Shown here: piece after piece, positions 1-64,000 of the stretch
Numbering within the stretch: position 1 is the first letter of the stretch
Layout of the letters: the number at the start of each line of letters is the position of its first letter
NCBI GenBank assembly: GCA_042584585.1
Contig: JBHOSQ010000004.1
Span: forward strand, 1-64,000
DNA length: 64,000 bases
Source of the DNA: an archaeon
Lineage (GTDB): Archaea; B1Sed10-29; WALL01
Direction of reading: 5' to 3'
The notes under the pieces: model-generated
Databases searched by the model: none
Seen by the model: only the letters and a program-made list of their open reading frames with translations
What the model was told of the DNA's origin: nothing
Translations under genes and position numbers: made by a program

Positions 1-372
1 CGGAAGAGCTTTGTAATCACCAGCGGGAAAAAAGAGCTGGAATTCGACGGCTTGATGAAGGAGTTTGCGAAGGGCGACAAGGACTTTCCGCGTAAGTACA
101 TCGTGTACCGCGACCTGCGGGGGCGGGGATACACAGTCAAGACCGGGTTCAAGTTCGGCACGCACTACCGTGTGTACGGCCGGGGCGTAAGGCCGGGGGA
201 AGCACACGCGATTTGGCTTGTGCACGCCGTGCCCGAAGAGTTCAAGTGCGACTTTCACACTTTTTCTGGCAAGGTACGCCTAGCACAAAACGTGCGCAAG
301 AAAATGATTTACGCGCTCGTCGACAAGGAAGGCGACATCACTTACTACCGGATTGAGAGGTTCAGCCCGTGA
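1..372 (+). CDS. endA: tRNA-splicing endonuclease catalytic subunit (5'-partial)
   Basis: Frame is open from base 1. Motifs VYRDLRGRGYTVKTGFKFGTHYRVY, HAIWLV and RLAQNVRKK carry the Y/H/K catalytic triad. Confidence 0.92.
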   Translation, partial: RKSFVITSGKKELEFDGLMKEFAKGDKDFPRKYIVYRDLRGRGYTVKTGFKFGTHYRVYGRGVRPGEAHAIWLVHAVPEEFKCDFHTFSGKVRLAQNVRKKMIYALVDKEGDITYYRIERFSP

Positions 373-815
373 GGATTCGCGAGGCTGGACATACGGACGC
401 GCTCGCGATGGAACGGATTACAAGGGAGAGCGGGTACGCTGTCCCCGAGCTGGCGCACGACGAGGAAAGCATCCGCGAAATGCTGAAGAAAAAGATGTTG
501 GTTTACCTGGCGGAAGAAAGCGGCGAGGCGCTTGGATACATAACGCTGGACCCTGCGCCGCCGGGAAAGATGGAGGTTGTCTCCATCGAGGTTAGGGGAG
601 AGCGCCACGGCCAGGGGATTGGCAGCGCGCTGCTTGACGTCGCGATTGCGAAGGCGCTGGAGCTCGGGAAAAAAGAGTTGTTCTTGTTCTGCCACGCGCG
701 CAGCAAAGCCGCGATTGGCTTTTACTGCGGCCTTGGCTTCCTGCAGAGGGGGCTTGTGCCCGGGCATTATTCTACTGGCGAGCCAGCGGTATTGTTCTCA
801 AAAAAAATAGATTGA
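369..815 (+). CDS. GNAT N-acetyltransferase (RimI-like)
   Basis: Acetyl-CoA motif HGQGIGSALL, plus AIGFYCGLGF and GHY; GTGA overlap with endA. Confidence 0.85.
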   Translation: MRIREAGHTDALAMERITRESGYAVPELAHDEESIREMLKKKMLVYLAEESGEALGYITLDPAPPGKMEVVSIEVRGERHGQGIGSALLDVAIAKALELGKKELFLFCHARSKAAIGFYCGLGFLQRGLVPGHYSTGEPAVLFSKKID

Positions 816-881
816 GGGTGTGAGCCATAAAACAAGCCCCCGAAAGGGGGTGGAGATGCTTGCGGGAAATGGCTCACTCCC
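816..881. terminator. Nested stem-loop between convergent genes (terminator or 3'-UTR structure)
   Basis: GTGAGCCAT/ATGGCTCAC outer stem, CAAGC/GCTTG middle stem, CCCC-GAAA-GGGG apical hairpin. Confidence 0.45.
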
Positions 882-934
882 CCAAAAATATTAAAACGGC
901 CAGAAGGACTCAAGCCATTCCGGCACGAGGCTCT

Positions 935-2002
935 TTATGCTGATGTGCTGCTCTTTGGCTTTGCCGCGAAGAGCAGCACAAGAAGGCCCATTTGAAAGGA
1001 CTCTCCGAAACTCACGAGGCCGGTGCCCCTAAGGCGGGCCTGTGCGAGCTCGAGCTTGTCCTCTGCGAGCAATGCACTGTCGTCGTAGAGCGCTACGTGG
1101 ACGCTGGCGTCAGTCTGCTCGCCTGTCTTCGCTATTAGCTCTACTTCAGTGGCTTGCCGGGGGGTCAGTGTGAATTGGCTCGGGGAAATGATTTCCCATC
1201 CGGTGGGCGCGTCCTCAATCGTGAGGAACAGCCCGTCAAGCGTGTCTGCCCCGACGTTTTTGACTGTGTAGCTGATTTTGTACCCCTCTGGATGCCCAGT
1301 GACTGTTATCAGTGAGGACACGGGGTAGTTGTCGCTCAGCGAAGAGACCGTGGCCTGGCCGCGGAACACGTATTCGCCTGCAGTGACAGTGTAGTTGAGT
1401 GTGTAGTCTCCCTTTGGCCTGGGCGCGTAGTTGAACGTGACCGTTTTTGTCTTGCCCGGCTGGAGTGAGGAAAGCTCTTCCGCGTAGTTGCGGTCCTGCC
1501 CTTCTTCGTCAATGAATGCGACGATGTTGTTGAGGACTGACTCGTCGTGGTTCGTTATCGCTATCTCGATGTCGAACTCCTCGGTTTCCTGGATGCGGAT
1601 TACCGCGGGCGCTTCTGCGGTGAGCAGGGGGTCCTCGGTCTCGTAGACTTTGACCACGAATTCTTCGCGCGCGATGTCCTGCTTCGACTCCATCAAAAAG
1701 TGTACGGTGTACAGCCCCGGGTCTGCAGCGCCCGGCTTTACCGATGCAAACAATGCCTTGGCGCTGTGGTCAAGCGTGAACGTGGACGCGTCAAGCCGCA
1801 CCGGAAGGTCCGAAAAGACGGTGACTGTGTAGTCCGTGCTGGCGTCGCACTTGTTTTCGGCGACGAGCCTGACGGTGAACTCATCGTACTGCTCGGCCTG
1901 GCGATAGTGGTCGCCGTCAAGCGCGATTGAGCTGCACGTGGAGCTGGCCTGGGCTGCGAGAATCAACAGCAGCGTGCCGAGCATTACGTGCTTAAAGTTC
2001 AA
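935..2002 (-). CDS. Secreted Ig-like/CARDB-type surface protein; C-terminus possibly frameshifted
   Basis: Signal peptide, beta-rich acidic domains (LQPGKTKTVTF, LTPRQATEVEL), short C-terminal hydrophobic segment. Confidence 0.7.
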   Translation of the reverse strand: MNFKHVMLGTLLLILAAQASSTCSSIALDGDHYRQAEQYDEFTVRLVAENKCDASTDYTVTVFSDLPVRLDASTFTLDHSAKALFASVKPGAADPGLYTVHFLMESKQDIAREEFVVKVYETEDPLLTAEAPAVIRIQETEEFDIEIAITNHDESVLNNIVAFIDEEGQDRNYAEELSSLQPGKTKTVTFNYAPRPKGDYTLNYTVTAGEYVFRGQATVSSLSDNYPVSSLITVTGHPEGYKISYTVKNVGADTLDGLFLTIEDAPTGWEIISPSQFTLTPRQATEVELIAKTGEQTDASVHVALYDDSALLAEDKLELAQARLRGTGLVSFGESFQMGLLVLLFAAKPKSSTSA

Positions 2003-2015
2003 CTTGAATCACCTT

Positions 2016-5000
2016 TCAGTAAAGAGTGCCTTCTGCGTAGCCACTTGGCTGGTTGAAGTCCAGCTCTTCGAGGGGGCTTTCCGAAAGCGACTCGCCGAAG
2101 GCCGTGCCCGCGAGCGAGATGCTGTAGCCCTGTTCCTTGAAGATTATCCAGCCCGCGCTAAGGAAGACCAGAAGCGCCAGCATGACAAGCGTGGCGACCC
2201 AGCTGCTCCAGAACTCAGGCTCAAGGAAGGTCAAAAGGCCCGTGAGCGGGCTAGTGGTCTCTTCCTCAGGCTCGGGGGTTGCTGTCGGGACCGGCCCTGC
2301 GGGCGTGATGTCCTCGATTATCGGCAGGCCAATGCCCTTGACCTCACTGGTCGTCAGCTCTTCGTCGAACGAGTAAGTGACTTCGAAGGACGAGCCTGCG
2401 GACAGGTCCAGTTCCCAGCCGAAGCGGTTGCCGTCGGTGTAGTCCGGCTCGGTGTCAGCGTCCGCGTTGTAGGGGTTCGGGTCCTCCAGGCGGATGACGC
2501 TGTCGTCGCCGGTGTTCTCGACATTGATTGTGTACCAGCCGTCGCCCGTGAGCGGGTCATAGAAGTAATCCCTGGTCACGATGAACTGGCCGATTTCGTA
2601 GGTCACGAGGTCGTCAATGAACACTGCCTCATGGTCTTCGGTCTCGTTGTCGCCGGTTCCGGGGATGGTTGGAGTGCCGGTGACGTCGTCGCTGCTGCCC
2701 GTACTCGGGCCGGGTCCACTCGGGCCGGTCGGGCCTGGGCCCGATGGGACCGAGACAGAGATTGTGACTGTGTCGGTGTCGGTGGCGCTGTCGTCGTCAG
2801 TGACGGTGAGCGTCACGACGTAAGTGCCTGCCAGAGGGTAGGAGTGGCTTGCGGTTATTCCACTGGCCGTGCTGCTGTCGCCGAAGTCCCACTGGTACGA
2901 CGTGATTGTTCCGTCGCCGTCAGTGCTTCCGGACGCGCCGAACGCGATGGCCTGGTTGGTGTTGACGCTTGTGGCCGACGCGGAAATCACGGCGGTCGGT
3001 GCGTCATTGAAGTCAGTGGTCGTGAGAGTCATGACGGCAAGGTTGTTGCTCTCGTTGGACTCGGTGACGTCGTCGTAGAAGTCCGCGATTCCGTGGAGCG
3101 TGATGTTGTCGACCGGCAGCATCAGCTGGAGCGATACCGTGGTAAAGCTGTTGGCCGCGAGCGTTATGTTGGTCTCCGTGTAGTTCACGCTGGTGTAGTT
3201 CATCCTGACGGTGAAGTTGTCGGCCGTTGCGTTGGCCAGGTTGTATACCTTCAGGTTCAGGGTTGTTGGCGTGGTGCCACTTGGGCTGCCCGTGACCGTG
3301 AAGCCGTCGTCGTTGACCGCAACGTCTGGGGTGGCTGCGGTGCCGTTGTAGACCGCGACGGTCATGTTGTCGCTGCCGGTGAGGCCGCCGACGTCGGTGA
3401 CCGTGAGCTGCACCGTGTACAGGCCTGGCGTTGTGAAGTTGTTGGACTGTGTCACGCCTGTGCCGATTGTGGCTCCGCCGACAATCGCCCACGAGTAGCT
3501 AGTGATTCCGATTTCGTCTGTCGAGTTGCTTCCGTCAAAGGACACGATTGTGTTGAACGGGACCATCTGGTCTACGCTCGCGTCTGCGACTGGGGGGTTG
3601 CCCTTCTTGATGTCCTCGAGGCGTGCGCGCGGGTTCGGGGGCACACAGTAGGTGTAGGTGCCGAACGTGACGCATCCGCTTTCGAGCCAGCCGTCCGTGA
3701 TGTTCGCGTCTGTCACGGTGACGTCCACAAGCGTGGAGTTGGTCACTGTCGAGTCCAGGACAGTGGAGTTGGTGACGTTGGACGTGACTATGGTGGAGTT
3801 TGTCACTGTCGAGTTCGCGAGTGTGGAGTAGTTGACGTCCGACAGGGTGACGTTCGAGTCTCCGACAACAGTCATGTAGAGCGTGGCGTTGATGACGCGT
3901 GAGTCAATCGCTGTGGAGTTGTTTAGTGTGGACCACTCGACGTAGCTGCGTATGACCGTGGAAAAGTTGGTCACTGTCGAGTTGTACACCGTCGAGTTCA
4001 GGACAGTGGACGCGCTGACAGTTGAGTCCTGCACGTCGGACGGGTCAATGAACGAGTTCTTGATGACCGTTGCGCCGGTTAGGCTGGTGTCGTTGACCTG
4101 CGACTCGATGATTGTGGAGTTGGTGAGGGTCGAGTTGAAGATGGTCGAGTTGATGACCGTGGTGCACGTGCGGACGATGCTCGTTGTGAAAGTGCGGTCA
4201 ATGCCCTGGTACGACGCGACGTAGGTCCCGTCGATGGACGAGTTGACTATCTTGTTGCAGTTCTTGGACGCGTTGACCGTGAAGTCCACGACACTAGTGT
4301 TGGTGTTGTTCGCCATGTCGTATGCCGTGACGAAGTACACGTAGGAGTCGTCGCTCAGCGGCGAGAGGTCATAGGTGCTCACGTTGCCGACGTCGGTTCC
4401 GTTCACGGTGTAGTGGTCGACTCCGTAGTTGTCGGTCCCTGTCCAGTTGAGCTGGACGTTGCCGTCTATGTAGTCCGTCCCATTGGTCGGGTCGTCGATT
4501 ACGAACGACGGTGGCGTGAGGTCAATCGTGAAGTTCCTGTTGTCACTGGCGTTGTTGTCGACCGCGTCGACTGCCGTGACCACGACGTTGTGGCTGCCCT
4601 CGCCCAGCGAAGGAAGCACTTGGCTCATGTTGGTGCTGACGTTCGTGCCGTTGATGTCGAAGTATGCGACTCCGCTGTTGCCGGTCCAGGTGACGTTGAC
4701 GCTGCTGTAGTTGAGGTACAGGCCCTCGTCCGGGAACGTTATGGCAACGGTCGGGAGCGTGGTGTCAATGCCGAAGTACTCGGTGGCACTGTCGAAGTTG
4801 TCCGCGGTGTCGTTGCAGTAGACGGTTATTGAGTAGTTGCCGTCGACCAGGCCAGAGGCGTTGTAGTACCACGAAGTGGCCGAGCCGCCCATGGTCTGGT
4901 TGGCCCCCGCATCGATGGAGTAAGCGCACCAGCTGGCATCCTCGTCGACAGTGGCGTTCACCCACACCCAATTCTGGGCGTAGGTCATGTTCAGCGGCGA

Positions 5001-8000
5001 GTCAAGGGTGATGTTCGGCGCGCTGACGTCCACCTCGAAGTAGACGTTTGCCGAGGCACTGTTGCCGACCGAGTCATAGGCAATGACCGTGTATGTGTGG
5101 TTGTCCTCTGCAAGCGGTCCGCCGACCGGCCAGCTGGTTGACAGGCTGGTGTTGGTCCCGTTCGCCATGTAGTATGCCACACCGGTGTTGCCGGTCCAGT
5201 TGACGTTGAACGACTGCATGTTGATGCCACTGCCGTTCGTCGGGTAAGTGATGCTTACCGTGGGCGGCGTGGTGTCCAACGTGAACGTAACGCTTGCCGT
5301 GTCTGTGTTGTTGGCGTAGTCGTACGCCGTGACGAACATCGTGTTCGAGCCCTCCGAAAGAGCGGGGAAGTTCGTGGTGGTGACGATGGTGCTGTTGGCG
5401 TTGCTCATGTTGGTGCCGTTCAGGAAGTAGTAGTTGACGCCGTAGTTGTCAGTGCTGTTCCAGGTGACGTTGACGCCTGCAGCTACTGTCGCTCCGTTCG
5501 GCGGTATGTAAATCCAAACGTTCGGGGCCGTGAGGTCGACCGTGATGTTGCGGTTGTCCTCGGCAGTGTTGGGGATAGTTGCGTTGTCGACTGCCTGGAC
5601 GTCAAGCTTGTGCGGGCCCTCGTCGAGCACGAACGTGTACTGCGTGTTCAGCCCGTTGTTGAACCAGTTTATGGTCTCGTTCTTGACGTTGAACTGTTCT
5701 ATGTCGACCGCTGTGGTGCTGTACCTAAGGGGCACGTCGGTGTAGTTGAAGAACTGGCCCTCTTCCGGGAAGCTGATTGTGATGTCCGGGGCTTCCCTGT
5801 CCACGATTGTGAGCGTGAAGCTCTCGGTGTCGGAAAGCTGGGTGGTTGGGGGCGTTGTGGGCGTTTCGGTCGCCGTTATCGTGATTAGGTAGGACCCGAC
5901 TTCTCCCTGCTGGGGGGTGTCGTTTATCCAGCCGGTCGTGCCGTTGATGTCGAACAAAGGCGTGTCGTCAGTGAAGAGGAACGCGTTGCTGGACACGTCC
6001 GACGCGTTAATCTGGACTGCGAACGGCTCGTTCACGTACTGGGTCATGTCAGCGATTGGGTCGATGTCCGGTGCGTCGTTGACTGGATTTACCGTTAGGT
6101 TGAATGTGCTGTAGGGGCTGGGGTCGCCGTTGCTGTCGAATGCCCTGATGCTGACAAGCGTGCTGCCGTAGTTGTCAAGTGTGGTGGTGTTTGCCACTAG
6201 CTGCTTGCCGTTGGCCCAAACATAGACCAGGTTAGTGTCATAGTCTGGGTCCACTTCGAACGAGAGGGGCTTCATGTCAAAGCCAAAGCCATCGTCATCG
6301 TCATCTGGATTGACAGCGCCGCCGTTTTCGTTTCCTTTGCTTGGGCCGGAGCTGATTCCGCCATTGCTGATTCCGGGAGTATTTGCGCTGCCTGTCATGC
6401 CATTATTGACCACGTTGTTGCACGGCTCTGTAGCCGTGGCGTCGCCACCAGCCTCTTGTTCTTCCGGGCAAAGTGGGAGCGTGGCATCGAAGTCTAGGTA
6501 GAAGTCTTCGGTGTCGTTGAAGTAGTCGTTGAGGTCGTCGAACAGGATGTTGTTGTACGTGTCCTCGTCAATGTCGCGGTCCTCGAGCGGCTTCTTGATT
6601 TCAGGGAAGTCGTTTACCTGGGTCACATTGATTACGAAGGTGTTGTATGCCCACCAACCGCCTTTGTCCTTGACCTCGATTGTACAGCTGGATGTGCCGT
6701 TCCAGTCGGGCGCAGGCTTTACCTCGAGCTGCATTCCGTTGGTGCCGGTGGTCCTGCATTCCACCTGGAAGGCGTTCTGCTTGTCTACAGAGTAGGTAAG
6801 CACGTCACCTTTGTCGATGTCCATTGCGTGCCCCGCGTTCCAGCCTGTGCCGGAGCTTCCGAGGTCTGTGTCGACTGGGATCCAGGCGCCGTTGCCCTGG
6901 TCTTCCTGAATTGTGATGTCGGGTATGTCCGTCGCCCACCAGGGGGCGTCGTACCATTCCGTGACGGTGATGTAAAACAGACTGTCGGCGTTGCCGCCGT
7001 TGCCGTCGTCTACCCGGACGGTGCAGTTTGCAGTGCCAGTCCAGTTCGCGGCCGGCTTCACCCAAAGGCTCTTGTTGTTGGTGCCGTTGACCCAGCAGCT
7101 CACTTCGTTTTCGTTTTGATACACGACATTGTAAGTAAGCGTGTCGCCGATGTCAATGTCCGTGGCGTATCCTGCGCCACTGTTGCTGCCGGACGCGCCG
7201 AGGTTGTAGTCGACAATGCGCTCGCCGCTGTCTTCATTGATGGTTATGTTGGAGACGTCGTTGAACCAGTAAGGGGCGTCTTGGGTGTTGCTTACTGTGA
7301 CGGTGAACTTGGCGTTGATGCTCTTGACGTTCAGCCCAGTCACGGGGTCGCCGAAGTCAGTGCCCTTCACCGTGATGTCCGCGCTGCCAATCTTGTTGCT
7401 CGTGGCGCTGAACGTTACCTTGTTCCCGCCTGTGATGGACGCGGTGATTAGGCTGGTGTCGGAGACCGTCACGAGCGTGAACGTAAGGGAGCCGCCCCCA
7501 GACGGGCTGTCTTCCTTGTCCCAGATGTAGCCATTCAAGTCGGCGGTTGTGCCGGTGTCGCCTTCCTTAAGGGGCATGTCGAGCGGGGCCAAGTGGATGT
7601 ATGGCTGGTCGTTGAGTGACTCGACGTTGATTTTGAATTGCTTGTCTGCAGTGTTGCCGTTGTTGCCGTCGCTTACACGGACAGTGCAGTATGCGGTGCC
7701 GTACCAGTCAGCCGTGGGCTTTACCGAAAGGGCGTTCCCGGTGGCGGTGACGGTACAGTCGACCTTAGTGGTGTCCTCTGAAGAGATCGAAAACGTGAGC
7801 GTGTCACCCTCGAAGTCCGCTGCATAGTCTTGAAGGTCTAGGTCAAGCGTTTTCGTGCCGCTGTCTTCCTTGATGTTGACCTCGCTGATGTCCTTGGTCC
7901 ATTCCGGCACTTCGTTCACGGTCTTGGTGGTGTAGTCGACGTAGACCGCGCCGGGCTCGTAGCCGTACGAGAATGTGTTCGCAAGGATTTCTCCGATTGA

Positions 8001-9314
8001 GTGCGACTTGGTGTATTTCCTGACCTTTTTGTCGGCCGAGGCGATGTACAGGTGGTTGTCGCTGACTGCGACCATGTTTACCTGGCCATTGCCGCCCACA
8101 GGCACGACAACGTAATCATAGTAGTTGAAGCTCGTGAGGCTCCACACACTGACGTTCTGGTCGTCCCTTGCGGTGTAGAGGTTGCCTTTGGCGCTGTCGA
8201 TTGTGATGTCGCGGGAAATCACGCGCTTGTCGGACGCCATCTTCCCTTTGGCGCTGGTGCCGGTGTTGTAGTACCCGACGTCACCCTCTTCATACATGCT
8301 GGAGCCAGAGTAACTAGTGGAGTCGATGTAATACACGATGCCGGTGCTGGTGTCGACCTCGAGGTCATACATCTTGCTGCCGTAATCGTAGTAGACATTG
8401 CCTGCGATGGCGCCGCTTGTGGAGTACTTGTCGACGTAGCCGAGGCCGCCTGCAACGTAGAGGATGTTGTTGTAGAACGCGACTGCGTAGACGTTGTTCC
8501 AGGACTCGCCGTAAGTGCCGGGAAATGCTTCCTTGCCTTTGGTTTCTCCGACTTTCCACTCGTGGTAGTCGTCGGACATCCTTATCTTGTAAATCCTGCC
8601 GTTTTCAGCGCCGGCGTAAAGGTACTTGTTTGAGCCGGTTCCGCTGAAGTCAATTGAGTAGATTATCTCGCCGCTCGCGAAATTGTATTCGTCGACGACC
8701 TCGCCGGTCTTGCGGTTGTGGCTCGTCACTTTTCCGGTGCTGGCCACGAATATTTTCCCGTCAAAGCTTTTGATGTCGTTGATTGAATACCCATGGGCGC
8801 TAGTGTTTTCCCACAGCTTCTGGTTGGTCTTTGAGTCGTAGGCGTATATGTCGCCGCCCGAAAGCCCGACCACAAGAAGCGAGTGGCTCTTCAGCATGCC
8901 GTCTCCGGTTGCCGGCCCCATCGGAAGGAACTCGAATTCTTCGGTTTCTTCTTCGTCCTCGTTTGTCTCGGGCCCTTCGGTCTCGACACCAGTGTCAGGG
9001 AGTTCGGTGTCGGCCTGCTCTTCGACCTCTTGGGTCTCAGGCTCGATTTGGGTGTCCGGCTTCTCCACCACTGGGGCGGAGGGCGTGGACCTCGTCGAGC
9101 GAAGTATGATTATATTCTCTTTACTATTAGTAGTAGGATTTGAAACAGAGTTAGTAGTTGTGTCGGTATTAGTTTCCTCCTCAACAGAATCTTCCACAGC
9201 CGCCTCATCCTTGAGCTTGTCCTGGAGGGCATTGAAATTACCCCCTACGAACGCGGCCGATACCATGCTAGTAAGCAAAAGCATGCTGATCAATATTGGC
9301 AGGAATTTATTCAT
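2016..9314 (-). CDS. Giant surface adhesin-like glycoprotein: beta-propeller, cadherin/tandem-95-like repeats, Ig repeats, beta-solenoid, PKD/CARDB, C-terminal TM
   Basis: Signal peptide; propeller-like blades; repeated P..NW.GT..CTV.V.D and DTTPP.V.I..P units; PKD motifs FDGSNSTD and SYQWDFGD; TM WVATLVMLALLVFLSAGWII. Confidence 0.85.
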   Translation of the reverse strand: MNKFLPILISMLLLTSMVSAAFVGGNFNALQDKLKDEAAVEDSVEEETNTDTTTNSVSNPTTNSKENIIILRSTRSTPSAPVVEKPDTQIEPETQEVEEQADTELPDTGVETEGPETNEDEEETEEFEFLPMGPATGDGMLKSHSLLVVGLSGGDIYAYDSKTNQKLWENTSAHGYSINDIKSFDGKIFVASTGKVTSHNRKTGEVVDEYNFASGEIIYSIDFSGTGSNKYLYAGAENGRIYKIRMSDDYHEWKVGETKGKEAFPGTYGESWNNVYAVAFYNNILYVAGGLGYVDKYSTSGAIAGNVYYDYGSKMYDLEVDTSTGIVYYIDSTSYSGSSMYEEGDVGYYNTGTSAKGKMASDKRVISRDITIDSAKGNLYTARDDQNVSVWSLTSFNYYDYVVVPVGGNGQVNMVAVSDNHLYIASADKKVRKYTKSHSIGEILANTFSYGYEPGAVYVDYTTKTVNEVPEWTKDISEVNIKEDSGTKTLDLDLQDYAADFEGDTLTFSISSEDTTKVDCTVTATGNALSVKPTADWYGTAYCTVRVSDGNNGNTADKQFKINVESLNDQPYIHLAPLDMPLKEGDTGTTADLNGYIWDKEDSPSGGGSLTFTLVTVSDTSLITASITGGNKVTFSATSNKIGSADITVKGTDFGDPVTGLNVKSINAKFTVTVSNTQDAPYWFNDVSNITINEDSGERIVDYNLGASGSNSGAGYATDIDIGDTLTYNVVYQNENEVSCWVNGTNNKSLWVKPAANWTGTANCTVRVDDGNGGNADSLFYITVTEWYDAPWWATDIPDITIQEDQGNGAWIPVDTDLGSSGTGWNAGHAMDIDKGDVLTYSVDKQNAFQVECRTTGTNGMQLEVKPAPDWNGTSSCTIEVKDKGGWWAYNTFVINVTQVNDFPEIKKPLEDRDIDEDTYNNILFDDLNDYFNDTEDFYLDFDATLPLCPEEQEAGGDATATEPCNNVVNNGMTGSANTPGISNGGISSGPSKGNENGGAVNPDDDDDGFGFDMKPLSFEVDPDYDTNLVYVWANGKQLVANTTTLDNYGSTLVSIRAFDSNGDPSPYSTFNLTVNPVNDAPDIDPIADMTQYVNEPFAVQINASDVSSNAFLFTDDTPLFDINGTTGWINDTPQQGEVGSYLITITATETPTTPPTTQLSDTESFTLTIVDREAPDITISFPEEGQFFNYTDVPLRYSTTAVDIEQFNVKNETINWFNNGLNTQYTFVLDEGPHKLDVQAVDNATIPNTAEDNRNITVDLTAPNVWIYIPPNGATVAAGVNVTWNSTDNYGVNYYFLNGTNMSNANSTIVTTTNFPALSEGSNTMFVTAYDYANNTDTASVTFTLDTTPPTVSITYPTNGSGINMQSFNVNWTGNTGVAYYMANGTNTSLSTSWPVGGPLAEDNHTYTVIAYDSVGNSASANVYFEVDVSAPNITLDSPLNMTYAQNWVWVNATVDEDASWCAYSIDAGANQTMGGSATSWYYNASGLVDGNYSITVYCNDTADNFDSATEYFGIDTTLPTVAITFPDEGLYLNYSSVNVTWTGNSGVAYFDINGTNVSTNMSQVLPSLGEGSHNVVVTAVDAVDNNASDNRNFTIDLTPPSFVIDDPTNGTDYIDGNVQLNWTGTDNYGVDHYTVNGTDVGNVSTYDLSPLSDDSYVYFVTAYDMANNTNTSVVDFTVNASKNCNKIVNSSIDGTYVASYQGIDRTFTTSIVRTCTTVINSTIFNSTLTNSTIIESQVNDTSLTGATVIKNSFIDPSDVQDSTVSASTVLNSTVYNSTVTNFSTVIRSYVEWSTLNNSTAIDSRVINATLYMTVVGDSNVTLSDVNYSTLANSTVTNSTIVTSNVTNSTVLDSTVTNSTLVDVTVTDANITDGWLESGCVTFGTYTYCVPPNPRARLEDIKKGNPPVADASVDQMVPFNTIVSFDGSNSTDEIGITSYSWAIVGGATIGTGVTQSNNFTTPGLYTVQLTVTDVGGLTGSDNMTVAVYNGTAATPDVAVNDDGFTVTGSPSGTTPTTLNLKVYNLANATADNFTVRMNYTSVNYTETNITLAANSFTTVSLQLMLPVDNITLHGIADFYDDVTESNESNNLAVMTLTTTDFNDAPTAVISASATSVNTNQAIAFGASGSTDGDGTITSYQWDFGDSSTASGITASHSYPLAGTYVVTLTVTDDDSATDTDTVTISVSVPSGPGPTGPSGPGPSTGSSDDVTGTPTIPGTGDNETEDHEAVFIDDLVTYEIGQFIVTRDYFYDPLTGDGWYTINVENTGDDSVIRLEDPNPYNADADTEPDYTDGNRFGWELDLSAGSSFEVTYSFDEELTTSEVKGIGLPIIEDITPAGPVPTATPEPEEETTSPLTGLLTFLEPEFWSSWVATLVMLALLVFLSAGWIIFKEQGYSISLAGTAFGESLSESPLEELDFNQPSGYAEGTLY

Positions 9315-9331
9315 ATCTAATCACCTATGAA

Positions 9332-9482
9332 CGGTTGTTGTTACTTTTAAGGGACAACATATATAAACCTTATGTTTATTGCAAAAGGCTACACATGGTG
9401 TACCCCCTCAAGCACCTCGCGAACCAGATTATAGACATACATCTTTATAAAGTTATTTGTCCCCAACTAGTTACAACAACAG
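9332..9482. promoter_or_regulatory. Divergent TATA promoters with inverted 27-bp operator-like repeat
   Basis: TTTATATA on - (about 9361-9368) and TTTATAAA on + (9444-9451), each followed by a TTGTCCC...AGT.ACAACAAC copy. Confidence 0.55.
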
Positions 9483-9541
9483 AAGACGACGATTCAAGTT
9501 GTCCCTCTTATTGGGTAACACATATAAAGGGGCAGTGCTTT

Positions 9542-10222
9542 ATGATGAATGTGAACAAAGAGAGCTTGGGTGTGCTTAGGCGGCTGGGTTTGAACCAGTA
9601 TGAGTCGAAGACTTATTTGGCCCTAATGAGCACTCAGGCAAGCACTGCGACGGAATTGTCGGATGTTGCGAGCATCCCGAGGCCCAGGGTTTATGACGTT
9701 TTGGCGAAGCTAGAGAAGCGTGGCTTTGTGATGAGCCAGCCGGGAAGGCCGGCACGGTATTCCGCTGTCCCGGTTTCAGTGGCTGTCGGGGCTTTGAAGC
9801 GCGATAAGAAAAGGGAGCTCGACAAGGAGCTTAGTGAGCTGGACAAGCTCGAAACGCAGTTGGGAAAGCATTTGGACGACACTTCTGCCCCCGTTGGCAA
9901 CGAGGGCGAGGTTTTCACGATTACTGACCGAAAAAGCATTTATTCTGCTCTTGAGGAGCTCATCAAGCAGAGCAACACCCACATTGTGCTGTCGAGCAAC
10001 AAAGAGGGATTGGCCCGAAAGCGGAAGGAGTACGCGCCGCTGTTGCACTTGGCGCAGAAGCGCGGGGTGAACGTGCGGATGGTTGAAGGGCCGAAGCGCG
10101 CGGCGATTGTTGACGACCACTCACTCATCTTCCTGAACGACGGAAAAGGCAGCGCCAAAGCGGACAAGGCCGCGTGGATAAAAAGCGAGTTCGTGTCCAA
10201 GGCTATGCGGAAACTGATTTGA
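9542..10222 (+). CDS. TrmB-family transcriptional regulator
   Basis: LRRLGLNQYESKTYLAL and IPRPRVYDVLAKLEKRGFV wHTH. Start moved to ATG 9542 because the upstream part of the ORF is promoter DNA. Confidence 0.9.
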   Translation: MMNVNKESLGVLRRLGLNQYESKTYLALMSTQASTATELSDVASIPRPRVYDVLAKLEKRGFVMSQPGRPARYSAVPVSVAVGALKRDKKRELDKELSELDKLETQLGKHLDDTSAPVGNEGEVFTITDRKSIYSALEELIKQSNTHIVLSSNKEGLARKRKEYAPLLHLAQKRGVNVRMVEGPKRAAIVDDHSLIFLNDGKGSAKADKAAWIKSEFVSKAMRKLI

Positions 10223-10275
10223 ATTCACACCTATTTTTTGCTGCTGCTACGAAAAAAAGTCAATTATAAAACAGG

Positions 10276-11736
10276 TCACAGCCCCAGCAGCCCGACGAGC
10301 CAGTCAATCAGCATCCCGATGACGCCGCGCTCAGTGGGGTCGATGCCCGTGACCAGGCCGGTGGAAGGAGACTTCGTGGGCTCCGGTGTGGATGTTGGCT
10401 CTGGAGTTGCGGTCGGCTCGGGCCCCACAGGCGGCTCGGGCAAGTTCGGGTTCGGCGTTGGCACCAGTTCTTCGTTGAGCACCAAAACAGCCGTGTCTTT
10501 GCCGACTGTCACGAGCTCAAGCTCGTAGCCGTCGTTGGAAAGCTTGTCGCCGACGTCCAGCTCCCTCATGACGTCGTTGACGAACATGGTTGCGGACGTG
10601 CCGTCCGCCGACATCAAGAACACGTTGTACGCGTCCTCGAAGCTCGCTGCCCGCTTGTTCCGAGTTATGTCGAGCGCGATAAGCTGGCCGACTGTGCCCG
10701 CCTGCTTTTTGGATGCATAGACTGTTCCCGAGCAGCTGTCGCCGTCGGACTCAATGGCTTCGGCAAAGAACGCCCAGCCGCTTTCGATGGAGAGCTCTTG
10801 CGCACCGATGCCGTTCGTCGAGTAGCTGTCGCCGTGCCTCAATTGGGCGCGGTCGCCGGCGAGTGCCTTCTGGAACCCGAGGTATGAGCCGTCTTCCAGC
10901 TCGCCGTAAGGCTTTCCAATACAGTCAAGCTCGAGCCTTCCGCGAGTGGGCTCGATTATTTTGGTGATCATGAGGGAAATTGATGCGGGGTCGTTGTCAC
11001 TGTCGGTGACCCGAATCGCGTAGTCCTCGTCGAGCGGGATGGCGTCTCCAGTGGGGGGGACGAAAAAGGTTTCGCCGCGCCAGATGATTGCTTTGGAGGG
11101 GTTTTCGGGGAGCAGCTTTATTGTTTTGCCGTCTACTTTTGCTGCCGCGCGCTCGCCCCAGCGTAGGGTGAATTCGTTGCTAAGGCCGATTGTCCGCTTC
11201 TCGAGTGGGATGAGCTCGATGGTTGCGGTGGTCGTGCCGTCGGCGTGGCTGCCGGACTTCGACACCAAGTTGATTAGGTGGGTGTCGCCCACGTATTGCA
11301 TGGGCTCGGAAGTGTCAAGGAGTATTTCTTCCCCGTCAATGCTGAACCTGGCGGACGGGTAGGTGGACTTCATCATGAGGATTTCTTTGTCCTTTATTTC
11401 CAGTGCGCTTTTGTCGCACGTGTTCATCTTGACTTCTTCGTTTTCGCTTTCGGAAAAGAATTTCGATGCTCGGAAAATGCACCAGTCAGGAGTCACTTCG
11501 ATTGCGTAGATGAGCCAGTCGTCGGTGACTTCGTAGTAGTCGCCGAAGCGCATGTCGTCGCCGTCGATTTCCAGCTCGATGTCGCTGTAGTGGTCTCCGC
11601 TTTCGATGAGCTCGAAGACGTCGTTGTCGAGGCTCTTGGTGTCGTTGACGTAGAGGGTGAACTCGTTGTCGCACTCTGCGGCTATCGCTAGCGACAAAAG
11701 TAGTGCAATAATTAACACACCTCGCTTCATTGGCAT
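10276..11736 (-). CDS. Secreted acidic surface/S-layer-like protein with PT-rich linker
   Basis: Signal peptide, repeated beta modules, PEPTATPEPT linker, amphipathic C-terminus IGMLIDWLVGLLGL. Confidence 0.7.
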   Translation of the reverse strand: MPMKRGVLIIALLLSLAIAAECDNEFTLYVNDTKSLDNDVFELIESGDHYSDIELEIDGDDMRFGDYYEVTDDWLIYAIEVTPDWCIFRASKFFSESENEEVKMNTCDKSALEIKDKEILMMKSTYPSARFSIDGEEILLDTSEPMQYVGDTHLINLVSKSGSHADGTTTATIELIPLEKRTIGLSNEFTLRWGERAAAKVDGKTIKLLPENPSKAIIWRGETFFVPPTGDAIPLDEDYAIRVTDSDNDPASISLMITKIIEPTRGRLELDCIGKPYGELEDGSYLGFQKALAGDRAQLRHGDSYSTNGIGAQELSIESGWAFFAEAIESDGDSCSGTVYASKKQAGTVGQLIALDITRNKRAASFEDAYNVFLMSADGTSATMFVNDVMRELDVGDKLSNDGYELELVTVGKDTAVLVLNEELVPTPNPNLPEPPVGPEPTATPEPTSTPEPTKSPSTGLVTGIDPTERGVIGMLIDWLVGLLGL

Positions 11737-11769
11737 AATTTAGAATTATTGCATATAAAAAAGGGTAGG

Positions 11770-11901
11770 TGGGGTCGTAGGGATTTGAACCCTAATATAG
11801 TGGTATCCTCGCTCCAAAGTGCAATCATTGGCCCGAAGGCCTCAGCATACCACTTAAAGAACCCTGGAGCCACTCAGGATGCCAAGTTACCTCACGACCC
11901 C
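11770..11901 (-). tRNA. tRNA-Trp(CCA) with 59-nt intron (11805-11863) at 37/38
   Basis: Acceptor GGGGTCG/CGACCCC-A, anticodon stem AGTGG/CCACT with loop CT-CCA-G, T-arm TAGGG-TTCAAAT-CCCTA. Confidence 0.93.
11805..11863 (-). ncRNA. Intron-encoded box C/D guide RNA for pre-tRNA-Trp
   Basis: AGTGGTAT-G-CTGA pairs with the 3' exon junction, and N+5 lands on C39. TTTGGAGC pairs with the anticodon loop. K-turn CTGA-GGCC-TTCG-GGCC-AAT-GA. Confidence 0.8.
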
Positions 11902-11968
11902 GTGAGAAGAATTGTTTTGTTGAACTGGATTTATTAAGGTGCCTCCGGGGGAGACGCTGCCGGCCTAT

Positions 11969-11997
11969 GGGGGGATGCCAATTGGCACCCCCCAAGT
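11969..11997. repeat. G6-GCCAATTGGC-C6-AAGT palindrome, copy 1
   Basis: GGGGGGATGCCAATTGGCACCCCCCAAGT; related copy at 45252-45285. Confidence 0.6.
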
Positions 11998-12013
11998 CCT
12001 TTTTTCTCCCAAG

Positions 12014-12170
12014 CGGACGCGGAGGGATTTGAACCCTCGATTCCTGGCTGGCTCCTCGGTTGTTCATAACCTCATTGCCACCGAAGTGGCTCAGCATAGA
12101 GGAACAGTCATCGCCTAAGGGCGTAACCGAATAGGAGGCCAGTGCCTTATCCAAACTAGGCTACGCGTCC
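12014..12170 (-). tRNA. tRNA-Arg(CCU) with 82-nt intron (12050-12131) at 37/38
   Basis: Acceptor GGACGCG/CGCGTCC-G, D-stem GCCT/AGGC, anticodon stem CTGGC/GCCAG with loop CT-CCT-A. Canonical BHB: CTCC/GGAG helix, TAT and CCA bulges, TCGGTT/AACCGA. Confidence 0.93.
12050..12131 (-). ncRNA. Candidate intron-encoded box C/D sRNA
   Basis: C-like GCGATGA, 13-nt spacer, D' CTGA, GCCAC-TTCG-GTGGC stem, C'-like ATGAGGT, spacer TATGAACAA, D-like CCGA. Confidence 0.7.
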
Positions 12171-12208
12171 ACGAGAACTGTTTTGTGTGTAACGTCTTTT
12201 ATATATAA

Positions 12209-12445
12209 ATGCCCTTAAGCATTGCCATGGAGCACTTTGCTGTTCTGCTTGGGTTCACGAGCTTCTTGCTGCTCGCTGCGACCGGGCAGACCCTAACATT
12301 CTCTTTCGCTGCCGGCGTCGCGGTACTAGTGATAGTGTCGGGAATACGGCTGCAGGAAACAAGAAAGAAAAAGCCGAAACCCACCAAGAAAAAGCCCCGA
12401 AAGCCGACTTCGGCGAAGCCGAAGTCAAAGACTAGGCGCAAGTAA
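12209..12445 (+). CDS. Small two-TM membrane protein with very basic tail
   Basis: Two hydrophobic segments, then KKKPKPTKKKPRKPTSAKPKSKTRRK; TATA element just upstream (start may be ATG 12227). Confidence 0.55.
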   Translation: MPLSIAMEHFAVLLGFTSFLLLAATGQTLTFSFAAGVAVLVIVSGIRLQETRKKKPKPTKKKPRKPTSAKPKSKTRRK

Positions 12446-12854
12446 GGGTGAGGAGGGGAGTTGTGAACCAACAATTTTTTCCCCATTGGCTGGGTGGGCC
12501 CGTTCCGCGTCCCCTCGGTTAGGTGTAGTTCGTGGAGACCATAACTATTCTCCAAATCAATTACGCGATAGTTGTATATATAGTTTTCTCATGGCTAGAC
12601 AAACGTCGACTGCAGTAACGTTTCTGCGATACGTTTGTTTAGTTATTTGCAGTTATTTTTTGGTGTGGCTTTAAAAAAAATTGTGGGCGAATGGAGATAA
12701 GTTTATATATTAGTTTTTAGAAAATATTTAGTCGCTTTGCTTCCTTTGGAAGTGAAGGGCAGTTTCTTGAGGAGATGGTGCGTGCCTCGTATTCTCCATG
12801 GCTGGGTGGGCTCCACCTCTCTTCGCCCTATTGCGGGTAGAGGGACGACCATAC

Positions 12855-13247
12855 TTACTCAGGATGGACCGTGATTTTTACTGGTCCTGAATGCTTCAGG
12901 CATTGGACTAGTTCTTTATCCAGGTCTTTAGCTGCTTTGTCAGCCCCAATCATTAGGGTTCGGGGGTCCACCCAGCCGGACTTCCGGATCACCAGGTCTT
13001 TGTCTGAGAGCGTGAGCTCCGGGTGGCCGGTGCCCACGATAGTGTCTTTGCGGCCGCCGCACTCGATGGTGACGGTCACTGTCTTGGCGGAGCGGAGCTT
13101 TTCCAGGAAGGCTGGGCCGACGTTCCAGTCGCAGTCCACCGCCACAAAGCAGTCGCCGCGGGGCGTCACAGCCTTGTCCCGGGTGAAGGCAAGGGTGGTC
13201 GGGTGCTCGGAACGGACGTTGGGATGCCCTTTTCCAGTGATTAGCAT
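12855..13247 (-). CDS. DUF371 family protein
   Basis: GHPNVRSEHPTTL, TPRGDC, GHPELTL, VIRKS, RTLMIGADKAAKDL. Confidence 0.88.
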   Translation of the reverse strand: MLITGKGHPNVRSEHPTTLAFTRDKAVTPRGDCFVAVDCDWNVGPAFLEKLRSAKTVTVTIECGGRKDTIVGTGHPELTLSDKDLVIRKSGWVDPRTLMIGADKAAKDLDKELVQCLKHSGPVKITVHPE

Positions 13248-13328
13248 TACGGGGAATAGGGGTTCGCCATATAAGAAGCTTTTTATTGGCGCGGTTCCTA
13301 ATTAGCGGGGAACCCTCGTTTTGGTGGC

Positions 13329-16300
13329 GTGATGGGGAAAATCGAGAAAATCAAGATGAAGGACTTCAAGTCCTTCCGTAATGTAATCATCCCTTTCGTG
13401 GATGGCTTTACTTCTGTAGTCGGGCCCAACGGCTCTGGGAAGAGCAATCTCAACGACGCCATAATGTTCGTGCTGGGCGAGGGCTCGATGAAGTCCCTGC
13501 GGGCCGGAAGGCTGACGGACTTGGTGCACCACTCCAGCAAGAGCGGCGAGGCCGAGGTCGTGATTGACCTCCGGGACAACAAGGAAAAGTACACTGTGTC
13601 GCGCAGCATCGACAAGAAGGGCTCGTCGGTCTACCGATTGAACGGCAAGCGGACGACGAAGACCGACGTCATTGAATTGCTTAACTCGATGAGCATCCCC
13701 CCCGAGGGATACAACATCATCATGCAGGGCGACGTCATGAGCATAATCAACATGACGCCGAAGCAAAGGCGGGAGTACATCGACGACATCAGCGGCATCG
13801 CTGAGTACAACCAAAAAAAGGACAAGGCGATGCGCGAACTCGAGAAGGTCGAGGAAAAAATCAAGGAAGCCAACATCATCCTTTACGAGCGCGGCGGATA
13901 CCTCAAGGAAATCAAGAAAGAGAGGGACGAGGCGCTGCGGTACAAGCGGTTCGACGAAGACAGAAAGCAGTTGAAGCACTCAATCATTTACTCCGAGCTC
14001 ACCGAGGTCGAGGCCAACTACAAGGAGTCAAGCGAAAAGGTCGCGACGCTCCGGAAGGACCTTGACGAGCTGCAGGACAACCTCAAAAAGGTGTCTGCGC
14101 AGATAACAAACTGGGAGAACCAGCTTAAGGCGCTGCAGCAGGAAATCATGGACAAGGGCGCGGACGACCAGCGCGACATCTCACGCGAAATCGAGCAGCT
14201 GAAGTCCAAGCTGTCCATCACCCAGGAAAAAATCAAGAACCGCCGGGAAGACATCACTGCGGCAAAGGCCGAGATCGAGAAGGCCAAGCGCCTCATCGAG
14301 GAAGGCAGGGCAGAGGCCGGCGAGAAAAAGGAAGCACTCAAGAAGCTGAAGGAAGAGGACGACGCGTACGCCGCGAGAATCAAGGAAAAGGGCGGCGAGT
14401 TAGAGGCGTACATGGCCGAGCTCCGCGAGAAAAACCTCTTGGTCGGCGACATCACGAAGAAGCTCGAGGACATGAACGACGACATCGCAAAGAAAAAGGA
14501 ATTGTTCTACGAGGTCAAGGGGCGCCTCGACCAAATTCGTGAAAAAATCAGCGTCAAGAAGCTGAGCATGAGCGACCGGGGCGTGGAGCGCGAGGAAAGC
14601 GACAAGCGCATCGACGAGCTCAAGGAAGCGTTCGACACTGTGAACCACCAGTTCGCCGAGCAAAAGCGCAGGTTCAAGGGCCACGAGCAAGAGCTCGAGC
14701 AGATGTTCGCGCAGGAAAAAGCGTTGAACAAGGAGTACTCCGAAGTGGACTCCGAGCTCGACGCCGTGCGCGAAAAGTACCACTCACTGCAGTCCAAGGT
14801 CACGACCATTCGGCACATGACCGGCAACACCGCCAGCGACTCAGTCATGAAGGCAAAGGACGAATTGCCCGGCGTGATTGGGACGGTCGAGGAGCTGTGC
14901 TCGTTTGACGTGGAGTACGCGACCGCAATCCAAACCGCGGCCGGCGCCAGGATGCACTTCATAGTCACGAAGGACTCTGCGGCCGCGACGAACGCAATCA
15001 AGTGGCTGAAGCGCAAGAAGCTCGGGCGCACCACGTTCATTCCGCTTGACCGCATCCGCCCCATCGAGATAAGCCAGCAGGCAGAAAACGCGATGCGCAA
15101 CCCGAAGGCCATCGACTTCGCGATTAAGCTCGTTAAGTTCAAGAAAGAGCACCACAACGTGTTCTCGTACGTGTTCGGCGACACCGTGGTTGTCGAGAAC
15201 ATTGACGCTGCCAAGGAAATCGGTTTCGGGACCTGCAGGATGGCGACGATGGACGGCGACTTGGCCGAGGCCAGCGGAGCGGTGACCGGCGGGTTCAAGC
15301 GCGGCTCGCTCACGCTGCAGGAAATAAAGAACGTGGACGAGCTCAAGGAAAAGAGCGAGAAGCTGCAGAAGAAACAGGAAAAGCTCATGCGCGGGCTTGA
15401 GGAGCTGCGCGAGAAGATGAACTACTCCCGCAGCCAGAAAGCCGAGGCGGAGCTGAAGGCGGCGGAGTCAGAGGTGCGTGTGAACGAGCTTCAGCAGAGG
15501 ATGGACGACCACCGCACCATGACCAAGAAGTATTCATTGTCCGCGGAGGACATCGAGAAGGAAATCGCGTCGATGAAGACCGAGCTCATCGAGAACGAGA
15601 AGAAGATGAAAGAGCTGCAGGCCGACATCCACGAGGCGGAGGAAAAGAAGGAGCTGGCGAAGGAAAAGATTGACTCGCCGGAGAGCAGAGTAGTGTCGCA
15701 GCGCTTAGAGGAGATGCAAAAGCGGGTGCAGTCGCTGCGCGACCAGCGCGCCGAGGTCATGATACAAATCAATTCCATCAACGCGGAGCTCGACAAGTAC
15801 ATGGGCGAGCGGGAGAAGGCGAGGCTTGAGGCCGTCAAGGAGAACGAGGACCTGATTAAGGAATGGGCCGAGCAGGTCAAGAGCCTCGAAAAAGACGACA
15901 AAGAGGCCCAAGTGGTCCTGAAGGAAAAGCTGGTGCAGGAGAAAGAGATTTCTTCGTCCATCCGCGGCCTGGTGGAGCGGAGGGACTCGCTTGAGGGCGA
16001 GGTGAGGAAGCTTGCGGAGCAAAGGGGCCAGCTGCAGAGGCAGTCCGAGAGCAAGCAGTCACTTTTCAACGACGAGAACTTCAAGAAGGCAAAGTGGGAG
16101 ACCCGCCTCACCGACCTTAAGGCTGAGTTCGACGAGGAGGCGCCGGTCAAGGACTTCAAGATGAGCATCGACGAGATGAAGGAAGAGGTCGAGAACCTGC
16201 GGAACAAGATGATTCGGCTTGAGCCAATCAACCTGGCGGCGGTCGAGAAGTACGACAAGTACGTCGCCGAGCTTGACGTGATGAAGGACAAGGCAAACAA

Positions 16301-16850
16301 GCTGGGCGAAGAAAAGGAATCTGTATTGGCGCTGATGGAAGAAATCGAGTCGCACAGAAAAGAGGCGTTCATGGAAGCGTTCAGCGAGATTCGCAACCAC
16401 CTCAACAAGATTTACAAGCGGTTTTATCCAGAGACCGAGGCGTATGCCGACATCAGCCTGCAGAACGAGGCCGAGCCCTTCGAGGGCGGGTTGCTTATCG
16501 AGGCGAGGCCGGCCGGCAAGCAAATGAAAATTATTGACGCGATGAGCGGCGGCGAAAAAACGCTTGCCGCGCTGGCGTTCCTCTTCGCGGTGCAGGAGTA
16601 CAAGCCGAGCCCGTTCTACATACTTGACGAGGCCGACGCCGCGCTGGACAAGCCGAACTCAGAGCGCTTGGCGCACATGATTCAGACGCGGACCGGGGAC
16701 TCACAGTTCATAGTGATTACGCACAACAACCCGATGATTCACGTGAGCGACCAGATTGTTGGCGTGTCGATGAACAAGGAAAAGGGCAGCTCCATCGTTG
16801 AAGTGGACTTGAAGCGGCTTGAGGCAAGCGACGCCCTGAGCCTCAAGTAA
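13329..16850 (+). CDS. smc: Chromosome segregation protein SMC
   Basis: Walker A GPNGSGKSN, long coiled coils, hinge GRTTFIPLD/GAVTGG, signature MSGGEK, Walker B YILDEADAALD. Confidence 0.97.
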   Translation: MMGKIEKIKMKDFKSFRNVIIPFVDGFTSVVGPNGSGKSNLNDAIMFVLGEGSMKSLRAGRLTDLVHHSSKSGEAEVVIDLRDNKEKYTVSRSIDKKGSSVYRLNGKRTTKTDVIELLNSMSIPPEGYNIIMQGDVMSIINMTPKQRREYIDDISGIAEYNQKKDKAMRELEKVEEKIKEANIILYERGGYLKEIKKERDEALRYKRFDEDRKQLKHSIIYSELTEVEANYKESSEKVATLRKDLDELQDNLKKVSAQITNWENQLKALQQEIMDKGADDQRDISREIEQLKSKLSITQEKIKNRREDITAAKAEIEKAKRLIEEGRAEAGEKKEALKKLKEEDDAYAARIKEKGGELEAYMAELREKNLLVGDITKKLEDMNDDIAKKKELFYEVKGRLDQIREKISVKKLSMSDRGVEREESDKRIDELKEAFDTVNHQFAEQKRRFKGHEQELEQMFAQEKALNKEYSEVDSELDAVREKYHSLQSKVTTIRHMTGNTASDSVMKAKDELPGVIGTVEELCSFDVEYATAIQTAAGARMHFIVTKDSAAATNAIKWLKRKKLGRTTFIPLDRIRPIEISQQAENAMRNPKAIDFAIKLVKFKKEHHNVFSYVFGDTVVVENIDAAKEIGFGTCRMATMDGDLAEASGAVTGGFKRGSLTLQEIKNVDELKEKSEKLQKKQEKLMRGLEELREKMNYSRSQKAEAELKAAESEVRVNELQQRMDDHRTMTKKYSLSAEDIEKEIASMKTELIENEKKMKELQADIHEAEEKKELAKEKIDSPESRVVSQRLEEMQKRVQSLRDQRAEVMIQINSINAELDKYMGEREKARLEAVKENEDLIKEWAEQVKSLEKDDKEAQVVLKEKLVQEKEISSSIRGLVERRDSLEGEVRKLAEQRGQLQRQSESKQSLFNDENFKKAKWETRLTDLKAEFDEEAPVKDFKMSIDEMKEEVENLRNKMIRLEPINLAAVEKYDKYVAELDVMKDKANKLGEEKESVLALMEEIESHRKEAFMEAFSEIRNHLNKIYKRFYPETEAYADISLQNEAEPFEGGLLIEARPAGKQMKIIDAMSGGEKTLAALAFLFAVQEYKPSPFYILDEADAALDKPNSERLAHMIQTRTGDSQFIVITHNNPMIHVSDQIVGVSMNKEKGSSIVEVDLKRLEASDALSLK

Positions 16851-16882
16851 AGCATTTAAGTACCACTCTCTTTATTGCCACC

Positions 16883-17953
16883 ATGCAACTGGTTTGCCCG
16901 CGCTGCAAGAAAAAGTACAAGCCAGCCAAAGGCAGGTACTTGTGTGACTGCGGCTCTGTCATGCTTGTGGAGTACAAGAAGCTGCGCTGGGACCCAAAAG
17001 GAGATGGAGTGTGGAGGTACAAGTCTTGCCTGCCGCACAAGGGAAAGCATTACTCACTCCAGGAGGGCGGGACCCCGCTCGTGAAGGGGCTGGACCGGGA
17101 CGCATACTACAAGCTCGAGGGCGACAACCCCACCGGCTCGTTCAAGGACAGGGGCACGACGGTGGTTGTGTCGAAGGCGGTTGCGGACGGGTTCAAGTGC
17201 GTGAGCGCCGCGTCGACCGGCAACATGGGCGCGAGTGTGGCTGCGTACGCCGCTTACTCGAACATCAAGTCCAAGATATTCATCCCGACAAACACTGCTG
17301 TGAACAAGCTGGCCCAAATAATCGCTTACGACGCCAAGCTCATTAAGGTGAAGGGGAACTACCACGACGCGGTCACTAAGTCATGGGAAGACGGCGCAAA
17401 GGGAAGCTGCCTCGCGATGACTGGGATTAACCCATACTACCTGGAGGGAGAGAAGACGCTCGGGTATGAATTGTTCGAGGGCATGGGCGTCCCGGACAAA
17501 ATAATCGTGCCCGTTGGCACCGGGGGCTTAATCACGGCGATTCACAAGGCGTTCGTAGAGCTTAAGCAAATGAAAAAAGCCAAGAAGATCCCTCAGATGA
17601 TTGGGGTGCAGCCCGTGAACTGCGCGCCGATCGCAAAGGCATGGGCGGCGGGGCTGAACCGTGCCGAGCGCGTGGAAAAGTGCAACACGATTGCCTCCGC
17701 CATATTGGTGAAGACTCCATTCAACGACTTGACCGCGCTGAACGCCATTCGCGATTCAAAGGGCGAGGCCGTGACCGTGACTGAAGGGGCGATAAAGAAG
17801 TCCATTAGGGGATTGGGGCGAGAGGGCGTGTTCGCAGAGCCCGCGAGCGCGACTGCATTGGCTGCGTATGAAAAAATCGACAAGAAAAAAGGCGACAAGA
17901 TTGCCTTGATAATCACTGGCTCCGGGCTGAAGGACCCGAGCGCGGTTATTTGA
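16883..17953 (+). CDS. thrC: Threonine synthase-like PLP enzyme with N-terminal Zn ribbon
   Basis: NPTGSFKDRG PLP lysine, ASTGN, VPVGTGG, EPASA, ITGSGLKD. Confidence 0.85.
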   Translation: MQLVCPRCKKKYKPAKGRYLCDCGSVMLVEYKKLRWDPKGDGVWRYKSCLPHKGKHYSLQEGGTPLVKGLDRDAYYKLEGDNPTGSFKDRGTTVVVSKAVADGFKCVSAASTGNMGASVAAYAAYSNIKSKIFIPTNTAVNKLAQIIAYDAKLIKVKGNYHDAVTKSWEDGAKGSCLAMTGINPYYLEGEKTLGYELFEGMGVPDKIIVPVGTGGLITAIHKAFVELKQMKKAKKIPQMIGVQPVNCAPIAKAWAAGLNRAERVEKCNTIASAILVKTPFNDLTALNAIRDSKGEAVTVTEGAIKKSIRGLGREGVFAEPASATALAAYEKIDKKKGDKIALIITGSGLKDPSAVI

Positions 17954-19289
17954 GCCCGACTTTTCTCTCGAAGTCGTCCAGCGCGTCGTTGAGGTTGGGG
18001 CTGCCTATTTCTTCGAGGTTGTAGCGCACGCGGACCACTGGCTTGTTGGCGTTCACTATTTTGCCTAAGTCAATTGGCGTGCCGCTCACGACCACGTCGC
18101 ACTCAACACGGTTGATTGTTTCCTCAAGGTCTTTCAGCTGTTGGGCGTTGTAGCCCATGGCCGGCAAAACCTTGTCGAGCTGCGGGAACTCCGCGAACAC
18201 TTCTTTAAGGCTCTCGGACAAGTAGGGTTTGGGGCTAACGATTTCGGATGCGCCAAACCGCTTTGCCGCCACGAGGCCCGCGCCGTAGGACATGTTCCCG
18301 TGCGTTAGGGTCGGGCCGTCCTCCACGACGAGCACGCGCTTGTCGCGGATTTCCGCCTCGTCCTCGACAGAAACCGGAGAGTTGGCGTGGATTATTTTTG
18401 CTGCTGGGTTGATGGACTCCAGAGTTTCCGCGACGCGGTCGATGTTCTCCCGCTTCGCTGTGCCTTCCTTGTTGATTATCAAATAGTCGGCAAGGCGTGC
18501 GTTGACTTCGCCGGGGTATGAGCCGACTTCGTGGCCCGGACGGTGTGGGTCGGCCACAGTAATCAAAAGGTCGGGCACATAAAACGAGACCTCGTTGTTT
18601 CCGCCGTCGAAAACGATTACGTCTGCCTCTTCCTCGGCGTGCTCCAGGATTTGCTCGTAGTCCACGCCCGAGTAAATGACGAGACCGCGCTCGATGTACG
18701 GCTCGTACTCTTCGCGCTCTTCGATGGTGCAGTTGTACTTGTCAAGGTCTTCGTAAGTGGCGAAGCGCATGACCGTCTGCTCGACCAAATCGCCATAGGG
18801 CATGGGCTCGCGGATTGCCACGACTTTGTAGCCACGCTTCTTGAGCAGCTCCACGACCTTGCGGGACGTCTGGCTCTTGCCGCACCCAGTGCGGACGGCT
18901 GTGACTGCGATGACTGGCTTGCTGGCCTTAATCATTGTTGTCGACGGGCCGATTAGGCGGAAGTCCGCCCCTGCGGAAAGGGCGCGGGACGCCTTGTGCA
19001 TGACTTCGGCGTAGGCGAGGTCGGAGTATGCGAGCACGACCAAGTCAACGCTGTTTCCTTTCACAAACGACTCGAGCTCGTCCTCCGGAATGGTCTTGAT
19101 TCCCTCGGGGTATAGCTTGCCCGCGAGCTGTTGTGGATACCGCCTCATCTCGCCCTCGATAGTGCCGAGGTTCTGCTCCCCGGCCATGGTGAAGGCAAGC
19201 ACTTCGTAGTTAGGGTTGTCCCTGAACAGCCGGTTGAAACAGTGGTAGTCCATGCCTGCTGCGCCTATGATCACGACTCTAGTTGCCAT
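17946..19289 (-). CDS. COG2403 P-loop enzyme (arginine synthetase ArcE / cyclic-2,3-diphosphoglycerate synthetase family)
   Basis: AVRTGCGKSQTSR, PMPYGDL, CTIEEREEYEP, DGGNN, VVEDGPTLTHG, LPAMGY. Confidence 0.8.
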   Translation of the reverse strand: MATRVVIIGAAGMDYHCFNRLFRDNPNYEVLAFTMAGEQNLGTIEGEMRRYPQQLAGKLYPEGIKTIPEDELESFVKGNSVDLVVLAYSDLAYAEVMHKASRALSAGADFRLIGPSTTMIKASKPVIAVTAVRTGCGKSQTSRKVVELLKKRGYKVVAIREPMPYGDLVEQTVMRFATYEDLDKYNCTIEEREEYEPYIERGLVIYSGVDYEQILEHAEEEADVIVFDGGNNEVSFYVPDLLITVADPHRPGHEVGSYPGEVNARLADYLIINKEGTAKRENIDRVAETLESINPAAKIIHANSPVSVEDEAEIRDKRVLVVEDGPTLTHGNMSYGAGLVAAKRFGASEIVSPKPYLSESLKEVFAEFPQLDKVLPAMGYNAQQLKDLEETINRVECDVVVSGTPIDLGKIVNANKPVVRVRYNLEEIGSPNLNDALDDFERKVGLK

Positions 19290-19297
19290 AACTCAAA

Positions 19298-22200
19298 TCA
19301 CTTCAAAAGTTTTTTGATCTCGTCTTTTTTGAAAAGTAGCTGGAAGTCTGCCTCGCCAATCTTGCTCTTGTCGTCGGTCCGAACCGCGTCGTCGAGCACA
19401 GACATATTCGCTTCCTGCCCTTCAATCAGCTTGGCCATTGCGCTGCGATTCTTTCCGGTGAGCGACGCCATCGCGTCCTTCGCCGCCTTGAGGTTCTCTT
19501 CGAACAGTTTCAGCCTGCGCTTTGTCTCTGGAGTGAACTCGCTCGGAGGCCTGCGCACTGGCTTTTTGGGTGCCGCTTTGACGGCTTTGTGTGTAGCTAC
19601 CTTGGCTGCTGGTTGGGGTGTCGCCGCCTTCGGCGCGGACACCTCCGTCTTCGGAACTAATGGCACCTTATCCGCGGGCTTTCCTCCCGGGGCAACTTTG
19701 GAGACTTTCTTGCTCAAGGCATCGACATCCCTAAGCACAACGCGTATGTACGCGACATCGTTCTTCTCGAGTGCATTGACGAGAGATTGCCTGTCCCCGG
19801 CAAGGGCTTCAAGCTCGTTCTCCAACAACTTGACATTGGAGCCCTTCTTTTTCGCGAGTGAAATGTCCCTGTGGAAAGTATCCAGCATTCCATCAAACGC
19901 CGCGAGCTGCCCCGCTGTTTCGGCAGACAGCGCCTTCTTTGGCGCCGCCGGCTCTGTCGCGGCTGCCCCCCGACTTGCTTCGGTTGGCTTCTTGGGTAGG
20001 GGCTTTGTTTCTTCTTTTGGCTTAAGCATGTCCGTCGGCTTTACAATCTTCCGGGGTGTCTCCCGGAGTGCTTTTTTGGGTGTCGCCGCCTTCAGCGCGG
20101 ACACCCCTGCCTTTGGCGCGGGCTTTTTGGTTGCCACTGGCTTCGGTGGCTTGCCGAGCGGGCCGATTGTTATGTGGCCGCGCAGCACGAGGAACACACC
20201 CACGAGTACAGCGACGAGCAAGAGCACTGACACTCCCTCGACAATAGGGATGGAGGTTATGTCCGCGATTTCGGGCGTTGGGGTGGGCGTCGCCGTTGGC
20301 TCTGGCGTGGCAACTGGCGTTGGGGTCGCCGTCACGTTTGGAGTGGAAGTTGGCTCTGGTACAACCACAGGCGGTGCGGCAGCGAATAGCTTGGGATTGT
20401 CCAGTTCCGTGATGAGGCGGTCCATGACCGCAAGGAGCATTTCCTTCTGCACCGTGTAGTTGATGCTTACTTTTCCGGACACGTCCCCGAACTCGAACGA
20501 CACAATCGGGTCGTCCTTGAGGATTGTCACGTCCGCCGGCGGATAAACGTCAATTATCAAGTCCGAAGCGATTTCGCTGAATTCCTTGGGCACTTCGTCC
20601 ACGAGCACGAGGTCAAGCACGGGCTCCGAGAAGTCAACAGACAGGGTCAGTGAAGTATTGGTCGTGAAGAAGATGTACTCGGTGGAGTAGTCAAACGCAC
20701 GTGTCACGTCGGCCACCTGGCGTGCCTGTGACGACGAGTCAACAAGGTCCGCGCCAACGCGCTCGCCGAGTGCCTGCTGTACCAGCGGGTCCTCCAATTC
20801 TTCGAGGATTGAGCTCTCGGAGTACTCGTCTTCCGTGAAGTTTGCTATGACGGGCTCGACCTTGACGATGCCGCCGCCTCCTCCTCCTCCGCCACCGCCG
20901 CCAGTGTCGTCGTCGCGGGCCCCTCCAGTTGGCGCTGCGGGAGCGGCAGCGTAGCTGATGGTGTCGTTGACTGGCGCGGCGGTGTTGTTTGGCATGTCCT
21001 TGCACCTGCCGTACACAGTCTTGGTGCCGTAACTCGAAGAAAGGGTCCAGGCGACCGTGTCGCCGTAGTCATACCACGCGGACCACGTCGTGTTGTCGTT
21101 GCTGTACTGGCAGTAGACCGCGCCGACCGCGGTCATGTCAAGGTTGACGTTTGGCGACGTGGTGCTGGCGCCGCCGCTGTTGATTGAGAGCGATTGGTTG
21201 GCCGGGGGCGTGGTATCGTTGGCGCCCACTATGCCGGAGAGGTGTGGCAGGAATATCTTGGTCTTATTGTCTACTGTGGTGTTGTAGCAGGGCGAGCCCG
21301 TGTAGCCCTCGCACGCTGTGATGATGGGGTCGCACGTCGGCGACTCTAGCGAGCCGTGGCAGTAGAACAGCGAGTCATAGACCACGGGGAGGAATATGGT
21401 GGCGTTGTAGTCGTCATAGAACGGCTCGAACTCTTCGAACTGGTCCACCCAAACCATGTCGACTACCGCGGTGACGATGCCCGTGAGCGCGTCCGTGACG
21501 TCAGACGTTTCGTTGTAGATGGTGAGCGTGTTCGCCCATGACGCGTTGGAAGCGAGGAGGTTCGTGATGTTTAGCCAGACGTTGGTCGTGTTGGCCACTA
21601 TGTTGACTCGCGTGTCTAGGAGCGTGAGGTTATCGTAGTCAGGGAGGTCGGTCTCGTTCGCGAAAGTAACGTTCAGCGTCGCGTTGGTCGTTGCGTTGAG
21701 CAGCCAGTCAGTGACGTTTACAGTGGCGTCCGTGAACACCCAGCGCTCGCTCGACAGGAGGTTGGCGCCGGTGTCGTTGGCGTAGACCGTGACGCGGTGC
21801 AGGCCCCCGGGCCGCGTGATGTTCATGGTGCTGTTGTCTGTAATGGTGGTGTTGGTGAGGCCGTCCAGGCCGAACCAGGTTGTGTCGACGAGGCCGTCAA
21901 CTTCATAGGTAAGTGTCACTCCGGTTTCGTTCCAGTCAAGCCTTCGTGCAGCGGCTCCGGAGTACGACGATAGGTTCGTGGGCGCGGTGACATTCAGCGA
22001 GAGCGGGGTGTTGTCTATCGAGAAGTTCAGCATGGACGAGTTGGTTAGGCCAAGGGTGTCGTTGGCGTAAATGGTGAAGTTGGCGATGCCGTTGGATATG
22101 CCCGTGGTGTCGTACTGGTACGGCGACAAAATGGTTGTGTTTGCCGAGCCGTTCAGCGAATACCACACGGTGTCTATCCCAATCCACTCTGTTATTGCCG

Positions 22201-25200
22201 GCTTGAGGAGGGTGCCCGGCGGGAATTGCGAGTTGTTGGGCGGGGAGGTCCACGAGATTTCGGGGGCGAACCTGTCGGAGTAAATGGTTATGTTTGTGGT
22301 GTTGTCTAGGTTGCCGGCCGTGTCGTTCACCAGGCAGGAGACCAAATACGTGTCGTTGGCCAATTCTGTGCCGTCTATTATCCCGGTGTAGTTGGAGTAG
22401 TTGGTTGTGTTTAGCTTGGTTCCGTTGGACATGTCGACGGTTGTGGACCAAGTCGAATTCGAGACGTTGAGCTGGACGGAGTCGACGTGCAGGTCGTAGA
22501 CGTCAAGGAATACGGATAGGTTTCCGAGCGGCGCGAAGGACGCGTTAGCCGGGTAAGTGAAATTCAGGGACGGCGCGGTGTTGTCGACCGTGTTGTTCAG
22601 CGTGTCGGTCACGGTGTTGCCGACCTCGTCGGTTAGGGTTAGGGTGACTACGACGGCGGCCTCCTGCATCAATGAGCCGTTTACGTCTGTGCCGTTCCAC
22701 GTGATGTTCATCTGGGTGTTGTTGGTGGCGGCGCCGGTCGTGTTCCAGTACGACGACGAGTCGTTCACCAGGATGGTGTAGTTGAACGGGAGGACGTCAA
22801 TTGCTGTGAACGTGAAGTTCAGCTCCGTGGCCAGTGCCCCGGAGATGATGTCGCTCGTGGCGTTGAACGCGGTTGTGATGTTGGGGGCGTTGCTGTCGAC
22901 CGTGATGTTCACAGGGCCCGACGAGTTGAAGTTGCCCGCCCAGTCGGTTATGTTTACCGTGACGCTTGCGTTGCCGTCGTCGAACCACGTGCCGTTAGCG
23001 AGCGTTCCGTTCCATGTGACGGTCGTGTTCGAAGAGCTGTTGGCGTCGCCGGTAATCAAGCGCTCCTGCACGCCGTTGCTTATGTTGACCTCGTAGGTGA
23101 CGGCCTCGCTCGGGCCGAACGTTATGTTTGCCTCGTGTGAGAGGTTGAGGGACAGCTGCGTCACGTCGATTACCATCGATGCCAGGAAACTCGGGATGAT
23201 GCTGTCGATGTTGATGGTGATTGGCGAGCTGCTCTGCTGGTTGGATGACACGTCGGTGACCGTTGCGACGACGCGCGAAGAGCTGAAGTTCACCGAGCCG
23301 TTCACGGACTTGCCGTCCCACTCAAGGGTAACGGGGGTGGCCGCGGTGGCGGAGCCGGTGTAGGTCCGTGTGTTCGCGGGGGTCGATAGGTCAAGGATTG
23401 TCAGGACGTAGCTGCCGGACTTCGTTGAAGTGAACGTTATGTTGGTCGCGTCTTCCGAGCCGGGGCTTGTGTGCGGCGAGATGTAGTAGTCCGATGCCGA
23501 AAGCGTCACGTTGGTGGCTGCGGAGCTGTCGACCTCGACCACTATGCTTGAGTTGCCCTCGTTGCCGTAGGGGTCGTATGCCCTTGCGACGATGGTGTAG
23601 TTGTCTTCGGCGAGTGCCGTCGAGTTATCGTTGGCGGTCCCGTCCCACGTGTGGAGCACCTGGACTCCAGCGGTCGTGGTGCCGTTAAACGTGCGGGCGC
23701 TCGTGCCGTCCGTTATGTTGATTAGGTAGGTCCCGCCCTCGTTCACTGTGAAGGTGAGGTTTGTGTCGCTGTCCGAGACGACTGCCGAGATATTGTAGTC
23801 CGTGGCCGCCAGGTCTGACGTGAACACTGGTGGCGTGCTGTCCAGTGTGACGGTCGTTGAGTCGGTGGTGAAGCTTCGCGCGTAGTCGTAGAACACGAGC
23901 GATGCCGCCCATGTGCCGTTGGTCATTATCGCGCCGTTGTCGTCCGTGCCGTCCCACGTGCACGTCACGCTGGAGCCGCTGTAAGTGCAGTTCTGTAGTC
24001 CGCTTGAGCCACTGCCGCTGCCCGCGGGGGCGCCGGAGCCACTGATGTTGTTGAGTATGCTCATGACGTCGAGGCGCGTGTAGTTCCTCGTCGAGTTGCT
24101 GTCGTATATGGTCGTGCCGTTGTTTACCAGGAGCGTCTCGATTTGTGCGGGCGTGAGTATGGTTGAATTGCGGAGCAGGTAGTCCTGCTGGATTACCGCG
24201 ACTGCCCCTGAGACGTGCGGCGCGGCCATGGAAGTGCCGTTGAACTCGGAGTATGCGTCGGACAGTACAGTGGAGTTGATGTTAACGCCGGGCGCAAGCA
24301 CGTCCAAGTTGGGCCCGCGGTTGCTGAACTCGGCCATGGCGTCGGCATCAGTGGAGGCGCCGACCGGGATTACGTAGGGCGAGCAGGCGGGATAGTTGAT
24401 TCCGGCGGTCTTGTCGTCGTTGCCGGACGATGCGACAAGTGTGATGTTCGCGGTTTTTGCCGATGACAGTGAAGAATCCATGTAGGTCGGGCAGGTTCCG
24501 TCCGTGTACTCGGGCTCTCCAACCTCACCGAAGCTCATGCTGATTACCGAGATGTTGTAGAGGCTCTGGTTGTTGGTGCACCAGTCCACGCCGGCGATTG
24601 CGTCGGCGAATGAGCCGCTACCAACGTTGTCCAGGACCTTGACCGCGATTATCTTGGCGCCTGGTGCGACGCCCTTGACCGTGCCATTGCCCGCGGCGAT
24701 GCCCGCAACGTGCGTGCCGTGGTTGTAGTCGTCGACGGGGTCGGTGTCGTCGTTGACGTAGTCGTACCCACCGATGACTTTGGCGCAAGTGCCTGCCAGG
24801 AATTCGGCCTGGGTGCAGTTGCCGAAGTCGTCGTGCGTGTAGTCGACACCGGAGTCAATTATGCAAATGTTTTGGTCGACGCCCGTGGAATTGATGCCGC
24901 CGGACTGGCGGAGCCACGCGTCGTCCGCGTTGGTGAGGGGGACACTGACCGAGCGGCTGGCGTAAATCGGCCGGTCGTATGCTATTGCGGATACGGCGCC
25001 GCTTTCGCGGAGCTTGTGCATTCCTTCGCGGGATATTTCTCCGGCGAGGGCGTTGGCCGTGGAGTACTGGTAGAGCGTGGAGAACTCGGTTGAGTTCACT
25101 GCGGCAAGCGCTTCGTTCTGGTTTTCCAGGACCGTGCCAACGTCGGCGAGGATGATGATGACGCTTGCTGTGTCGCCGAGGGCGATGTCCCTTTCTACCT

Positions 25201-28200
25201 CGGAGTCGACCGAGGCACCGGACAGGTCTGCGCCTGCGTTGCCGGTGAGGGTGGCGTTGAGGGTGCCGTCCGTTATGAGTATGTTGAAGGTTCCGTTTTC
25301 GGTGAAGTCAAAGGTTATGTTGGTCGAGCCGTTAGTGCTCGCGGCGGGAAGGAATCCGGAGAGCGCTGCCGGCGAGATGGAGAGGTTGCCGACTGTTGGG
25401 GCGACGTTGTCTATGATTACGTTCATTGTGGTGTCGTGGAGCGTGTTGCCCGCCATGTCGGTGAGGTACATGTCGACGGTTACGTTGGCGCCGTCGGGGA
25501 AGGGGTTGTTGAATTGGTCGCGTCCGTTCCACTCCACGGTTTCGTTGACTGCTTGGGTTGCGGTGCCCGTGAAGACGCGGGTGTAGGTCAATGCGCCGCT
25601 AACGTTTTCGAGGCTAACGTTGTAGTACTGCAGGTCTTCGTTGGGCGTGAAAACGATGTCACTGATTGAGGCGTATTGGCCAGAGACGTAGCCGGACAGG
25701 CGGGCGCCGTCGGTCATGTTGTTGGTGATGCCCTTCGTGATTTGGGGGTCGGTGATGTCGACGAGTATGGTGCGCTGGGTGCCGCTGATTTGGTTGCCCA
25801 GGGAGTCCGTAGCCGTAAGGGCCACGGTGGAGTTGCCGAGGATTATGGTGCCGGACGCTGTCTTGCCGTCCCAGGTGATGGACTTGGACACGTTGCCCGT
25901 GCAGCTGCCGGTCATGACGCGGGTGAGCGTGGTATTGGTTATGGTGACTATGTAGTCGGCGTCCCTGGTGACGTTGAACGAGATGGCTGCCGTGTCCTGG
26001 ATGCCGTCTGCGTTGGGCGAGATGTATACTGGAGAAACGGCGAGGTCGTTGTTGAACGTGAACGCGGATGCCGCGGAAGCTGTTTCGTTGGCCTCGTTGG
26101 AAGCATTGGAGGGGTTGCCCGCGAGGTCCAGTGCGGAGACCAGGTAGTAGTACTTGATGCCCTCGATTACCGCGGTGTCGTTGTACTCGGCAACGGTTGC
26201 GTTGGCGATGTTGTTGGACGCCGAGGCGGTGAAGTCGTCGGTGGTGGAGCGGTAGACGCGGTAGAGCGAGATGCCGACGTTGTCTGCGGACTCGGTCCAA
26301 TTGACCTTGATGGAGCCGTCGGTTCGCGCGGTGGCGTTGGTGCCCACTGGGATTGATGGCAGCTCGTCGTCGACGTAGACCGTGAGCGTGTCCGTGGCGT
26401 TGTTGCTTCCGCTGTCGATGACCACGAGCGTGGCTGTCGAGTTAGTCATATAAGTTGTGCCGTTGGTCCCGTTCCATGTGTTCGACACTTCGATGCCGGC
26501 GGACGTGGTGCCGTTGAACAGGAGGTAGTGCGTGGTGTTTGATATGTTGAGCGAGTAGGTTCCGGCCACGTTGGGGGTGAACGCGAGCGTTGTGTTGTCC
26601 TGGACGCCGGTGCTGTTTTGGGGCGAGATGTATTGGGGCGTCGCGGTGAGTGCGGAGAGGATTATGACGCCGGCGTTGTCTATTGTGATGTTGTTGCCTG
26701 CCACTGGCTCAAGCGGGTTGCCCGCGCGGTCTTCGCCTGTGACGTTCACGGAGTAGTTGCCGTCGGAGACGGGGGTGGTGTAGTCGCTTTCCGTGCCGTT
26801 CCAGGTTGTGCTGAGCGACGAGCCGGCCGTCGCGGAGATGGAACGGGTGAGGCCTCCACTGGAGTTGTATATGTTCACGGTCCAGTTGTCCATGTATTCG
26901 CTGGCCGTGGCCGTTATGGTGGAGGGGTTGAGTGCGTTGACGAACGTGGTGGGGCTGACCGAGACCGCGGATGTGAGGGTTGGGAGCACGTCGTCGATGG
27001 TGACGTTTTGTTCCCTGCCGTCGATGCGGAGGTAGTAGTCCTCTTGGTTTCCCATTTCGTCGGTGAGTGTGAGTACCACGACGACTTCCGCGCCGAAGGT
27101 GGTGGCGTTGTCCGTGGAGTTGCCGTTCCAGAGGATTGTTGTGGCCGAGCCGGTGCTGGCCGAGCTGGTGAAGGTGCGGGTGTAGGTGTTTTCGTCGCGG
27201 AGGCCGAGGACGTAGGTCGCGTCTTCGTCCACGTGGAAGGTGAATGTGGTGGTGTCCTGGACGCCGGTGCTGTTGATTGGCGAGATGAAGTAGTCCGAGC
27301 ACGTGAAGTTGATTGCCTGGGGCGCGAGGTTGTCAATCATTATCCAGCTCGTGTTGGTGGCGTTGTTGCCGAGGAAGTCGGTGACGTTCACGATGACGGT
27401 GGCGTTGCCTTCCGACATCAGCGAGCCATCGAACTTGGTGCCGTTCCACGTGTGGTTAACGAAAGTGTTGTTGGTGTAATTGGTGTAGTTGAGAACGAGG
27501 GTGGTGCCAAGGCTGTCGGTTACCACGAGCTCGTACGTCATGTTCCCGACGGGGTCCCACGCCGAGAACGAGATGTTGGCCTCGCTTTCGAGGATGCTGC
27601 CCGAGACGTTCTGGAGCGTTACGGTAAGGGTGCCGTTGATTACTGGGGGCGTGTTGTCGACGTCTACCGTGACGTTCGCGCCGGTCACTGAGTTGCCTGC
27701 GTCGTCTGTCGCTGTAAGGGTTACGTTGTAGCTGCCGTCCGTGACCGCGGTTCCGTTGGAGTAGGTGCCGCCCCAGTTAACTGTTTCCGGAGTGGCTGCG
27801 GTTTGGGTGCCCGTGAGTGCCAAGACGCCGGTTGCGTCGGTGGCGTTTGTGATGTTGAGGAGGTAGGAGCCGCTGGAGTCCACGGTGAAGTTCAAAACTG
27901 TGTAGTTGGTGGTGAGCATGCCGGTTATGTTGCCTTCGCTGGAGGTTAGGGCCGAGGTTATTGATGGCGCGCTGTTGTCGACTGTTAAGTTGAATAGCTC
28001 TGTGTTGCTGGGGTTGCCGGCCCAGTCCGTGAGCGTGAGGTTGGCCTCATACTCGCCTGCGGGCATTGCGGTGCCGTTGGTGAAGTTGCCGTCCCAGTAA
28101 ATGGTTTTGGTTCCGGTGGTTGTCTGGACGGTGCGGCTGCAGTTTTCGCCGCACGTTGAGAAGTTGAACGTGTAGTTGACCACGCCATTGGGGTTGCCGG

Positions 28201-28753
28201 TGGTGGAGTCAGCCGCGGTGAAGTTGATGTGCAGGCTGGCCGAGGGCACGGAGCTGGAGACGTTGCTGTTGTTGCCGACTGCCACGTCCGAAAGGGTTGG
28301 GGCGGCGGTGTCGATGTAGGCAGTGTACGTGGTGCTGTTGGCCTGGGTGTTGTTGCTGTCCGTAATGGTCACAGTGACTTCAGTGACGCCGAATGTGACC
28401 AGGTCGTCGGCGGACTTTCCATCCCACGTGAAGTTCAGCTGGTCGGCCTCGTCGAGCGCGCCGGTGACCGTGCGGACGTTGGAGCCGTCTGTTAATAAGA
28501 TAGTATAATTGACGTCTTCGCTTGAGTTGAACGTGATTAAAGTGGTGTCTAGCACGGTGTCGGCGTTGGGGGAAAAGGCTTGTGGGGTGACGGCGAGGTC
28601 TCCGGCCGAGAAGTTGGGGGGGAGGAGGGGGTAGCTGGCGAACCCGGTCATTGAGAGCTCTACGCAGCCAGAAAGCAGTATGACTAGCGCTACCACTGAC
28701 ATTGCCACAGTGAGAGTGTTTCTTTTAATCATGTTACCACTGGGCAGAAACAT
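19298..28753 (-). CDS. Giant surface (lipo)protein: FlgD-like Ig repeats, FN3, embedded S8 subtilase, C-terminal TM and cytoplasmic tail
   Basis: Lipobox-like LLSGC; about 14 W[DNG]G[KTNR] repeats; IIDSGVD, HGTHVAG and GTSMAAPHVSG triad; poly-Gly and PT linkers; TM VSVLLLVAVLVGVFLVL. Confidence 0.88.
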   Translation of the reverse strand: MFLPSGNMIKRNTLTVAMSVVALVILLSGCVELSMTGFASYPLLPPNFSAGDLAVTPQAFSPNADTVLDTTLITFNSSEDVNYTILLTDGSNVRTVTGALDEADQLNFTWDGKSADDLVTFGVTEVTVTITDSNNTQANSTTYTAYIDTAAPTLSDVAVGNNSNVSSSVPSASLHINFTAADSTTGNPNGVVNYTFNFSTCGENCSRTVQTTTGTKTIYWDGNFTNGTAMPAGEYEANLTLTDWAGNPSNTELFNLTVDNSAPSITSALTSSEGNITGMLTTNYTVLNFTVDSSGSYLLNITNATDATGVLALTGTQTAATPETVNWGGTYSNGTAVTDGSYNVTLTATDDAGNSVTGANVTVDVDNTPPVINGTLTVTLQNVSGSILESEANISFSAWDPVGNMTYELVVTDSLGTTLVLNYTNYTNNTFVNHTWNGTKFDGSLMSEGNATVIVNVTDFLGNNATNTSWIMIDNLAPQAINFTCSDYFISPINSTGVQDTTTFTFHVDEDATYVLGLRDENTYTRTFTSSASTGSATTILWNGNSTDNATTFGAEVVVVLTLTDEMGNQEDYYLRIDGREQNVTIDDVLPTLTSAVSVSPTTFVNALNPSTITATASEYMDNWTVNIYNSSGGLTRSISATAGSSLSTTWNGTESDYTTPVSDGNYSVNVTGEDRAGNPLEPVAGNNITIDNAGVIILSALTATPQYISPQNSTGVQDNTTLAFTPNVAGTYSLNISNTTHYLLFNGTTSAGIEVSNTWNGTNGTTYMTNSTATLVVIDSGSNNATDTLTVYVDDELPSIPVGTNATARTDGSIKVNWTESADNVGISLYRVYRSTTDDFTASASNNIANATVAEYNDTAVIEGIKYYYLVSALDLAGNPSNASNEANETASAASAFTFNNDLAVSPVYISPNADGIQDTAAISFNVTRDADYIVTITNTTLTRVMTGSCTGNVSKSITWDGKTASGTIILGNSTVALTATDSLGNQISGTQRTILVDITDPQITKGITNNMTDGARLSGYVSGQYASISDIVFTPNEDLQYYNVSLENVSGALTYTRVFTGTATQAVNETVEWNGRDQFNNPFPDGANVTVDMYLTDMAGNTLHDTTMNVIIDNVAPTVGNLSISPAALSGFLPAASTNGSTNITFDFTENGTFNILITDGTLNATLTGNAGADLSGASVDSEVERDIALGDTASVIIILADVGTVLENQNEALAAVNSTEFSTLYQYSTANALAGEISREGMHKLRESGAVSAIAYDRPIYASRSVSVPLTNADDAWLRQSGGINSTGVDQNICIIDSGVDYTHDDFGNCTQAEFLAGTCAKVIGGYDYVNDDTDPVDDYNHGTHVAGIAAGNGTVKGVAPGAKIIAVKVLDNVGSGSFADAIAGVDWCTNNQSLYNISVISMSFGEVGEPEYTDGTCPTYMDSSLSSAKTANITLVASSGNDDKTAGINYPACSPYVIPVGASTDADAMAEFSNRGPNLDVLAPGVNINSTVLSDAYSEFNGTSMAAPHVSGAVAVIQQDYLLRNSTILTPAQIETLLVNNGTTIYDSNSTRNYTRLDVMSILNNISGSGAPAGSGSGSSGLQNCTYSGSSVTCTWDGTDDNGAIMTNGTWAASLVFYDYARSFTTDSTTVTLDSTPPVFTSDLAATDYNISAVVSDSDTNLTFTVNEGGTYLINITDGTSARTFNGTTTAGVQVLHTWDGTANDNSTALAEDNYTIVARAYDPYGNEGNSSIVVEVDSSAATNVTLSASDYYISPHTSPGSEDATNITFTSTKSGSYVLTILDLSTPANTRTYTGSATAATPVTLEWDGKSVNGSVNFSSSRVVATVTDVSSNQQSSSPITINIDSIIPSFLASMVIDVTQLSLNLSHEANITFGPSEAVTYEVNISNGVQERLITGDANSSSNTTVTWNGTLANGTWFDDGNASVTVNITDWAGNFNSSGPVNITVDSNAPNITTAFNATSDIISGALATELNFTFTAIDVLPFNYTILVNDSSSYWNTTGAATNNTQMNITWNGTDVNGSLMQEAAVVVTLTLTDEVGNTVTDTLNNTVDNTAPSLNFTYPANASFAPLGNLSVFLDVYDLHVDSVQLNVSNSTWSTTVDMSNGTKLNTTNYSNYTGIIDGTELANDTYLVSCLVNDTAGNLDNTTNITIYSDRFAPEISWTSPPNNSQFPPGTLLKPAITEWIGIDTVWYSLNGSANTTILSPYQYDTTGISNGIANFTIYANDTLGLTNSSMLNFSIDNTPLSLNVTAPTNLSSYSGAAARRLDWNETGVTLTYEVDGLVDTTWFGLDGLTNTTITDNSTMNITRPGGLHRVTVYANDTGANLLSSERWVFTDATVNVTDWLLNATTNATLNVTFANETDLPDYDNLTLLDTRVNIVANTTNVWLNITNLLASNASWANTLTIYNETSDVTDALTGIVTAVVDMVWVDQFEEFEPFYDDYNATIFLPVVYDSLFYCHGSLESPTCDPIITACEGYTGSPCYNTTVDNKTKIFLPHLSGIVGANDTTPPANQSLSINSGGASTTSPNVNLDMTAVGAVYCQYSNDNTTWSAWYDYGDTVAWTLSSSYGTKTVYGRCKDMPNNTAAPVNDTISYAAAPAAPTGGARDDDTGGGGGGGGGGGIVKVEPVIANFTEDEYSESSILEELEDPLVQQALGERVGADLVDSSSQARQVADVTRAFDYSTEYIFFTTNTSLTLSVDFSEPVLDLVLVDEVPKEFSEIASDLIIDVYPPADVTILKDDPIVSFEFGDVSGKVSINYTVQKEMLLAVMDRLITELDNPKLFAAAPPVVVPEPTSTPNVTATPTPVATPEPTATPTPTPEIADITSIPIVEGVSVLLLVAVLVGVFLVLRGHITIGPLGKPPKPVATKKPAPKAGVSALKAATPKKALRETPRKIVKPTDMLKPKEETKPLPKKPTEASRGAAATEPAAPKKALSAETAGQLAAFDGMLDTFHRDISLAKKKGSNVKLLENELEALAGDRQSLVNALEKNDVAYIRVVLRDVDALSKKVSKVAPGGKPADKVPLVPKTEVSAPKAATPQPAAKVATHKAVKAAPKKPVRRPPSEFTPETKRRLKLFEENLKAAKDAMASLTGKNRSAMAKLIEGQEANMSVLDDAVRTDDKSKIGEADFQLLFKKDEIKKLLK

Positions 28754-28823
28754 AAACGTAAAGACGCTTTAAAAAGGTTCCTGCCGGTGGCTAGAGCCCA
28801 TATAAAGAGTAGAAGGAGCATTG

Positions 28824-28845
28824 CGGGGGCTGGTGTCAGCCCCCG
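28824..28845 (-). terminator. GC hairpin downstream of rpl12
   Basis: CGGGGGCTG-GTGT-CAGCCCCCG perfect 9-bp stem at the end of the operon. Confidence 0.5.
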
Positions 28846-28863
28846 GAGTTTAAAGGGAGAATT

Positions 28864-29172
28864 TTAGCCGAAGAGTGCGCCGAGGCCGGCTGCTGCTTCT
28901 TCTTCGGTCTTGCCTTCTTCTTCAGGCTCTTCTTCCTTTGCTTCCTCTGCTGCGGGGGCCGCCGCGGGAGCAGCTGCCGGCGCCGCTGTCACAGCGGCTT
29001 TGGAGACTGCCTCCTCGATGTTCACGCCGTCCAGGCTGGCCACAAGGGCCTTTACCTTGGCGTCGTCGGCCTTTCCGCCTGCGGCTTCAAGGACTTTCTT
29101 GACGTTTGCTTCGTTGATCTCCTTGCCTTCTGCGTTCAGCAGGAGAGCAGCGTATACGTATTGCATTTGCAT
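28864..29172 (-). CDS. rpl12: 50S ribosomal protein P1 (L12)
   Basis: [10 protein letters not shown], Ala-rich hinge, [14 protein letters not shown]-terminus. Confidence 0.96.
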
Positions 29173-29188
29173 ATCACCTTTTGGATTG

Positions 29189-30034
29189 TTACGCTTCCTT
29201 GACTAGTGAAGAGATGGCCTTTGCCTGCATGGTTCCTTTGGCGAGGAGGTCTTCGATGACTCCCTTGTCAAGGATGGTTGCCTCGACACCGAGGTTTTTG
29301 GCCTCGGTGAATGCCTTCTGGAGGAAGTTTTCGATGTTTTCCTTCATGAAGTAACCTGCGTTGAAGGCTAGGTTGAACCCACTCATGTAGGCCGTCTGCA
29401 GGTTGGCGATGGTTTCTTCTTCACTGATGTCTAGTATTTCGGAAGTGAATATCATGCCGTTTTCGAGCGCGGCTTCGAGCGTCATGCCGACTTCCATTGG
29501 CTTGAGCCCGAGCTTCGTGAGCGCCGCGGCTTGGTCTCCGGTGAGGACGTCGCCTGCCTTTGCGACAGTGGAGTCCTTCATAACCTTGATGGAGCCGCCA
29601 TCAATCCGCGCGTTGATTCCCGCGGACTTGAGGTCGCCGAGCGCCGGGCCGGGCGGAAGGCCGGTGTCGCCCTTGGGGACGATGATGTCCATGGGAGCGG
29701 TTTGGCCGGCTTTGGCGGGTGCTTTGGACTTGTTTTTCTTGAGCAAGCCGTAGAGCTTGAACGGGTTGACGTCGCTGAATATGATTGCGGTCGGGCCTTC
29801 CATGCTGGTCTCGAGCTGGTCGAGGCCTTTGGTGCCGGAGTTTTCGAACGCGAGCTTGAGCAGCTTGATTTTGGCGACGCGGATTACTGCTTTGCCGCGG
29901 AGCTTTTCCCGGATTTCCTGGAACTGGCTTGCCGGGAGGGACGCAATGCTTGAGACTGCGATGACCGGGTGCGCCTTAATCATTTCCTCGAGGTCGCCCA
30001 CGACTTTTTTCTTCCATTCCGCGACGTGTGCCAT
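29189..30034 (-). CDS. rpl10: 50S ribosomal protein L10/P0 (uL10)
   Basis: [26 protein letters not shown]; operon position. Confidence 0.95.
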
Positions 30035-30675
30035 CAGAATCCCTCCGTTATGTCGACCGTTGGCCCCATCGTGGTCTTGACCTTGACGCTGCCGATGTTC
30101 TGGATGTCAGGTATCTGGGCCTTGATTGCCGAAAGGACTGCCGTGGCGTTGGCCGCGAGGTCTTCGGTCGTCATTGCCTCGGTGCCAATTGGCACGTGGA
30201 GGACAGGGAGGTTTTTTCCCTTGGTCTTGATTATGAGTGTGTTCTTGAGCCGAGCGATTAGGGGCTTGAGGTCCGCGTTCGGTGGGACGGGCTTGGGCAT
30301 CTTGCCCCTTGGCCCTAAAGCCTGTCCAAGGAATCGGCCTACCAGCGGCATCAGGCTTACCTGGGCGATGAACGCGTCGTAGTCGTTGGCCAGGGCCTTT
30401 ATCTTTTTGGGGTCCTTGCCCATTACCTCGAGCTCGGTGGAGAGAATTACTTTGTCGGCGACTGTTTTGGCTGCGGTCGCCATCTCGTCTTCGCAGATGA
30501 CACAAACTTTTTGGTCCTTGCCCCTGCCCTTTGGCAACAGGACTTCTGCGCTGATTTTGTTGTCCTGCTTGTTGAAGTCCAGGTTCTTGAAGTTGACGAA
30601 CAAGTCCAGTGACTGGACAAAATTCCGCTTCTTGGAGTCGGTCTTTGCTTTCTCTATGGCTTCTTCCAACTTCAT
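30034..30675 (-). CDS. rpl1: 50S ribosomal protein L1
   Basis: KRNFVQSLDL, LGPRGKMPKP, KTTMGP. Confidence 0.96.
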   Translation of the reverse strand: MKLEEAIEKAKTDSKKRNFVQSLDLFVNFKNLDFNKQDNKISAEVLLPKGRGKDQKVCVICEDEMATAAKTVADKVILSTELEVMGKDPKKIKALANDYDAFIAQVSLMPLVGRFLGQALGPRGKMPKPVPPNADLKPLIARLKNTLIIKTKGKNLPVLHVPIGTEAMTTEDLAANATAVLSAIKAQIPDIQNIGSVKVKTTMGPTVDITEGF

Positions 30676-30681
30676 GTAAAA

Positions 30682-30729
30682 TCCCCTCCTAGAGCATGAT
30701 TAAGCCGTAGCCGCTCTTAGTCTAAGGGA
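30682..30729 (-). promoter_or_regulatory. Candidate L1-binding translational operator overlapping the rpl1 Shine-Dalgarno
   Basis: mRNA CCC-UUAGA-CU-A-AGAGC...GCUCU-AG-GA-GGG, an asymmetric internal loop flanked by two helices. Confidence 0.55.
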
Positions 30730-30765
30730 GTGGTCTTTGGTTGTGCTTGTGGGAGTTTATAAACA

Positions 30766-31446
30766 TTACTTCTTTGCAGGCGCCTTGTTGTCCCGTTTGG
30801 CTGGTGCTTCCACCTTGGCTGCGGGCGCTTCCTCTGCCTTGGCCGCCTTCTCGGCCGCCGCAGCTTCTGCCTCTTCCTTGGCCGCTGCCTTTACCGATGC
30901 AAGCTTGCCCTGCATTTCCTTGGCTGCTGCCTGGACTGCCGCCTGGTCGTACTCTAGGTTCGCGCCGTCCTGGAACAGTGCGTCGAAATCGCCCTTGTCA
31001 ATGGCCTTGTGCGCATCGGCGGGCGACACGCCCTCGACGAGCAAGCCCAGTGAAACACAGGTGCCGATGACTTCTTTTGTGGCTCCCTTGAGTGTTTTGG
31101 CGAGCATGTTGTCCCGCTTCATTTTCGCGACCTTAACCGCCGCCTTCATGGGCAGGTCCCCAGCCTTCTGGTTTACTTGGTCGCCAGAGCCCTTGTCGAT
31201 GCCGAGCTCTTTCTTGATGAGTGCGGACGTGGGCGGGCTCCCGACCTCAATGCGGAAGCTCTTGTCCGAAGAGTTGATTATGACTTTGATTGGGACCTGC
31301 ATTCCAGCGAAGTCCTTGGTCTTTTCGTTGATTGCTTTGACTACGTCACCGATGTTGATTCCCGTCGGGCCCAATGCGGGTCCTAGGGGCGGGCCTGCAG
31401 TCGCCTTTCCGCCGTCAACCAATGACTCAATTGTCGATTCTGGCAT
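30766..31446 (-). CDS. rpl11: 50S ribosomal protein L11 with Ala/Lys/Glu C-terminal extension
   Basis: GGKATAGPPLGPALGP, PPTSALIKKELG, KEVIGTCVSLG. Confidence 0.96.
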   Translation of the reverse strand: MPESTIESLVDGGKATAGPPLGPALGPTGINIGDVVKAINEKTKDFAGMQVPIKVIINSSDKSFRIEVGSPPTSALIKKELGIDKGSGDQVNQKAGDLPMKAAVKVAKMKRDNMLAKTLKGATKEVIGTCVSLGLLVEGVSPADAHKAIDKGDFDALFQDGANLEYDQAAVQAAAKEMQGKLASVKAAAKEEAEAAAAEKAAKAEEAPAAKVEAPAKRDNKAPAKK

Positions 31447-31525
31447 GAATACCACTATTTCCTAGCTATCCAGAAAAAGCTCGTAACCCCCTTATTCTGA
31501 AGCCGGGGGTTTAAAAGCGTTGCTG

Positions 31526-32446
31526 TTACTTGGGGTGCTCTTTCTTTAGTTTTCTTTTCCCCATTATCTTCGGGAATGTCCCCGGCTTAAGCTCTGGGCC
31601 CTCTCCTTTGGGGGGGAACTTTGGATACCCCTCTTTTCTTGTTGGCTCGGGGACTGGCTCCTTAGCCGGTGGCAGCGCTTTCACTGGCGGTCCTGCTTTC
31701 TCAGGCTCCTCCCAATCCACGGCATCCTCAGGCAACTTCAGTGTAGCCGGTGGCAACTCCAGTGTTCGCTTCCCGGCGGGCAACGCCGGCTGTACCTTTT
31801 TCCGTTTTCTGGGGGCGAAGTCTGCGGCTAGGCTTGCCCCCAAATCGCCAAAGATATCCCGCATAGTTGATTTGTGTACCATAACGGCATTATCAAGCTG
31901 CGCCGCAGACGCCTTTTCGTGCCGCACATACTGACCTATAGCCACCTCAAACTCGGCGTGTGTTTTATCGAAGTCGTTGGCGAGCTCCCATTGTTTCAGG
32001 GTGTCAAGTATGCCCATAATCTCTTGTTTTTGGTCGCGGAAGAATTTTCCCGTTTCCACCTCTTCCACAACCCTCTTCCCATCCACTTCCTTTTCCACCT
32101 TCAGCGGAATTTTGTCAAGCTCTTTGAAATAAGCGTCCGTGACAGCCTGGTAGTATTTGATTCGCTCGTCCTCATCCGTTGGAATCTCGCCCTTGGCCAT
32201 ATAGTATTTGATTCGCTCGTCCTCATCCGTTGGAACCTCGCCCTTGGCGATATAAGCGTTTATTAGCTTTTCCTCACCCTCTGGAAGATGCCCCTCACCA
32301 AAGTGCTCTCCGGGCCCCATGTAGCGCAATTTCTTTTCTCTGATATGCTCCAAAACCCACCTATAGTTCGCGACCGACTGCATTAGGTCTACCCCTATAA
32401 GCTTCAGCTTTCGGTCCAGTATCTGTTCCCGCTTTTTCTTAGCCAT
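31526..32446 (-). CDS. Hypothetical protein with internal 17-aa duplication and Pro/Lys-rich tail
   Basis: About 306-aa ORF filling the spt5-rpl11 gap; no family recognised. Confidence 0.65.
   Translation of the reverse strand: MAKKKREQILDRKLKLIGVDLMQSVANYRWVLEHIREKKLRYMGPGEHFGEGHLPEGEEKLINAYIAKGEVPTDEDERIKYYMAKGEIPTDEDERIKYYQAVTDAYFKELDKIPLKVEKEVDGKRVVEEVETGKFFRDQKQEIMGILDTLKQWELANDFDKTHAEFEVAIGQYVRHEKASAAQLDNAVMVHKSTMRDIFGDLGASLAADFAPRKRKKVQPALPAGKRTLELPPATLKLPEDAVDWEEPEKAGPPVKALPPAKEPVPEPTRKEGYPKFPPKGEGPELKPGTFPKIMGKRKLKKEHPK
32151..32252. repeat. 51-bp near-perfect tandem duplication
   Basis: tagtatttgattcgctcgtcctcatccgttggaa[t/c]ctcgcccttggc[c/g]ata twice, encoding [IM]AKGE[VI]PTDEDERIKYY. 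Confidence 0.9.
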
Positions 32447-32490
32447 ACACAGCACCTGCTAAAGGTAATGAACATCCAACTAAAAAAGCT

Positions 32491-32934
32491 TTAGTCTGAT
32501 TTCTGGTTTATTACGCGAATGCTCGCTGCGTCCATCGTGATTGGGATGGGCACCGTTGCTTCCACGAGTTCCAGGGTAATCTTGTCCTTGGCCTCGTCCA
32601 CACGAACGACCTTGGCTTTTTCGCCCTTGAACGGGCCCGCAGTCAATTCCACGAGGTCCCCCTTGTGGATGTCCACGGTCAAGCTTTTTTCCTCGAAGAA
32701 GTGGCCTACTTCAGTGAGGTCCACTCCACCAGACACGAGCCCCTTGATTTGTGGCACGTTGTAGATGAGCTTCCGCACCTCGGCCTCGTTCGGGGCCTCG
32801 GCAAAAATGTAGCCGCGCAGGTTGTCCACCACGACAACCGAGTGGATTTCCTGCTCTTTCTTGGACTGCTTGGACCTAAGCAAGTCAGCGACTATGCGCT
32901 CTTGCCCAACAGTGGTCCTAATCGTGTAAATCAT
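32491..32934 (-). CDS. spt5: Transcription elongation factor Spt5 (NusG)
   Basis: RTTVGQE, RGYIFAEA, KOW GPFKGEKAKV, ATVPIPIT. Confidence 0.96.
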   Translation of the reverse strand: MIYTIRTTVGQERIVADLLRSKQSKKEQEIHSVVVVDNLRGYIFAEAPNEAEVRKLIYNVPQIKGLVSGGVDLTEVGHFFEEKSLTVDIHKGDLVELTAGPFKGEKAKVVRVDEAKDKITLELVEATVPIPITMDAASIRVINQKSD

Positions 32935-32936
32935 TT

Positions 32937-33098
32937 TTAGGTCAGCCCAATAAGCCTTGACAACAGAATCACGGCGACTCCCAAGACGCCGATGAGTATC
33001 ATGCCGATTCCCGTTATCTTGGAAATCATGAAAAACTCGTCCTTGCGGGGCTTTCGCGTCAGCTTAAGCACCCTCACTGCCTCGTTAATGAAGCTCAT
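32937..33098 (-). CDS. secE: Protein translocase SecE/Sec61-gamma (53 aa, not in ORF track)
   Basis: Manual translation MSFINEAVRVLKLTRKPRKDEFFMISKITGIGMILIGVLGVAVILLSRLIGLT; ftsZ-secE-spt5 synteny. Confidence 0.93.
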   Translation of the reverse strand: MSFINEAVRVLKLTRKPRKDEFFMISKITGIGMILIGVLGVAVILLSRLIGLT

Positions 33099-33104
33099 TC
33101 AAAA

Positions 33105-34220
33105 TCACTCCACGTACTCAACGTCAAGCTCGACTTCTTCCTGCAGTGCGCGGGACTCGTCGAGGTAAGGGAACCTTCCGCCGGCAATCACAATCATTGC
33201 CTGTATCTTGCTCCGCTTCATGTCGTCGTCAATCATCGCGCCCCAAATAATGTGCGCGTTCGAATGGATCTTGCTCGCGACCGCCTCGACAATCATCTCT
33301 GCCTCACGCAGGGTCATGTCACTTCCGCCGCAAACGTTCACCAAAGCCCTCGTCGACTCCGAGACGTCAATGTCCAGGAGTGGTGAGTTAAGCGCGTCCT
33401 CGACAGCCTCGAGTGCACGCCCCTCGGAATCGCCCTCTATCTCGGACTCTCCAAGGCCAATCATTGCCGCGCCGCCATTGGCAAGCACAGCCCTAACGTC
33501 GGCGAAGTCCAGGTTCACGAGCCCGGGCTTGGTGATTAGTTCGGTGATGCCCTTGACCGCATTGACGAGAATCTCGTCCGCGACCTTGAACGCCGCGTTG
33601 ATTGGCAGGTCCGGGACAATCTCCAGTAGCTTGTCGTTCGGGATTACGATTACTGTGTCGCACTCCTTGCGGAGCTTCTTGAGCCCGCCGAGCGCGTTCT
33701 CCATCCTGCGCCTTCCCTCGACGCTGAACGGCAAAGTGACGACGCCAACCGTGAGTGCGCCGATGTCGCGGGCGACCTGCGCGATTACTGGCGCGCTGCC
33801 TGTGCCGGTTCCGCCTCCAAGGCCACACGTGATGAACACGAGGTCACTGCTCGCAAGGGCTTTTTCGATTGACTTCTTGCTTTCCTTGCTGGCTGCTTCG
33901 CCGAGTTCGGGGTCGCTGCCTGCTCCTAGGCCACGGGTGATGCTCCTGCCGAGCAAGAGCTTTTTGTTGGCCGGTGTAATCAGTAGGTGCTGGGCGTCAG
34001 TGTTCATGGCGAGCACTTCGGCTCCCTGCACGCCGATTTCGTGGAGGCGGCGCATGGTGTTGTTTCCGGAGCCGCCGGTGCCGACGACACGGATTCGCGC
34101 CTGTGAGTTCGATAGAATGTCCTCTATTTCCTTGTCGGTCAGCGTAGCCTTTAACTTGCTCTTCGCTGCCTTTGACCTGGATTTGGCTCGCTTTGCGGCC
34201 TTTTTCACTACTTTCCTCAA
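33105..34220 (-). CDS. ftsZ: Cell division protein FtsZ
   Basis: GTGGSGNN, tubulin signature GLGGGTGTG, VNLDFADV. Confidence 0.97.
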   Translation of the reverse strand: MRKVVKKAAKRAKSRSKAAKSKLKATLTDKEIEDILSNSQARIRVVGTGGSGNNTMRRLHEIGVQGAEVLAMNTDAQHLLITPANKKLLLGRSITRGLGAGSDPELGEAASKESKKSIEKALASSDLVFITCGLGGGTGTGSAPVIAQVARDIGALTVGVVTLPFSVEGRRRMENALGGLKKLRKECDTVIVIPNDKLLEIVPDLPINAAFKVADEILVNAVKGITELITKPGLVNLDFADVRAVLANGGAAMIGLGESEIEGDSEGRALEAVEDALNSPLLDIDVSESTRALVNVCGGSDMTLREAEMIVEAVASKIHSNAHIIWGAMIDDDMKRSKIQAMIVIAGGRFPYLDESRALQEEVELDVEYVE

Positions 34221-34340
34221 GAAGAATCACCTTGCCTATCACGCGGTAAGCACAATTAGCGGCGTAATTGTGCAGATTGGGGTTTAAATAGGTTTTGTCG
34301 CCAGTGAAGGTTTAAATGCCTGTATTGCTTTTTAGGGGGC

Positions 34341-35237
34341 ATGAAGTCCAAAACCACTGCCGCCAGGATAAAACGCCTGGAAATTCAGGGCGCGAGGAAT
34401 ATCGCCCGCAAAGGCCTTGAGGCAGTGGCTTTTGACGCGAAGCGGAGCAAGGCGAAGACACTCGCCGCCTTCAAAAAGGAAGTCGCCAACAACTCCCGCG
34501 TTTTGGCGGGTGCGCGGCCCACCGAGCCCGCGCTGCGGAACGGCCTCGCAATCGTGCGGGACGCGCTCGCAATCGAAAGCTCATTGCCCGGCGCGAAGGA
34601 AGCGGTGGCCGAGGCGACCACCCAGTACACCAAGCAAATGGCGGAAGCCAAAAAAAAGATTGTCGAAGTTGGCGTCAAGCGCATACGAAAAAACTCGACT
34701 GTCCTGACGCACTGCCACTCGTCGACAGTGACGGCAATTCTTCTCGCGGCGTGGAAAAAGAAAAAGTTCAAAGTCATCAACACCGAGACTCGCCCCCGGT
34801 ATCAAGGGCGGACCACGGCCGCGGAGCTGGCGAAGGCAGGGATTCCGGTGACGCATATCGTGGATTCAGCGGCGCGCCGGGTGATGAACGAGGTCCAGCT
34901 CGTGCTGGTGGGCGCGGACGCGGTCACGGCGGGCGGCCAGCTTGTGAATAAAATCGGGACGAGCCTGATTGCGTTGGCGGCGCACGAGGCCCGAACACCG
35001 TTCGCGTCGGCGTGTGAGACGTTCAAGTTCGACCCCCTCACTGTGCTCGGCGGGTACGAGCCCATCGAGTACAGGAACCCAAAAGAGGTGTGGAGCTCTC
35101 CGCCAAAACGCGTTAAGATTCGCAACCCGGCGTTCGACTTCACCCCGCCGGAATATATAGACTATATTATAACAGAAGAGGGAATCATCACGCCGTTCGA
35201 GGCGGCGCACATTTTGCGCGAGCGGGCGAAGTGGTGA
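34341..35237 (+). CDS. Ribose-1,5-bisphosphate isomerase (eIF2B-like)
   Basis: IQGARNIA, RPTEP, LTHCHSS, ETRPRYQG, GADAV, NKIGT, NPAFDFTP; adjacent to AMP phosphorylase. Confidence 0.88.
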   Translation: MKSKTTAARIKRLEIQGARNIARKGLEAVAFDAKRSKAKTLAAFKKEVANNSRVLAGARPTEPALRNGLAIVRDALAIESSLPGAKEAVAEATTQYTKQMAEAKKKIVEVGVKRIRKNSTVLTHCHSSTVTAILLAAWKKKKFKVINTETRPRYQGRTTAAELAKAGIPVTHIVDSAARRVMNEVQLVLVGADAVTAGGQLVNKIGTSLIALAAHEARTPFASACETFKFDPLTVLGGYEPIEYRNPKEVWSSPPKRVKIRNPAFDFTPPEYIDYIITEEGIITPFEAAHILRERAKW

Positions 35238-35271
35238 AACTTTATAAACAATGTTTCCATAGTGGTCTCGA

Positions 35272-36792
35272 ATGAAAAAGCCGTTCAAAGCCAGGTGCAT
35301 AGACCTTTCTACGGCTGGAGTTCGGATTGTGGTGCTGCACAGCTCGGACGCGCGGGACCTTGACCTGAAGGCCATGGACCGCGTGGCTGTGAGCACTGAC
35401 GGGTCGGCGCCGGTCAACTGCATCGTGGACTTGACCAACAGCTTCGTTGAGCCGGGGACGGTGGGATTGTTCCGCGAGGCGTGCAACCGCGCGAACGTCG
35501 GCGAGAACGACAACGTGTACCTTGAGCCGAAGGGCAAGCCCGAGAGCCTGAAGTTCATCAAAGAAAAGATGGCCGGGAAGCGGCACACCAAGGAAGAGAT
35601 TGAGGCCATCATCCGGGACTTGATGCACGAAGAGTTGAGTGACGTCGAGCTGACGGGCTGGATTTCTTCGATTTACATTCGTGGGCTCGAGAAGGACGAG
35701 ACCATTGCATTGACGAAGGCGATTGTTGATTCGGGGACAACGCTTGACCTGCGGGAGAAGCGCGTGTTCGACAAGCACTGCATTGGCGGCGTCGCTGGAA
35801 ACCGGACGACGATGCTGGTTGTGCCGATTATCGCGGCGGCGGGATTGACGTGCGCAAAGACGTCGAGCCGCGCGATTACTTCGCCGGCGGGGACCGCGGA
35901 CACCATGGAGGTGTTGGCGCCCGTGAACCTGAACAAGGACGACATCGAGGAAGTCGTGAACAGGATTGGCGCGTGCATCGTGTGGGGCGGGGCAGTAAAC
36001 CTTGCGGCCGCGGACGACAAATTGATCCGCATTCGCCATCCCTTGTCGCTTGACCCACGGGGAATGCTTTTGGCCTCAATCATGGCGAAGAAAAAAGCGG
36101 TTGGCGCGACAGATGTGATTATTGACATTCCGGTTGGGCGTGGCGCGAAAATCAAGTCGCCGGACGAGGCAACGATTTTGGCGAAGCAGTTCAACGCGCT
36201 AGGTGCCTCTTTAGACATGAACATTCATTCCTTGCTGACCAACGGCGACCACCCGATTGGGCTGGCCGTGGGGCCAACGATTGAGGCGAGGGAGACACTG
36301 AGGATTCTTGACTGCGAGGTAGTGTCACAGGAATTGATTGAGAAGAGCTCGCAGTTGGCTGGCGTGCTGCTCGAGATTGGTGGGAAGGCCGCGCCCGGGG
36401 CGGGGAGGGACATGGCGCTTAAGCTCATCCAAAGTGGGAAGGCGGGGCAGAAGTTCCGCGAGATTATTGAGAACCAGGGCGGCGACGGGAACATCAAGTC
36501 TAACGACGTGATGATGGGCGACTACGACCACACGGTCGTCGCGGATCGTGATGGGCGGATTGAGCACATCGACAACAAGGGCGTCTCCGCGGTTGTCCGC
36601 AACGCTGGTGCCCCGAGTGACAAGGTGGCTGGCATGTACCTGCATGTGGAGGAGGGGGACAAGGTGCGGCGCGGGCAGGAGCTATTCACGATTTACGCGA
36701 AGAGCGAGAGAAAAATCGACCAGGCCCTGGAGGCGTACGACCAGCACAAGCCGATACAGTTCGCCAGGATTATTCTTCAGACGCTGGACTAG
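35272..36792 (+). CDS. AMP phosphorylase
   Basis: DKHCIGGVAGN, KTSSRAITSPAGTADTMEVL, SIMAKKKA; N-terminal beta-barrel extension. Confidence 0.93.
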   Translation: MKKPFKARCIDLSTAGVRIVVLHSSDARDLDLKAMDRVAVSTDGSAPVNCIVDLTNSFVEPGTVGLFREACNRANVGENDNVYLEPKGKPESLKFIKEKMAGKRHTKEEIEAIIRDLMHEELSDVELTGWISSIYIRGLEKDETIALTKAIVDSGTTLDLREKRVFDKHCIGGVAGNRTTMLVVPIIAAAGLTCAKTSSRAITSPAGTADTMEVLAPVNLNKDDIEEVVNRIGACIVWGGAVNLAAADDKLIRIRHPLSLDPRGMLLASIMAKKKAVGATDVIIDIPVGRGAKIKSPDEATILAKQFNALGASLDMNIHSLLTNGDHPIGLAVGPTIEARETLRILDCEVVSQELIEKSSQLAGVLLEIGGKAAPGAGRDMALKLIQSGKAGQKFREIIENQGGDGNIKSNDVMMGDYDHTVVADRDGRIEHIDNKGVSAVVRNAGAPSDKVAGMYLHVEEGDKVRRGQELFTIYAKSERKIDQALEAYDQHKPIQFARIILQTLD

Positions 36793-38822
36793 GGTTTTGG
36801 GTTTTCGTGTATTGGCAAGCGCATTATGTTGTACACGTGGTTGTGGTAGTCCAACCCTCTCTTGTTTAAGTTCTTTTTACTAAGAGCAAGAATGCTCTTT
36901 GCTTTCTTGATGCTGTCTTGAGCTAAACCATACTCCGGGCTTTTTTTGGAAACTTGGGAAAGGACTTTTACTGAAAGGTTGAGGTATTGCTTAACGTTTT
37001 TGCGCCAATACTTCGGCGCATCGGAGCCGGACGGTCCGGGTGTAAAGCCCAGTCTCAACGCGTCGTTGACTCTCCTCCCTGCTATGCTATCGACGCTATA
37101 GTGGTGAGTTATGTTACGTCCCTCTACAGTTTGGAGATGGTTAATCCACTTGTCAGTTATCCCGTACTTTTTCCATAGCTCTGCTATCAAAACGTTGTCA
37201 GTGCGGGGAACGGTTTTGAGGCCCATCTCGCGTGCGAGAGCTTTTTTGTAGTCTTTGTAGTACTTCCCGAAGAAAAATCCCAGGCTCTTGAAATGTTGCA
37301 TGTAATACATCAAGGGGTCTAACATATCTGGGTAGCGTGGCTCATGTTGGGGATGACGTTCACTGAATTTGACTCCCTCGAGCGGAGGAGTGTAAAGTGC
37401 TTTGTCCTTGAGGTATTCGTCGCCATGGAAAAAGTCGGTGTCAGGAATCGGGTTTTTCTCCAGGTTCTTCAAGAAGCGCTTGGCTGACCGCTGTATGAAT
37501 TCTTGCTTCATGTCTTCTGGCAATGCAGTCAACGGGTCGTTACGATACGGCGGTTTTGACTTTGAGTCCAGCTGCATGCTGCCGACGTCCCATATCTGAT
37601 GCTTGTTGCCTTTGAAGAGCAAGTCGATTCCCAGTTCTTCCTTGCTGCGTTTGTTGCCCAAGTCTATTGGCGGCTCTTTGGATTTCTCGTGCTCGTTAAC
37701 AATCTGTTTGTAGGCTTTGTATTTCTCCGCGACCTTTTCGTAACCCATATACTTGTAGAACTTGGCCATCCCATGAAAGTAAGCACTGGGCGCGAAGTAA
37801 TGCTTGGCAAGCTTTTGGATTATTTCAATCGGCTCGTCTTTGGTCACGTCGCCAAGAACAAACGAGTCCGGAACAGTTTCTAAATAGCCCAAATGGACGT
37901 TAGTCACCACTTTCCCATCGGGCCTTACATAGATTTCGCAGCCGTCAGCGTTCTTCTGATGGCTCAAAACATCCGAAGCAGAAACAAGCTTGGGTAAAGT
38001 CTCATCTTTGGGCTCGGCCAAAGCACCCATCGCATACAGCGCGCCAGCCTTCACGCCGTAGCCGAGCTTAACCTCAATATCCTGGTGCAGCCCTTTGCCG
38101 AGGTGCTTGCAGTCCTTCAACAGTGTTTTCACTCTGCCTGTAACGCCACTTTGCTCGTGCTCCTTCCCCCTGAAATGCACGAACGGCGTCAGTCTGAAAC
38201 CCTTGGTTTCGTGGGCGATGCCGGCGGCAATGTCTGCCCGTTGGAGAATGGTGGGGTCCTGGGCGAGATGCCAGTCATCAATCCCAACCCAAAAATGAAC
38301 GTTGTTTGGGATTTTGGAAAAGAACTTTCGGGCTTTTTTCTCGTCAAGCGGGAAAAAAGTTCCGTTCGTGTTCACGTTCACCGTTTGGAAACACGTGGAC
38401 GCTTTCTTGATTATCTTGAGTATGTCCTTGTGGAGGAACGGCTCGCCACCGCTAAGCCAAACGACGTCTTGCTTTCTCCCATCGAGATAATGATCGTAAT
38501 CCTCCCTCATGCCTTTCTTGAGGGCACCGAATTGATCAAAAAGCATGAAAAGCGAGTTCTTCAGTTTTTCCGCGTGCCCCTTCATTGCTTCAGGGTCCTG
38601 TTCCCTCTTTCTCGCGGCAGCGTTCATCATGTATTCAGCAAAACAATGGCCGCAGCTCAAGTTACAAATGTCGTTCATGAGGACGTTGATTGGGGCTTTT
38701 TTCTTGAATGGTGTTCTGAAGTCCTCATCATTAGAAAAAACTCGCCACAAGAATTGCGCGCTTCCACGCTTGTCCTTCTTCTTCAGCGTCTTGACAATGT
38801 CTGGCTCGTTGAACTTTTTCAC
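36789..38822 (-). CDS. Radical SAM protein with long uncharacterised C-terminal region
   Basis: CNLSCGHC (CxxxCxxC), LSGGEP, NTNG, twitch-like CEIYVRPDGKV. Confidence 0.85.
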   Translation of the reverse strand: MKKFNEPDIVKTLKKKDKRGSAQFLWRVFSNDEDFRTPFKKKAPINVLMNDICNLSCGHCFAEYMMNAAARKREQDPEAMKGHAEKLKNSLFMLFDQFGALKKGMREDYDHYLDGRKQDVVWLSGGEPFLHKDILKIIKKASTCFQTVNVNTNGTFFPLDEKKARKFFSKIPNNVHFWVGIDDWHLAQDPTILQRADIAAGIAHETKGFRLTPFVHFRGKEHEQSGVTGRVKTLLKDCKHLGKGLHQDIEVKLGYGVKAGALYAMGALAEPKDETLPKLVSASDVLSHQKNADGCEIYVRPDGKVVTNVHLGYLETVPDSFVLGDVTKDEPIEIIQKLAKHYFAPSAYFHGMAKFYKYMGYEKVAEKYKAYKQIVNEHEKSKEPPIDLGNKRSKEELGIDLLFKGNKHQIWDVGSMQLDSKSKPPYRNDPLTALPEDMKQEFIQRSAKRFLKNLEKNPIPDTDFFHGDEYLKDKALYTPPLEGVKFSERHPQHEPRYPDMLDPLMYYMQHFKSLGFFFGKYYKDYKKALAREMGLKTVPRTDNVLIAELWKKYGITDKWINHLQTVEGRNITHHYSVDSIAGRRVNDALRLGFTPGPSGSDAPKYWRKNVKQYLNLSVKVLSQVSKKSPEYGLAQDSIKKAKSILALSKKNLNKRGLDYHNHVYNIMRLPIHENPKP

Positions 38823-38858
38823 GAGTAGATAATGGCGGAGAAAGTATAAAATCCTTGC

Positions 38859-40124
38859 CTAGAACTTACAGAACTTTTGCGCTTTCTTGAGCGTGTTTTT
38901 TTCGTTTACCGACAGGACTTTGTTGTCGCGCATCACTACCTCGCCGTTGATGATGCTGTGGATTACCGGAGTGCCCCCGAACAAGGACTCGCGCAGCAAC
39001 GACTCGTCCGTGTTCGGGACTATGCGGTCCCTCATCGACACCACGGTTATGTCCGCGAGCGAGCCCGGCGCGAGCGAGCCGGTCGCGTGGCCGTACAGCC
39101 GAGAGTTGAACGCCATCGAAAGCAATTGGTTTATCGACACCTGCTTGCCTTTTGACTGCTGCAGCGTCAGCGCGTTCATAAGCTCGCGCCGAACGTCATT
39201 GCTCATGTTTGCGATTGGGTCGTCCACGCCTATGCCCACCGCGACGCCTGCCTCCAGCATGTCCGCCACCGGCGCGACGCCGGAGCCTAGGTTAAGGTTC
39301 ACCGTCGGGCAGTGCACCACGGTCGAGCGGCTCTTGGACAAAAGGAGTATGTCGTTCTTGGAAACGTTCACTGCATGCACGGCAAGCGAGTGGTCGTTCA
39401 ACAGGCCGAGGTCGTACAGGTAGCGCACGCTGGTCTTGCCGGTACGCTGCAGGACAAACCCTTTTTCGCCGGTGGATTCGGCGACGTGCATGTGTACGCC
39501 GGTGTGGTTCTCGGTCGCCAGGTCCTTCACTGTCTTGATTAGCTTTTCTGTGGACTCCACTTCGTTCGCGAGGCCGAACATCCCCGTCAGGAGCGGGTGC
39601 TCCTCGAGGCGCTTCACGAGCCACTCGTTCTCGGACAAGTGCTTGCACGTGAAGGTGGCGCCGCTTTTTATCTCGCGGTCCTTCAGCGCGAGGGCCATTG
39701 TGCCCCTGAGGCCCAAACGGTCCAGGGCCTTGAGCACTGGCTTTGACCACTTGGCGTTGATGTTGTTTATTGAGGTGGTGCCAGTGTGGATGAACTCGAG
39801 GCCGGAGACCAACGCACCCAAGTAGGCATGGTCAGGCGTCATCTTGTTCTCGATTGGGAACAAGACTTTTTCGAACATCTCGAAGAGCGGCATGCCGACG
39901 CCGAGGCCCTGGGCAAGGCCGAGGGCTGCGTGGGTGTGTGCGTTGATGAAGCCGGGCATCACGAGGCAGCCGGTCGCATCGATGCGGTCGTAGCGCTTGT
40001 GTGACTTTCGCATGCGCTCCTTTGTTCCCGTGCCGGTGATGACTGTGCCTTCGACTGCCAGTGAGTGTTCTTTGAATGAATAGTTCGGCTGCAGCACCTT
40101 GCCGTTTTCGATAAGAAGAGCCAC
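38859..40124 (-). CDS. Amidohydrolase (MTA/SAH or nucleoside deaminase family)
   Basis: PGFINAHTH, HMHVAE, AVHAV, HCPTVN, GIGVD metal ligands; start approximate. Confidence 0.85.
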   Translation of the reverse strand: MALLIENGKVLQPNYSFKEHSLAVEGTVITGTGTKERMRKSHKRYDRIDATGCLVMPGFINAHTHAALGLAQGLGVGMPLFEMFEKVLFPIENKMTPDHAYLGALVSGLEFIHTGTTSINNINAKWSKPVLKALDRLGLRGTMALALKDREIKSGATFTCKHLSENEWLVKRLEEHPLLTGMFGLANEVESTEKLIKTVKDLATENHTGVHMHVAESTGEKGFVLQRTGKTSVRYLYDLGLLNDHSLAVHAVNVSKNDILLLSKSRSTVVHCPTVNLNLGSGVAPVADMLEAGVAVGIGVDDPIANMSNDVRRELMNALTLQQSKGKQVSINQLLSMAFNSRLYGHATGSLAPGSLADITVVSMRDRIVPNTDESLLRESLFGGTPVIHSIINGEVVMRDNKVLSVNEKNTLKKAQKFCKF

Positions 40125-40187
40125 TAATAAACACCACAAATGACGAAGTTATCTTTATATCCGGCGTGTGTTTTTAAAGGTAGCACC

Positions 40188-40715
40188 ATGATTGAAATTC
40201 GCATTCACGGGCGTGGCGGGCAAGGCGCGGTAACAGCGTCAGAGCTGCTTGCGGTCGCGGCGTTCAGAGACGGCAAGTACGCCCAGGCGTTCGGGAAGTT
40301 CGGGCCCGAGCGGCGCGGCGCGCCGATACAGTCCTTCGCAAGGATTAGCGGTGAGCCGATACGCATCAGGCAGGAGGTCTATGAGCCTGATTACGTCATC
40401 GTCCTGGACTCGAGCCTCATGAAGGTAGTGGACGTGAAGCAAGGATTGAAAAAGGGTGGGACAGTCATAGTCAACACGAGTGAGGACATCCCGGGCATGT
40501 GGTGCGTCGATGCCACGCGGATTGCGCTTGACGTAATCGGCAGGCCGATCGTCAACACGGCGATGCTCGGCGCGTTCAACAAGGCAAGTGAGTGTGTGGT
40601 GACGCTGGACTCGCTCGCCGAGGCAATCAAAGAGCGGTTCCCGGGAAAGATTGGGGACTTGAACGCAAAAGCGATAGTGAAGGCCAGTGAGGGCTGTGCC
40701 TGCTGCGAGGTGTGA
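40188..40715 (+). CDS. porG: 2-oxoacid (pyruvate):ferredoxin oxidoreductase gamma subunit
   Basis: MIEIRIHGRGGQGAVT, FGPERRGAP, NTAMLGA. Confidence 0.93.
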   Translation: MIEIRIHGRGGQGAVTASELLAVAAFRDGKYAQAFGKFGPERRGAPIQSFARISGEPIRIRQEVYEPDYVIVLDSSLMKVVDVKQGLKKGGTVIVNTSEDIPGMWCVDATRIALDVIGRPIVNTAMLGAFNKASECVVTLDSLAEAIKERFPGKIGDLNAKAIVKASEGCACCEV

Positions 40716-40718
40716 GAG

Positions 40719-40970
40719 ATGATTGGCGGAGTAGTGGACAAGCCTGGCAGCCTTGATGCCAACAAAACGGGGGGGTGGAGGAGCTTCCGCCCGATTATTG
40801 ACAGGGAAAAATGCATTGGGTGCGGAATCTGCAAAAAGTTCTGCCCCGACGTATGCATCGAGATAATCAAAGGAAAATCTGTGGTTGACTACGACTACTG
40901 CAAGGGCTGCTTGATTTGCAAGAACTTGTGCCCGGTCAAGGCGATTTCGTCTGAAGAGGAGGAGAAATAG
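40719..40970 (+). CDS. porD: 2-oxoacid:ferredoxin oxidoreductase delta subunit (2x[4Fe-4S])
   Basis: KTGGWRSFRP, CIGCGICKKFCPD, YCKGCLICKNLCP. Confidence 0.93.
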   Translation: MIGGVVDKPGSLDANKTGGWRSFRPIIDREKCIGCGICKKFCPDVCIEIIKGKSVVDYDYCKGCLICKNLCPVKAISSEEEEK

Positions 40971-42086
40971 ATGAAGAAAATCGCTGAGGGAAGCCACGCG
41001 GTTGCAGAGGTCATGCGGCTGCTGAACCCGGCCGTGATGGCGATGTACCCAATCACGCCGAGCACCCACATCCCAGAAAAGCTAAGTGACTTTGAGTCTG
41101 ACGGGGAGCTGGACGGCACAATCATTCGCGTGGAGTCAGAGTTTTCCGCGATGTCCGCATTGATTGGCGCGAGCGCCACAGGCGTGAGGACATATACTGC
41201 AACGAGCAGCCAGGGGCTTGCTTTGATGCACGAGGTTTTGTTCGCCGCGAGCGGCATGCGGCTTCCGATAGTTATTACGGTGGTGAACCGCGCGCTGAGC
41301 GCGCCGTTGAACATCTTCAACGACTGGCAGGACTCGATTAGCGAGAGGGACAGCGGGTGGATACAGCTGTACGGAGAGGACTCGCAGGAAGTCGTTGACT
41401 TAATGATTCAGGCGTACCGCATTGCGGAGGACAAGCGCGTCTTGCTTCCGGTGATGGTGTGCATGGACGGGTTTTTCCTGAGCCACACTTACGACGTCAT
41501 TGACGTTCCTGAAGACCTCAAGGGATTTGTGCCGGACTACAAAGCGAAGCACGCCTACCTCGACCCGAAGAAGCCATTGACGCAGGGGGCGTGGGCGATG
41601 CAGGAGCCGTACTTCGAGCTGCGAAAGGAGCTTGAAGTGGCTGTGGAGGCGTCGCTTCCCGTGATAAAAGAAGTTCATGACTCGTTTGCCAAGGCGTTCG
41701 GCCGGGGTTACGGCGACGGCGCGATTGACGTGTACGGCAAGGGCGACGTGGCGGTCGTGTCGATGGGGAGCATGTGCACGAACCTTAAGGTGCTTGCCGA
41801 CAAGCTTGGGTTCCAAGTGGTGCGGGTGCGGTGCTACCGGCCGTTTCCCAAAGAAGAGTTGAAGAAGGCGCTGAAGGGGAAGAAGGCCGTCGCTGTGTTC
41901 GAGAAGGACGTCGCGTATGGGACGGGCCATGGCGCGCTTTACATGGACCTTGATGGGTTAGTGGACACGAAGATAGTCAACTTTATTGTCGGGCTTGGCG
42001 GGCTGGACGTGCCGGTCAGCGAGCTCGAGCGGATGTACAAGCAGCTCCCAAAGATGAAGAGCGGCGAAACGGGGTGGCAGAGATGA
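40971..42086 (+). CDS. porA: 2-oxoacid:ferredoxin oxidoreductase alpha subunit
   Basis: YPITPST, ESEFSAMS, TATSSQGL, DGFFLSH. Confidence 0.93.
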   Translation: MKKIAEGSHAVAEVMRLLNPAVMAMYPITPSTHIPEKLSDFESDGELDGTIIRVESEFSAMSALIGASATGVRTYTATSSQGLALMHEVLFAASGMRLPIVITVVNRALSAPLNIFNDWQDSISERDSGWIQLYGEDSQEVVDLMIQAYRIAEDKRVLLPVMVCMDGFFLSHTYDVIDVPEDLKGFVPDYKAKHAYLDPKKPLTQGAWAMQEPYFELRKELEVAVEASLPVIKEVHDSFAKAFGRGYGDGAIDVYGKGDVAVVSMGSMCTNLKVLADKLGFQVVRVRCYRPFPKEELKKALKGKKAVAVFEKDVAYGTGHGALYMDLDGLVDTKIVNFIVGLGGLDVPVSELERMYKQLPKMKSGETGWQR

Positions 42087-42970
42087 GCAGTGAAGCCATT
42101 TCTTCGGGCCACTCGGCGTGCGCCGGGTGCGGAGAGATCATTGGCGAGCGCATGGTGCTCGAGGCCCTAGGGAAAAACGTGATTGTTTGCCAGGCGACGG
42201 GGTGCATGGAAATCACTACGACGCCTTACCCACGGACCGCATTCAAAATTCCGTGGATTCACGTGACTTTCGAGAACGCTGCGTCCGTCGCGAGCGGGAT
42301 TGTTGAGGCCGACCGCAAGCTTGGCCGCGACAGCACTGTTGTCGCGATGGGCGGAGACGGCGGCATGATGGACATCGGGATTCGCGCGGTGAGCGGTGCA
42401 TTGGAGCGCGGGCATGACTTGATGGTGGTCGTGACGGACAACGAGGCTTACATGAACACCGGGATTCAGCGGTCGAGCGGCACCCCGAAGTACGCCGCGA
42501 CGACCACATCGCCCGCCGGCAAGGCCATCCCGGGGAAGCAGCAGTGGAAGAAGCACATTGCGAGGATTGCTGCGGCGCACGGGGCGCCGTATGTCGCGAC
42601 TGCGAGCATCGGGTTTCCCGAGGACTTGGTCGCGAAGGTCAAGAAGGCACAGTCAACCAAAGGCCCAACGCTGTTGCACATTTACACTCCGTGCCCGGTC
42701 GGGTGGGGGCATGACTCGAGCCAGACTGTTTACTACGCCAAGAAAATTGTGGAGACGGGTTTGTGGCCGCTGTACGAAATTGATGGCGGGCAGCTGAAGA
42801 TAAACCAACGGCCCAGCTTCGCTCCGCTTGAGGACTATTTCACTGGGCAAAAGCGGTACAAGCACTTGAAGCCGGAGCACATCAAGGAAATCGGTGACCA
42901 TGTCAAGGCTAGCTGGAAAGAACTGGAAAAGCAGGAAGCCGCTGGCGTTGACCTGATGGTTTTGCCTTAG
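42074..42970 (+). CDS. porB: 2-oxoacid:ferredoxin oxidoreductase beta subunit (TPP-binding)
   Basis: GHSACAGCG, ATGCME, GGDG, DNEAYMNTGIQRS, PCPVGW. Confidence 0.93.
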   Translation: MAEMSSEAISSGHSACAGCGEIIGERMVLEALGKNVIVCQATGCMEITTTPYPRTAFKIPWIHVTFENAASVASGIVEADRKLGRDSTVVAMGGDGGMMDIGIRAVSGALERGHDLMVVVTDNEAYMNTGIQRSSGTPKYAATTTSPAGKAIPGKQQWKKHIARIAAAHGAPYVATASIGFPEDLVAKVKKAQSTKGPTLLHIYTPCPVGWGHDSSQTVYYAKKIVETGLWPLYEIDGGQLKINQRPSFAPLEDYFTGQKRYKHLKPEHIKEIGDHVKASWKELEKQEAAGVDLMVLP

Positions 42971-44535
42971 ACTTCTTTTTCTGTTTGGGCCTTGAGGTCA
43001 CCGAGCTTCTGGATTATTTCTTTGGTCTTGGCGAGGTTTTGGAGTGAGACCGCGGTCTCGAGCGAGACAATGCCGATGTCAACCTTTGCCACGAGCAGGT
43101 TTAGCTTTGAAACGTCTTCGCCGGCTGCCTTGCCCGAGGTTAGTTTGGCCTTGGCGGAGTCGAGTATTTCACCCATTACGTCAGAGACTGCTTTGCCGAG
43201 CTTTTCCCACAGCAGCTTTTTCTCTTCGTCAGAAGATGCGTTGTTGAGGTCTTTCTCGAACGCGGTGAAGTATGATGACAGGCCTTTGTCGACCTTTTCT
43301 TCTTTCAGCGCGGCCCGGAGCTCGCGCATTTTGGACTTCACGTCCTTGGTTTGGGGCTCGGCCGCTTTTTTGCGGCGTGGCTTTTTGCCCTCGAGCTTTT
43401 CCAGCTCTTGCTCGAACTCTTCGCGGGAAAGCGTGGCGACGACTGCCTTGCGGACAAGCTCTTTCAGGCCTTTGTCGAACTCAATCAAGTCCTGTTGGGC
43501 CTCTTCGAGCTCGCGCTCCTGCCGCTGCAGCGACTCAACGCGGTCCGCCATGACCCCCATGTTGTCGCTGAAGGTCTCCAGCTTTTCGCCAATGTTTTTT
43601 GTCTTCAGCTCTTTCGTGAGCGACGCCAGGTCCTGTCGGATGTCAGTGACTTCCTCAAGGTTTTCTGTGTTGCGCTCGCCCCACTCGACGAGCTTTTGCT
43701 GGAGCTTGACTACTGAACTGTTCAGGCTGCTGAGCTCCACCCGCTCTTTTCCGATGGTTGAGTAAAGGTCCTCGAATTCCTCGTTGTGCTTCAGGAGTGT
43801 TTGCTTGAGTTCCTCGAACTTGTCGATTGAGCCCGCGACCTGCCCGACCTGGTTCATGGTGCGCTCCATTTCTTTCTTGACTTTTTCGCCGGCCTGTGTC
43901 TGGGCCTCGACGGCCGAGACGCGCTTCAGCAAGCCGTTGAGTGCCGTGGCGTTTTCCATGCTTTCCTTGTGCCAGGCCTCAAGCTCGGTCTTGAGTGTCT
44001 TCATGAACTCCTCGCCTTCCATGCCCTCAGCGGACATGGAGCGGGGGGCTGCAGTGACTTTTTCCTTGAGTGCCGCGAGCTCGGCGTCGTGTTGCTGGTC
44101 CGCGGTGGTGGACGTACTGGACAATTCTTCCAGCTTGGTTTGAAGGGAGAGTATTTTTTCTTTTTCGGACTGGATTTTGGTGAGCTGCTCTTCGAGGGCA
44201 GCGCGTGCCTCGGGAGCTGCTTGAGCCAGCGGGAGTTTTGAAATGGTTTCCATTTGTGACTGGAGCCTGGCGAGCTCGGCTTTTACCTCGGCCGACATGC
44301 CTGGCTTCTTGGCGGAGAGTGTCTGGACTTTGGTGGCCATGTCCGTGATTTCTTTCTGCAGCTCGGGGGGCACGGTCGTTTTGTGGGAAAGCAGGTCAAG
44401 CCGCTTGCTTAACGCGGCTATCGAAATCTGGTTTTTCTTGCTTTCCTCGTGCCACTGCCCAAGCTCGTCCTTGATGGACTTGAGCGATAAGGCGAGCTTC
44501 TGCATTACTTGCGCTGTTGAAACGTCTGCAGGCAT
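42967..44535 (-). CDS. Long coiled-coil protein of unknown function
   Basis: Heptad-rich E/K/L composition over about 520 aa; no TM, no ATPase motif. Confidence 0.75.
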   Translation of the reverse strand: MPADVSTAQVMQKLALSLKSIKDELGQWHEESKKNQISIAALSKRLDLLSHKTTVPPELQKEITDMATKVQTLSAKKPGMSAEVKAELARLQSQMETISKLPLAQAAPEARAALEEQLTKIQSEKEKILSLQTKLEELSSTSTTADQQHDAELAALKEKVTAAPRSMSAEGMEGEEFMKTLKTELEAWHKESMENATALNGLLKRVSAVEAQTQAGEKVKKEMERTMNQVGQVAGSIDKFEELKQTLLKHNEEFEDLYSTIGKERVELSSLNSSVVKLQQKLVEWGERNTENLEEVTDIRQDLASLTKELKTKNIGEKLETFSDNMGVMADRVESLQRQERELEEAQQDLIEFDKGLKELVRKAVVATLSREEFEQELEKLEGKKPRRKKAAEPQTKDVKSKMRELRAALKEEKVDKGLSSYFTAFEKDLNNASSDEEKKLLWEKLGKAVSDVMGEILDSAKAKLTSGKAAGEDVSKLNLLVAKVDIGIVSLETAVSLQNLAKTKEIIQKLGDLKAQTEKEV

Positions 44536-44574
44536 CAAATCAGGGTAAGATAACCCGGGAGGGTTTATAAATAT

Positions 44575-45234
44575 TCACTTTCTAAGCCGGGAAAGCACCA
44601 CAGCGATGCCCCTGGCCTCGCCCCCCGAAATGAAGGCGCGGGACACGACGTTTCGGAACATCTTGACCGCGTTCTCGGGGTTTCGGAGGCCGCTTGAGCC
44701 CGCGGCTTCCTTGAACAGGCGGACGAGGGTCTCCTTTTCCCGGGAATTTGACGTACGGCGCGTGCTGGTTTTGGAAGAAAAGAGTTCGTAGAATACGATT
44801 GCGGCGGCATGGGTGATGTTCATCACGGGATAGCCAGGGGTTTCTATGTGCACGACGGTGTCGCACGCGCGGAGCTCTTTGTTGGTGAGGCCACGGGACT
44901 CCCTGCCAAAGACAAGCGCGTAACGGCCCTTGGCGTGGGTGGAGGCAAGCTCGCGGGGAGTGAGGTAGGAGCGGGTTGTGTTGTTGTCGGTGCTGGGCTT
45001 TGCGGTCGTCGCGATTAGTTCGTCGAAGCCTTCCACGGCCTCGGCAAAGGTCTTGACGGTCTTTGCTTTCTTGACGATTTGGAAGGAGTGCATCGCGCGG
45101 GCTTTGGTCATCATGGTGACGTCGCACGGGTTCACTAGGATTAACTCGGACAAGCCGAAGTTGTTCATTGCTCTCGCGACAAAGCCGATAGTCCCTGGGT
45201 TTTCTGGTTCCACCAAAATAACTGTCCAGCTCAT
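44575..45234 (-). CDS. trmJ: SPOUT tRNA methyltransferase, TrmJ family
   Basis: VILVEPENPG.IG..AR.M.NFG, LVFGRESRGLTN.EL, YPVMNITHA. Confidence 0.9.
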   Translation of the reverse strand: MSWTVILVEPENPGTIGFVARAMNNFGLSELILVNPCDVTMMTKARAMHSFQIVKKAKTVKTFAEAVEGFDELIATTAKPSTDNNTTRSYLTPRELASTHAKGRYALVFGRESRGLTNKELRACDTVVHIETPGYPVMNITHAAAIVFYELFSSKTSTRRTSNSREKETLVRLFKEAAGSSGLRNPENAVKMFRNVVSRAFISGGEARGIAVVLSRLRK

Positions 45235-45251
45235 TTAGCTACCCCTTTTAA

Positions 45252-45285
45252 GGGGGGCTGCGCCAATTGGCGCTGCCCCCCAAGT
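45252..45285. repeat. G6-GCCAATTGGC-C6-AAGT palindrome, copy 2
   Basis: GGGGGGCTGCGCCAATTGGCGCTGCCCCCCAAGT. Confidence 0.6.
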
Positions 45286-45338
45286 TCATGATGTTTGGGC
45301 TAGTAGTTTTTTATATCCATAGATTGTATTCCAGCTTA

Positions 45339-46667
45339 ATGAAAAGGATTGCGGTAATGCTCTTGCTGCTCTTGGCTGTGGCCGCGGCAGAAGAGGTGTC
45401 ACTGAACAGGGCTGCAACGCTCGCGGTCGTCGAGTACCCGGATTTGCAGGTCGCGCCGCAGAGCACGCCCGAGCAGCTGGCGGTCACGGAAACCGGGAGC
45501 TACTGGATAGTCGAGTTCGACCAGGTTTGGGTGCCCGTGACAAGTGAGGGCGCAGTGCTAAAGGAACAGGAAGAAGAAATCATTGCCGCGTACAAAGTGC
45601 ACTACGCGCTCCAGACCGTGTCGGGCCAGCGGGAGACAAACCAGTACCCCACGGCGGAAGAAGACACACTCACTTTGCTGCTCGGGGACGTAGAAAACAA
45701 GGAGACTTACTTGGTTTCGTACAAGGCACAGCTGCCCACCGAGCTTCAGGACGAGGCAGACTCATTGGTTACTGCGGCACAGGGCTTGAAGGCGGCAATA
45801 CAGTCATCACGGTCCTCGATAGTCGCGCTGAAGGCGACCGAGACATCATTGTTCTCGAGCAGGGCGAGCTATTCTGACTTCGGGTCGTGGCGCACGGAGT
45901 TCGGGGCCATGCTTGATTCACTGGGCGCGGTGGCGGAAACAGGGTACGCGTACGACGACGGCAGGACGGAGTTCAACCTGGCGGCGACTGCGTTCGTCGA
46001 GTCAAGCAACAACACGGCACAAAAGCAGCTCGTGCAGGCGTTCACGGGCGGCATCGCGATATCAAACATTCCGGGGTCGCTTCCGGGCCTGGAGAGCACG
46101 GTGAGCCAGTGGAAATCCAATTGGCTTGACGTGCAGCTCACCGACGAAAAAATCGGGGAGAACGCGGGAAGCGTTTACATTTTGTACCACGAGTTTTACA
46201 GCGGCGAGACGGTAACTGTGCTGCGGCAGGAGGCGTACTCCAAGGTGCAGGCACTGGCCGTGACCGTGCCGCTCATCCTTGGCGACTTAACGCAGTGCGA
46301 AGACAAGCTGACGCCGCGGGAACAGACCCAGCTCAACGATCTGGACGAGGCGTACACAAAGGCAACCGACGCGTACAACGAGGGCCGCGGATGTGAGACC
46401 GCGCTGGACGACGAGTGCGCGCGGACCGCGTACCAGAACGCGGTTAGTTACTCCGAGGACGCGGCCGCCTTAGAGGGTGAATTGGGGGGAGCCGACTGCC
46501 CGAGCGCAACGCCGACCCCACAGCCAAACATTCTCGGGGATTTCCTTGGGTCTGTGTGGGGGATTGCATTCATTGGCCTCGTGGTTTTGCTGGTGGGGCT
46601 TTACTGGTGGAACAACCGGAAAAAGGAGGAGACTTATGATGAAGGCGAGTACGTTCCTGATTGGTAG
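45339..46667 (+). CDS. Membrane-anchored helical secreted protein
   Basis: Signal peptide MKRIAVMLLLLL, helical acidic body, PT linker, C-terminal TM followed by RKK. Confidence 0.75.
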   Translation: MKRIAVMLLLLLAVAAAEEVSLNRAATLAVVEYPDLQVAPQSTPEQLAVTETGSYWIVEFDQVWVPVTSEGAVLKEQEEEIIAAYKVHYALQTVSGQRETNQYPTAEEDTLTLLLGDVENKETYLVSYKAQLPTELQDEADSLVTAAQGLKAAIQSSRSSIVALKATETSLFSSRASYSDFGSWRTEFGAMLDSLGAVAETGYAYDDGRTEFNLAATAFVESSNNTAQKQLVQAFTGGIAISNIPGSLPGLESTVSQWKSNWLDVQLTDEKIGENAGSVYILYHEFYSGETVTVLRQEAYSKVQALAVTVPLILGDLTQCEDKLTPREQTQLNDLDEAYTKATDAYNEGRGCETALDDECARTAYQNAVSYSEDAAALEGELGGADCPSATPTPQPNILGDFLGSVWGIAFIGLVVLLVGLYWWNNRKKEETYDEGEYVPDW

Positions 46668-47358
46668 CCTGCTTCTGATGGCGGTGGCCTGCGCGGCTTC
46701 GCTGGATGTGGACAACAGGCACGTTTTCGAGGGCGAGGAGTTCACGGTCAAGTACACTGCGAGCGCTCCGCTGTCGCAGCAGGAAGTGTCAATCGCGTTC
46801 GCCGACCAGGAAAAGTCCATCACTTTGCCAAGCATGGCCGTGGGGACTTTTTCGACTACAATTGAGTTCACTGCCCCGCAAAGGGGGACGTATGAAGTCG
46901 TGTCCGGGGAAGCGAGGGCTGTGGTGGAAGTCGAGCCTGCGATGGTCGTGCTCGAGGACGTTCGGGTCGAGCCGTCAAGCGTGTCGCCGGGCGACTCGGT
47001 GCAGCTGAGCTACACAATCCGTAACGACGGCGACGTAAAGGCTTACCACGTGAAGCGAAAAATCACAATAGCGAGTGACGCGTTCAGCTACAATTCCGAG
47101 GAAGACGAGCTGTACGGCGAGATGGGTCCCGGGGCAAGCCTCCACGAGGTCAAGGAAATCATGGCACGGGAAAGCGCTTCCGGCGACGTGAACATACAGC
47201 TTACTGTCAGTTACGAGTTCGACAACGAGGTGCACCGCCGCGAGGAATGGGTGCGGCTCGGCGTGTCGGCAATGGACTTGTGGATGGTCGCGGCTGTGCT
47301 CGTGGTTATTGCTGCTGCGGGGCTATTTTTCTCAAAGACCCAGCGGGCCGGCGAGTAA
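46636..47358 (+). CDS. CARDB/Ig-like membrane-anchored protein
   Basis: AGGAGG RBS, signal peptide, PSSVSPGDSVQLSYTIRNDG, C-terminal TM. Confidence 0.72.
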   Translation: MMKASTFLIGSLLLMAVACAASLDVDNRHVFEGEEFTVKYTASAPLSQQEVSIAFADQEKSITLPSMAVGTFSTTIEFTAPQRGTYEVVSGEARAVVEVEPAMVVLEDVRVEPSSVSPGDSVQLSYTIRNDGDVKAYHVKRKITIASDAFSYNSEEDELYGEMGPGASLHEVKEIMARESASGDVNIQLTVSYEFDNEVHRREEWVRLGVSAMDLWMVAAVLVVIAAAGLFFSKTQRAGE

Positions 47359-47916
47359 GCCGTCGCATTTGCCTGTGGCAAGCTGGGACTGGCCGCCGGT
47401 TATGGTGTAGAGGCAGTTCATTGTCATGCCCGGAGAGATTTCGGGGTTGGCTGAGGCGGTTGCCTTGACAAACACTTGGCAGTAGATTCCCTGGTCCGTT
47501 ATTTCATAGGAATAGGCCATGCCACGGTAAGAGCTGGTGTATTTCCCGGCCGCACACTCAAGGGTTTTTTGGACGCAGAACGTGTCGTCGCCGCAGTCCG
47601 CGGGGCCGCCGGTGAGCTGGAAGGCAAGGAATGCCACTACAGACAGGGCGGCAAGCACCGCGACAATCATCAAAAAGAGTTGTGGGAAATTGATTTCTTG
47701 TTTGGGCTTGGCGTAAAGCCTTGCCTCGGCACGGGACACAATCTTTTCCGAGTCGCCGAAGCTGTAGCCCTGTTCCTTCAGCATGGCCTTAATTGTCTCG
47801 CGCTTTTTGCCTGAGCCGAGGAGCCCGGCGGCGTTGTCGATGACTGCCTTGCTGATTTCTTTTTTTGACGCTTCCTCTATGTCTCCGAACTGCGTCAAGT
47901 CGACTACTTCGCCCAT
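47332..47916 (-). CDS. Single-pass membrane protein with Cys-rich external domain
   Basis: Helical N-terminus, TM, then DCGDDTFC...C...C...C...C. Confidence 0.7.
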   Translation of the reverse strand: MGEVVDLTQFGDIEEASKKEISKAVIDNAAGLLGSGKKRETIKAMLKEQGYSFGDSEKIVSRAEARLYAKPKQEINFPQLFLMIVAVLAALSVVAFLAFQLTGGPADCGDDTFCVQKTLECAAGKYTSSYRGMAYSYEITDQGIYCQVFVKATASANPEISPGMTMNCLYTITGGQSQLATGKCDGLLAGPLGL

Positions 47917-47949
47917 CGGGAAGATGATAAGCGGGAATAGTTTATAAAA

Positions 47950-49047
47950 TCAGCGCTTGAGGTGCAGCTCAAGGACATCGCCATCGACCAGGATGTGGTC
48001 TGCGCCCACGGTCTGCCCGTCGAAGCGGGCGCTCTTGCCCCAGACCTTGGCGTACTGGAAGCGCGTCGCCCACTCGCGCCGGATTTTTCTGCAGGCGCCG
48101 ATGACGCGGTGGTCTTTTCTCTTGAGGATAAGGGGCTCTTTCATGTCCGGGGCATCGCCTATCTTCTTCATGTAGACACGGATAAGCCCAAGTAAGTGGA
48201 GTATTTCTTCGCGGAGGGCGTCGAGGTTCTCCGCGGTTTCGGCCGATACGAGGAGCGCGCCGCTGGCTTCTTTCTTCAGCGCCGCGAGCTCTTTTTTGTT
48301 GAGAGAATCGATTTTGTTGATGACGACCAGTGCCGGGACGTACTTTCGGTTGCCGGTGATTGCGTCGATGAGCTGGTCGATGGTGACGTCCTGCCGCATG
48401 ACCACGTCCGCGTTGTGGATGCCGTACTCGTGAAAGATTTCTTTGGCGAATTTTTCGGTGAGGTGCGTGAGCTTGCACGACGCAACGAAGTGCACTCCCC
48501 CACTGATTTTTTTCCTTATCGTGACGTCGGGGGGATGTTCGTTGAGGCGGAGGTTCGCGATGTAGAGCTCGTCAAAAATGACTTTTAGCTGGCCCGGCTT
48601 GTCAATCAAGGCTAAGACAAGGTCCGCGTTGCGGACCACGCTGAGTATTTCCCTGCCGCGGCCCTTGCCTTCGGAAGCACCGCTGATGATCCCGGGGACG
48701 TCGAGCAGCTGGATTTTTGCGCCCTTGTACTGCATGAGCCCCGGGATGACGTTGAGGGTCGTGAACTCGTACGAGCCGACCTTGGACTCGGCGTTGGTTA
48801 GTTGGTTGAGGAGGGTTGACTTACCCACGGACGGGAAGCCAACGAACAGCACGGTGGCGTCGCCCGTTTTCCTGACGGCGTAGGATGGGCCAGAGTGCGC
48901 TGATTTCTTGATGGCGAGCTCCTGGCCTTCCTTGAGCTTCGCTATTTTTGCCTTGACCAGGCCGATGTGGTGCTGCGTGCGCTTGTTGTACTTAGTGTTC
49001 TTCAGCTCTTCCTCGAGCTCCGCGATTTTTTCTGCTATTACGGCCAT
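47950..49047 (-). CDS. DRG/Rbg1-family OBG GTPase with TGS domain
   Basis: GFPSVGKST, YEFTTL, LLDVPG, NKID, VWGKSARFDGQ. Confidence 0.94.
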   Translation of the reverse strand: MAVIAEKIAELEEELKNTKYNKRTQHHIGLVKAKIAKLKEGQELAIKKSAHSGPSYAVRKTGDATVLFVGFPSVGKSTLLNQLTNAESKVGSYEFTTLNVIPGLMQYKGAKIQLLDVPGIISGASEGKGRGREILSVVRNADLVLALIDKPGQLKVIFDELYIANLRLNEHPPDVTIRKKISGGVHFVASCKLTHLTEKFAKEIFHEYGIHNADVVMRQDVTIDQLIDAITGNRKYVPALVVINKIDSLNKKELAALKKEASGALLVSAETAENLDALREEILHLLGLIRVYMKKIGDAPDMKEPLILKRKDHRVIGACRKIRREWATRFQYAKVWGKSARFDGQTVGADHILVDGDVLELHLKR

Positions 49048-49547
49048 GCCCTGAACACCACTAGCTCCTCGGTCAGTATGGACGTGGAGGAAACGGTTTC
49101 GTATTCGTAGCCCAGCTCTCCAAGCACGGACTTCGTTTTGTCTGTGCCTGTAATCGAGCTCTGGACAAAGAGTATTTGCCCGCCCGGGGTTAAATAATGT
49201 TTTGCCTCGGCGAGGAATCGGTCCAGCAGCTCGCGGCCAGTGGGCCCACCGTCCAGCGCAAGCACGCGGGGCTCCTCGTCCGGGAGGTACGGGGGGTTGA
49301 AGATGATTGTGTCGAACTTTCCGTCGATGTTTTCGAACAAGTCGGACTGGATTGCGTTGATTCCTGCGGCCTTGGCGGCGGCAACGGCGCCGGTGTCGAT
49401 GTCACAAGCAAGGGCCTCAAGGCCCAGCGCAATGGCAGCGCGAGCCTGAATCCCGTTTCCCGTGCCGATGTCGAGGACCCTTCCGCGTGCGTAGCGCTTT
49501 ACGGCTTGCTCGAGGAGGAGCGAGTCCTCCCTTGGCTCATATACCAT
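49038..49547 (-). CDS. HemK2/Mtq2-type release-factor glutamine methyltransferase
   Basis: VYEPREDS.LL, LDIGTGNG, FNPPYLP, LDGGPTG. Confidence 0.9.
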   Translation of the reverse strand: MVYEPREDSLLLEQAVKRYARGRVLDIGTGNGIQARAAIALGLEALACDIDTGAVAAAKAAGINAIQSDLFENIDGKFDTIIFNPPYLPDEEPRVLALDGGPTGRELLDRFLAEAKHYLTPGGQILFVQSSITGTDKTKSVLGELGYEYETVSSTSILTEELVVFRAWP

Positions 49548-49551
49548 GGCC

Positions 49552-50292
49552 TTACATCAGGGGGATGCTGCTGAAGGCGTTCAGCCCGAACAGCGTCGCA
49601 AAGATTGCGGAGAAGATAACAAGCACCACCAGTGCGGCAATGATTATGGCGCCTGATGGCAGCACGACCGCAACCCCCGCCTTGAGCATGTCGATTTGGT
49701 GGGCTTCCGCGGTCACCAGTATCTTCAGCCATACTGTGTAAAGCGCGAGCAGGAGGAGGATAAGAATCTCGCCCCAGCTGATTATGACTGCGAGTATCGG
49801 AAGGACTGGCATAAAGACTGCCGCCAGGAAGTTAAGCACGCCCAGGATGATGGCCGCGAATATCATGAAGACGGTAAGCGGGTAGCACATCATTCCGAAG
49901 TGCATGCCGTATTCGGACTTGCCGCCGAGTAGCTTGGCCATGCCCCAGATCATGCCGTACCAAACGATTGATATGATGATGAACGCCAGGATTACCGGGA
50001 GGAAGAGTATGACGTAGGCCATTATCGCAATGATGGATGCGACAGCCGCCTCGACAACGACCTCGAGTGTCTTGCCGGTGAGCCATGCCACGAGTGAGCC
50101 GACCAATTGGCCGACCGCGAGCAGTAGCACGTTGATTAAGCCCGCCAAAAAGGCAAACAGCACCATAAGCTTTACGCCGTCGCCGAGGCTCGCCTTTCGG
50201 ACAAGCCGCCGGGCACCCATTTGGGGCCGGAAAACCAGCATCCTAAAGTCAGTGAATTTTTCGTTGAAGAAACTAACCACGCCCATACGCAT
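49552..50292 (-). CDS. Yip1-like multi-pass membrane protein
   Basis: About 5 TMs, LVFRP, AKLLGGK. Confidence 0.7.
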   Translation of the reverse strand: MRMGVVSFFNEKFTDFRMLVFRPQMGARRLVRKASLGDGVKLMVLFAFLAGLINVLLLAVGQLVGSLVAWLTGKTLEVVVEAAVASIIAIMAYVILFLPVILAFIIISIVWYGMIWGMAKLLGGKSEYGMHFGMMCYPLTVFMIFAAIILGVLNFLAAVFMPVLPILAVIISWGEILILLLLALYTVWLKILVTAEAHQIDMLKAGVAVVLPSGAIIIAALVVLVIFSAIFATLFGLNAFSSIPLM

Positions 50293-50301
50293 CTCCTGTG
50301 T

Positions 50302-50904
50302 TTACTTTTGTGCAATGGCGTTTAAAACCCTTTCGTGGTCAGAGCCCTCTCGGAGTATTTCGGGCGTGTCTCGGAGGTCGACGACGGTCGAGGACTCGCC
50401 AACTATCTCCCCGGCATCGATGTAAAGCTCGACCAGGTCACCGAAGTAAGAAAAGGACTGCTCGGCCGTGGCCGCGGGCTCTTCGCCGGCCGGGTTCACG
50501 GAAGTTGCGGTGATTGGCTTGTTGAATGACTCGACTATTTCGGCCGCGAGGGGGTTCAGCGGAAGGCGGAACCCGATGCCGCTCGGCGAAAGGTTCCTTG
50601 CGAAGCCGCGGCCCTCGAGAATCACCGTGACTTTTCCGGGCAAAAGCTTTTTCAGGAGGGTTTCCTGCTCGGGGCTGACTTCAGAATATGCCTTTAGCAT
50701 TCGGAAGCTTGAGACCATGACGCTGATTGGCTGTTCTGGGTCGCGCTTCTTCAGGGTGAAGATTTGCCGGACGCAGTCGTGGCGCGTGGCATCGGCGCCC
50801 AGGCCGTAGAGCGTGTCGGTGGGATAGACCGCCATCATCCCCTCCTCTAGCACAGAGACTGCCCTCTCGACTATTCCGGGTGAGTTTGCCTTGAGTATTG
50901 CCAT
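50302..50904 (-). CDS. Threonylcarbamoyl-AMP synthase (YrdC/TsaC, no SUA5 domain)
   Basis: YPTDTLYGLGA, K.R, LPGKVT, TATSVN, SSTVVD. Confidence 0.92.
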   Translation of the reverse strand: MAILKANSPGIVERAVSVLEEGMMAVYPTDTLYGLGADATRHDCVRQIFTLKKRDPEQPISVMVSSFRMLKAYSEVSPEQETLLKKLLPGKVTVILEGRGFARNLSPSGIGFRLPLNPLAAEIVESFNKPITATSVNPAGEEPAATAEQSFSYFGDLVELYIDAGEIVGESSTVVDLRDTPEILREGSDHERVLNAIAQK

Positions 50905-50915
50905 TGTCTCCCCTT

Positions 50916-51569
50916 TTACTGCCTACCGGGCCTGCCGGTGAAATAAATGCCGATTGCGACAGAAATGATTGCGAACGTGATCAAGCCGAGGCTCTGGAGC
51001 AAGAGTATCACGCCCTGGTTTATGTCCGTGAAGTCCAGTGAGATTACCTGGGGCGCTATTGAGATGAGGACGTATAGGATGACGGCGACGCCGAAGAAGA
51101 GGAAGAACATCGAGGCGATGAGCCGCCACTGGCTCGGGCCCCCAAGCATGGAATCGATGTCGACGCGGTTCAGCTTCTGTGACTCGGCGAGCTTCAGGTT
51201 TTCTTCCCGCAGCTTCTTCACCGTCAAGGCCATGTCAGTGCTTTTTTGGTTGACGGTCTTGGCGAACTCGCCGAACTTTTGTTCTGACTCGGTGAGCACA
51301 TCCTTCTTGAGCACTTCCGTCTTTTTCTCGAGTGCCTTCGCGACCATTCCGTCGATTAGTGCCTGGCTTTTTTGTAGGCGCTCGGAGATGAAGGAGTTCA
51401 TCTCGCGCTTGAACTTTGAGTAAACGTCCTTGTCGGCGACTTCCATTATTTTTTTTATTTGGTCGTCCGATAGCCCCAGCTGCCGCAGGTTGTCGACAAT
51501 TTTGTCGTCGGTGAGGCCCTCGGCACGCATATCCGCAACTATCTGCAGGATTTTGGGCTTTTCTGCCAT
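50916..51569 (-). CDS. Coiled-coil protein with two C-terminal TMs
   Basis: Helical N-domain, coiled coil, two hydrophobic segments. Confidence 0.7.
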   Translation of the reverse strand: MAEKPKILQIVADMRAEGLTDDKIVDNLRQLGLSDDQIKKIMEVADKDVYSKFKREMNSFISERLQKSQALIDGMVAKALEKKTEVLKKDVLTESEQKFGEFAKTVNQKSTDMALTVKKLREENLKLAESQKLNRVDIDSMLGGPSQWRLIASMFFLFFGVAVILYVLISIAPQVISLDFTDINQGVILLLQSLGLITFAIISVAIGIYFTGRPGRQ

Positions 51570-51611
51570 AACGCCAACCATTATAAGGTGAGGGTATTTA
51601 AAGTTATCTCG

Positions 51612-52076
51612 ATGGCTCTTGAGCTGCCCTCACTGCCGAAATCCGTTGTTTTCAACTCTTCGGTAATCGCCGCGATAGCGATGTCCGCGCTAATCGCAAT
51701 CATTTTTTTGTGGCAGTTCACGCCGATGCTGATGGGCACGTTGGTGGCTCCGGAAGATTCCAAAAAAGAATTGAGTGTTGACTTTTATTATCTTCGCCAG
51801 GCCACGCCAGGCCTGCCATGGCAAGTCAACGGGACTGCGACAAACCCAGGCAACGAGACACTCACCAACATAAACCTCCGCATTTTTTCCGACAGCAACA
51901 TTGATGGCGCAGACTACGACATAGCCTCCCTTGCGGGCGGGGCCACGGCCAACTTCACAATCGACGCAAAAATCAGGGCGTCCGCGTTCGAGGGGAAGTT
52001 CACCGCGCAAGCAATCGTTTCGGTCGAGGGCCAGGCCCCCACCGAGTATGCGATACCAGTAAGCATATCACGCTGA
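51612..52076 (+). CDS. Membrane-anchored Ig-like protein
   Basis: N-terminal TM, ATNPGNETLTNINL, several N-x-T sequons. Confidence 0.65.
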   Translation: MALELPSLPKSVVFNSSVIAAIAMSALIAIIFLWQFTPMLMGTLVAPEDSKKELSVDFYYLRQATPGLPWQVNGTATNPGNETLTNINLRIFSDSNIDGADYDIASLAGGATANFTIDAKIRASAFEGKFTAQAIVSVEGQAPTEYAIPVSISR

Positions 52077-52130
52077 TTGCCGAAGATACATACGGTAATT
52101 ATTTAAAGCGACCCGTTCTAAACCCTCTCC

Positions 52131-52811
52131 ATGGATTCTCTCAAGCAGCAGATAGCTGGCGAGATAGCCCTCTCCAAGAACCCGGGAGCGACGATAAAGA
52201 AGTGGCGCGAAATCTTCGGAGTCACCCAGACTGAATTGGCCGACTACCTGAAGATAACGCCGTCCACAATAAGTGACTACGAGAGCAACCGCCGCAAGAG
52301 CCCGGGAATCGGCGTAATCAGCAGGTTCGTCGACGCGCTAGTCGACATAGACGCCAACAAGGGAGGGTGGATCCACAAGAAGCTAGCGGGTGAAGAAAAG
52401 CCGGACGTCTTCAGCGTCGCGGACTTCAGCAAGCCCATCCCAGCGAAGGCGTTTGCCAACGCAATCGGCGGAAAAGTCGTGACCAACAAGCGAAGGCTCT
52501 CCGAAATACAGCTGTCGGGATTCTCAATCGTGGACTCGCTTCGCGCGATTCTCGAGCTTCCGGTCGACAACTTCGCCAATATCTATGGGAGGAGCAGCAA
52601 CCGCGCGGTGATTTTCACGCGCGTTGACGTCGGTCGATCACCGATGGTAGCAATCAGGGTGACAAACCCCAAGCCGAGTGTTGTTGTCTACCACGGCCTC
52701 GACAAAATGGATGACCCGATTGCCAAGAAAATCAGCGAGGTTGAAAGGATTCCAATCATTCTCACGACAATGGACATTGAAACGATAAAAGAACGTCTAG
52801 GAAGGTTTTGA
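52131..52811 (+). CDS. Archaeal XRE-HTH regulator (COG1709-like)
   Basis: [44 protein letters not shown]. Confidence 0.88.
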
Positions 52812-53842
52812 AAATGGCAGGCATAGTCGGATACGGCGCGTACATCCCGCGCTACAGGATAAAAGTCGAGGAGATTGCGAGTGTCTGGGGCAAAGACGCT
52901 GAAGCAATCAAGCGAGGGCTCGGCGTGAAGGAAAAAAGCGTGCCTGGCCTGGACGAAGACACAATCACTATTTCGACGCATGCCGCGCGCAACGCCATTG
53001 AGTATTCAGGCATTGACCCCAAAGAAATCGGCGCGGTGTATGTCGGAAGTGAGTCACACCCTTACGCTGTAAAGCCTTCCGCGACAACGGTGGCGGAGGC
53101 AATCAACGCGACACCGGAACTGACTGCGGCGGACTACGAGTTCGCGTGCAAGGCAGGGACAGCCGCAATCCAGACGTGCATGGCAATGGTCGACTCGGGG
53201 ATGGTGAAGTACGGCCTCGCGATTGGCGCTGACACGAGCCAGGGCCGGCCGGGCGACGCGCTCGAGTACACGGCTGCGGCAGGCGGCGCGGCATTCATAA
53301 TCGGAAAAAAGGACACGATTGCGGACATCGAGGCGACTTATTCGTTTACTACTGACACGCCCGACTTTTGGAGGCGCGAGGGGCAGGAATACCCCCAGCA
53401 CGGCGCGAGGTTCACTGGCGTGCCGGCGTACTTCAGGCACGTACAGGGAGCGACCGACGGATTGCTCAAGAAGACCGGGCACGCCTTAGATGATTTCGAC
53501 TACGTCGTCTTCCACCAGCCCAACGCCAAGTTCCCGCTGAGGATGGGGAAGAAGATGGGCATCCCGATGGAGAAGATGGAGACTGGCTTGGTCGGCAAGC
53601 GCATCGGAAACACTTATTCCGGCGCAACCCCCCTGGGGCTTGCGGCGGTCCTTGACGAGGCAAAGGCGGGGGACTTGATTCTGGCCACGAGCTTCGGGTC
53701 GGGGGCGGGCAGCGACTCGTTCGCGATAAAGGTAACGGACAAAATCCACAAGAACACTAGGCCTGTGGACATGTACGCGTCAAGGGTGCATTACCTGAGC
53801 TACGGCGAGTACGTGAAGCACAGAAAGAAAATCAAGATGTGA
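52808..53842 (+). CDS. Hydroxymethylglutaryl-CoA synthase
   Basis: [40 protein letters not shown]. Confidence 0.94.
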
Positions 53843-53847
53843 TTGGC

Positions 53848-55014
53848 ATGGAAAAAGTCGCGATAATCGGAACCGGGATGACCAAGTTCGGCGAGCACTG
53901 GGACAAGGGCTTGCGAGACTTGATAGCCGAGGCGGGCGCGAAAGCGGTCACCGACGCAGGCATCGAGGGCAAGGACATCCAGGCAATTTACGGGGGCAAC
54001 ATGAGTGCCGGCAGGTTCATCGGCCAGGAGCACGTTGGCGCACTCATCGCGGACGCGATTGGCTTGTGCCCGATTCCATCGACCCGTGTCGAGGCGGCGT
54101 GTGCGTCTGGCGGGCTCGCGCTTCGTGATGCGTACCTTGCGGTCGCGGGCGGAGCTTACGACGTTGTCGTCGCGGGCGGCGTCGAGAAAATGACGGATGT
54201 TTATACTGAGCAGGTCTCGCTGACGCTGGGCGGTGCGGGTGACCAGGAGTGGGAAGTTTTCCACGGCGCCACGTTCCCGTCACTTTACGGGATAATGGCG
54301 AGGCGGCACATGCATGACTACGGGACGACCGAAGAGCAGATGGCCGCGGTCGCGGTCAAGAACCATTCCAACGGCGCGAAAAACCCACTCGCGCAGTTCC
54401 CGTTCGAGATTACCGTCGACCAGGTGATGAAGTCGGGGAAGGTGGCGGAGCCATTGAAGCTGCTGGACTGCTCTCCGATTACTGACGGCGCGGCCGCGGT
54501 GATAATCGCGAACGAAAAGTTCGCGAGGAAGGTGTGCGAGACTCCGGTGTGGATAACCGGAAGCGGGCACGCCACTGACACTCTGGCCCTAGATGACCGC
54601 AGGAGCATTACTGAATTGGACGCTGCGAAGCTCGCCGCACGGGTTGCGATGAAGCAGGCTAACGTCACGCCGAAGGACATTGACCTTGCGGAGGTCCACG
54701 ACTGCTTCACGATTGCGGAGATTTGTGCGGTAGAGGACATCGGCTTCGTCAAGAAGGGCGAGGGCGGCAAGGCAGAGGAAGACGGAATTTTCGACCTTAA
54801 CTCCGACATCTCAATTAACACTAGCGGTGGTTTGAAGTCTTGTGGCCACCCCGTTGGGGCGACAGGCATCAAGCAGGCCGTCGAAGTGACGTGGCAGCTG
54901 CGCGGTGACGCCGGGAAGCGCCAGGTCGACAAGGCAGAAACGGCCTTGACACACAACATTGGCGGGTCGGGGGCGACTGCTGTCGTACATGTTTACTCAA
55001 GGGAGGTGCAATAG
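53848..55014 (+). CDS. Acetoacetyl-CoA thiolase
   Basis: [29 protein letters not shown]. Confidence 0.93.
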
Positions 55015-55434
55015 ATGCCGCACAGAAAGAGCCTTGCATCGATGTGGCGGAGGGCGCCGCAGCGCTACCGAATGGAAAGCACGATGTGCAGTAGCTGCAA
55101 CACGTATTTCTTCCCGCCCAGGAACTTTTGCCCGACTTGCAGGCGCAAGAGCAAGATAGAGCCGTACGTCCCGTCCGGAAAGGGCAAGGTTTACTCGTAC
55201 TCCATTGTGCACGTGGCTCAGGAGGGCTTCGAACTGGAAGTGCCTTACGTCCTCGCGATTGTCGAGCTGAAGGAAGGGGCAAAGGTGACGGCACAGGTGT
55301 GTGACGTAAACTTTGATGAGCTGAAGATCGGGATGCCGGTCGAGACTACCTTCAGGAGAATCAGCGAGGGTGGAGAAAAAGGCATAATCCATTATGCCTA
55401 CAAGTTTATTCCTACAAGCGAACAGAGTAAGTGA
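55015..55434 (+). CDS. DUF35 Zn-ribbon/OB-fold scaffold of the thiolase-HMGS complex
   Basis: CSSC...FPPR..CPTC, GKVYSYS, PYVLAIVEL, IIHYAYKF. Confidence 0.9.
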   Translation: MPHRKSLASMWRRAPQRYRMESTMCSSCNTYFFPPRNFCPTCRRKSKIEPYVPSGKGKVYSYSIVHVAQEGFELEVPYVLAIVELKEGAKVTAQVCDVNFDELKIGMPVETTFRRISEGGEKGIIHYAYKFIPTSEQSK

Positions 55435-56119
55435 CCGAGTAGCGGTTTTTTCCGGTCTCCTTGTTCACGCCACGTAGGGTGTACGATTCCTTGACTACCG
55501 GGCGGTATGTCGCCTGCAGGTGCTGTAGCGAGATTTTCGCGGCGCGCTTTGAGCCGAAGTAGATGTCGATGCCGTTCTTGACCAGTTCGTACCTGAAGAT
55601 TTCTGCCTTGCGGTCTTTTTTCACGAGCGCGTGCGCCTCGTTCCGCAGGAAAATCAGCGCGGTCTTCAGGCGGTTCAGGTCCACCACCTTTTCCTTGGGC
55701 CGGAGCTGGATTATTGCCTCGTAATAGTCCCCGCTCTTGCGCGAGCAGACTTCGCATATTTGCTTGGCGTACTTCACGGTGAATGGCTTTGTTATCGTGA
55801 CTTCTTCGCCGCCGAGCGTGCCCTTGACCGTAACGTCGTACACTTCTGCCGTCTGGGACTGTTCTGCGCGCTCGACTGATATTTCTGCGTCGTCGAGCAA
55901 GGTCTTGACGTGCGAGCGGACTATCTCTTTCATGGACGCTGAGCCGCCGCTTTCCCACTCGCCCCTTGACTTTACGCGGAGGCAGCGCTGGCACCGCTTG
56001 ATTGCCATGCCCTCTATTTCGACAAGGCCAGGGTGGTCGGCAAGAAAACAGTCGATGCAAAATCCCTTGTAGAACGACTTGCTGGTCTCGCCGCACTTGG
56101 GGCAGAACCTATCCTTCAC
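55412..56119 (-). CDS. Nmd3 family ribosome-export adaptor homolog
   Basis: FCPKCG, CIDC, CQRC, CEVCSR.SG.YYEAIIQLR; GTG start overlaps the upstream stop. Confidence 0.88.
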   Translation of the reverse strand: MKDRFCPKCGETSKSFYKGFCIDCFLADHPGLVEIEGMAIKRCQRCLRVKSRGEWESGGSASMKEIVRSHVKTLLDDAEISVERAEQSQTAEVYDVTVKGTLGGEEVTITKPFTVKYAKQICEVCSRKSGDYYEAIIQLRPKEKVVDLNRLKTALIFLRNEAHALVKKDRKAEIFRYELVKNGIDIYFGSKRAAKISLQHLQATYRPVVKESYTLRGVNKETGKNRYSVTYSVRL

Positions 56120-57399
56120 AAGTAGTCCTCCAGCTTGTACTTCTCGCCGAGTCTCGGCGCGAAGGCGTAGCAACCGAGCTCGTCCTCGGCCCACTGCCTA
56201 AGGGCATCGCACTGCTCTTCTTCGCCGTGATTAACGAACACTGCGGACGGGTCCATGGACTTCAACATTTTGTGCAGGCCACTCACTCCGGAGTGCGCGG
56301 AAAAGTCAAAGTGCCTCACGTCAAGGTTCGGGACGTTGGTGACCCTGTCGTCGGCCTCGAGCCTGTGCTCGTTCAACAGCTTGTTGCCTGGCGTGCCAGG
56401 CACCTGGAACCCGGTGAAGAAGACAGCGGACTTGCTGAGGTCTTTTATGTCCTGGACGTAGCGCACCGCCGGGCCACCCGAAAGCATGCCCGCGGTCGAG
56501 ACGACGACGGACGGCTCGTTGAACACTGTGTTTCGCTGGGGCGGCGCGACAATCCAATTCGCCCACTTCATTGCCTCGTAAAACTCTTCGTAGTCCCTGA
56601 TTAGCTCAGGGAAGTCAAGATAAATTTCGGTGACCGCGCGTGACATGCCGTCCATGTAGACGGGGACCTCGAGCCGGTGCGCGTAAAGCATGGTGATTAT
56701 TTCCTGGGTGCGGCCGACCGCAAAGCACGGCAGGAGCACTGAGCCGCCGGCTTCGGTGACCTCGCGAATGGAGGCGATGAATTCTTTCTCGAGCTGCTTG
56801 CGTGGGGGGTGGTCACTCATTCCGTACGTCGCCTCGACGATGACGGCGTCCGCCTTCTTCGGGTACTGGGCGGGCGAGTGGAGGTGGGTTTCTTCGGACT
56901 TGACGTCGCCGGAATAGACAATGGTTTTTCCTTCCGCCTCGGCCTCGACTATGGAGGCGCCGAGTATGTGGCCCGCGTCGTGCATCTTGACGGACAGGTC
57001 GGAAGTCACGGTGTAGTCCTTGCCGTAGCTGAGCCCGTCCGTGTTGCGGAGCATCCGCTTGAGCTGGGCCTTGGTGAAGCATTGGGTCCGGTTGAGCCTC
57101 GCGATTTTTAGGGAGTCGTTGAGCAGCAGCTGGGTGATTGGCACGGTTGCCGTGTGCGTGAGGACGCGGGGCTCCCCGGCCTGGAAGAGGTACGGGACTC
57201 CACCGCTGTGGTCGAGGTGCGCGTGCGAAAGCACTACCGCGTCGAGGAAGCCATGGACCGGCAGCGGGAACTGCGGCTGGCTGTTCCTGTCCTCTGCCAT
57301 TTTCATTCCGTAGTCAAAAACTACTTTGCTTTTCTTTGTTTCGAGGAGTGCCGCACTCCTCCCGACTTCGCGCGCGGCGCCCAAAAAAGACAGTTGCAT
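56116..57399 (-). CDS. Beta-CASP metallo-beta-lactamase ribonuclease (no KH domains)
   Basis: LGAAREVGRSA, SHAHLDHSG, AGHILGA, EATYG, FSAHS, NHGE. Confidence 0.9.
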   Translation of the reverse strand: MQLSFLGAAREVGRSAALLETKKSKVVFDYGMKMAEDRNSQPQFPLPVHGFLDAVVLSHAHLDHSGGVPYLFQAGEPRVLTHTATVPITQLLLNDSLKIARLNRTQCFTKAQLKRMLRNTDGLSYGKDYTVTSDLSVKMHDAGHILGASIVEAEAEGKTIVYSGDVKSEETHLHSPAQYPKKADAVIVEATYGMSDHPPRKQLEKEFIASIREVTEAGGSVLLPCFAVGRTQEIITMLYAHRLEVPVYMDGMSRAVTEIYLDFPELIRDYEEFYEAMKWANWIVAPPQRNTVFNEPSVVVSTAGMLSGGPAVRYVQDIKDLSKSAVFFTGFQVPGTPGNKLLNEHRLEADDRVTNVPNLDVRHFDFSAHSGVSGLHKMLKSMDPSAVFVNHGEEEQCDALRQWAEDELGCYAFAPRLGEKYKLEDYL

Positions 57400-57438
57400 C
57401 GCGCTAGTTAAACCCAAGAAGCTTTATAAAGATACGGT

Positions 57439-58083
57439 GTGTCTTACGGAACAATGCTCTCAATGCGCGATGGGTTCAGGCTCTTGGACAAGTACGGAAT
57501 TCCCACCGCACGGTTTGCGGTCGCAAAAAACGCTGACTCTGCGGCAAAGGCTGCGAAAAAAATCGGGTACCCTGTTGCCATCAAGGTCGACTCGCCGGAC
57601 ATAGTGCACAAGACTGACAGGGGCGTTGTTGCCTCCGGCATCACGAACGAAAAAGAGCTGCGCGCGGCCGTCAAGAGAGTGATGAAGCGCGCGGGAAAGG
57701 CCAAAGCCAAATCAATAATCGTCCAGGAGCATTGCTCGGGAAAAGAAGTGATTATCGGCGGGGCCACGGACCCCCAGTTCGGGGACGTTGTGCTGTTCGG
57801 GCTCGGCGGGATTTTTGTCGAGGTGCTCAAGGACTTTTCAATCAGGGTCACACCAATCACCAAGATGGATGCGGAGGCAATGGTGGAAGAGCTCCGTGGC
57901 TATCCATTGCTCGCGGGCGTGAGAGGTGAAGAGCCCGTGGACATTCCGACCATCGTCTCAACGATTGTCAAGGTATCGAGGATGCTCGAGAACGAGCCGA
58001 AGATAAAGGAGCTGGACATCAACCCCTTGTTCGTTGACGCCAAAGGCGTAAGGGCCGCGGACGTGAGGGTGATTACTTGCTAA
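57439..58083 (+). CDS. ADP-forming acetate-CoA ligase beta subunit (ATP-grasp)
   Basis: GYPVAIK..SPDIVHKTD.G, DPQFG, GLGGIFVE, ELDINP. Confidence 0.9.
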   Translation: MSYGTMLSMRDGFRLLDKYGIPTARFAVAKNADSAAKAAKKIGYPVAIKVDSPDIVHKTDRGVVASGITNEKELRAAVKRVMKRAGKAKAKSIIVQEHCSGKEVIIGGATDPQFGDVVLFGLGGIFVEVLKDFSIRVTPITKMDAEAMVEELRGYPLLAGVRGEEPVDIPTIVSTIVKVSRMLENEPKIKELDINPLFVDAKGVRAADVRVITC

Positions 58084-59450
58084 AGCATGTGTTCAACCCG
58101 GGCAGCATCGCAATGGTCGGAGCCTCGGCCACGCCAGGCAAAATCGGGCATGTGATTCTCCAGGGAATAATCAAGGGCTTCGATGGCCCGATTTATCCGG
58201 TCAACCCGCACGAAAAAGAAATTCTTGGGCTGCAGTGCCACCCGAACGTAAGCGCAATCCCGAAAAAGGTTGGGCTCGCCGTAATCGCGGTGCCGGCAAA
58301 GCTTGTCCCCCAGGTCATGGCGGACTGCGGCAAGAAGGGCGTCAAGGCAGCGATAATAATCTCGGGCGGGTTCAGTGAGGTCGGCAAATCCGAGCTCGAG
58401 GAAAAAGTGCGGCGCATCGCGGACAAGCACGGGATATCTGTCATCGGGCCGAACTGCCTCGGCGTTTTCGACTCCGTGACCAAGGTGGACACATTGTTCA
58501 ACCCGCGCTACAAAATGGAGAGGCCGAGGCCGGGCGGGATTTCATTCATCACGCAGTCGGGCGCGGTCGGCGCGGTGGTTATGGACTGGGCCGGCGCGGA
58601 AGGGTTCGGCGTGAGCAAGTTCATTTCGTACGGCAACGCACTCAACATTGATGAGGTCGACTTGCTGGACTACCTCGGCAAGGACGATGCCACAAAAGTA
58701 ATCTGCATGTACCTCGAAGGCACCAAGCGGGGGAAGGAGTTCATCAAGGCCGCGAAGCGCGTCAGCGCCAAAAAGCCGATTGTTGGGATAAAGGCGGGAA
58801 AGACCGAGGCGGGCGCCAAGGCAGTGGCGTCACACACCGGCTCGCTCGCCGGCTCCGCCAAGGTGTGGAAGGCCGCGTTCAGCCAGGCGGGAGTTGTCGA
58901 GGCGGAAGGAATCGCCGAGATGTTCAACTACGCGCGTGTGTTCGCGGAACAGCCCCTCCCGAAGGGGGACCGCGTCGGCATCATCACGAACGGCGGTGGG
59001 TTTGGCGTGCTTGCGACGGACGCGTGCATAAGCAACGGGCTCAGGGTGGACCCGCTGTCGAAGGCTACTGCGCAAGCCATTCGGAAGCGCGTGCCGGATT
59101 ACGCGGTGGTGAAGAACCCGGTGGACTTGGTTGGTGACGCCGACTTCCACAGGTACGAGGCGGCGCTCGACGCCATGATGAATGACAAGAGCATCGACTC
59201 GATACTCTGCATTATTCTGTTCCAGACCGCGGACATAAACTCAAACGTGATAAGCGTAATCGCGGAAGCAAGCGACAAACAAAAAAAGCCGGTAATTTGT
59301 TGTGCCGCGGGTGGCGCGTACTCGCAGCTGCACAGCCAATTGCTTGAGGAGGCGGGCGTCCCGACGTTCAGCAGCCTGCGTGCCGCGGCCGACACTTTGG
59401 CTGCAATAACTTATTACGACGAGTTCAAGGAGTCTATTCTTCGAAAATGA
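58077..59450 (+). CDS. ADP-forming acetate-CoA ligase alpha subunit
   Basis: VGAS..PGKIG, IGPNCLG, QSGA, SHTGSLAG, NPVDLVGDA. Confidence 0.92.
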   Translation: MLKHVFNPGSIAMVGASATPGKIGHVILQGIIKGFDGPIYPVNPHEKEILGLQCHPNVSAIPKKVGLAVIAVPAKLVPQVMADCGKKGVKAAIIISGGFSEVGKSELEEKVRRIADKHGISVIGPNCLGVFDSVTKVDTLFNPRYKMERPRPGGISFITQSGAVGAVVMDWAGAEGFGVSKFISYGNALNIDEVDLLDYLGKDDATKVICMYLEGTKRGKEFIKAAKRVSAKKPIVGIKAGKTEAGAKAVASHTGSLAGSAKVWKAAFSQAGVVEAEGIAEMFNYARVFAEQPLPKGDRVGIITNGGGFGVLATDACISNGLRVDPLSKATAQAIRKRVPDYAVVKNPVDLVGDADFHRYEAALDAMMNDKSIDSILCIILFQTADINSNVISVIAEASDKQKKPVICCAAGGAYSQLHSQLLEEAGVPTFSSLRAAADTLAAITYYDEFKESILRK

Positions 59451-60612
59451 GGCGGCGGGCCTCGGTTTCTTTTCCCTCGACCAGCAGCGGCAGCAGCTCA
59501 TTGGCTTTCGGTCCGGAGTATCCCGCCTGCTCAAGGTTCTTGTCGAGTATTGACAGGCCGATTTCGTCAATGCTTTTTTTTGCCTGTGCCTGGCGGAGCA
59601 GCTCTATTTTTTTCCTGAACTGTTCTGCCTCGGCTGTGCTGTCAACGCTTATTATCAAGTCGCCGAAGCCACGCGTGATGTCACGGGTGTTGATGGAAGA
59701 GCCCGGTGGCAAAGAGCCGGTGATTTTCAGCTTGATGAGCGGCTTTGGGTTGTGCGGTTCCACGTTTTCAAGCAGCTGCCTGGCCTTGGAAATTGTGTCC
59801 GATGCTGTGCCGCTTGCTTCGACGTCGAAGCAGTGCAGCGGGCGCGGGGTCTCAAGCTTTTCTGAAGAAAGGGCTTTTGTTGCGGTGTCGTAGAACCAGA
59901 CGTGCTTCGGCTGCTCTGCCTCGGCCTTGCGCATTTGGGTGATTATGGTGCTGCCGGGGTGGAGTAGGATTTTGCCGTCTTTTTCCTTGACGTCGCTCGT
60001 GTGCACGTGGCCGTTTACGTATAGGTCGAATCCGGGAGGGAGATTATCCATTGACAAAAACGCTGCGTCCTCGTAGATGTATTCCCTGAAGCTCTGGTGC
60101 AGCATAAGGATGTTCACTGCGCCTGCAATTGGTGTAAAGCTGCACTCCTGGAGCGCGGAGGGCGCGTACTGTTCCGGCACGCCACCCATGCCATGGATGG
60201 CCACCGCTTCGTTGCCTTTCGAAAGGATTACTGCGTCGTTGTGGACGTGGATGCAGACACCAGCCCCGTCCATGAGCTCGATTGGGTTGGTGAGCCCGCG
60301 GGCGCGCCTCTCGTGCGTTCCGTGGATTGCTACGATTGGTGTGCCAACGCCGACGGCGAGGTCTTTTCCCGAGCGAAACGCGGTGACTGCCGCGCCACTG
60401 TGCGACGCGCGGGCGATTCCCAGCACGCGCATGGCCTGGTCCATGACTTCCGGCTTGGGGACGCGGGAGTCGAAGACGTCTCCAGGCAGAAGGATTACGT
60501 CAGCGTCGAGGCACTTGGCAAGGGCTTCCCGGCCCTGGACAAAGCTGTCATCCTCGCGCTCGGTGCCCCATGCATACCCGAAGTGCAGGTCGCTGGCGAT
60601 AGCTATCTTCAT
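59434..60612 (-). CDS. mre11: Mre11 nuclease
   Basis: SDLHFG, PGDVFD, IHGTHE, LMLHQ, GHVH, PGS. Confidence 0.85.
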   Translation of the reverse strand: MKIAIASDLHFGYAWGTEREDDSFVQGREALAKCLDADVILLPGDVFDSRVPKPEVMDQAMRVLGIARASHSGAAVTAFRSGKDLAVGVGTPIVAIHGTHERRARGLTNPIELMDGAGVCIHVHNDAVILSKGNEAVAIHGMGGVPEQYAPSALQECSFTPIAGAVNILMLHQSFREYIYEDAAFLSMDNLPPGFDLYVNGHVHTSDVKEKDGKILLHPGSTIITQMRKAEAEQPKHVWFYDTATKALSSEKLETPRPLHCFDVEASGTASDTISKARQLLENVEPHNPKPLIKLKITGSLPPGSSINTRDITRGFGDLIISVDSTAEAEQFRKKIELLRQAQAKKSIDEIGLSILDKNLEQAGYSGPKANELLPLLVEGKETEARRLIFEE

Positions 60613-60638
60613 TGGTAGTGTTAAGGCAAGAAAGAGTA

Positions 60639-61610
60639 TTAAAGGGTTTTGATGAATTTCCGTGTCTTGGAAACGCATATGGCAAGCGCTTCGTCAAGGG
60701 CTTCTGGGTTTACTCCGTTTGCGCCGGCCGCCCCTGCATGCCCCCCGGCGTCGCCGCCGATTAGCTCGGCGATTGCGGGAAGGATGTCCCGCCCCAAGTG
60801 AAGGCCTTTTCCGACTAGGTCATTTGTCGCCCTTGCGCTTATGCGGGCCTCGCCGTCCTTGGCCGCGGCGACGAACGATACGTCCGCGCCGATGCGGATT
60901 AACGAGCGTGCCACACTGCCCTCGAACGAGCTGACTTTGCTGGTGACGATTAAATGGCTGTCCTCACGCGTGACTTCCAGGCGCTGCGCGCCCTTGAGCC
61001 GCGCTATTTTTTCCGGCTGCTCGCGCGGGGCCGCGATGAGCTTCAGCACTTCCTGGAACGATGTTTTGGTTTCGGTGAGCGACTCGGAAAGCACGTGAAA
61101 GGCTCGGGGTGTCGCTGCGATGAAGTTCGCGGAGTCGGTGACTATGCCTGCGCACACGGCGAGGGCTATCTCTTTGGTGATGGGCTCGCCCATCCCATGG
61201 AGGAGCGAGTAAACGATTTGTGTGCCAGAGACCGCGGACTCGTCGACTATGCACTCGTCGAATTCTTTCATGACCTCTGGTTTTGGGGAGTGGTGGTCTA
61301 TCAGCAGCTTTTTGCCGTTCGCTGCCTTCACTGAGTCTAGGTCGAAGAGGGTGGGGGAGTTGGTGTCAAGGACAATTATGCAGTCCACAGAAAAATCTGG
61401 GTCCTTGACCTCCAGTCCAAAACGGCCCGCAAACTCTGCGATTTGCCCGTTGACTGCGCCGGCGGCAGAAATAGTTGTTTGTTTGCCTTTGCTCTTCAGC
61501 GCGAGGGCGAGCGCGACTGCTGACGCGATGCTGTCTATATCAGGGGAGCGATGCGCCAGCAAGAGAAAGGAGTTGGATTCCTCGATGATGGCGGCTGCTT
61601 TTTCACTCAT
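60639..61610 (-). CDS. DHH/DHHA1 phosphoesterase
   Basis: HRSPDIDS, VLDT, IDHH, GIVTDS, GGHAGAAG. Confidence 0.9.
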   Translation of the reverse strand: MSEKAAAIIEESNSFLLLAHRSPDIDSIASAVALALALKSKGKQTTISAAGAVNGQIAEFAGRFGLEVKDPDFSVDCIIVLDTNSPTLFDLDSVKAANGKKLLIDHHSPKPEVMKEFDECIVDESAVSGTQIVYSLLHGMGEPITKEIALAVCAGIVTDSANFIAATPRAFHVLSESLTETKTSFQEVLKLIAAPREQPEKIARLKGAQRLEVTREDSHLIVTSKVSSFEGSVARSLIRIGADVSFVAAAKDGEARISARATNDLVGKGLHLGRDILPAIAELIGGDAGGHAGAAGANGVNPEALDEALAICVSKTRKFIKTL

Positions 61611-61926
61611 CCTTTTCAGACTCGCGAAGCTTCTTCTGTAGCTCCTCGAGGCGCTTCTTGATCTTTTCTTCTTGTGGGCCGAGCTTCTCGAGGCCTTCTT
61701 CTGCCTCTTTTTTCTGGTCATCGAGGCGCTTTTTGACGTCATCCTTGGTGCTCTCGATGAGCACGGCGCCGGTGGCAAAGTAGACCTTGCCCTTGGCTGC
61801 GTCAAGCTCTTTGAGAGTGTTCTGGATTTCTGCGTTCCTTGCCTCGAGGGACTGTTTCTGCATCACTACCATTTGGTACTGCTGGCTGTAAGCCCGGAAT
61901 TCCTGCATTTCTTCTTCGGTTGGCAT
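61603..61926 (-). CDS. pfdB: Prefoldin beta subunit
   Basis: Coiled coil-hairpin (VYFATGAVLIE)-coiled coil; superoperon position. Confidence 0.88.
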   Translation of the reverse strand: MPTEEEMQEFRAYSQQYQMVVMQKQSLEARNAEIQNTLKELDAAKGKVYFATGAVLIESTKDDVKKRLDDQKKEAEEGLEKLGPQEEKIKKRLEELQKKLRESEKDE

Positions 61927-61933
61927 TCTTTGT

Positions 61934-62155
61934 TCACCTCATTATTGACAGGCACGCGTCCAACAGCCGAAGGCTGCTGTTCGCAGACGCGCGTAGCGCG
62001 ACTTTGTCGCTGCCGTGAATGTCTATTCTGATTTTTCCGTTGGTTGCCTCGGAGGAAAACGTCCCCCGCTTTGGCTTGGAGTCTGCGGTGAGTGCTTTTG
62101 CGATGGCGTCAGCCTTTTTTTGGTCGGCGACGTCCACCTCGATTTCTAGGTTCAT
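61934..62155 (-). CDS. pcc1: KEOPS complex subunit Pcc1
   Basis: D..ALRASANS.LRL motif, size and synteny. Confidence 0.82.
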   Translation of the reverse strand: MNLEIEVDVADQKKADAIAKALTADSKPKRGTFSSEATNGKIRIDIHGSDKVALRASANSSLRLLDACLSIMR

Positions 62156-62609
62156 GCTTTTCTGTCCTTATTGAAAGCCGCGGCCCGACTTCTTCCCCGT
62201 TTTGGAGGAAGGTGACCGCGTCTTTTTTTGCGGTGAGCATTGTGTCGCTTTCCTCGGCCTCGACGCCGAGTAATTTGGCGAACCCGATTTCGTCGTCAAG
62301 CCGTAGCGCGTCCGGCTTTTTGCATCGGCCGAAGTCCCGCGCGAGCTTCACGGACTTCAAGGGGATTTGTTTCCCCCATTCCCAGCCGGCGTCGTCTACG
62401 CTTAGGAAGCGTATGGACGCTGGGTTGCCGTGCATCTCCGTGATGACTGCCACGATGGGAAAGCCCATTTGGCGGGCTTTTTCAGCGACTTCGTCGACTG
62501 ATTGCTTGCCCCTCGCCATGGCGTCTGAGCCGGGAACCATTCGCACGAGTTCTTTCACGAGCGAACGGACCCTTGCGCAGGGCTTGCGTGAAGTCGTGAA
62601 CAGTGGCAT
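62109..62609 (-). CDS. Brix/Imp4-domain ribosome biogenesis protein
   Basis: TTSRKP..R.RS, RGK.S, HGNP, GPRL. Confidence 0.82.
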   Translation of the reverse strand: MPLFTTSRKPCARVRSLVKELVRMVPGSDAMARGKQSVDEVAEKARQMGFPIVAVITEMHGNPASIRFLSVDDAGWEWGKQIPLKSVKLARDFGRCKKPDALRLDDEIGFAKLLGVEAEESDTMLTAKKDAVTFLQNGEEVGPRLSIRTEKHEPRNRGGRRRPKKG

Positions 62610-62738
62610 TTAATCTGCCTGCACTTGCTTCGCGAGTGGGGGGCGCTCCTTGGTTATAATCTTGTGGCCGCAGTAGGGGCACGTGACAAACTTTTCGATG
62701 TCGTCAATCTTTTTTCCGCAGTTCTGGCAGTTGTACAC
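62610..62738 (-). CDS. rpoP: RNA polymerase subunit Rpo12 (P), 42 aa, not in ORF track
   Basis: Manual translation MYNCQNCGKKIDDIEKFVTCPYCGHKIITKERPPLAKQVQAD. Confidence 0.92.
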   Translation of the reverse strand: MYNCQNCGKKIDDIEKFVTCPYCGHKIITKERPPLAKQVQAD

Positions 62739-63260
62739 TTACTTCGCCTCCTCTTCTTCGACTGGAGCATCTTCTTTCCCAGAAGAACTAGAGGGGTCGC
62801 CAGTTGGCGACCCCTCTGTTGGAGTGTCCTGCTCTTCGGCTGGAGATTCTTCTGCTGCTTCAGCCTTTGGCGCCTTTGCCTTCTTTGCTTTCTTCGGCTT
62901 CTTCGATGCGGGCTTTGCCTTGGCTTTTTCCTTTTCTTCGTCTGCCTTGTCCTCTACATCGATTGCGGCGATGAGTTCTTCCTTGGTCGCGCCCTGGACC
63001 GCCCTCAGGCTGATTTTGCCGAGCCCGGTCTGTGGGACGTAAGCGCCGCCTGCCAGTTTAGTCTTGCACTTCGTGCACTGCCAGATGCCGTTGGAAACCC
63101 GCTTGAGCGAAAGCTTCCCGCACTGGGGGCAGTCGTGCTTGGCTTTGGACTTTACCTCTACCTTGCGCACGTTTTCACGGATTTTTCTTCCGTATCGTGA
63201 GCCGAACCTTCCGGCGACCCCGACTTTCTTCGTTTTCTTAGACTTTTTCTTTTGAACCAC
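62739..63260 (-). CDS. rpl37ae: 50S ribosomal protein L37Ae (eL43) with long charged C-terminal extension
   Basis: KKVG.AGRFG.RYG, CPQC, GIWQCTKC, AGGAY.P. Confidence 0.95.
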   Translation of the reverse strand: MVQKKKSKKTKKVGVAGRFGSRYGRKIRENVRKVEVKSKAKHDCPQCGKLSLKRVSNGIWQCTKCKTKLAGGAYVPQTGLGKISLRAVQGATKEELIAAIDVEDKADEEKEKAKAKPASKKPKKAKKAKAPKAEAAEESPAEEQDTPTEGSPTGDPSSSSGKEDAPVEEEEAK

Positions 63261-63270
63261 TTAAACCGCC

Positions 63271-64000
63271 TCACAACAGTTTTCTTAGTTCTTTCCCTTT
63301 CTTGAAGGAGAGGTCAATCAAGTCGTCGACTTCCTTCAGTGTGAAGGCACCTGTGCCACCCTTTTGCATGGCGCAGATGGTCTTGTCGAGGGTTGAAACC
63401 GTGAGCCTGGCGTCAAGCGCCATCTCTTCCGCAAGAGTTGGGTCAAGCATAATCGAGTCGCCGATTTTCACGGACGTGCACTCGATTGGCTTCTTGGTGA
63501 CGGGCAGCTTGCCCGCGGTTTCCTCGCGGATTACTTTGCCGTCCTCGTACTTCGGCATCTTCGCGTCAAGCAGCGCGGAAATCGCTGCCAGCGAGAACGC
63601 GTCGAACAGGTTGCCGTCGTAGTCAAGCGCGTGAAGGTCAACGATGACCATCCACACTGCCTCTTCCGGCGTGATACAAAGCTTCTCGAAGTCAATTGTC
63701 CCCGACTCGCGGATTCCGCGGTCGACAACCCTTGCGAGCTCGACTGCGTTCGGCCGCGGGGGGCCTGACTCGAAGAGTGGCGACGCCATGGGCGTCAATT
63801 CCACGCTGGTCATCAGTGTTCCGGCAGCGGGCTTGTCAGGGTACGGAGTGCCCATTACCAGGCTTACGCCTGCAAGCACCTTGGTGTCCCCGATTGTGAC
63901 TAGCGCCGAGCCCGGTGAGTTGGGCACGTAGTTCTTCTCGAGCTTGATTTTGCGGTACTCGTCGTTCTTGCGCTTGTCTTCACGCACGCCCTTCTTCGCG
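63271..64000 (-). CDS. rrp42: Exosome subunit Rrp42 (5'-partial)
   Basis: GSALVTIGDTKV, PYPDKP, ELARVVDRGIRES, DYDGNLFDA, MQKGG. Confidence 0.94.
   Translation of the reverse strand, partial: AKKGVREDKRKNDEYRKIKLEKNYVPNSPGSALVTIGDTKVLAGVSLVMGTPYPDKPAAGTLMTSVELTPMASPLFESGPPRPNAVELARVVDRGIRESGTIDFEKLCITPEEAVWMVIVDLHALDYDGNLFDAFSLAAISALLDAKMPKYEDGKVIREETAGKLPVTKKPIECTSVKIGDSIMLDPTLAEEMALDARLTVSTLDKTICAMQKGGTGAFTLKEVDDLIDLSFKKGKELRKLL

Follow-up and report, generated by a model that had tools for sequence, protein, structure and literature searches.

The DNA analysed here, which we call the window, is a 64,000-nucleotide stretch of an archaeal genome (G000) whose assembly is 1.02 Mb in size and 84% complete. 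It contains the genes for tRNA-Arg(CCU) and tRNA-Trp(CCA), each interrupted by an intron, with 187 bp between the two introns (Table 1). ARAGORN in its default mode finds no tRNA in the window, but when introns are allowed both genes are found. The Rfam tRNA model accommodates the Arg gene with 84 inserted nucleotides 3' of the anticodon. The original prediction, made from the sequence of this DNA, had placed an 82-nt intron with a perfect bulge-helix-bulge (BHB) at 12050-12131. ARAGORN gives identical coordinates, and every string quoted in that prediction is present in the intron in the order stated.

Table 1. Features of the tRNA-Arg(CCU) locus and related genes in the window.
Feature	Position	Strand	Basis and remarks
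EndA gene, 3' part (tRNA intron endonuclease catalytic domain)	1..372	plus	PF01974, 107 bits; cut by contig start
tRNA-Trp(CCA)	11768..11901	minus	ARAGORN; 59-nt intron 11863..11805
tRNA-Arg(CCU)	12170..12014	minus	ARAGORN c[12013,12170], introns allowed; Rfam tRNA 51.9 bits
TATA-like element TTTATATATAAAA	12197..12209	minus	Sequence reading; starts 39 nt 5' of tRNA-Arg; putative promoter role from position alone
Exon 1 of tRNA-Arg(CCU), last nt A37	12132..12170	minus	ARAGORN; Rfam tRNA 51.9 bits
82-nt intron at 37/38, probable box C/D sRNA	12050..12131	minus	ARAGORN i(40,82)
5' extension UUCGGUUACGCCCUUA	12116..12131	minus	nt 2-7 (UCGGUU) pair with AACCGA as outer helix of the BHB
Stem I, 5' strand GGC	12113..12115	minus	Covariation; partner is the intron's 3'-terminal 3 nt
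Box C region G-AUGA-CUG	12105..12112	minus	AUGA and CU invariant, 11/11
D' guide UUCCUCUAUG, 10 nt	12095..12104	minus	Candidate targets in 16S and 23S rRNA
Box D' CUGA	12091..12094	minus	CUGA, CCGA, UUGA or CGGA in orthologues
Hairpin GCCAC-UUCG-GUGGC plus A, D'-to-C' interval	12076..12090	minus	Sequence reading; 3-16 nt in orthologues, some stemless
Box C' AUGAGGU	12069..12075	minus	AUGA invariant, 12 nt before AGGA, 11/11
D guide UAUGAACAACCG, 12 nt	12057..12068	minus	Positions 2-11 complementary to 23S rRNA 2614-2623 GGUUGUUCAU (A loop, helix 92)
Box D AGGA	12053..12056	minus	Invariant, 11/11; takes the place of CUGA/CAGA/CCGA of the stand-alone homologues
Stem I, 3' strand GCC	12050..12052	minus	In the BHB, G is paired with C32 and CC is part of the 3' bulge
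Exon 2 of tRNA-Arg(CCU)	12014..12049	minus	ARAGORN; Rfam tRNA

The BHB of the Arg precursor is canonical, comprising the 5-bp anticodon stem, a 3' bulge CC-A, a 4-bp helix CUCC/GGAG, a 5' bulge UA-U and an outer helix UCGGUU/AACCGA, where the hyphens mark the splice sites. It thus has the features that define a substrate of EndA, namely a 4-bp helix with a 3-nt bulge at either end, flanking helices and splice sites within the bulges, and we expect the intron to be such a substrate, as had been predicted along with the presence of an EndA gene in the window. Eleven distinct Arg introns could be parsed, from nine genomes and two metagenome contigs. Six metagenome matches were found, of which L181, L182 and L183 were dropped as chance matches outside tRNAs and L184 is identical to L006; among the matches listed in a 15-mer scan of genome contigs most were chance bacterial ones. 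Over the 11 orthologues 95% of the BHB cells are paired, a value equalled in none of 500 shuffles, and the pair 14:89 undergoes a compensatory double change from C:G to U:A, at the position of the G of what the original prediction had taken for box D. The 5' extension of the intron varies in length between 5 and 16 nt.

All 11 orthologues share one layout, i.e. a 3-nt stem strand, NAUGA, CU(G/A), a spacer of 9-12 nt (10 nt in the window), NNGA, 3-16 nt, AUGAnnn, exactly 12 nt, AGGA and the second 3-nt stem strand. This is the arrangement of a complete two-motif box C/D sRNA, with C/D and C'/D' motifs, as the original prediction had proposed. The terminal stem (stem I) takes the forms GGC/GCC, CUC/GAG, UUC/GAA and CCC/GGG, with 98.2% of cells paired compared with 78.5% in shuffles (none of 500 as high) and 11 double-change cells; when the strands are slid as a control, 36-66% of cells are paired. 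At pair 28:96 there are five CG, four GC, one UA and one other, and at pair 29:95 five UA, four GC and two CG. Since in the BHB both of these 3' letters sit unpaired in a bulge, their covariation can be explained only by the stem of a k-turn. Beside this stem GA occurs on both strands in 11/11 introns, and is likely to fold as a k-turn in which GAU would provide the bulge and GA the sheared pairs, while CU would pair with AG of box D. The terminal boxes agree poorly with the consensus, AUGACUG matching RUGAUGA at 4/7 positions and AGGA matching CUGA at 2/4. We note that these departures are mutually complementary, with CU opposite AG, so that Watson-Crick pairs stand where C/D k-turns usually show U.U. 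The internal motif is made of CUGA and AUGAGGU, and position 1 of D' pairs with position 6 of C' in 10 of the 11 orthologues. No sRNA or snoRNA family of Rfam matched between 11500 and 12500 at E values up to 10.

Both spacers were scanned against the rRNAs and tRNAs of the genome. For the D guide the best match to the genome's own rRNA is the A loop, with 10/10 Watson-Crick pairs, and the same is true in all six genomes in which this was examined. With box D read as AGGA, position 5 of the guide lies opposite the equivalent of U2552 by the N+5 rule, which is the second U of GGUU in each of the six and LSU position 2617 in G000. The guide thus has a complement of at least 9 nt in a stable RNA with a plausible N+5 site. 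Positions 1 and 12 of the spacer are unpaired with the target. The target proposed originally for this spacer, UUGUUCAUAA, which resembles a CAU anticodon loop, was displaced by 2 nt from the actual match GGUUGUUCAU in 23S rRNA, and the N+5 nucleotide that had seemed to miss its mark falls on the A-loop uridine in the AGGA register. The 10-mer of the guide occurs just twice in the assembly, in the Arg intron and in the LSU gene. Neither spacer has a run of at least 8 nt complementary to its own pre-tRNA, in a scan that covered all 45 tRNAs. The guides are thus non-self as predicted and, since they do not pair with their own exons, the intron would have to act in trans.

Across three families the guide varies at a single position, and this changes in step with the rRNA. 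Guide AUGAAC is found with LSU GUUCAU in G000, G002 and G014, and guide GUGAAC with LSU GUUCAC in G004, G005, G006, G009 and G011, so that guide and target are complementary at the variable position in 8/8 genomes for which both are known. In equating the A-loop uridine of G000 with U2552 we have used E. coli numbers that we take to be correct. The equivalence is based on these numbers, on the local hairpin, on a constant 104-nt offset between the A loop and the sarcin-ricin loop, for which the comparison was with a small 'plasmid' record in the E. coli collection whose 23S gene starts unlike that of E. coli, and on the statement, in the portion of Dennis et al. (2015, PMC4644070) available, that U2552 comes first among the A-loop nucleotides.

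One order of the Iainarchaeota (Iainarchaeales) is represented by 13 genomes, nine of which carry the intron-borne guide. The same guide occurs in stand-alone sRNAs in the sister genomes G007, G012, G014 and G027, which were found by a pattern search of 31 genomes in which the backwards control pattern gave no matches. These have the form AUGAUGA, 12 nt that include the guide, CUGA, CAGA or CCGA, and then a second C', guide and D, with terminal stems. The guide thus lies 12 nt ahead of a CUGA-type box, and because the homologues place a canonical D-type box at this point the register of AGGA is fixed. In G012, which has the stand-alone guide, the intron of tRNA-Arg(CCU) is just ~15 nt in length. 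A sequence scan of the intron-bearing genomes found no further copy of the guide. In a wider survey of 401 archaeal genomes the intron pattern gave nine matches in its own order and four outside tRNAs, where the backwards control gave eight. A regular-expression scan of G000 for canonical stand-alone C/D sRNAs, too crude to establish that there are none, yielded six half-motifs where 5.8 are expected by chance. A search of sequencing runs for the locus returned no RNA runs, and four DNA runs with 5-7% of words.

The proteins of a C/D RNP are encoded in G000. The genes for fibrillarin (249 bits) and Nop5 (217 bits) are adjacent, and L7Ae (99 bits) and RtcB (546 bits) are also present. RrmJ/FtsJ is a protein-only methyltransferase that makes Um2552 in bacteria and many archaea, and yeast uses snR52 and Spb1 at this A-loop site. 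RrmJ/FtsJ modifies the very nucleotide that is the predicted target of the Arg guide, but as a protein enzyme and not as an RNA-guided RNP. In G000 the best match to RrmJ/FtsJ scores 21.8 bits, below the cut-off of 24.1, and lies in a generic Methyltransf_23/25/11 protein, whereas 14/14 control genomes exceed the cut-off. The only strong match in the class is in G018 (97 bits). Since the enzyme appears to be missing class-wide, G018 excepted, its absence is not tied to the intron, and we discarded it as an uninformative correlate. As the assembly of G000 is incomplete, its missing part could contain RrmJ or another, stand-alone, guide.

The D' guide has two candidate targets. In helix 45 of 16S rRNA it can form eight Watson-Crick and two G-U pairs within the spacer with CGUAGGGGAA, placing N+5 at about G1514, and in the sarcin-ricin loop of 23S rRNA it can form 7 bp within the spacer with AGAGGAA (10 bp if CUG of box C is counted), placing N+5 at about G2661. 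In G004 a related D' guide has its register on helix 45 moved by one. The D' guides of other genera are unrelated, that of G011 matching GCGGUUUGCC in 23S rRNA over 10 bp. D' spacers of 9-10 nt are below the usual 12.

The neighbouring tRNA-Trp intron is of the classic pre-tRNA-Trp type. It reads D' guide AGUGGUAUG, CUGA, hairpin, AUGAUUG, 12 nt, AGGA and U, and the Trp introns of this family are without a 5' C box. Read from the sequence, its guides pair with their own tRNA, AGUGGUAUG directing to position 39 and GGAGCG to C34. The Arg and Trp introns share a 27-nt local alignment (TATGCTGAG..CTTCGG..CAATGA) that comprises D', the UUCG hairpin and C'. It scores 30 compared with 12.5 +/- 2.2 for shuffled sequences, with none of 2000 as high. 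The original prediction of a cassette common to both introns is borne out to this extent, but not its proposal of duplication or movement between them, since the core is absent from the Arg intron of G002, a member of the same genus, and from the Trp introns of G002 and G004; all of these have other hairpins, and CCGA in place of CUGA. A recent copy from the Trp to the Arg intron is thus not supported by these sequences; an old common origin of the two cassettes is possible.

We conclude that the tRNA-Arg(CCU) intron is very probably a box C/D guide sRNA, whose conserved function would be to guide fibrillarin to the first uridine in the A loop of 23S rRNA, at its 2'-OH. From what has been computed, i.e. 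the intron and its BHB, the conservation of boxes and spacers, the covariation of stem I and the BHB, the complementarity and covariation of guide and target, and the protein genes, we infer excision before activity, circularisation, protein binding and methylation. In the precursor, box D and the last three letters of the D guide are base-paired within the BHB. AGGAG is complementary to CUCCU, the anticodon loop; its letters AGGA pair with U2 of the intron and with U33-C35 of that loop, and CCGA is paired with UCGG. Formation of the BHB is consequently incompatible with formation of the terminal C/D k-turn. EndA would cut at 37/38 and at the 3' bulge, and RtcB would ligate the exons and probably circularise the intron, whereupon the 5' extension would become the loop closing stem I. 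The freed RNA could then form the 3-bp stem I GGC/GCC, a terminal k-turn with the GAU bulge, tandem G.A pairs between AUGA and AGGA, and C-G and U-A pairs, and an internal C'/D' k-turn from CUGA, the hairpin and AAUGAGGU. L7Ae, Nop5 and fibrillarin would assemble on the freed intron, if L7Ae binds AUGACUG/AGGA as we assume. The 12-nt D spacer would pair with helix 92 and direct methylation opposite its fifth position, and the D' spacer may guide to a second site.

Other readings of the locus can be considered. The intron could be the relic of a decaying guide, retained only for its BHB and for splicing, with an inactive RNP and an A loop that is unmethylated or methylated by other means. The degenerate terminal boxes, the short D' spacers of some introns and the incomplete assembly are consistent with this, yet we regard it as improbable, for decay would not keep a guide constant over three families save where it changes together with the rRNA, nor a stem I that covaries without having a role in the BHB, nor a C'-D spacing of 12 nt in 11/11 introns, and no other copy of the guide in these genomes and no RrmJ has been found.

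A 10-bp duplex is in itself no proof of catalysis, and the excised intron or the unspliced pre-tRNA might act as a chaperone of assembly or a regulator by pairing with helix 92, without methylation; alternatively G2553 could be the nucleotide methylated in place of U2552. If GAGG were box D then N+5 would fall on G2553, and the portion of PMC7994747 available gives A-loop modification at U2552 and/or G2553. These possibilities seem to us very improbable. Methylation guides have this complete C/D and C'/D' anatomy and this 12-nt spacing, the canonical boxes of the stand-alone homologues in the AGGA register point to U2552, and in the pre-tRNA box D and the 3' end of the guide are paired in the BHB.

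The register of the original prediction, with C as GCGAUGA, D as CCGA, spacers of 13 and 9 nt and targets in trans, for example a CAU anticodon loop, is extremely unlikely: while these strings are present, and the D-box GA of CCGA is kept in 9/11 orthologues, the GA of that C box (the first GA) loses its G in 3/11 where AUGA-CUG is invariant, CCGA becomes CCAA in 2/11 in step with UCGG to UUGG opposite and is therefore a strand of the outer BHB helix and not a D box (AGGA being the invariant element), the C'-D spacer would be just 9 nt with N+5 at U2555, the stand-alone homologues have their D-type box at the position of AGGA, and no tRNA target of at least 8 nt is found. The survey of Arg(CCU) introns in relatives, suggested with that prediction, thus revealed conserved C/D boxes in 11/11, but in the AGGA register.

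Our literature search turned up no C/D guide reported from an intron of tRNA-Arg, in keeping with the original statement that none was known, although supplementary lists of PMC4644070, PMC6009581 and PMC3491384 might name further intron guides. The best-known relative of the Arg intron is the pre-tRNA-Trp intron guide (Haloferax volcanii; Pyrococcus sR50), also a C/D sRNA in a 37/38 intron that has a BHB at its ends and is excised by EndA. In the accessible text of a review (PMC4090602) it is called 'a unique example' and the Trp intron is stated to be dispensable in Haloferax, and that text and the available part of PMC7994747 describe the guide as directed at its own tRNA. The anticodon loop is CUCCN in both host tRNAs, so that in each the GA of box D is furnished by GGAG, the complement of that loop in the BHB. 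In contrast to the Trp type, the Arg intron has tRNA-Arg(CCU) as its host, no guide that pairs with the host (at C34 or position 39), and a conserved target in 23S rRNA. Its box D is also wholly inside the BHB, unlike that of the Trp type, and the Arg precursor should therefore be inactive.

The only other non-Trp case that we found, in the literature as far as accessible, is the tRNA-Met intron of Nanoarchaeum equitans, which contains C/D elements and accumulates as a stable RNA (Randau 2012, PMC3491384, in the part available). Like the Arg intron it is a C/D intron outside tRNA-Trp in a DPANN archaeon, but it is in a different tRNA and a different phylum, and the accessible text names no target. 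For the Arg intron, by contrast, complementarity and covariation identify a target, and conservation of the element extends across an order. As to the target, C/D guides for U2552 are predicted in five surveyed archaeal species in the sections of Dennis et al. (PMC4644070) available, and these stand-alone sRNAs and those of G007, G012, G014 and G027 share the target nucleotide with the Arg intron; the stand-alone copies of the Iainarchaeia share its guide sequence and 12-nt spacing also. They are, however, independent genes whose boxes are canonical (AUGAUGA/CUGA) and whose first guide (D') is the one for the A loop, whereas in the Arg intron that guide comes second (D) and the boxes are re-coded.

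The CCU anticodon-loop complement is used twice, as BHB helix and as box D, and this double use predicts an order of events in which splicing comes first and guiding after. Because box D and the 3' end of the guide belong to the BHB, excision by EndA could be the activating switch. Extending this, it is possible, although we consider it rather doubtful, that in the Iainarchaeales the sole guide for Um2552 of the A loop is locked inactive in the tRNA-Arg(CCU) intron until excision creates the active RNP. The peptidyl-transferase centre would in that case need both tRNA splicing and the transcription of a single tRNA gene in order to mature, and the intron would be kept by selection on the ribosome and not on the tRNA. 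The Arg and Trp introns might even be the only two C/D guides of G000, although its genome has kept fibrillarin, Nop5 and L7Ae.

Why tRNA introns persist is an old question, for which the Trp intron is the one textbook functional case. The only guide for one of the few rRNA modifications that all domains conserve appears to lie in the Arg intron, and with the protein enzyme seemingly missing this offers a concrete and testable selective reason for keeping an intron. The occurrence of stand-alone and intron-borne forms within one order provides a natural system in which to study the movement of C/D guides between genomic contexts. If our reading of the guide is true, an intron of an archaeon with a tiny genome would have a job of its own.

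ARAGORN, with introns allowed, calls the intron of tRNA-Arg(CCU) with the same bounds as the original prediction, at the canonical position 37/38. Read from the window sequence, the precursor can fold into a textbook bulge-helix-bulge (BHB, the EndA substrate), comprising the anticodon stem CUGGC/GCCAG, a 3′ bulge CC^A, a four-pair helix between C32-C35 and GGAG, a 5′ bulge UA^U and an outer helix UCGGUU/AACCGA. Eleven distinct orthologous introns (nine from genomes, two from metagenome contigs) were obtained by searching the DNA of 41 related genomes, by matching a 15-mer pattern across the class and by a single scan of metagenomes. Parsed on their invariant letters these share a single layout: a 5′ extension (5-16 nt), a triplet that pairs with the one ending the intron, N-AUGA-CU(G/A), a spacer of 9-12 nt, NNGA, 3-16 nt often forming a hairpin, AUGAnnn, exactly 12 nt, AGGA and the three 3′-terminal letters. 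One box layout is thus common to the relatives, but the letters originally assigned to boxes C (GCGAUGA) and D (CCGA) vary. All 11 orthologues retain the GA of AUGA, but three have lost the G of the proposed C-box GA. CCGA becomes CCAA in two orthologues, precisely where the opposite BHB strand changes from UCGG to UUGG (pair 14:89 is CG in nine and UA in two). Since these changes occur together, CCGA is a strand of the BHB helix and not box D.

Coordinates and profile scores of the features discussed (G000, the assembly holding the window; other G numbers, related genomes; C, contigs; L, extracted loci)
Feature	Position	Strand	Remarks
tRNA-Arg(CCU) gene	window 12170..12014	minus	Rfam tRNA, 51.9 bits; 84 nt inserted after anticodon
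tRNA-Arg(cct) intron	window 12131..12050	minus	82 nt; ARAGORN
TATA-like element	window 12209..12197		starts 39 nt upstream of tRNA-Arg
tRNA-Trp(cca)	187 bp beyond tRNA-Arg		59-nt intron; ARAGORN
tRNA-Trp intron	window 11805-11863	minus	
tRNA-Trp intron	G002 C14:11166-11338		
tRNA-Trp intron	G004 C7:2732-2863		
Stand-alone A-loop sRNA	G012 C4:18380-18402		
Stand-alone A-loop sRNA	G007 C12:14908-14930		
Stand-alone A-loop sRNA	G014 C3:105417-105439	minus	
Stand-alone A-loop sRNA	G027 C35:1378-1400		
Fibrillarin	G000		249 bits; adjoins Nop-domain protein
Nop-domain protein (Nop5 homologue)	G000 C1:47775-48575 (L050:695-1495)		217 bits
L7Ae	G000		99 bits
EndA catalytic domain	first 372 bases of window		107 bits
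RtcB	G000		546 bits

The triplet before N-AUGA covaries with that after AGGA (GGC/GCC, CUC/GAG, UUC/GAA and CCC/GGG). In these terminal triplets 98.2% of cells are paired, with 11 double-change cells, vs 78.5% in shuffles (0 of 500 as high); slid controls gave 36-66%. In the BHB two of the three 3′ letters belong to a bulge and are unpaired, so a second fold is the only explanation for the covariation. We read that fold as the stem at the end of a C/D k-turn. Applying the established geometry of that motif, the bulge would be (G/A/U)AU and the sheared pairs would join the GA dinucleotides of AUGA and AGGA, with C-G and U-A next, at the places of U.U and G-C in canonical boxes. The internal motif agrees, D′ position 1 pairing with C′ position 6 in 10 of the 11 orthologues. 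In the precursor, AGGAG complements the anticodon loop (C32-U36), and intron letters 2-5 are the partners of CCGA. The BHB therefore sequesters box D together with the guide's 3′ end, and it is predicted to be incompatible with the terminal k-turn. We note that the tRNA-Arg(CCT) orthologues of some relatives hold extra insertions: G006 (L007) and G009 (L006) have theirs in the T arm, G004 (L004) and G005 (L005) in the D-loop region. These are multi-intron tRNA genes.

With AGGA as box D, the D spacer of the window is UAUGAACAACCG (12 nt), of which positions 2-11 pair without a mismatch to 23S rRNA (LSU) 2614-2623 of G000 (GGUUGUUCAU). Within that assembly the complementary 10-mer occurs in the intron and the LSU gene only. 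The rRNA context, AAGGGUGGGGUUGUUCAUCCAUCAAAGG...GAGCUGGGUUCAGAACG, is helix 92. A guide of this kind is expected to have a target of at least 9 nt in a stable RNA, and this one has 10 pairs with the A loop of its own 23S rRNA. Spacer position 5 (the N+5 register) faces LSU 2617, the first letter of the five-letter loop UGUUC. The A loop and the sarcin-ricin loop are 104 nt apart both in G000 and in a bacterial 23S record, and the E. coli numbers C2551 and G2655 agree with this distance. The first A-loop nucleotide is E. coli U2552 in the available text of PMC4644070, which also predicts C/D guides to U2552 in five other archaeal species.

In all six genomes for which intron and LSU sequences were both available, the D spacer matches the A loop best, with 10 of 10 Watson-Crick pairs and the same N+5 nucleotide. 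The sole variable guide position tracks the rRNA in eight of eight genomes. Guide AUGAAC accompanies LSU GUUCAU in G000 and G002, and GUGAAC accompanies GUUCAC in G004, G005, G006, G009 and G011; in G014, a third lineage from another order with a stand-alone sRNA, AUGAAC again accompanies GUUCAU. The 23S gene of G004 is broken by ~1 kb (C5:30306-31355; L036, L037) a few nt 3′ of helix 92, probably an rRNA intron beside the target site of the guide. At about 2560-2580 of G000 LSU (C6) the counterpart of bacterial ..CACCUCGAUGUCGGCUC.. reads CACAUCGCCGUCGGCUC, and G011 has ..CGCUGUC..; positions near the peptidyl-transferase centre that we take to be highly conserved seem to be substituted in both. 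Two small circular E. coli plasmid records (NZ_AP027616.1 and NZ_AP027888.1) each consist of one 23S rRNA gene; the sequence of the former is unlike E. coli 23S, and it is probably a contaminant or misassembly.

A pattern fixing this register (a C′-type box, any five letters, UGAACA(A/G)CC, any three letters and GA) recovered nine intron copies and four others from 31 genomes of the phylum, with none in the backwards control. The four others are stand-alone C/D sRNAs with fully canonical boxes, in which CUGA, CAGA or CCGA occupies the exact place of the intron AGGA. These homologues independently confirm the register of the intron box D. That of G012 reads AUGAUGA-UAUGAACAACCA-CUGA-uga-AUGAUGA-CUGAACCCUGCA-CUGA, with complementary flanks. 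The sRNA of G027 lies ~40 bp from a tRNA-Arg(CCT) gene without an intron, on the opposite strand. G012 and G007 belong to the order of G000, in which the A-loop guide is intron-borne in 9 of 13 genomes and stand-alone in two. As G012 has a tRNA-Arg(CCU) intron of only ~15 nt, the guide is either intron-borne or stand-alone in this order. Searches of G001 (89% complete) and G008 (66% complete) yielded neither the guide nor a tRNA-Arg(CCU) gene. Outside the order, no intron form was found among 18 other class members or among 370 further archaeal genomes sampled; four additional matches in the latter set are not tRNAs.

The D′ spacer varies between genera, and related D′ guides hold no single register. 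That of the window best matches 16S helix 45 (CGUAGGGGAA; eight Watson-Crick and two G-U pairs), an alternative being the sarcin-ricin loop with seven pairs inside the spacer. The D′ guide of G011 matches 23S GCGGUUUGCC (10 bp), near the peptidyl-transferase centre.

The neighbouring Trp intron is of the classic kind, with guides to its own tRNA. The D′ guide, AGUGGUAUG, is complementary to positions 38-44, so that N+5 falls on position 39, and the D guide (..UUUGGAGCG before AGGA) places N+5 at C34; it also has AUGAUUG, 12 nt and then AGGA. The Trp introns of G000, G002 and G004 keep D′, hairpin, C′, 3′ AGGA and guides for C34 and position 39. No recognisable C box was found in their short 5′ parts, that of G000 being without any GA. 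The original prediction had a cassette duplicated or moved between the two introns. Their likeness in G000 exceeds that of shuffles (27 nt, comprising CUGA, a UUCG hairpin and AAUGA; 0 of 2000 as high), but a recent copy is unsupported, for the core is missing from the Arg intron of G002, of the same genus, and from the Trp introns of G002 and G004. Both anticodon loops read CUCCN and in several genera the two genes lie side by side, so the introns may share an ancient origin. Between the two genes, window 11969-11995 is a GC-rich near-palindrome GGGGGGTGCCAATTGGCATCCCCCC, kept in G002 as GGGGGGACGCCAATTGGCGTCCCCCC with both arms changed; it may be a terminator-like hairpin or binding site.

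The G000 assembly (1.02 Mb, 32 contigs, 84% complete) encodes the proteins listed in the table, including the EndA originally reported in the window. Its Nop5 homologue (266 aa) consists of little more than the Nop domain (residues 39-261); an upstream 179-aa ORF is without a Pfam match, and neither the usual N-terminal part nor the coiled-coil part was found. No G000 protein matched the FtsJ/RrmJ family above the cut-off passed by 14 of 14 control genomes, the best match (21.8 bits) being in a generic class I methyltransferase. A strong FtsJ match occurs in only one genome across the class, so this absence is not evidence specific to the intron. A simple regular expression (TGATGA-N11-13-CTGA) gave six matches in the whole assembly vs 5.8 expected, and no canonical stand-alone C/D sRNA was found, although genes for fibrillarin, Nop5 and L7Ae are present. 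The two intron-borne guides may account for much of the guide set of G000.

No RNA sequencing run containing the locus was found. A pathway can be proposed in which the tRNA-Arg gene would be transcribed from the TATA-like element and the precursor cut by EndA. RtcB would join the exons and probably circularise the intron; circular tRNA introns and circular C/D sRNAs are reported in other archaea in the part of a review available (PMC7994747). The freed RNA would refold and assemble L7Ae, Nop5 and fibrillarin, and the first A-loop uridine would receive a methyl group.

The Trp intron is called 'a unique example' in the available text of a 2014 review (PMC4090602), and is the only intron-located guide cited in that of the 2021 review (PMC7994747). 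The accessible portion of Randau 2012 describes a tRNA-Met intron with C/D elements in N. equitans (PMC3491384). In the literature outside subscription journals and supplements we found no C/D guide in a tRNA-Arg intron, as originally stated, and no tRNA-intron guide to rRNA. The type of RNP and its target are familiar from known systems. What appears to be new in the Arg intron is the host intron, an rRNA target in trans, a box D encoded by the BHB, and conservation across an order.
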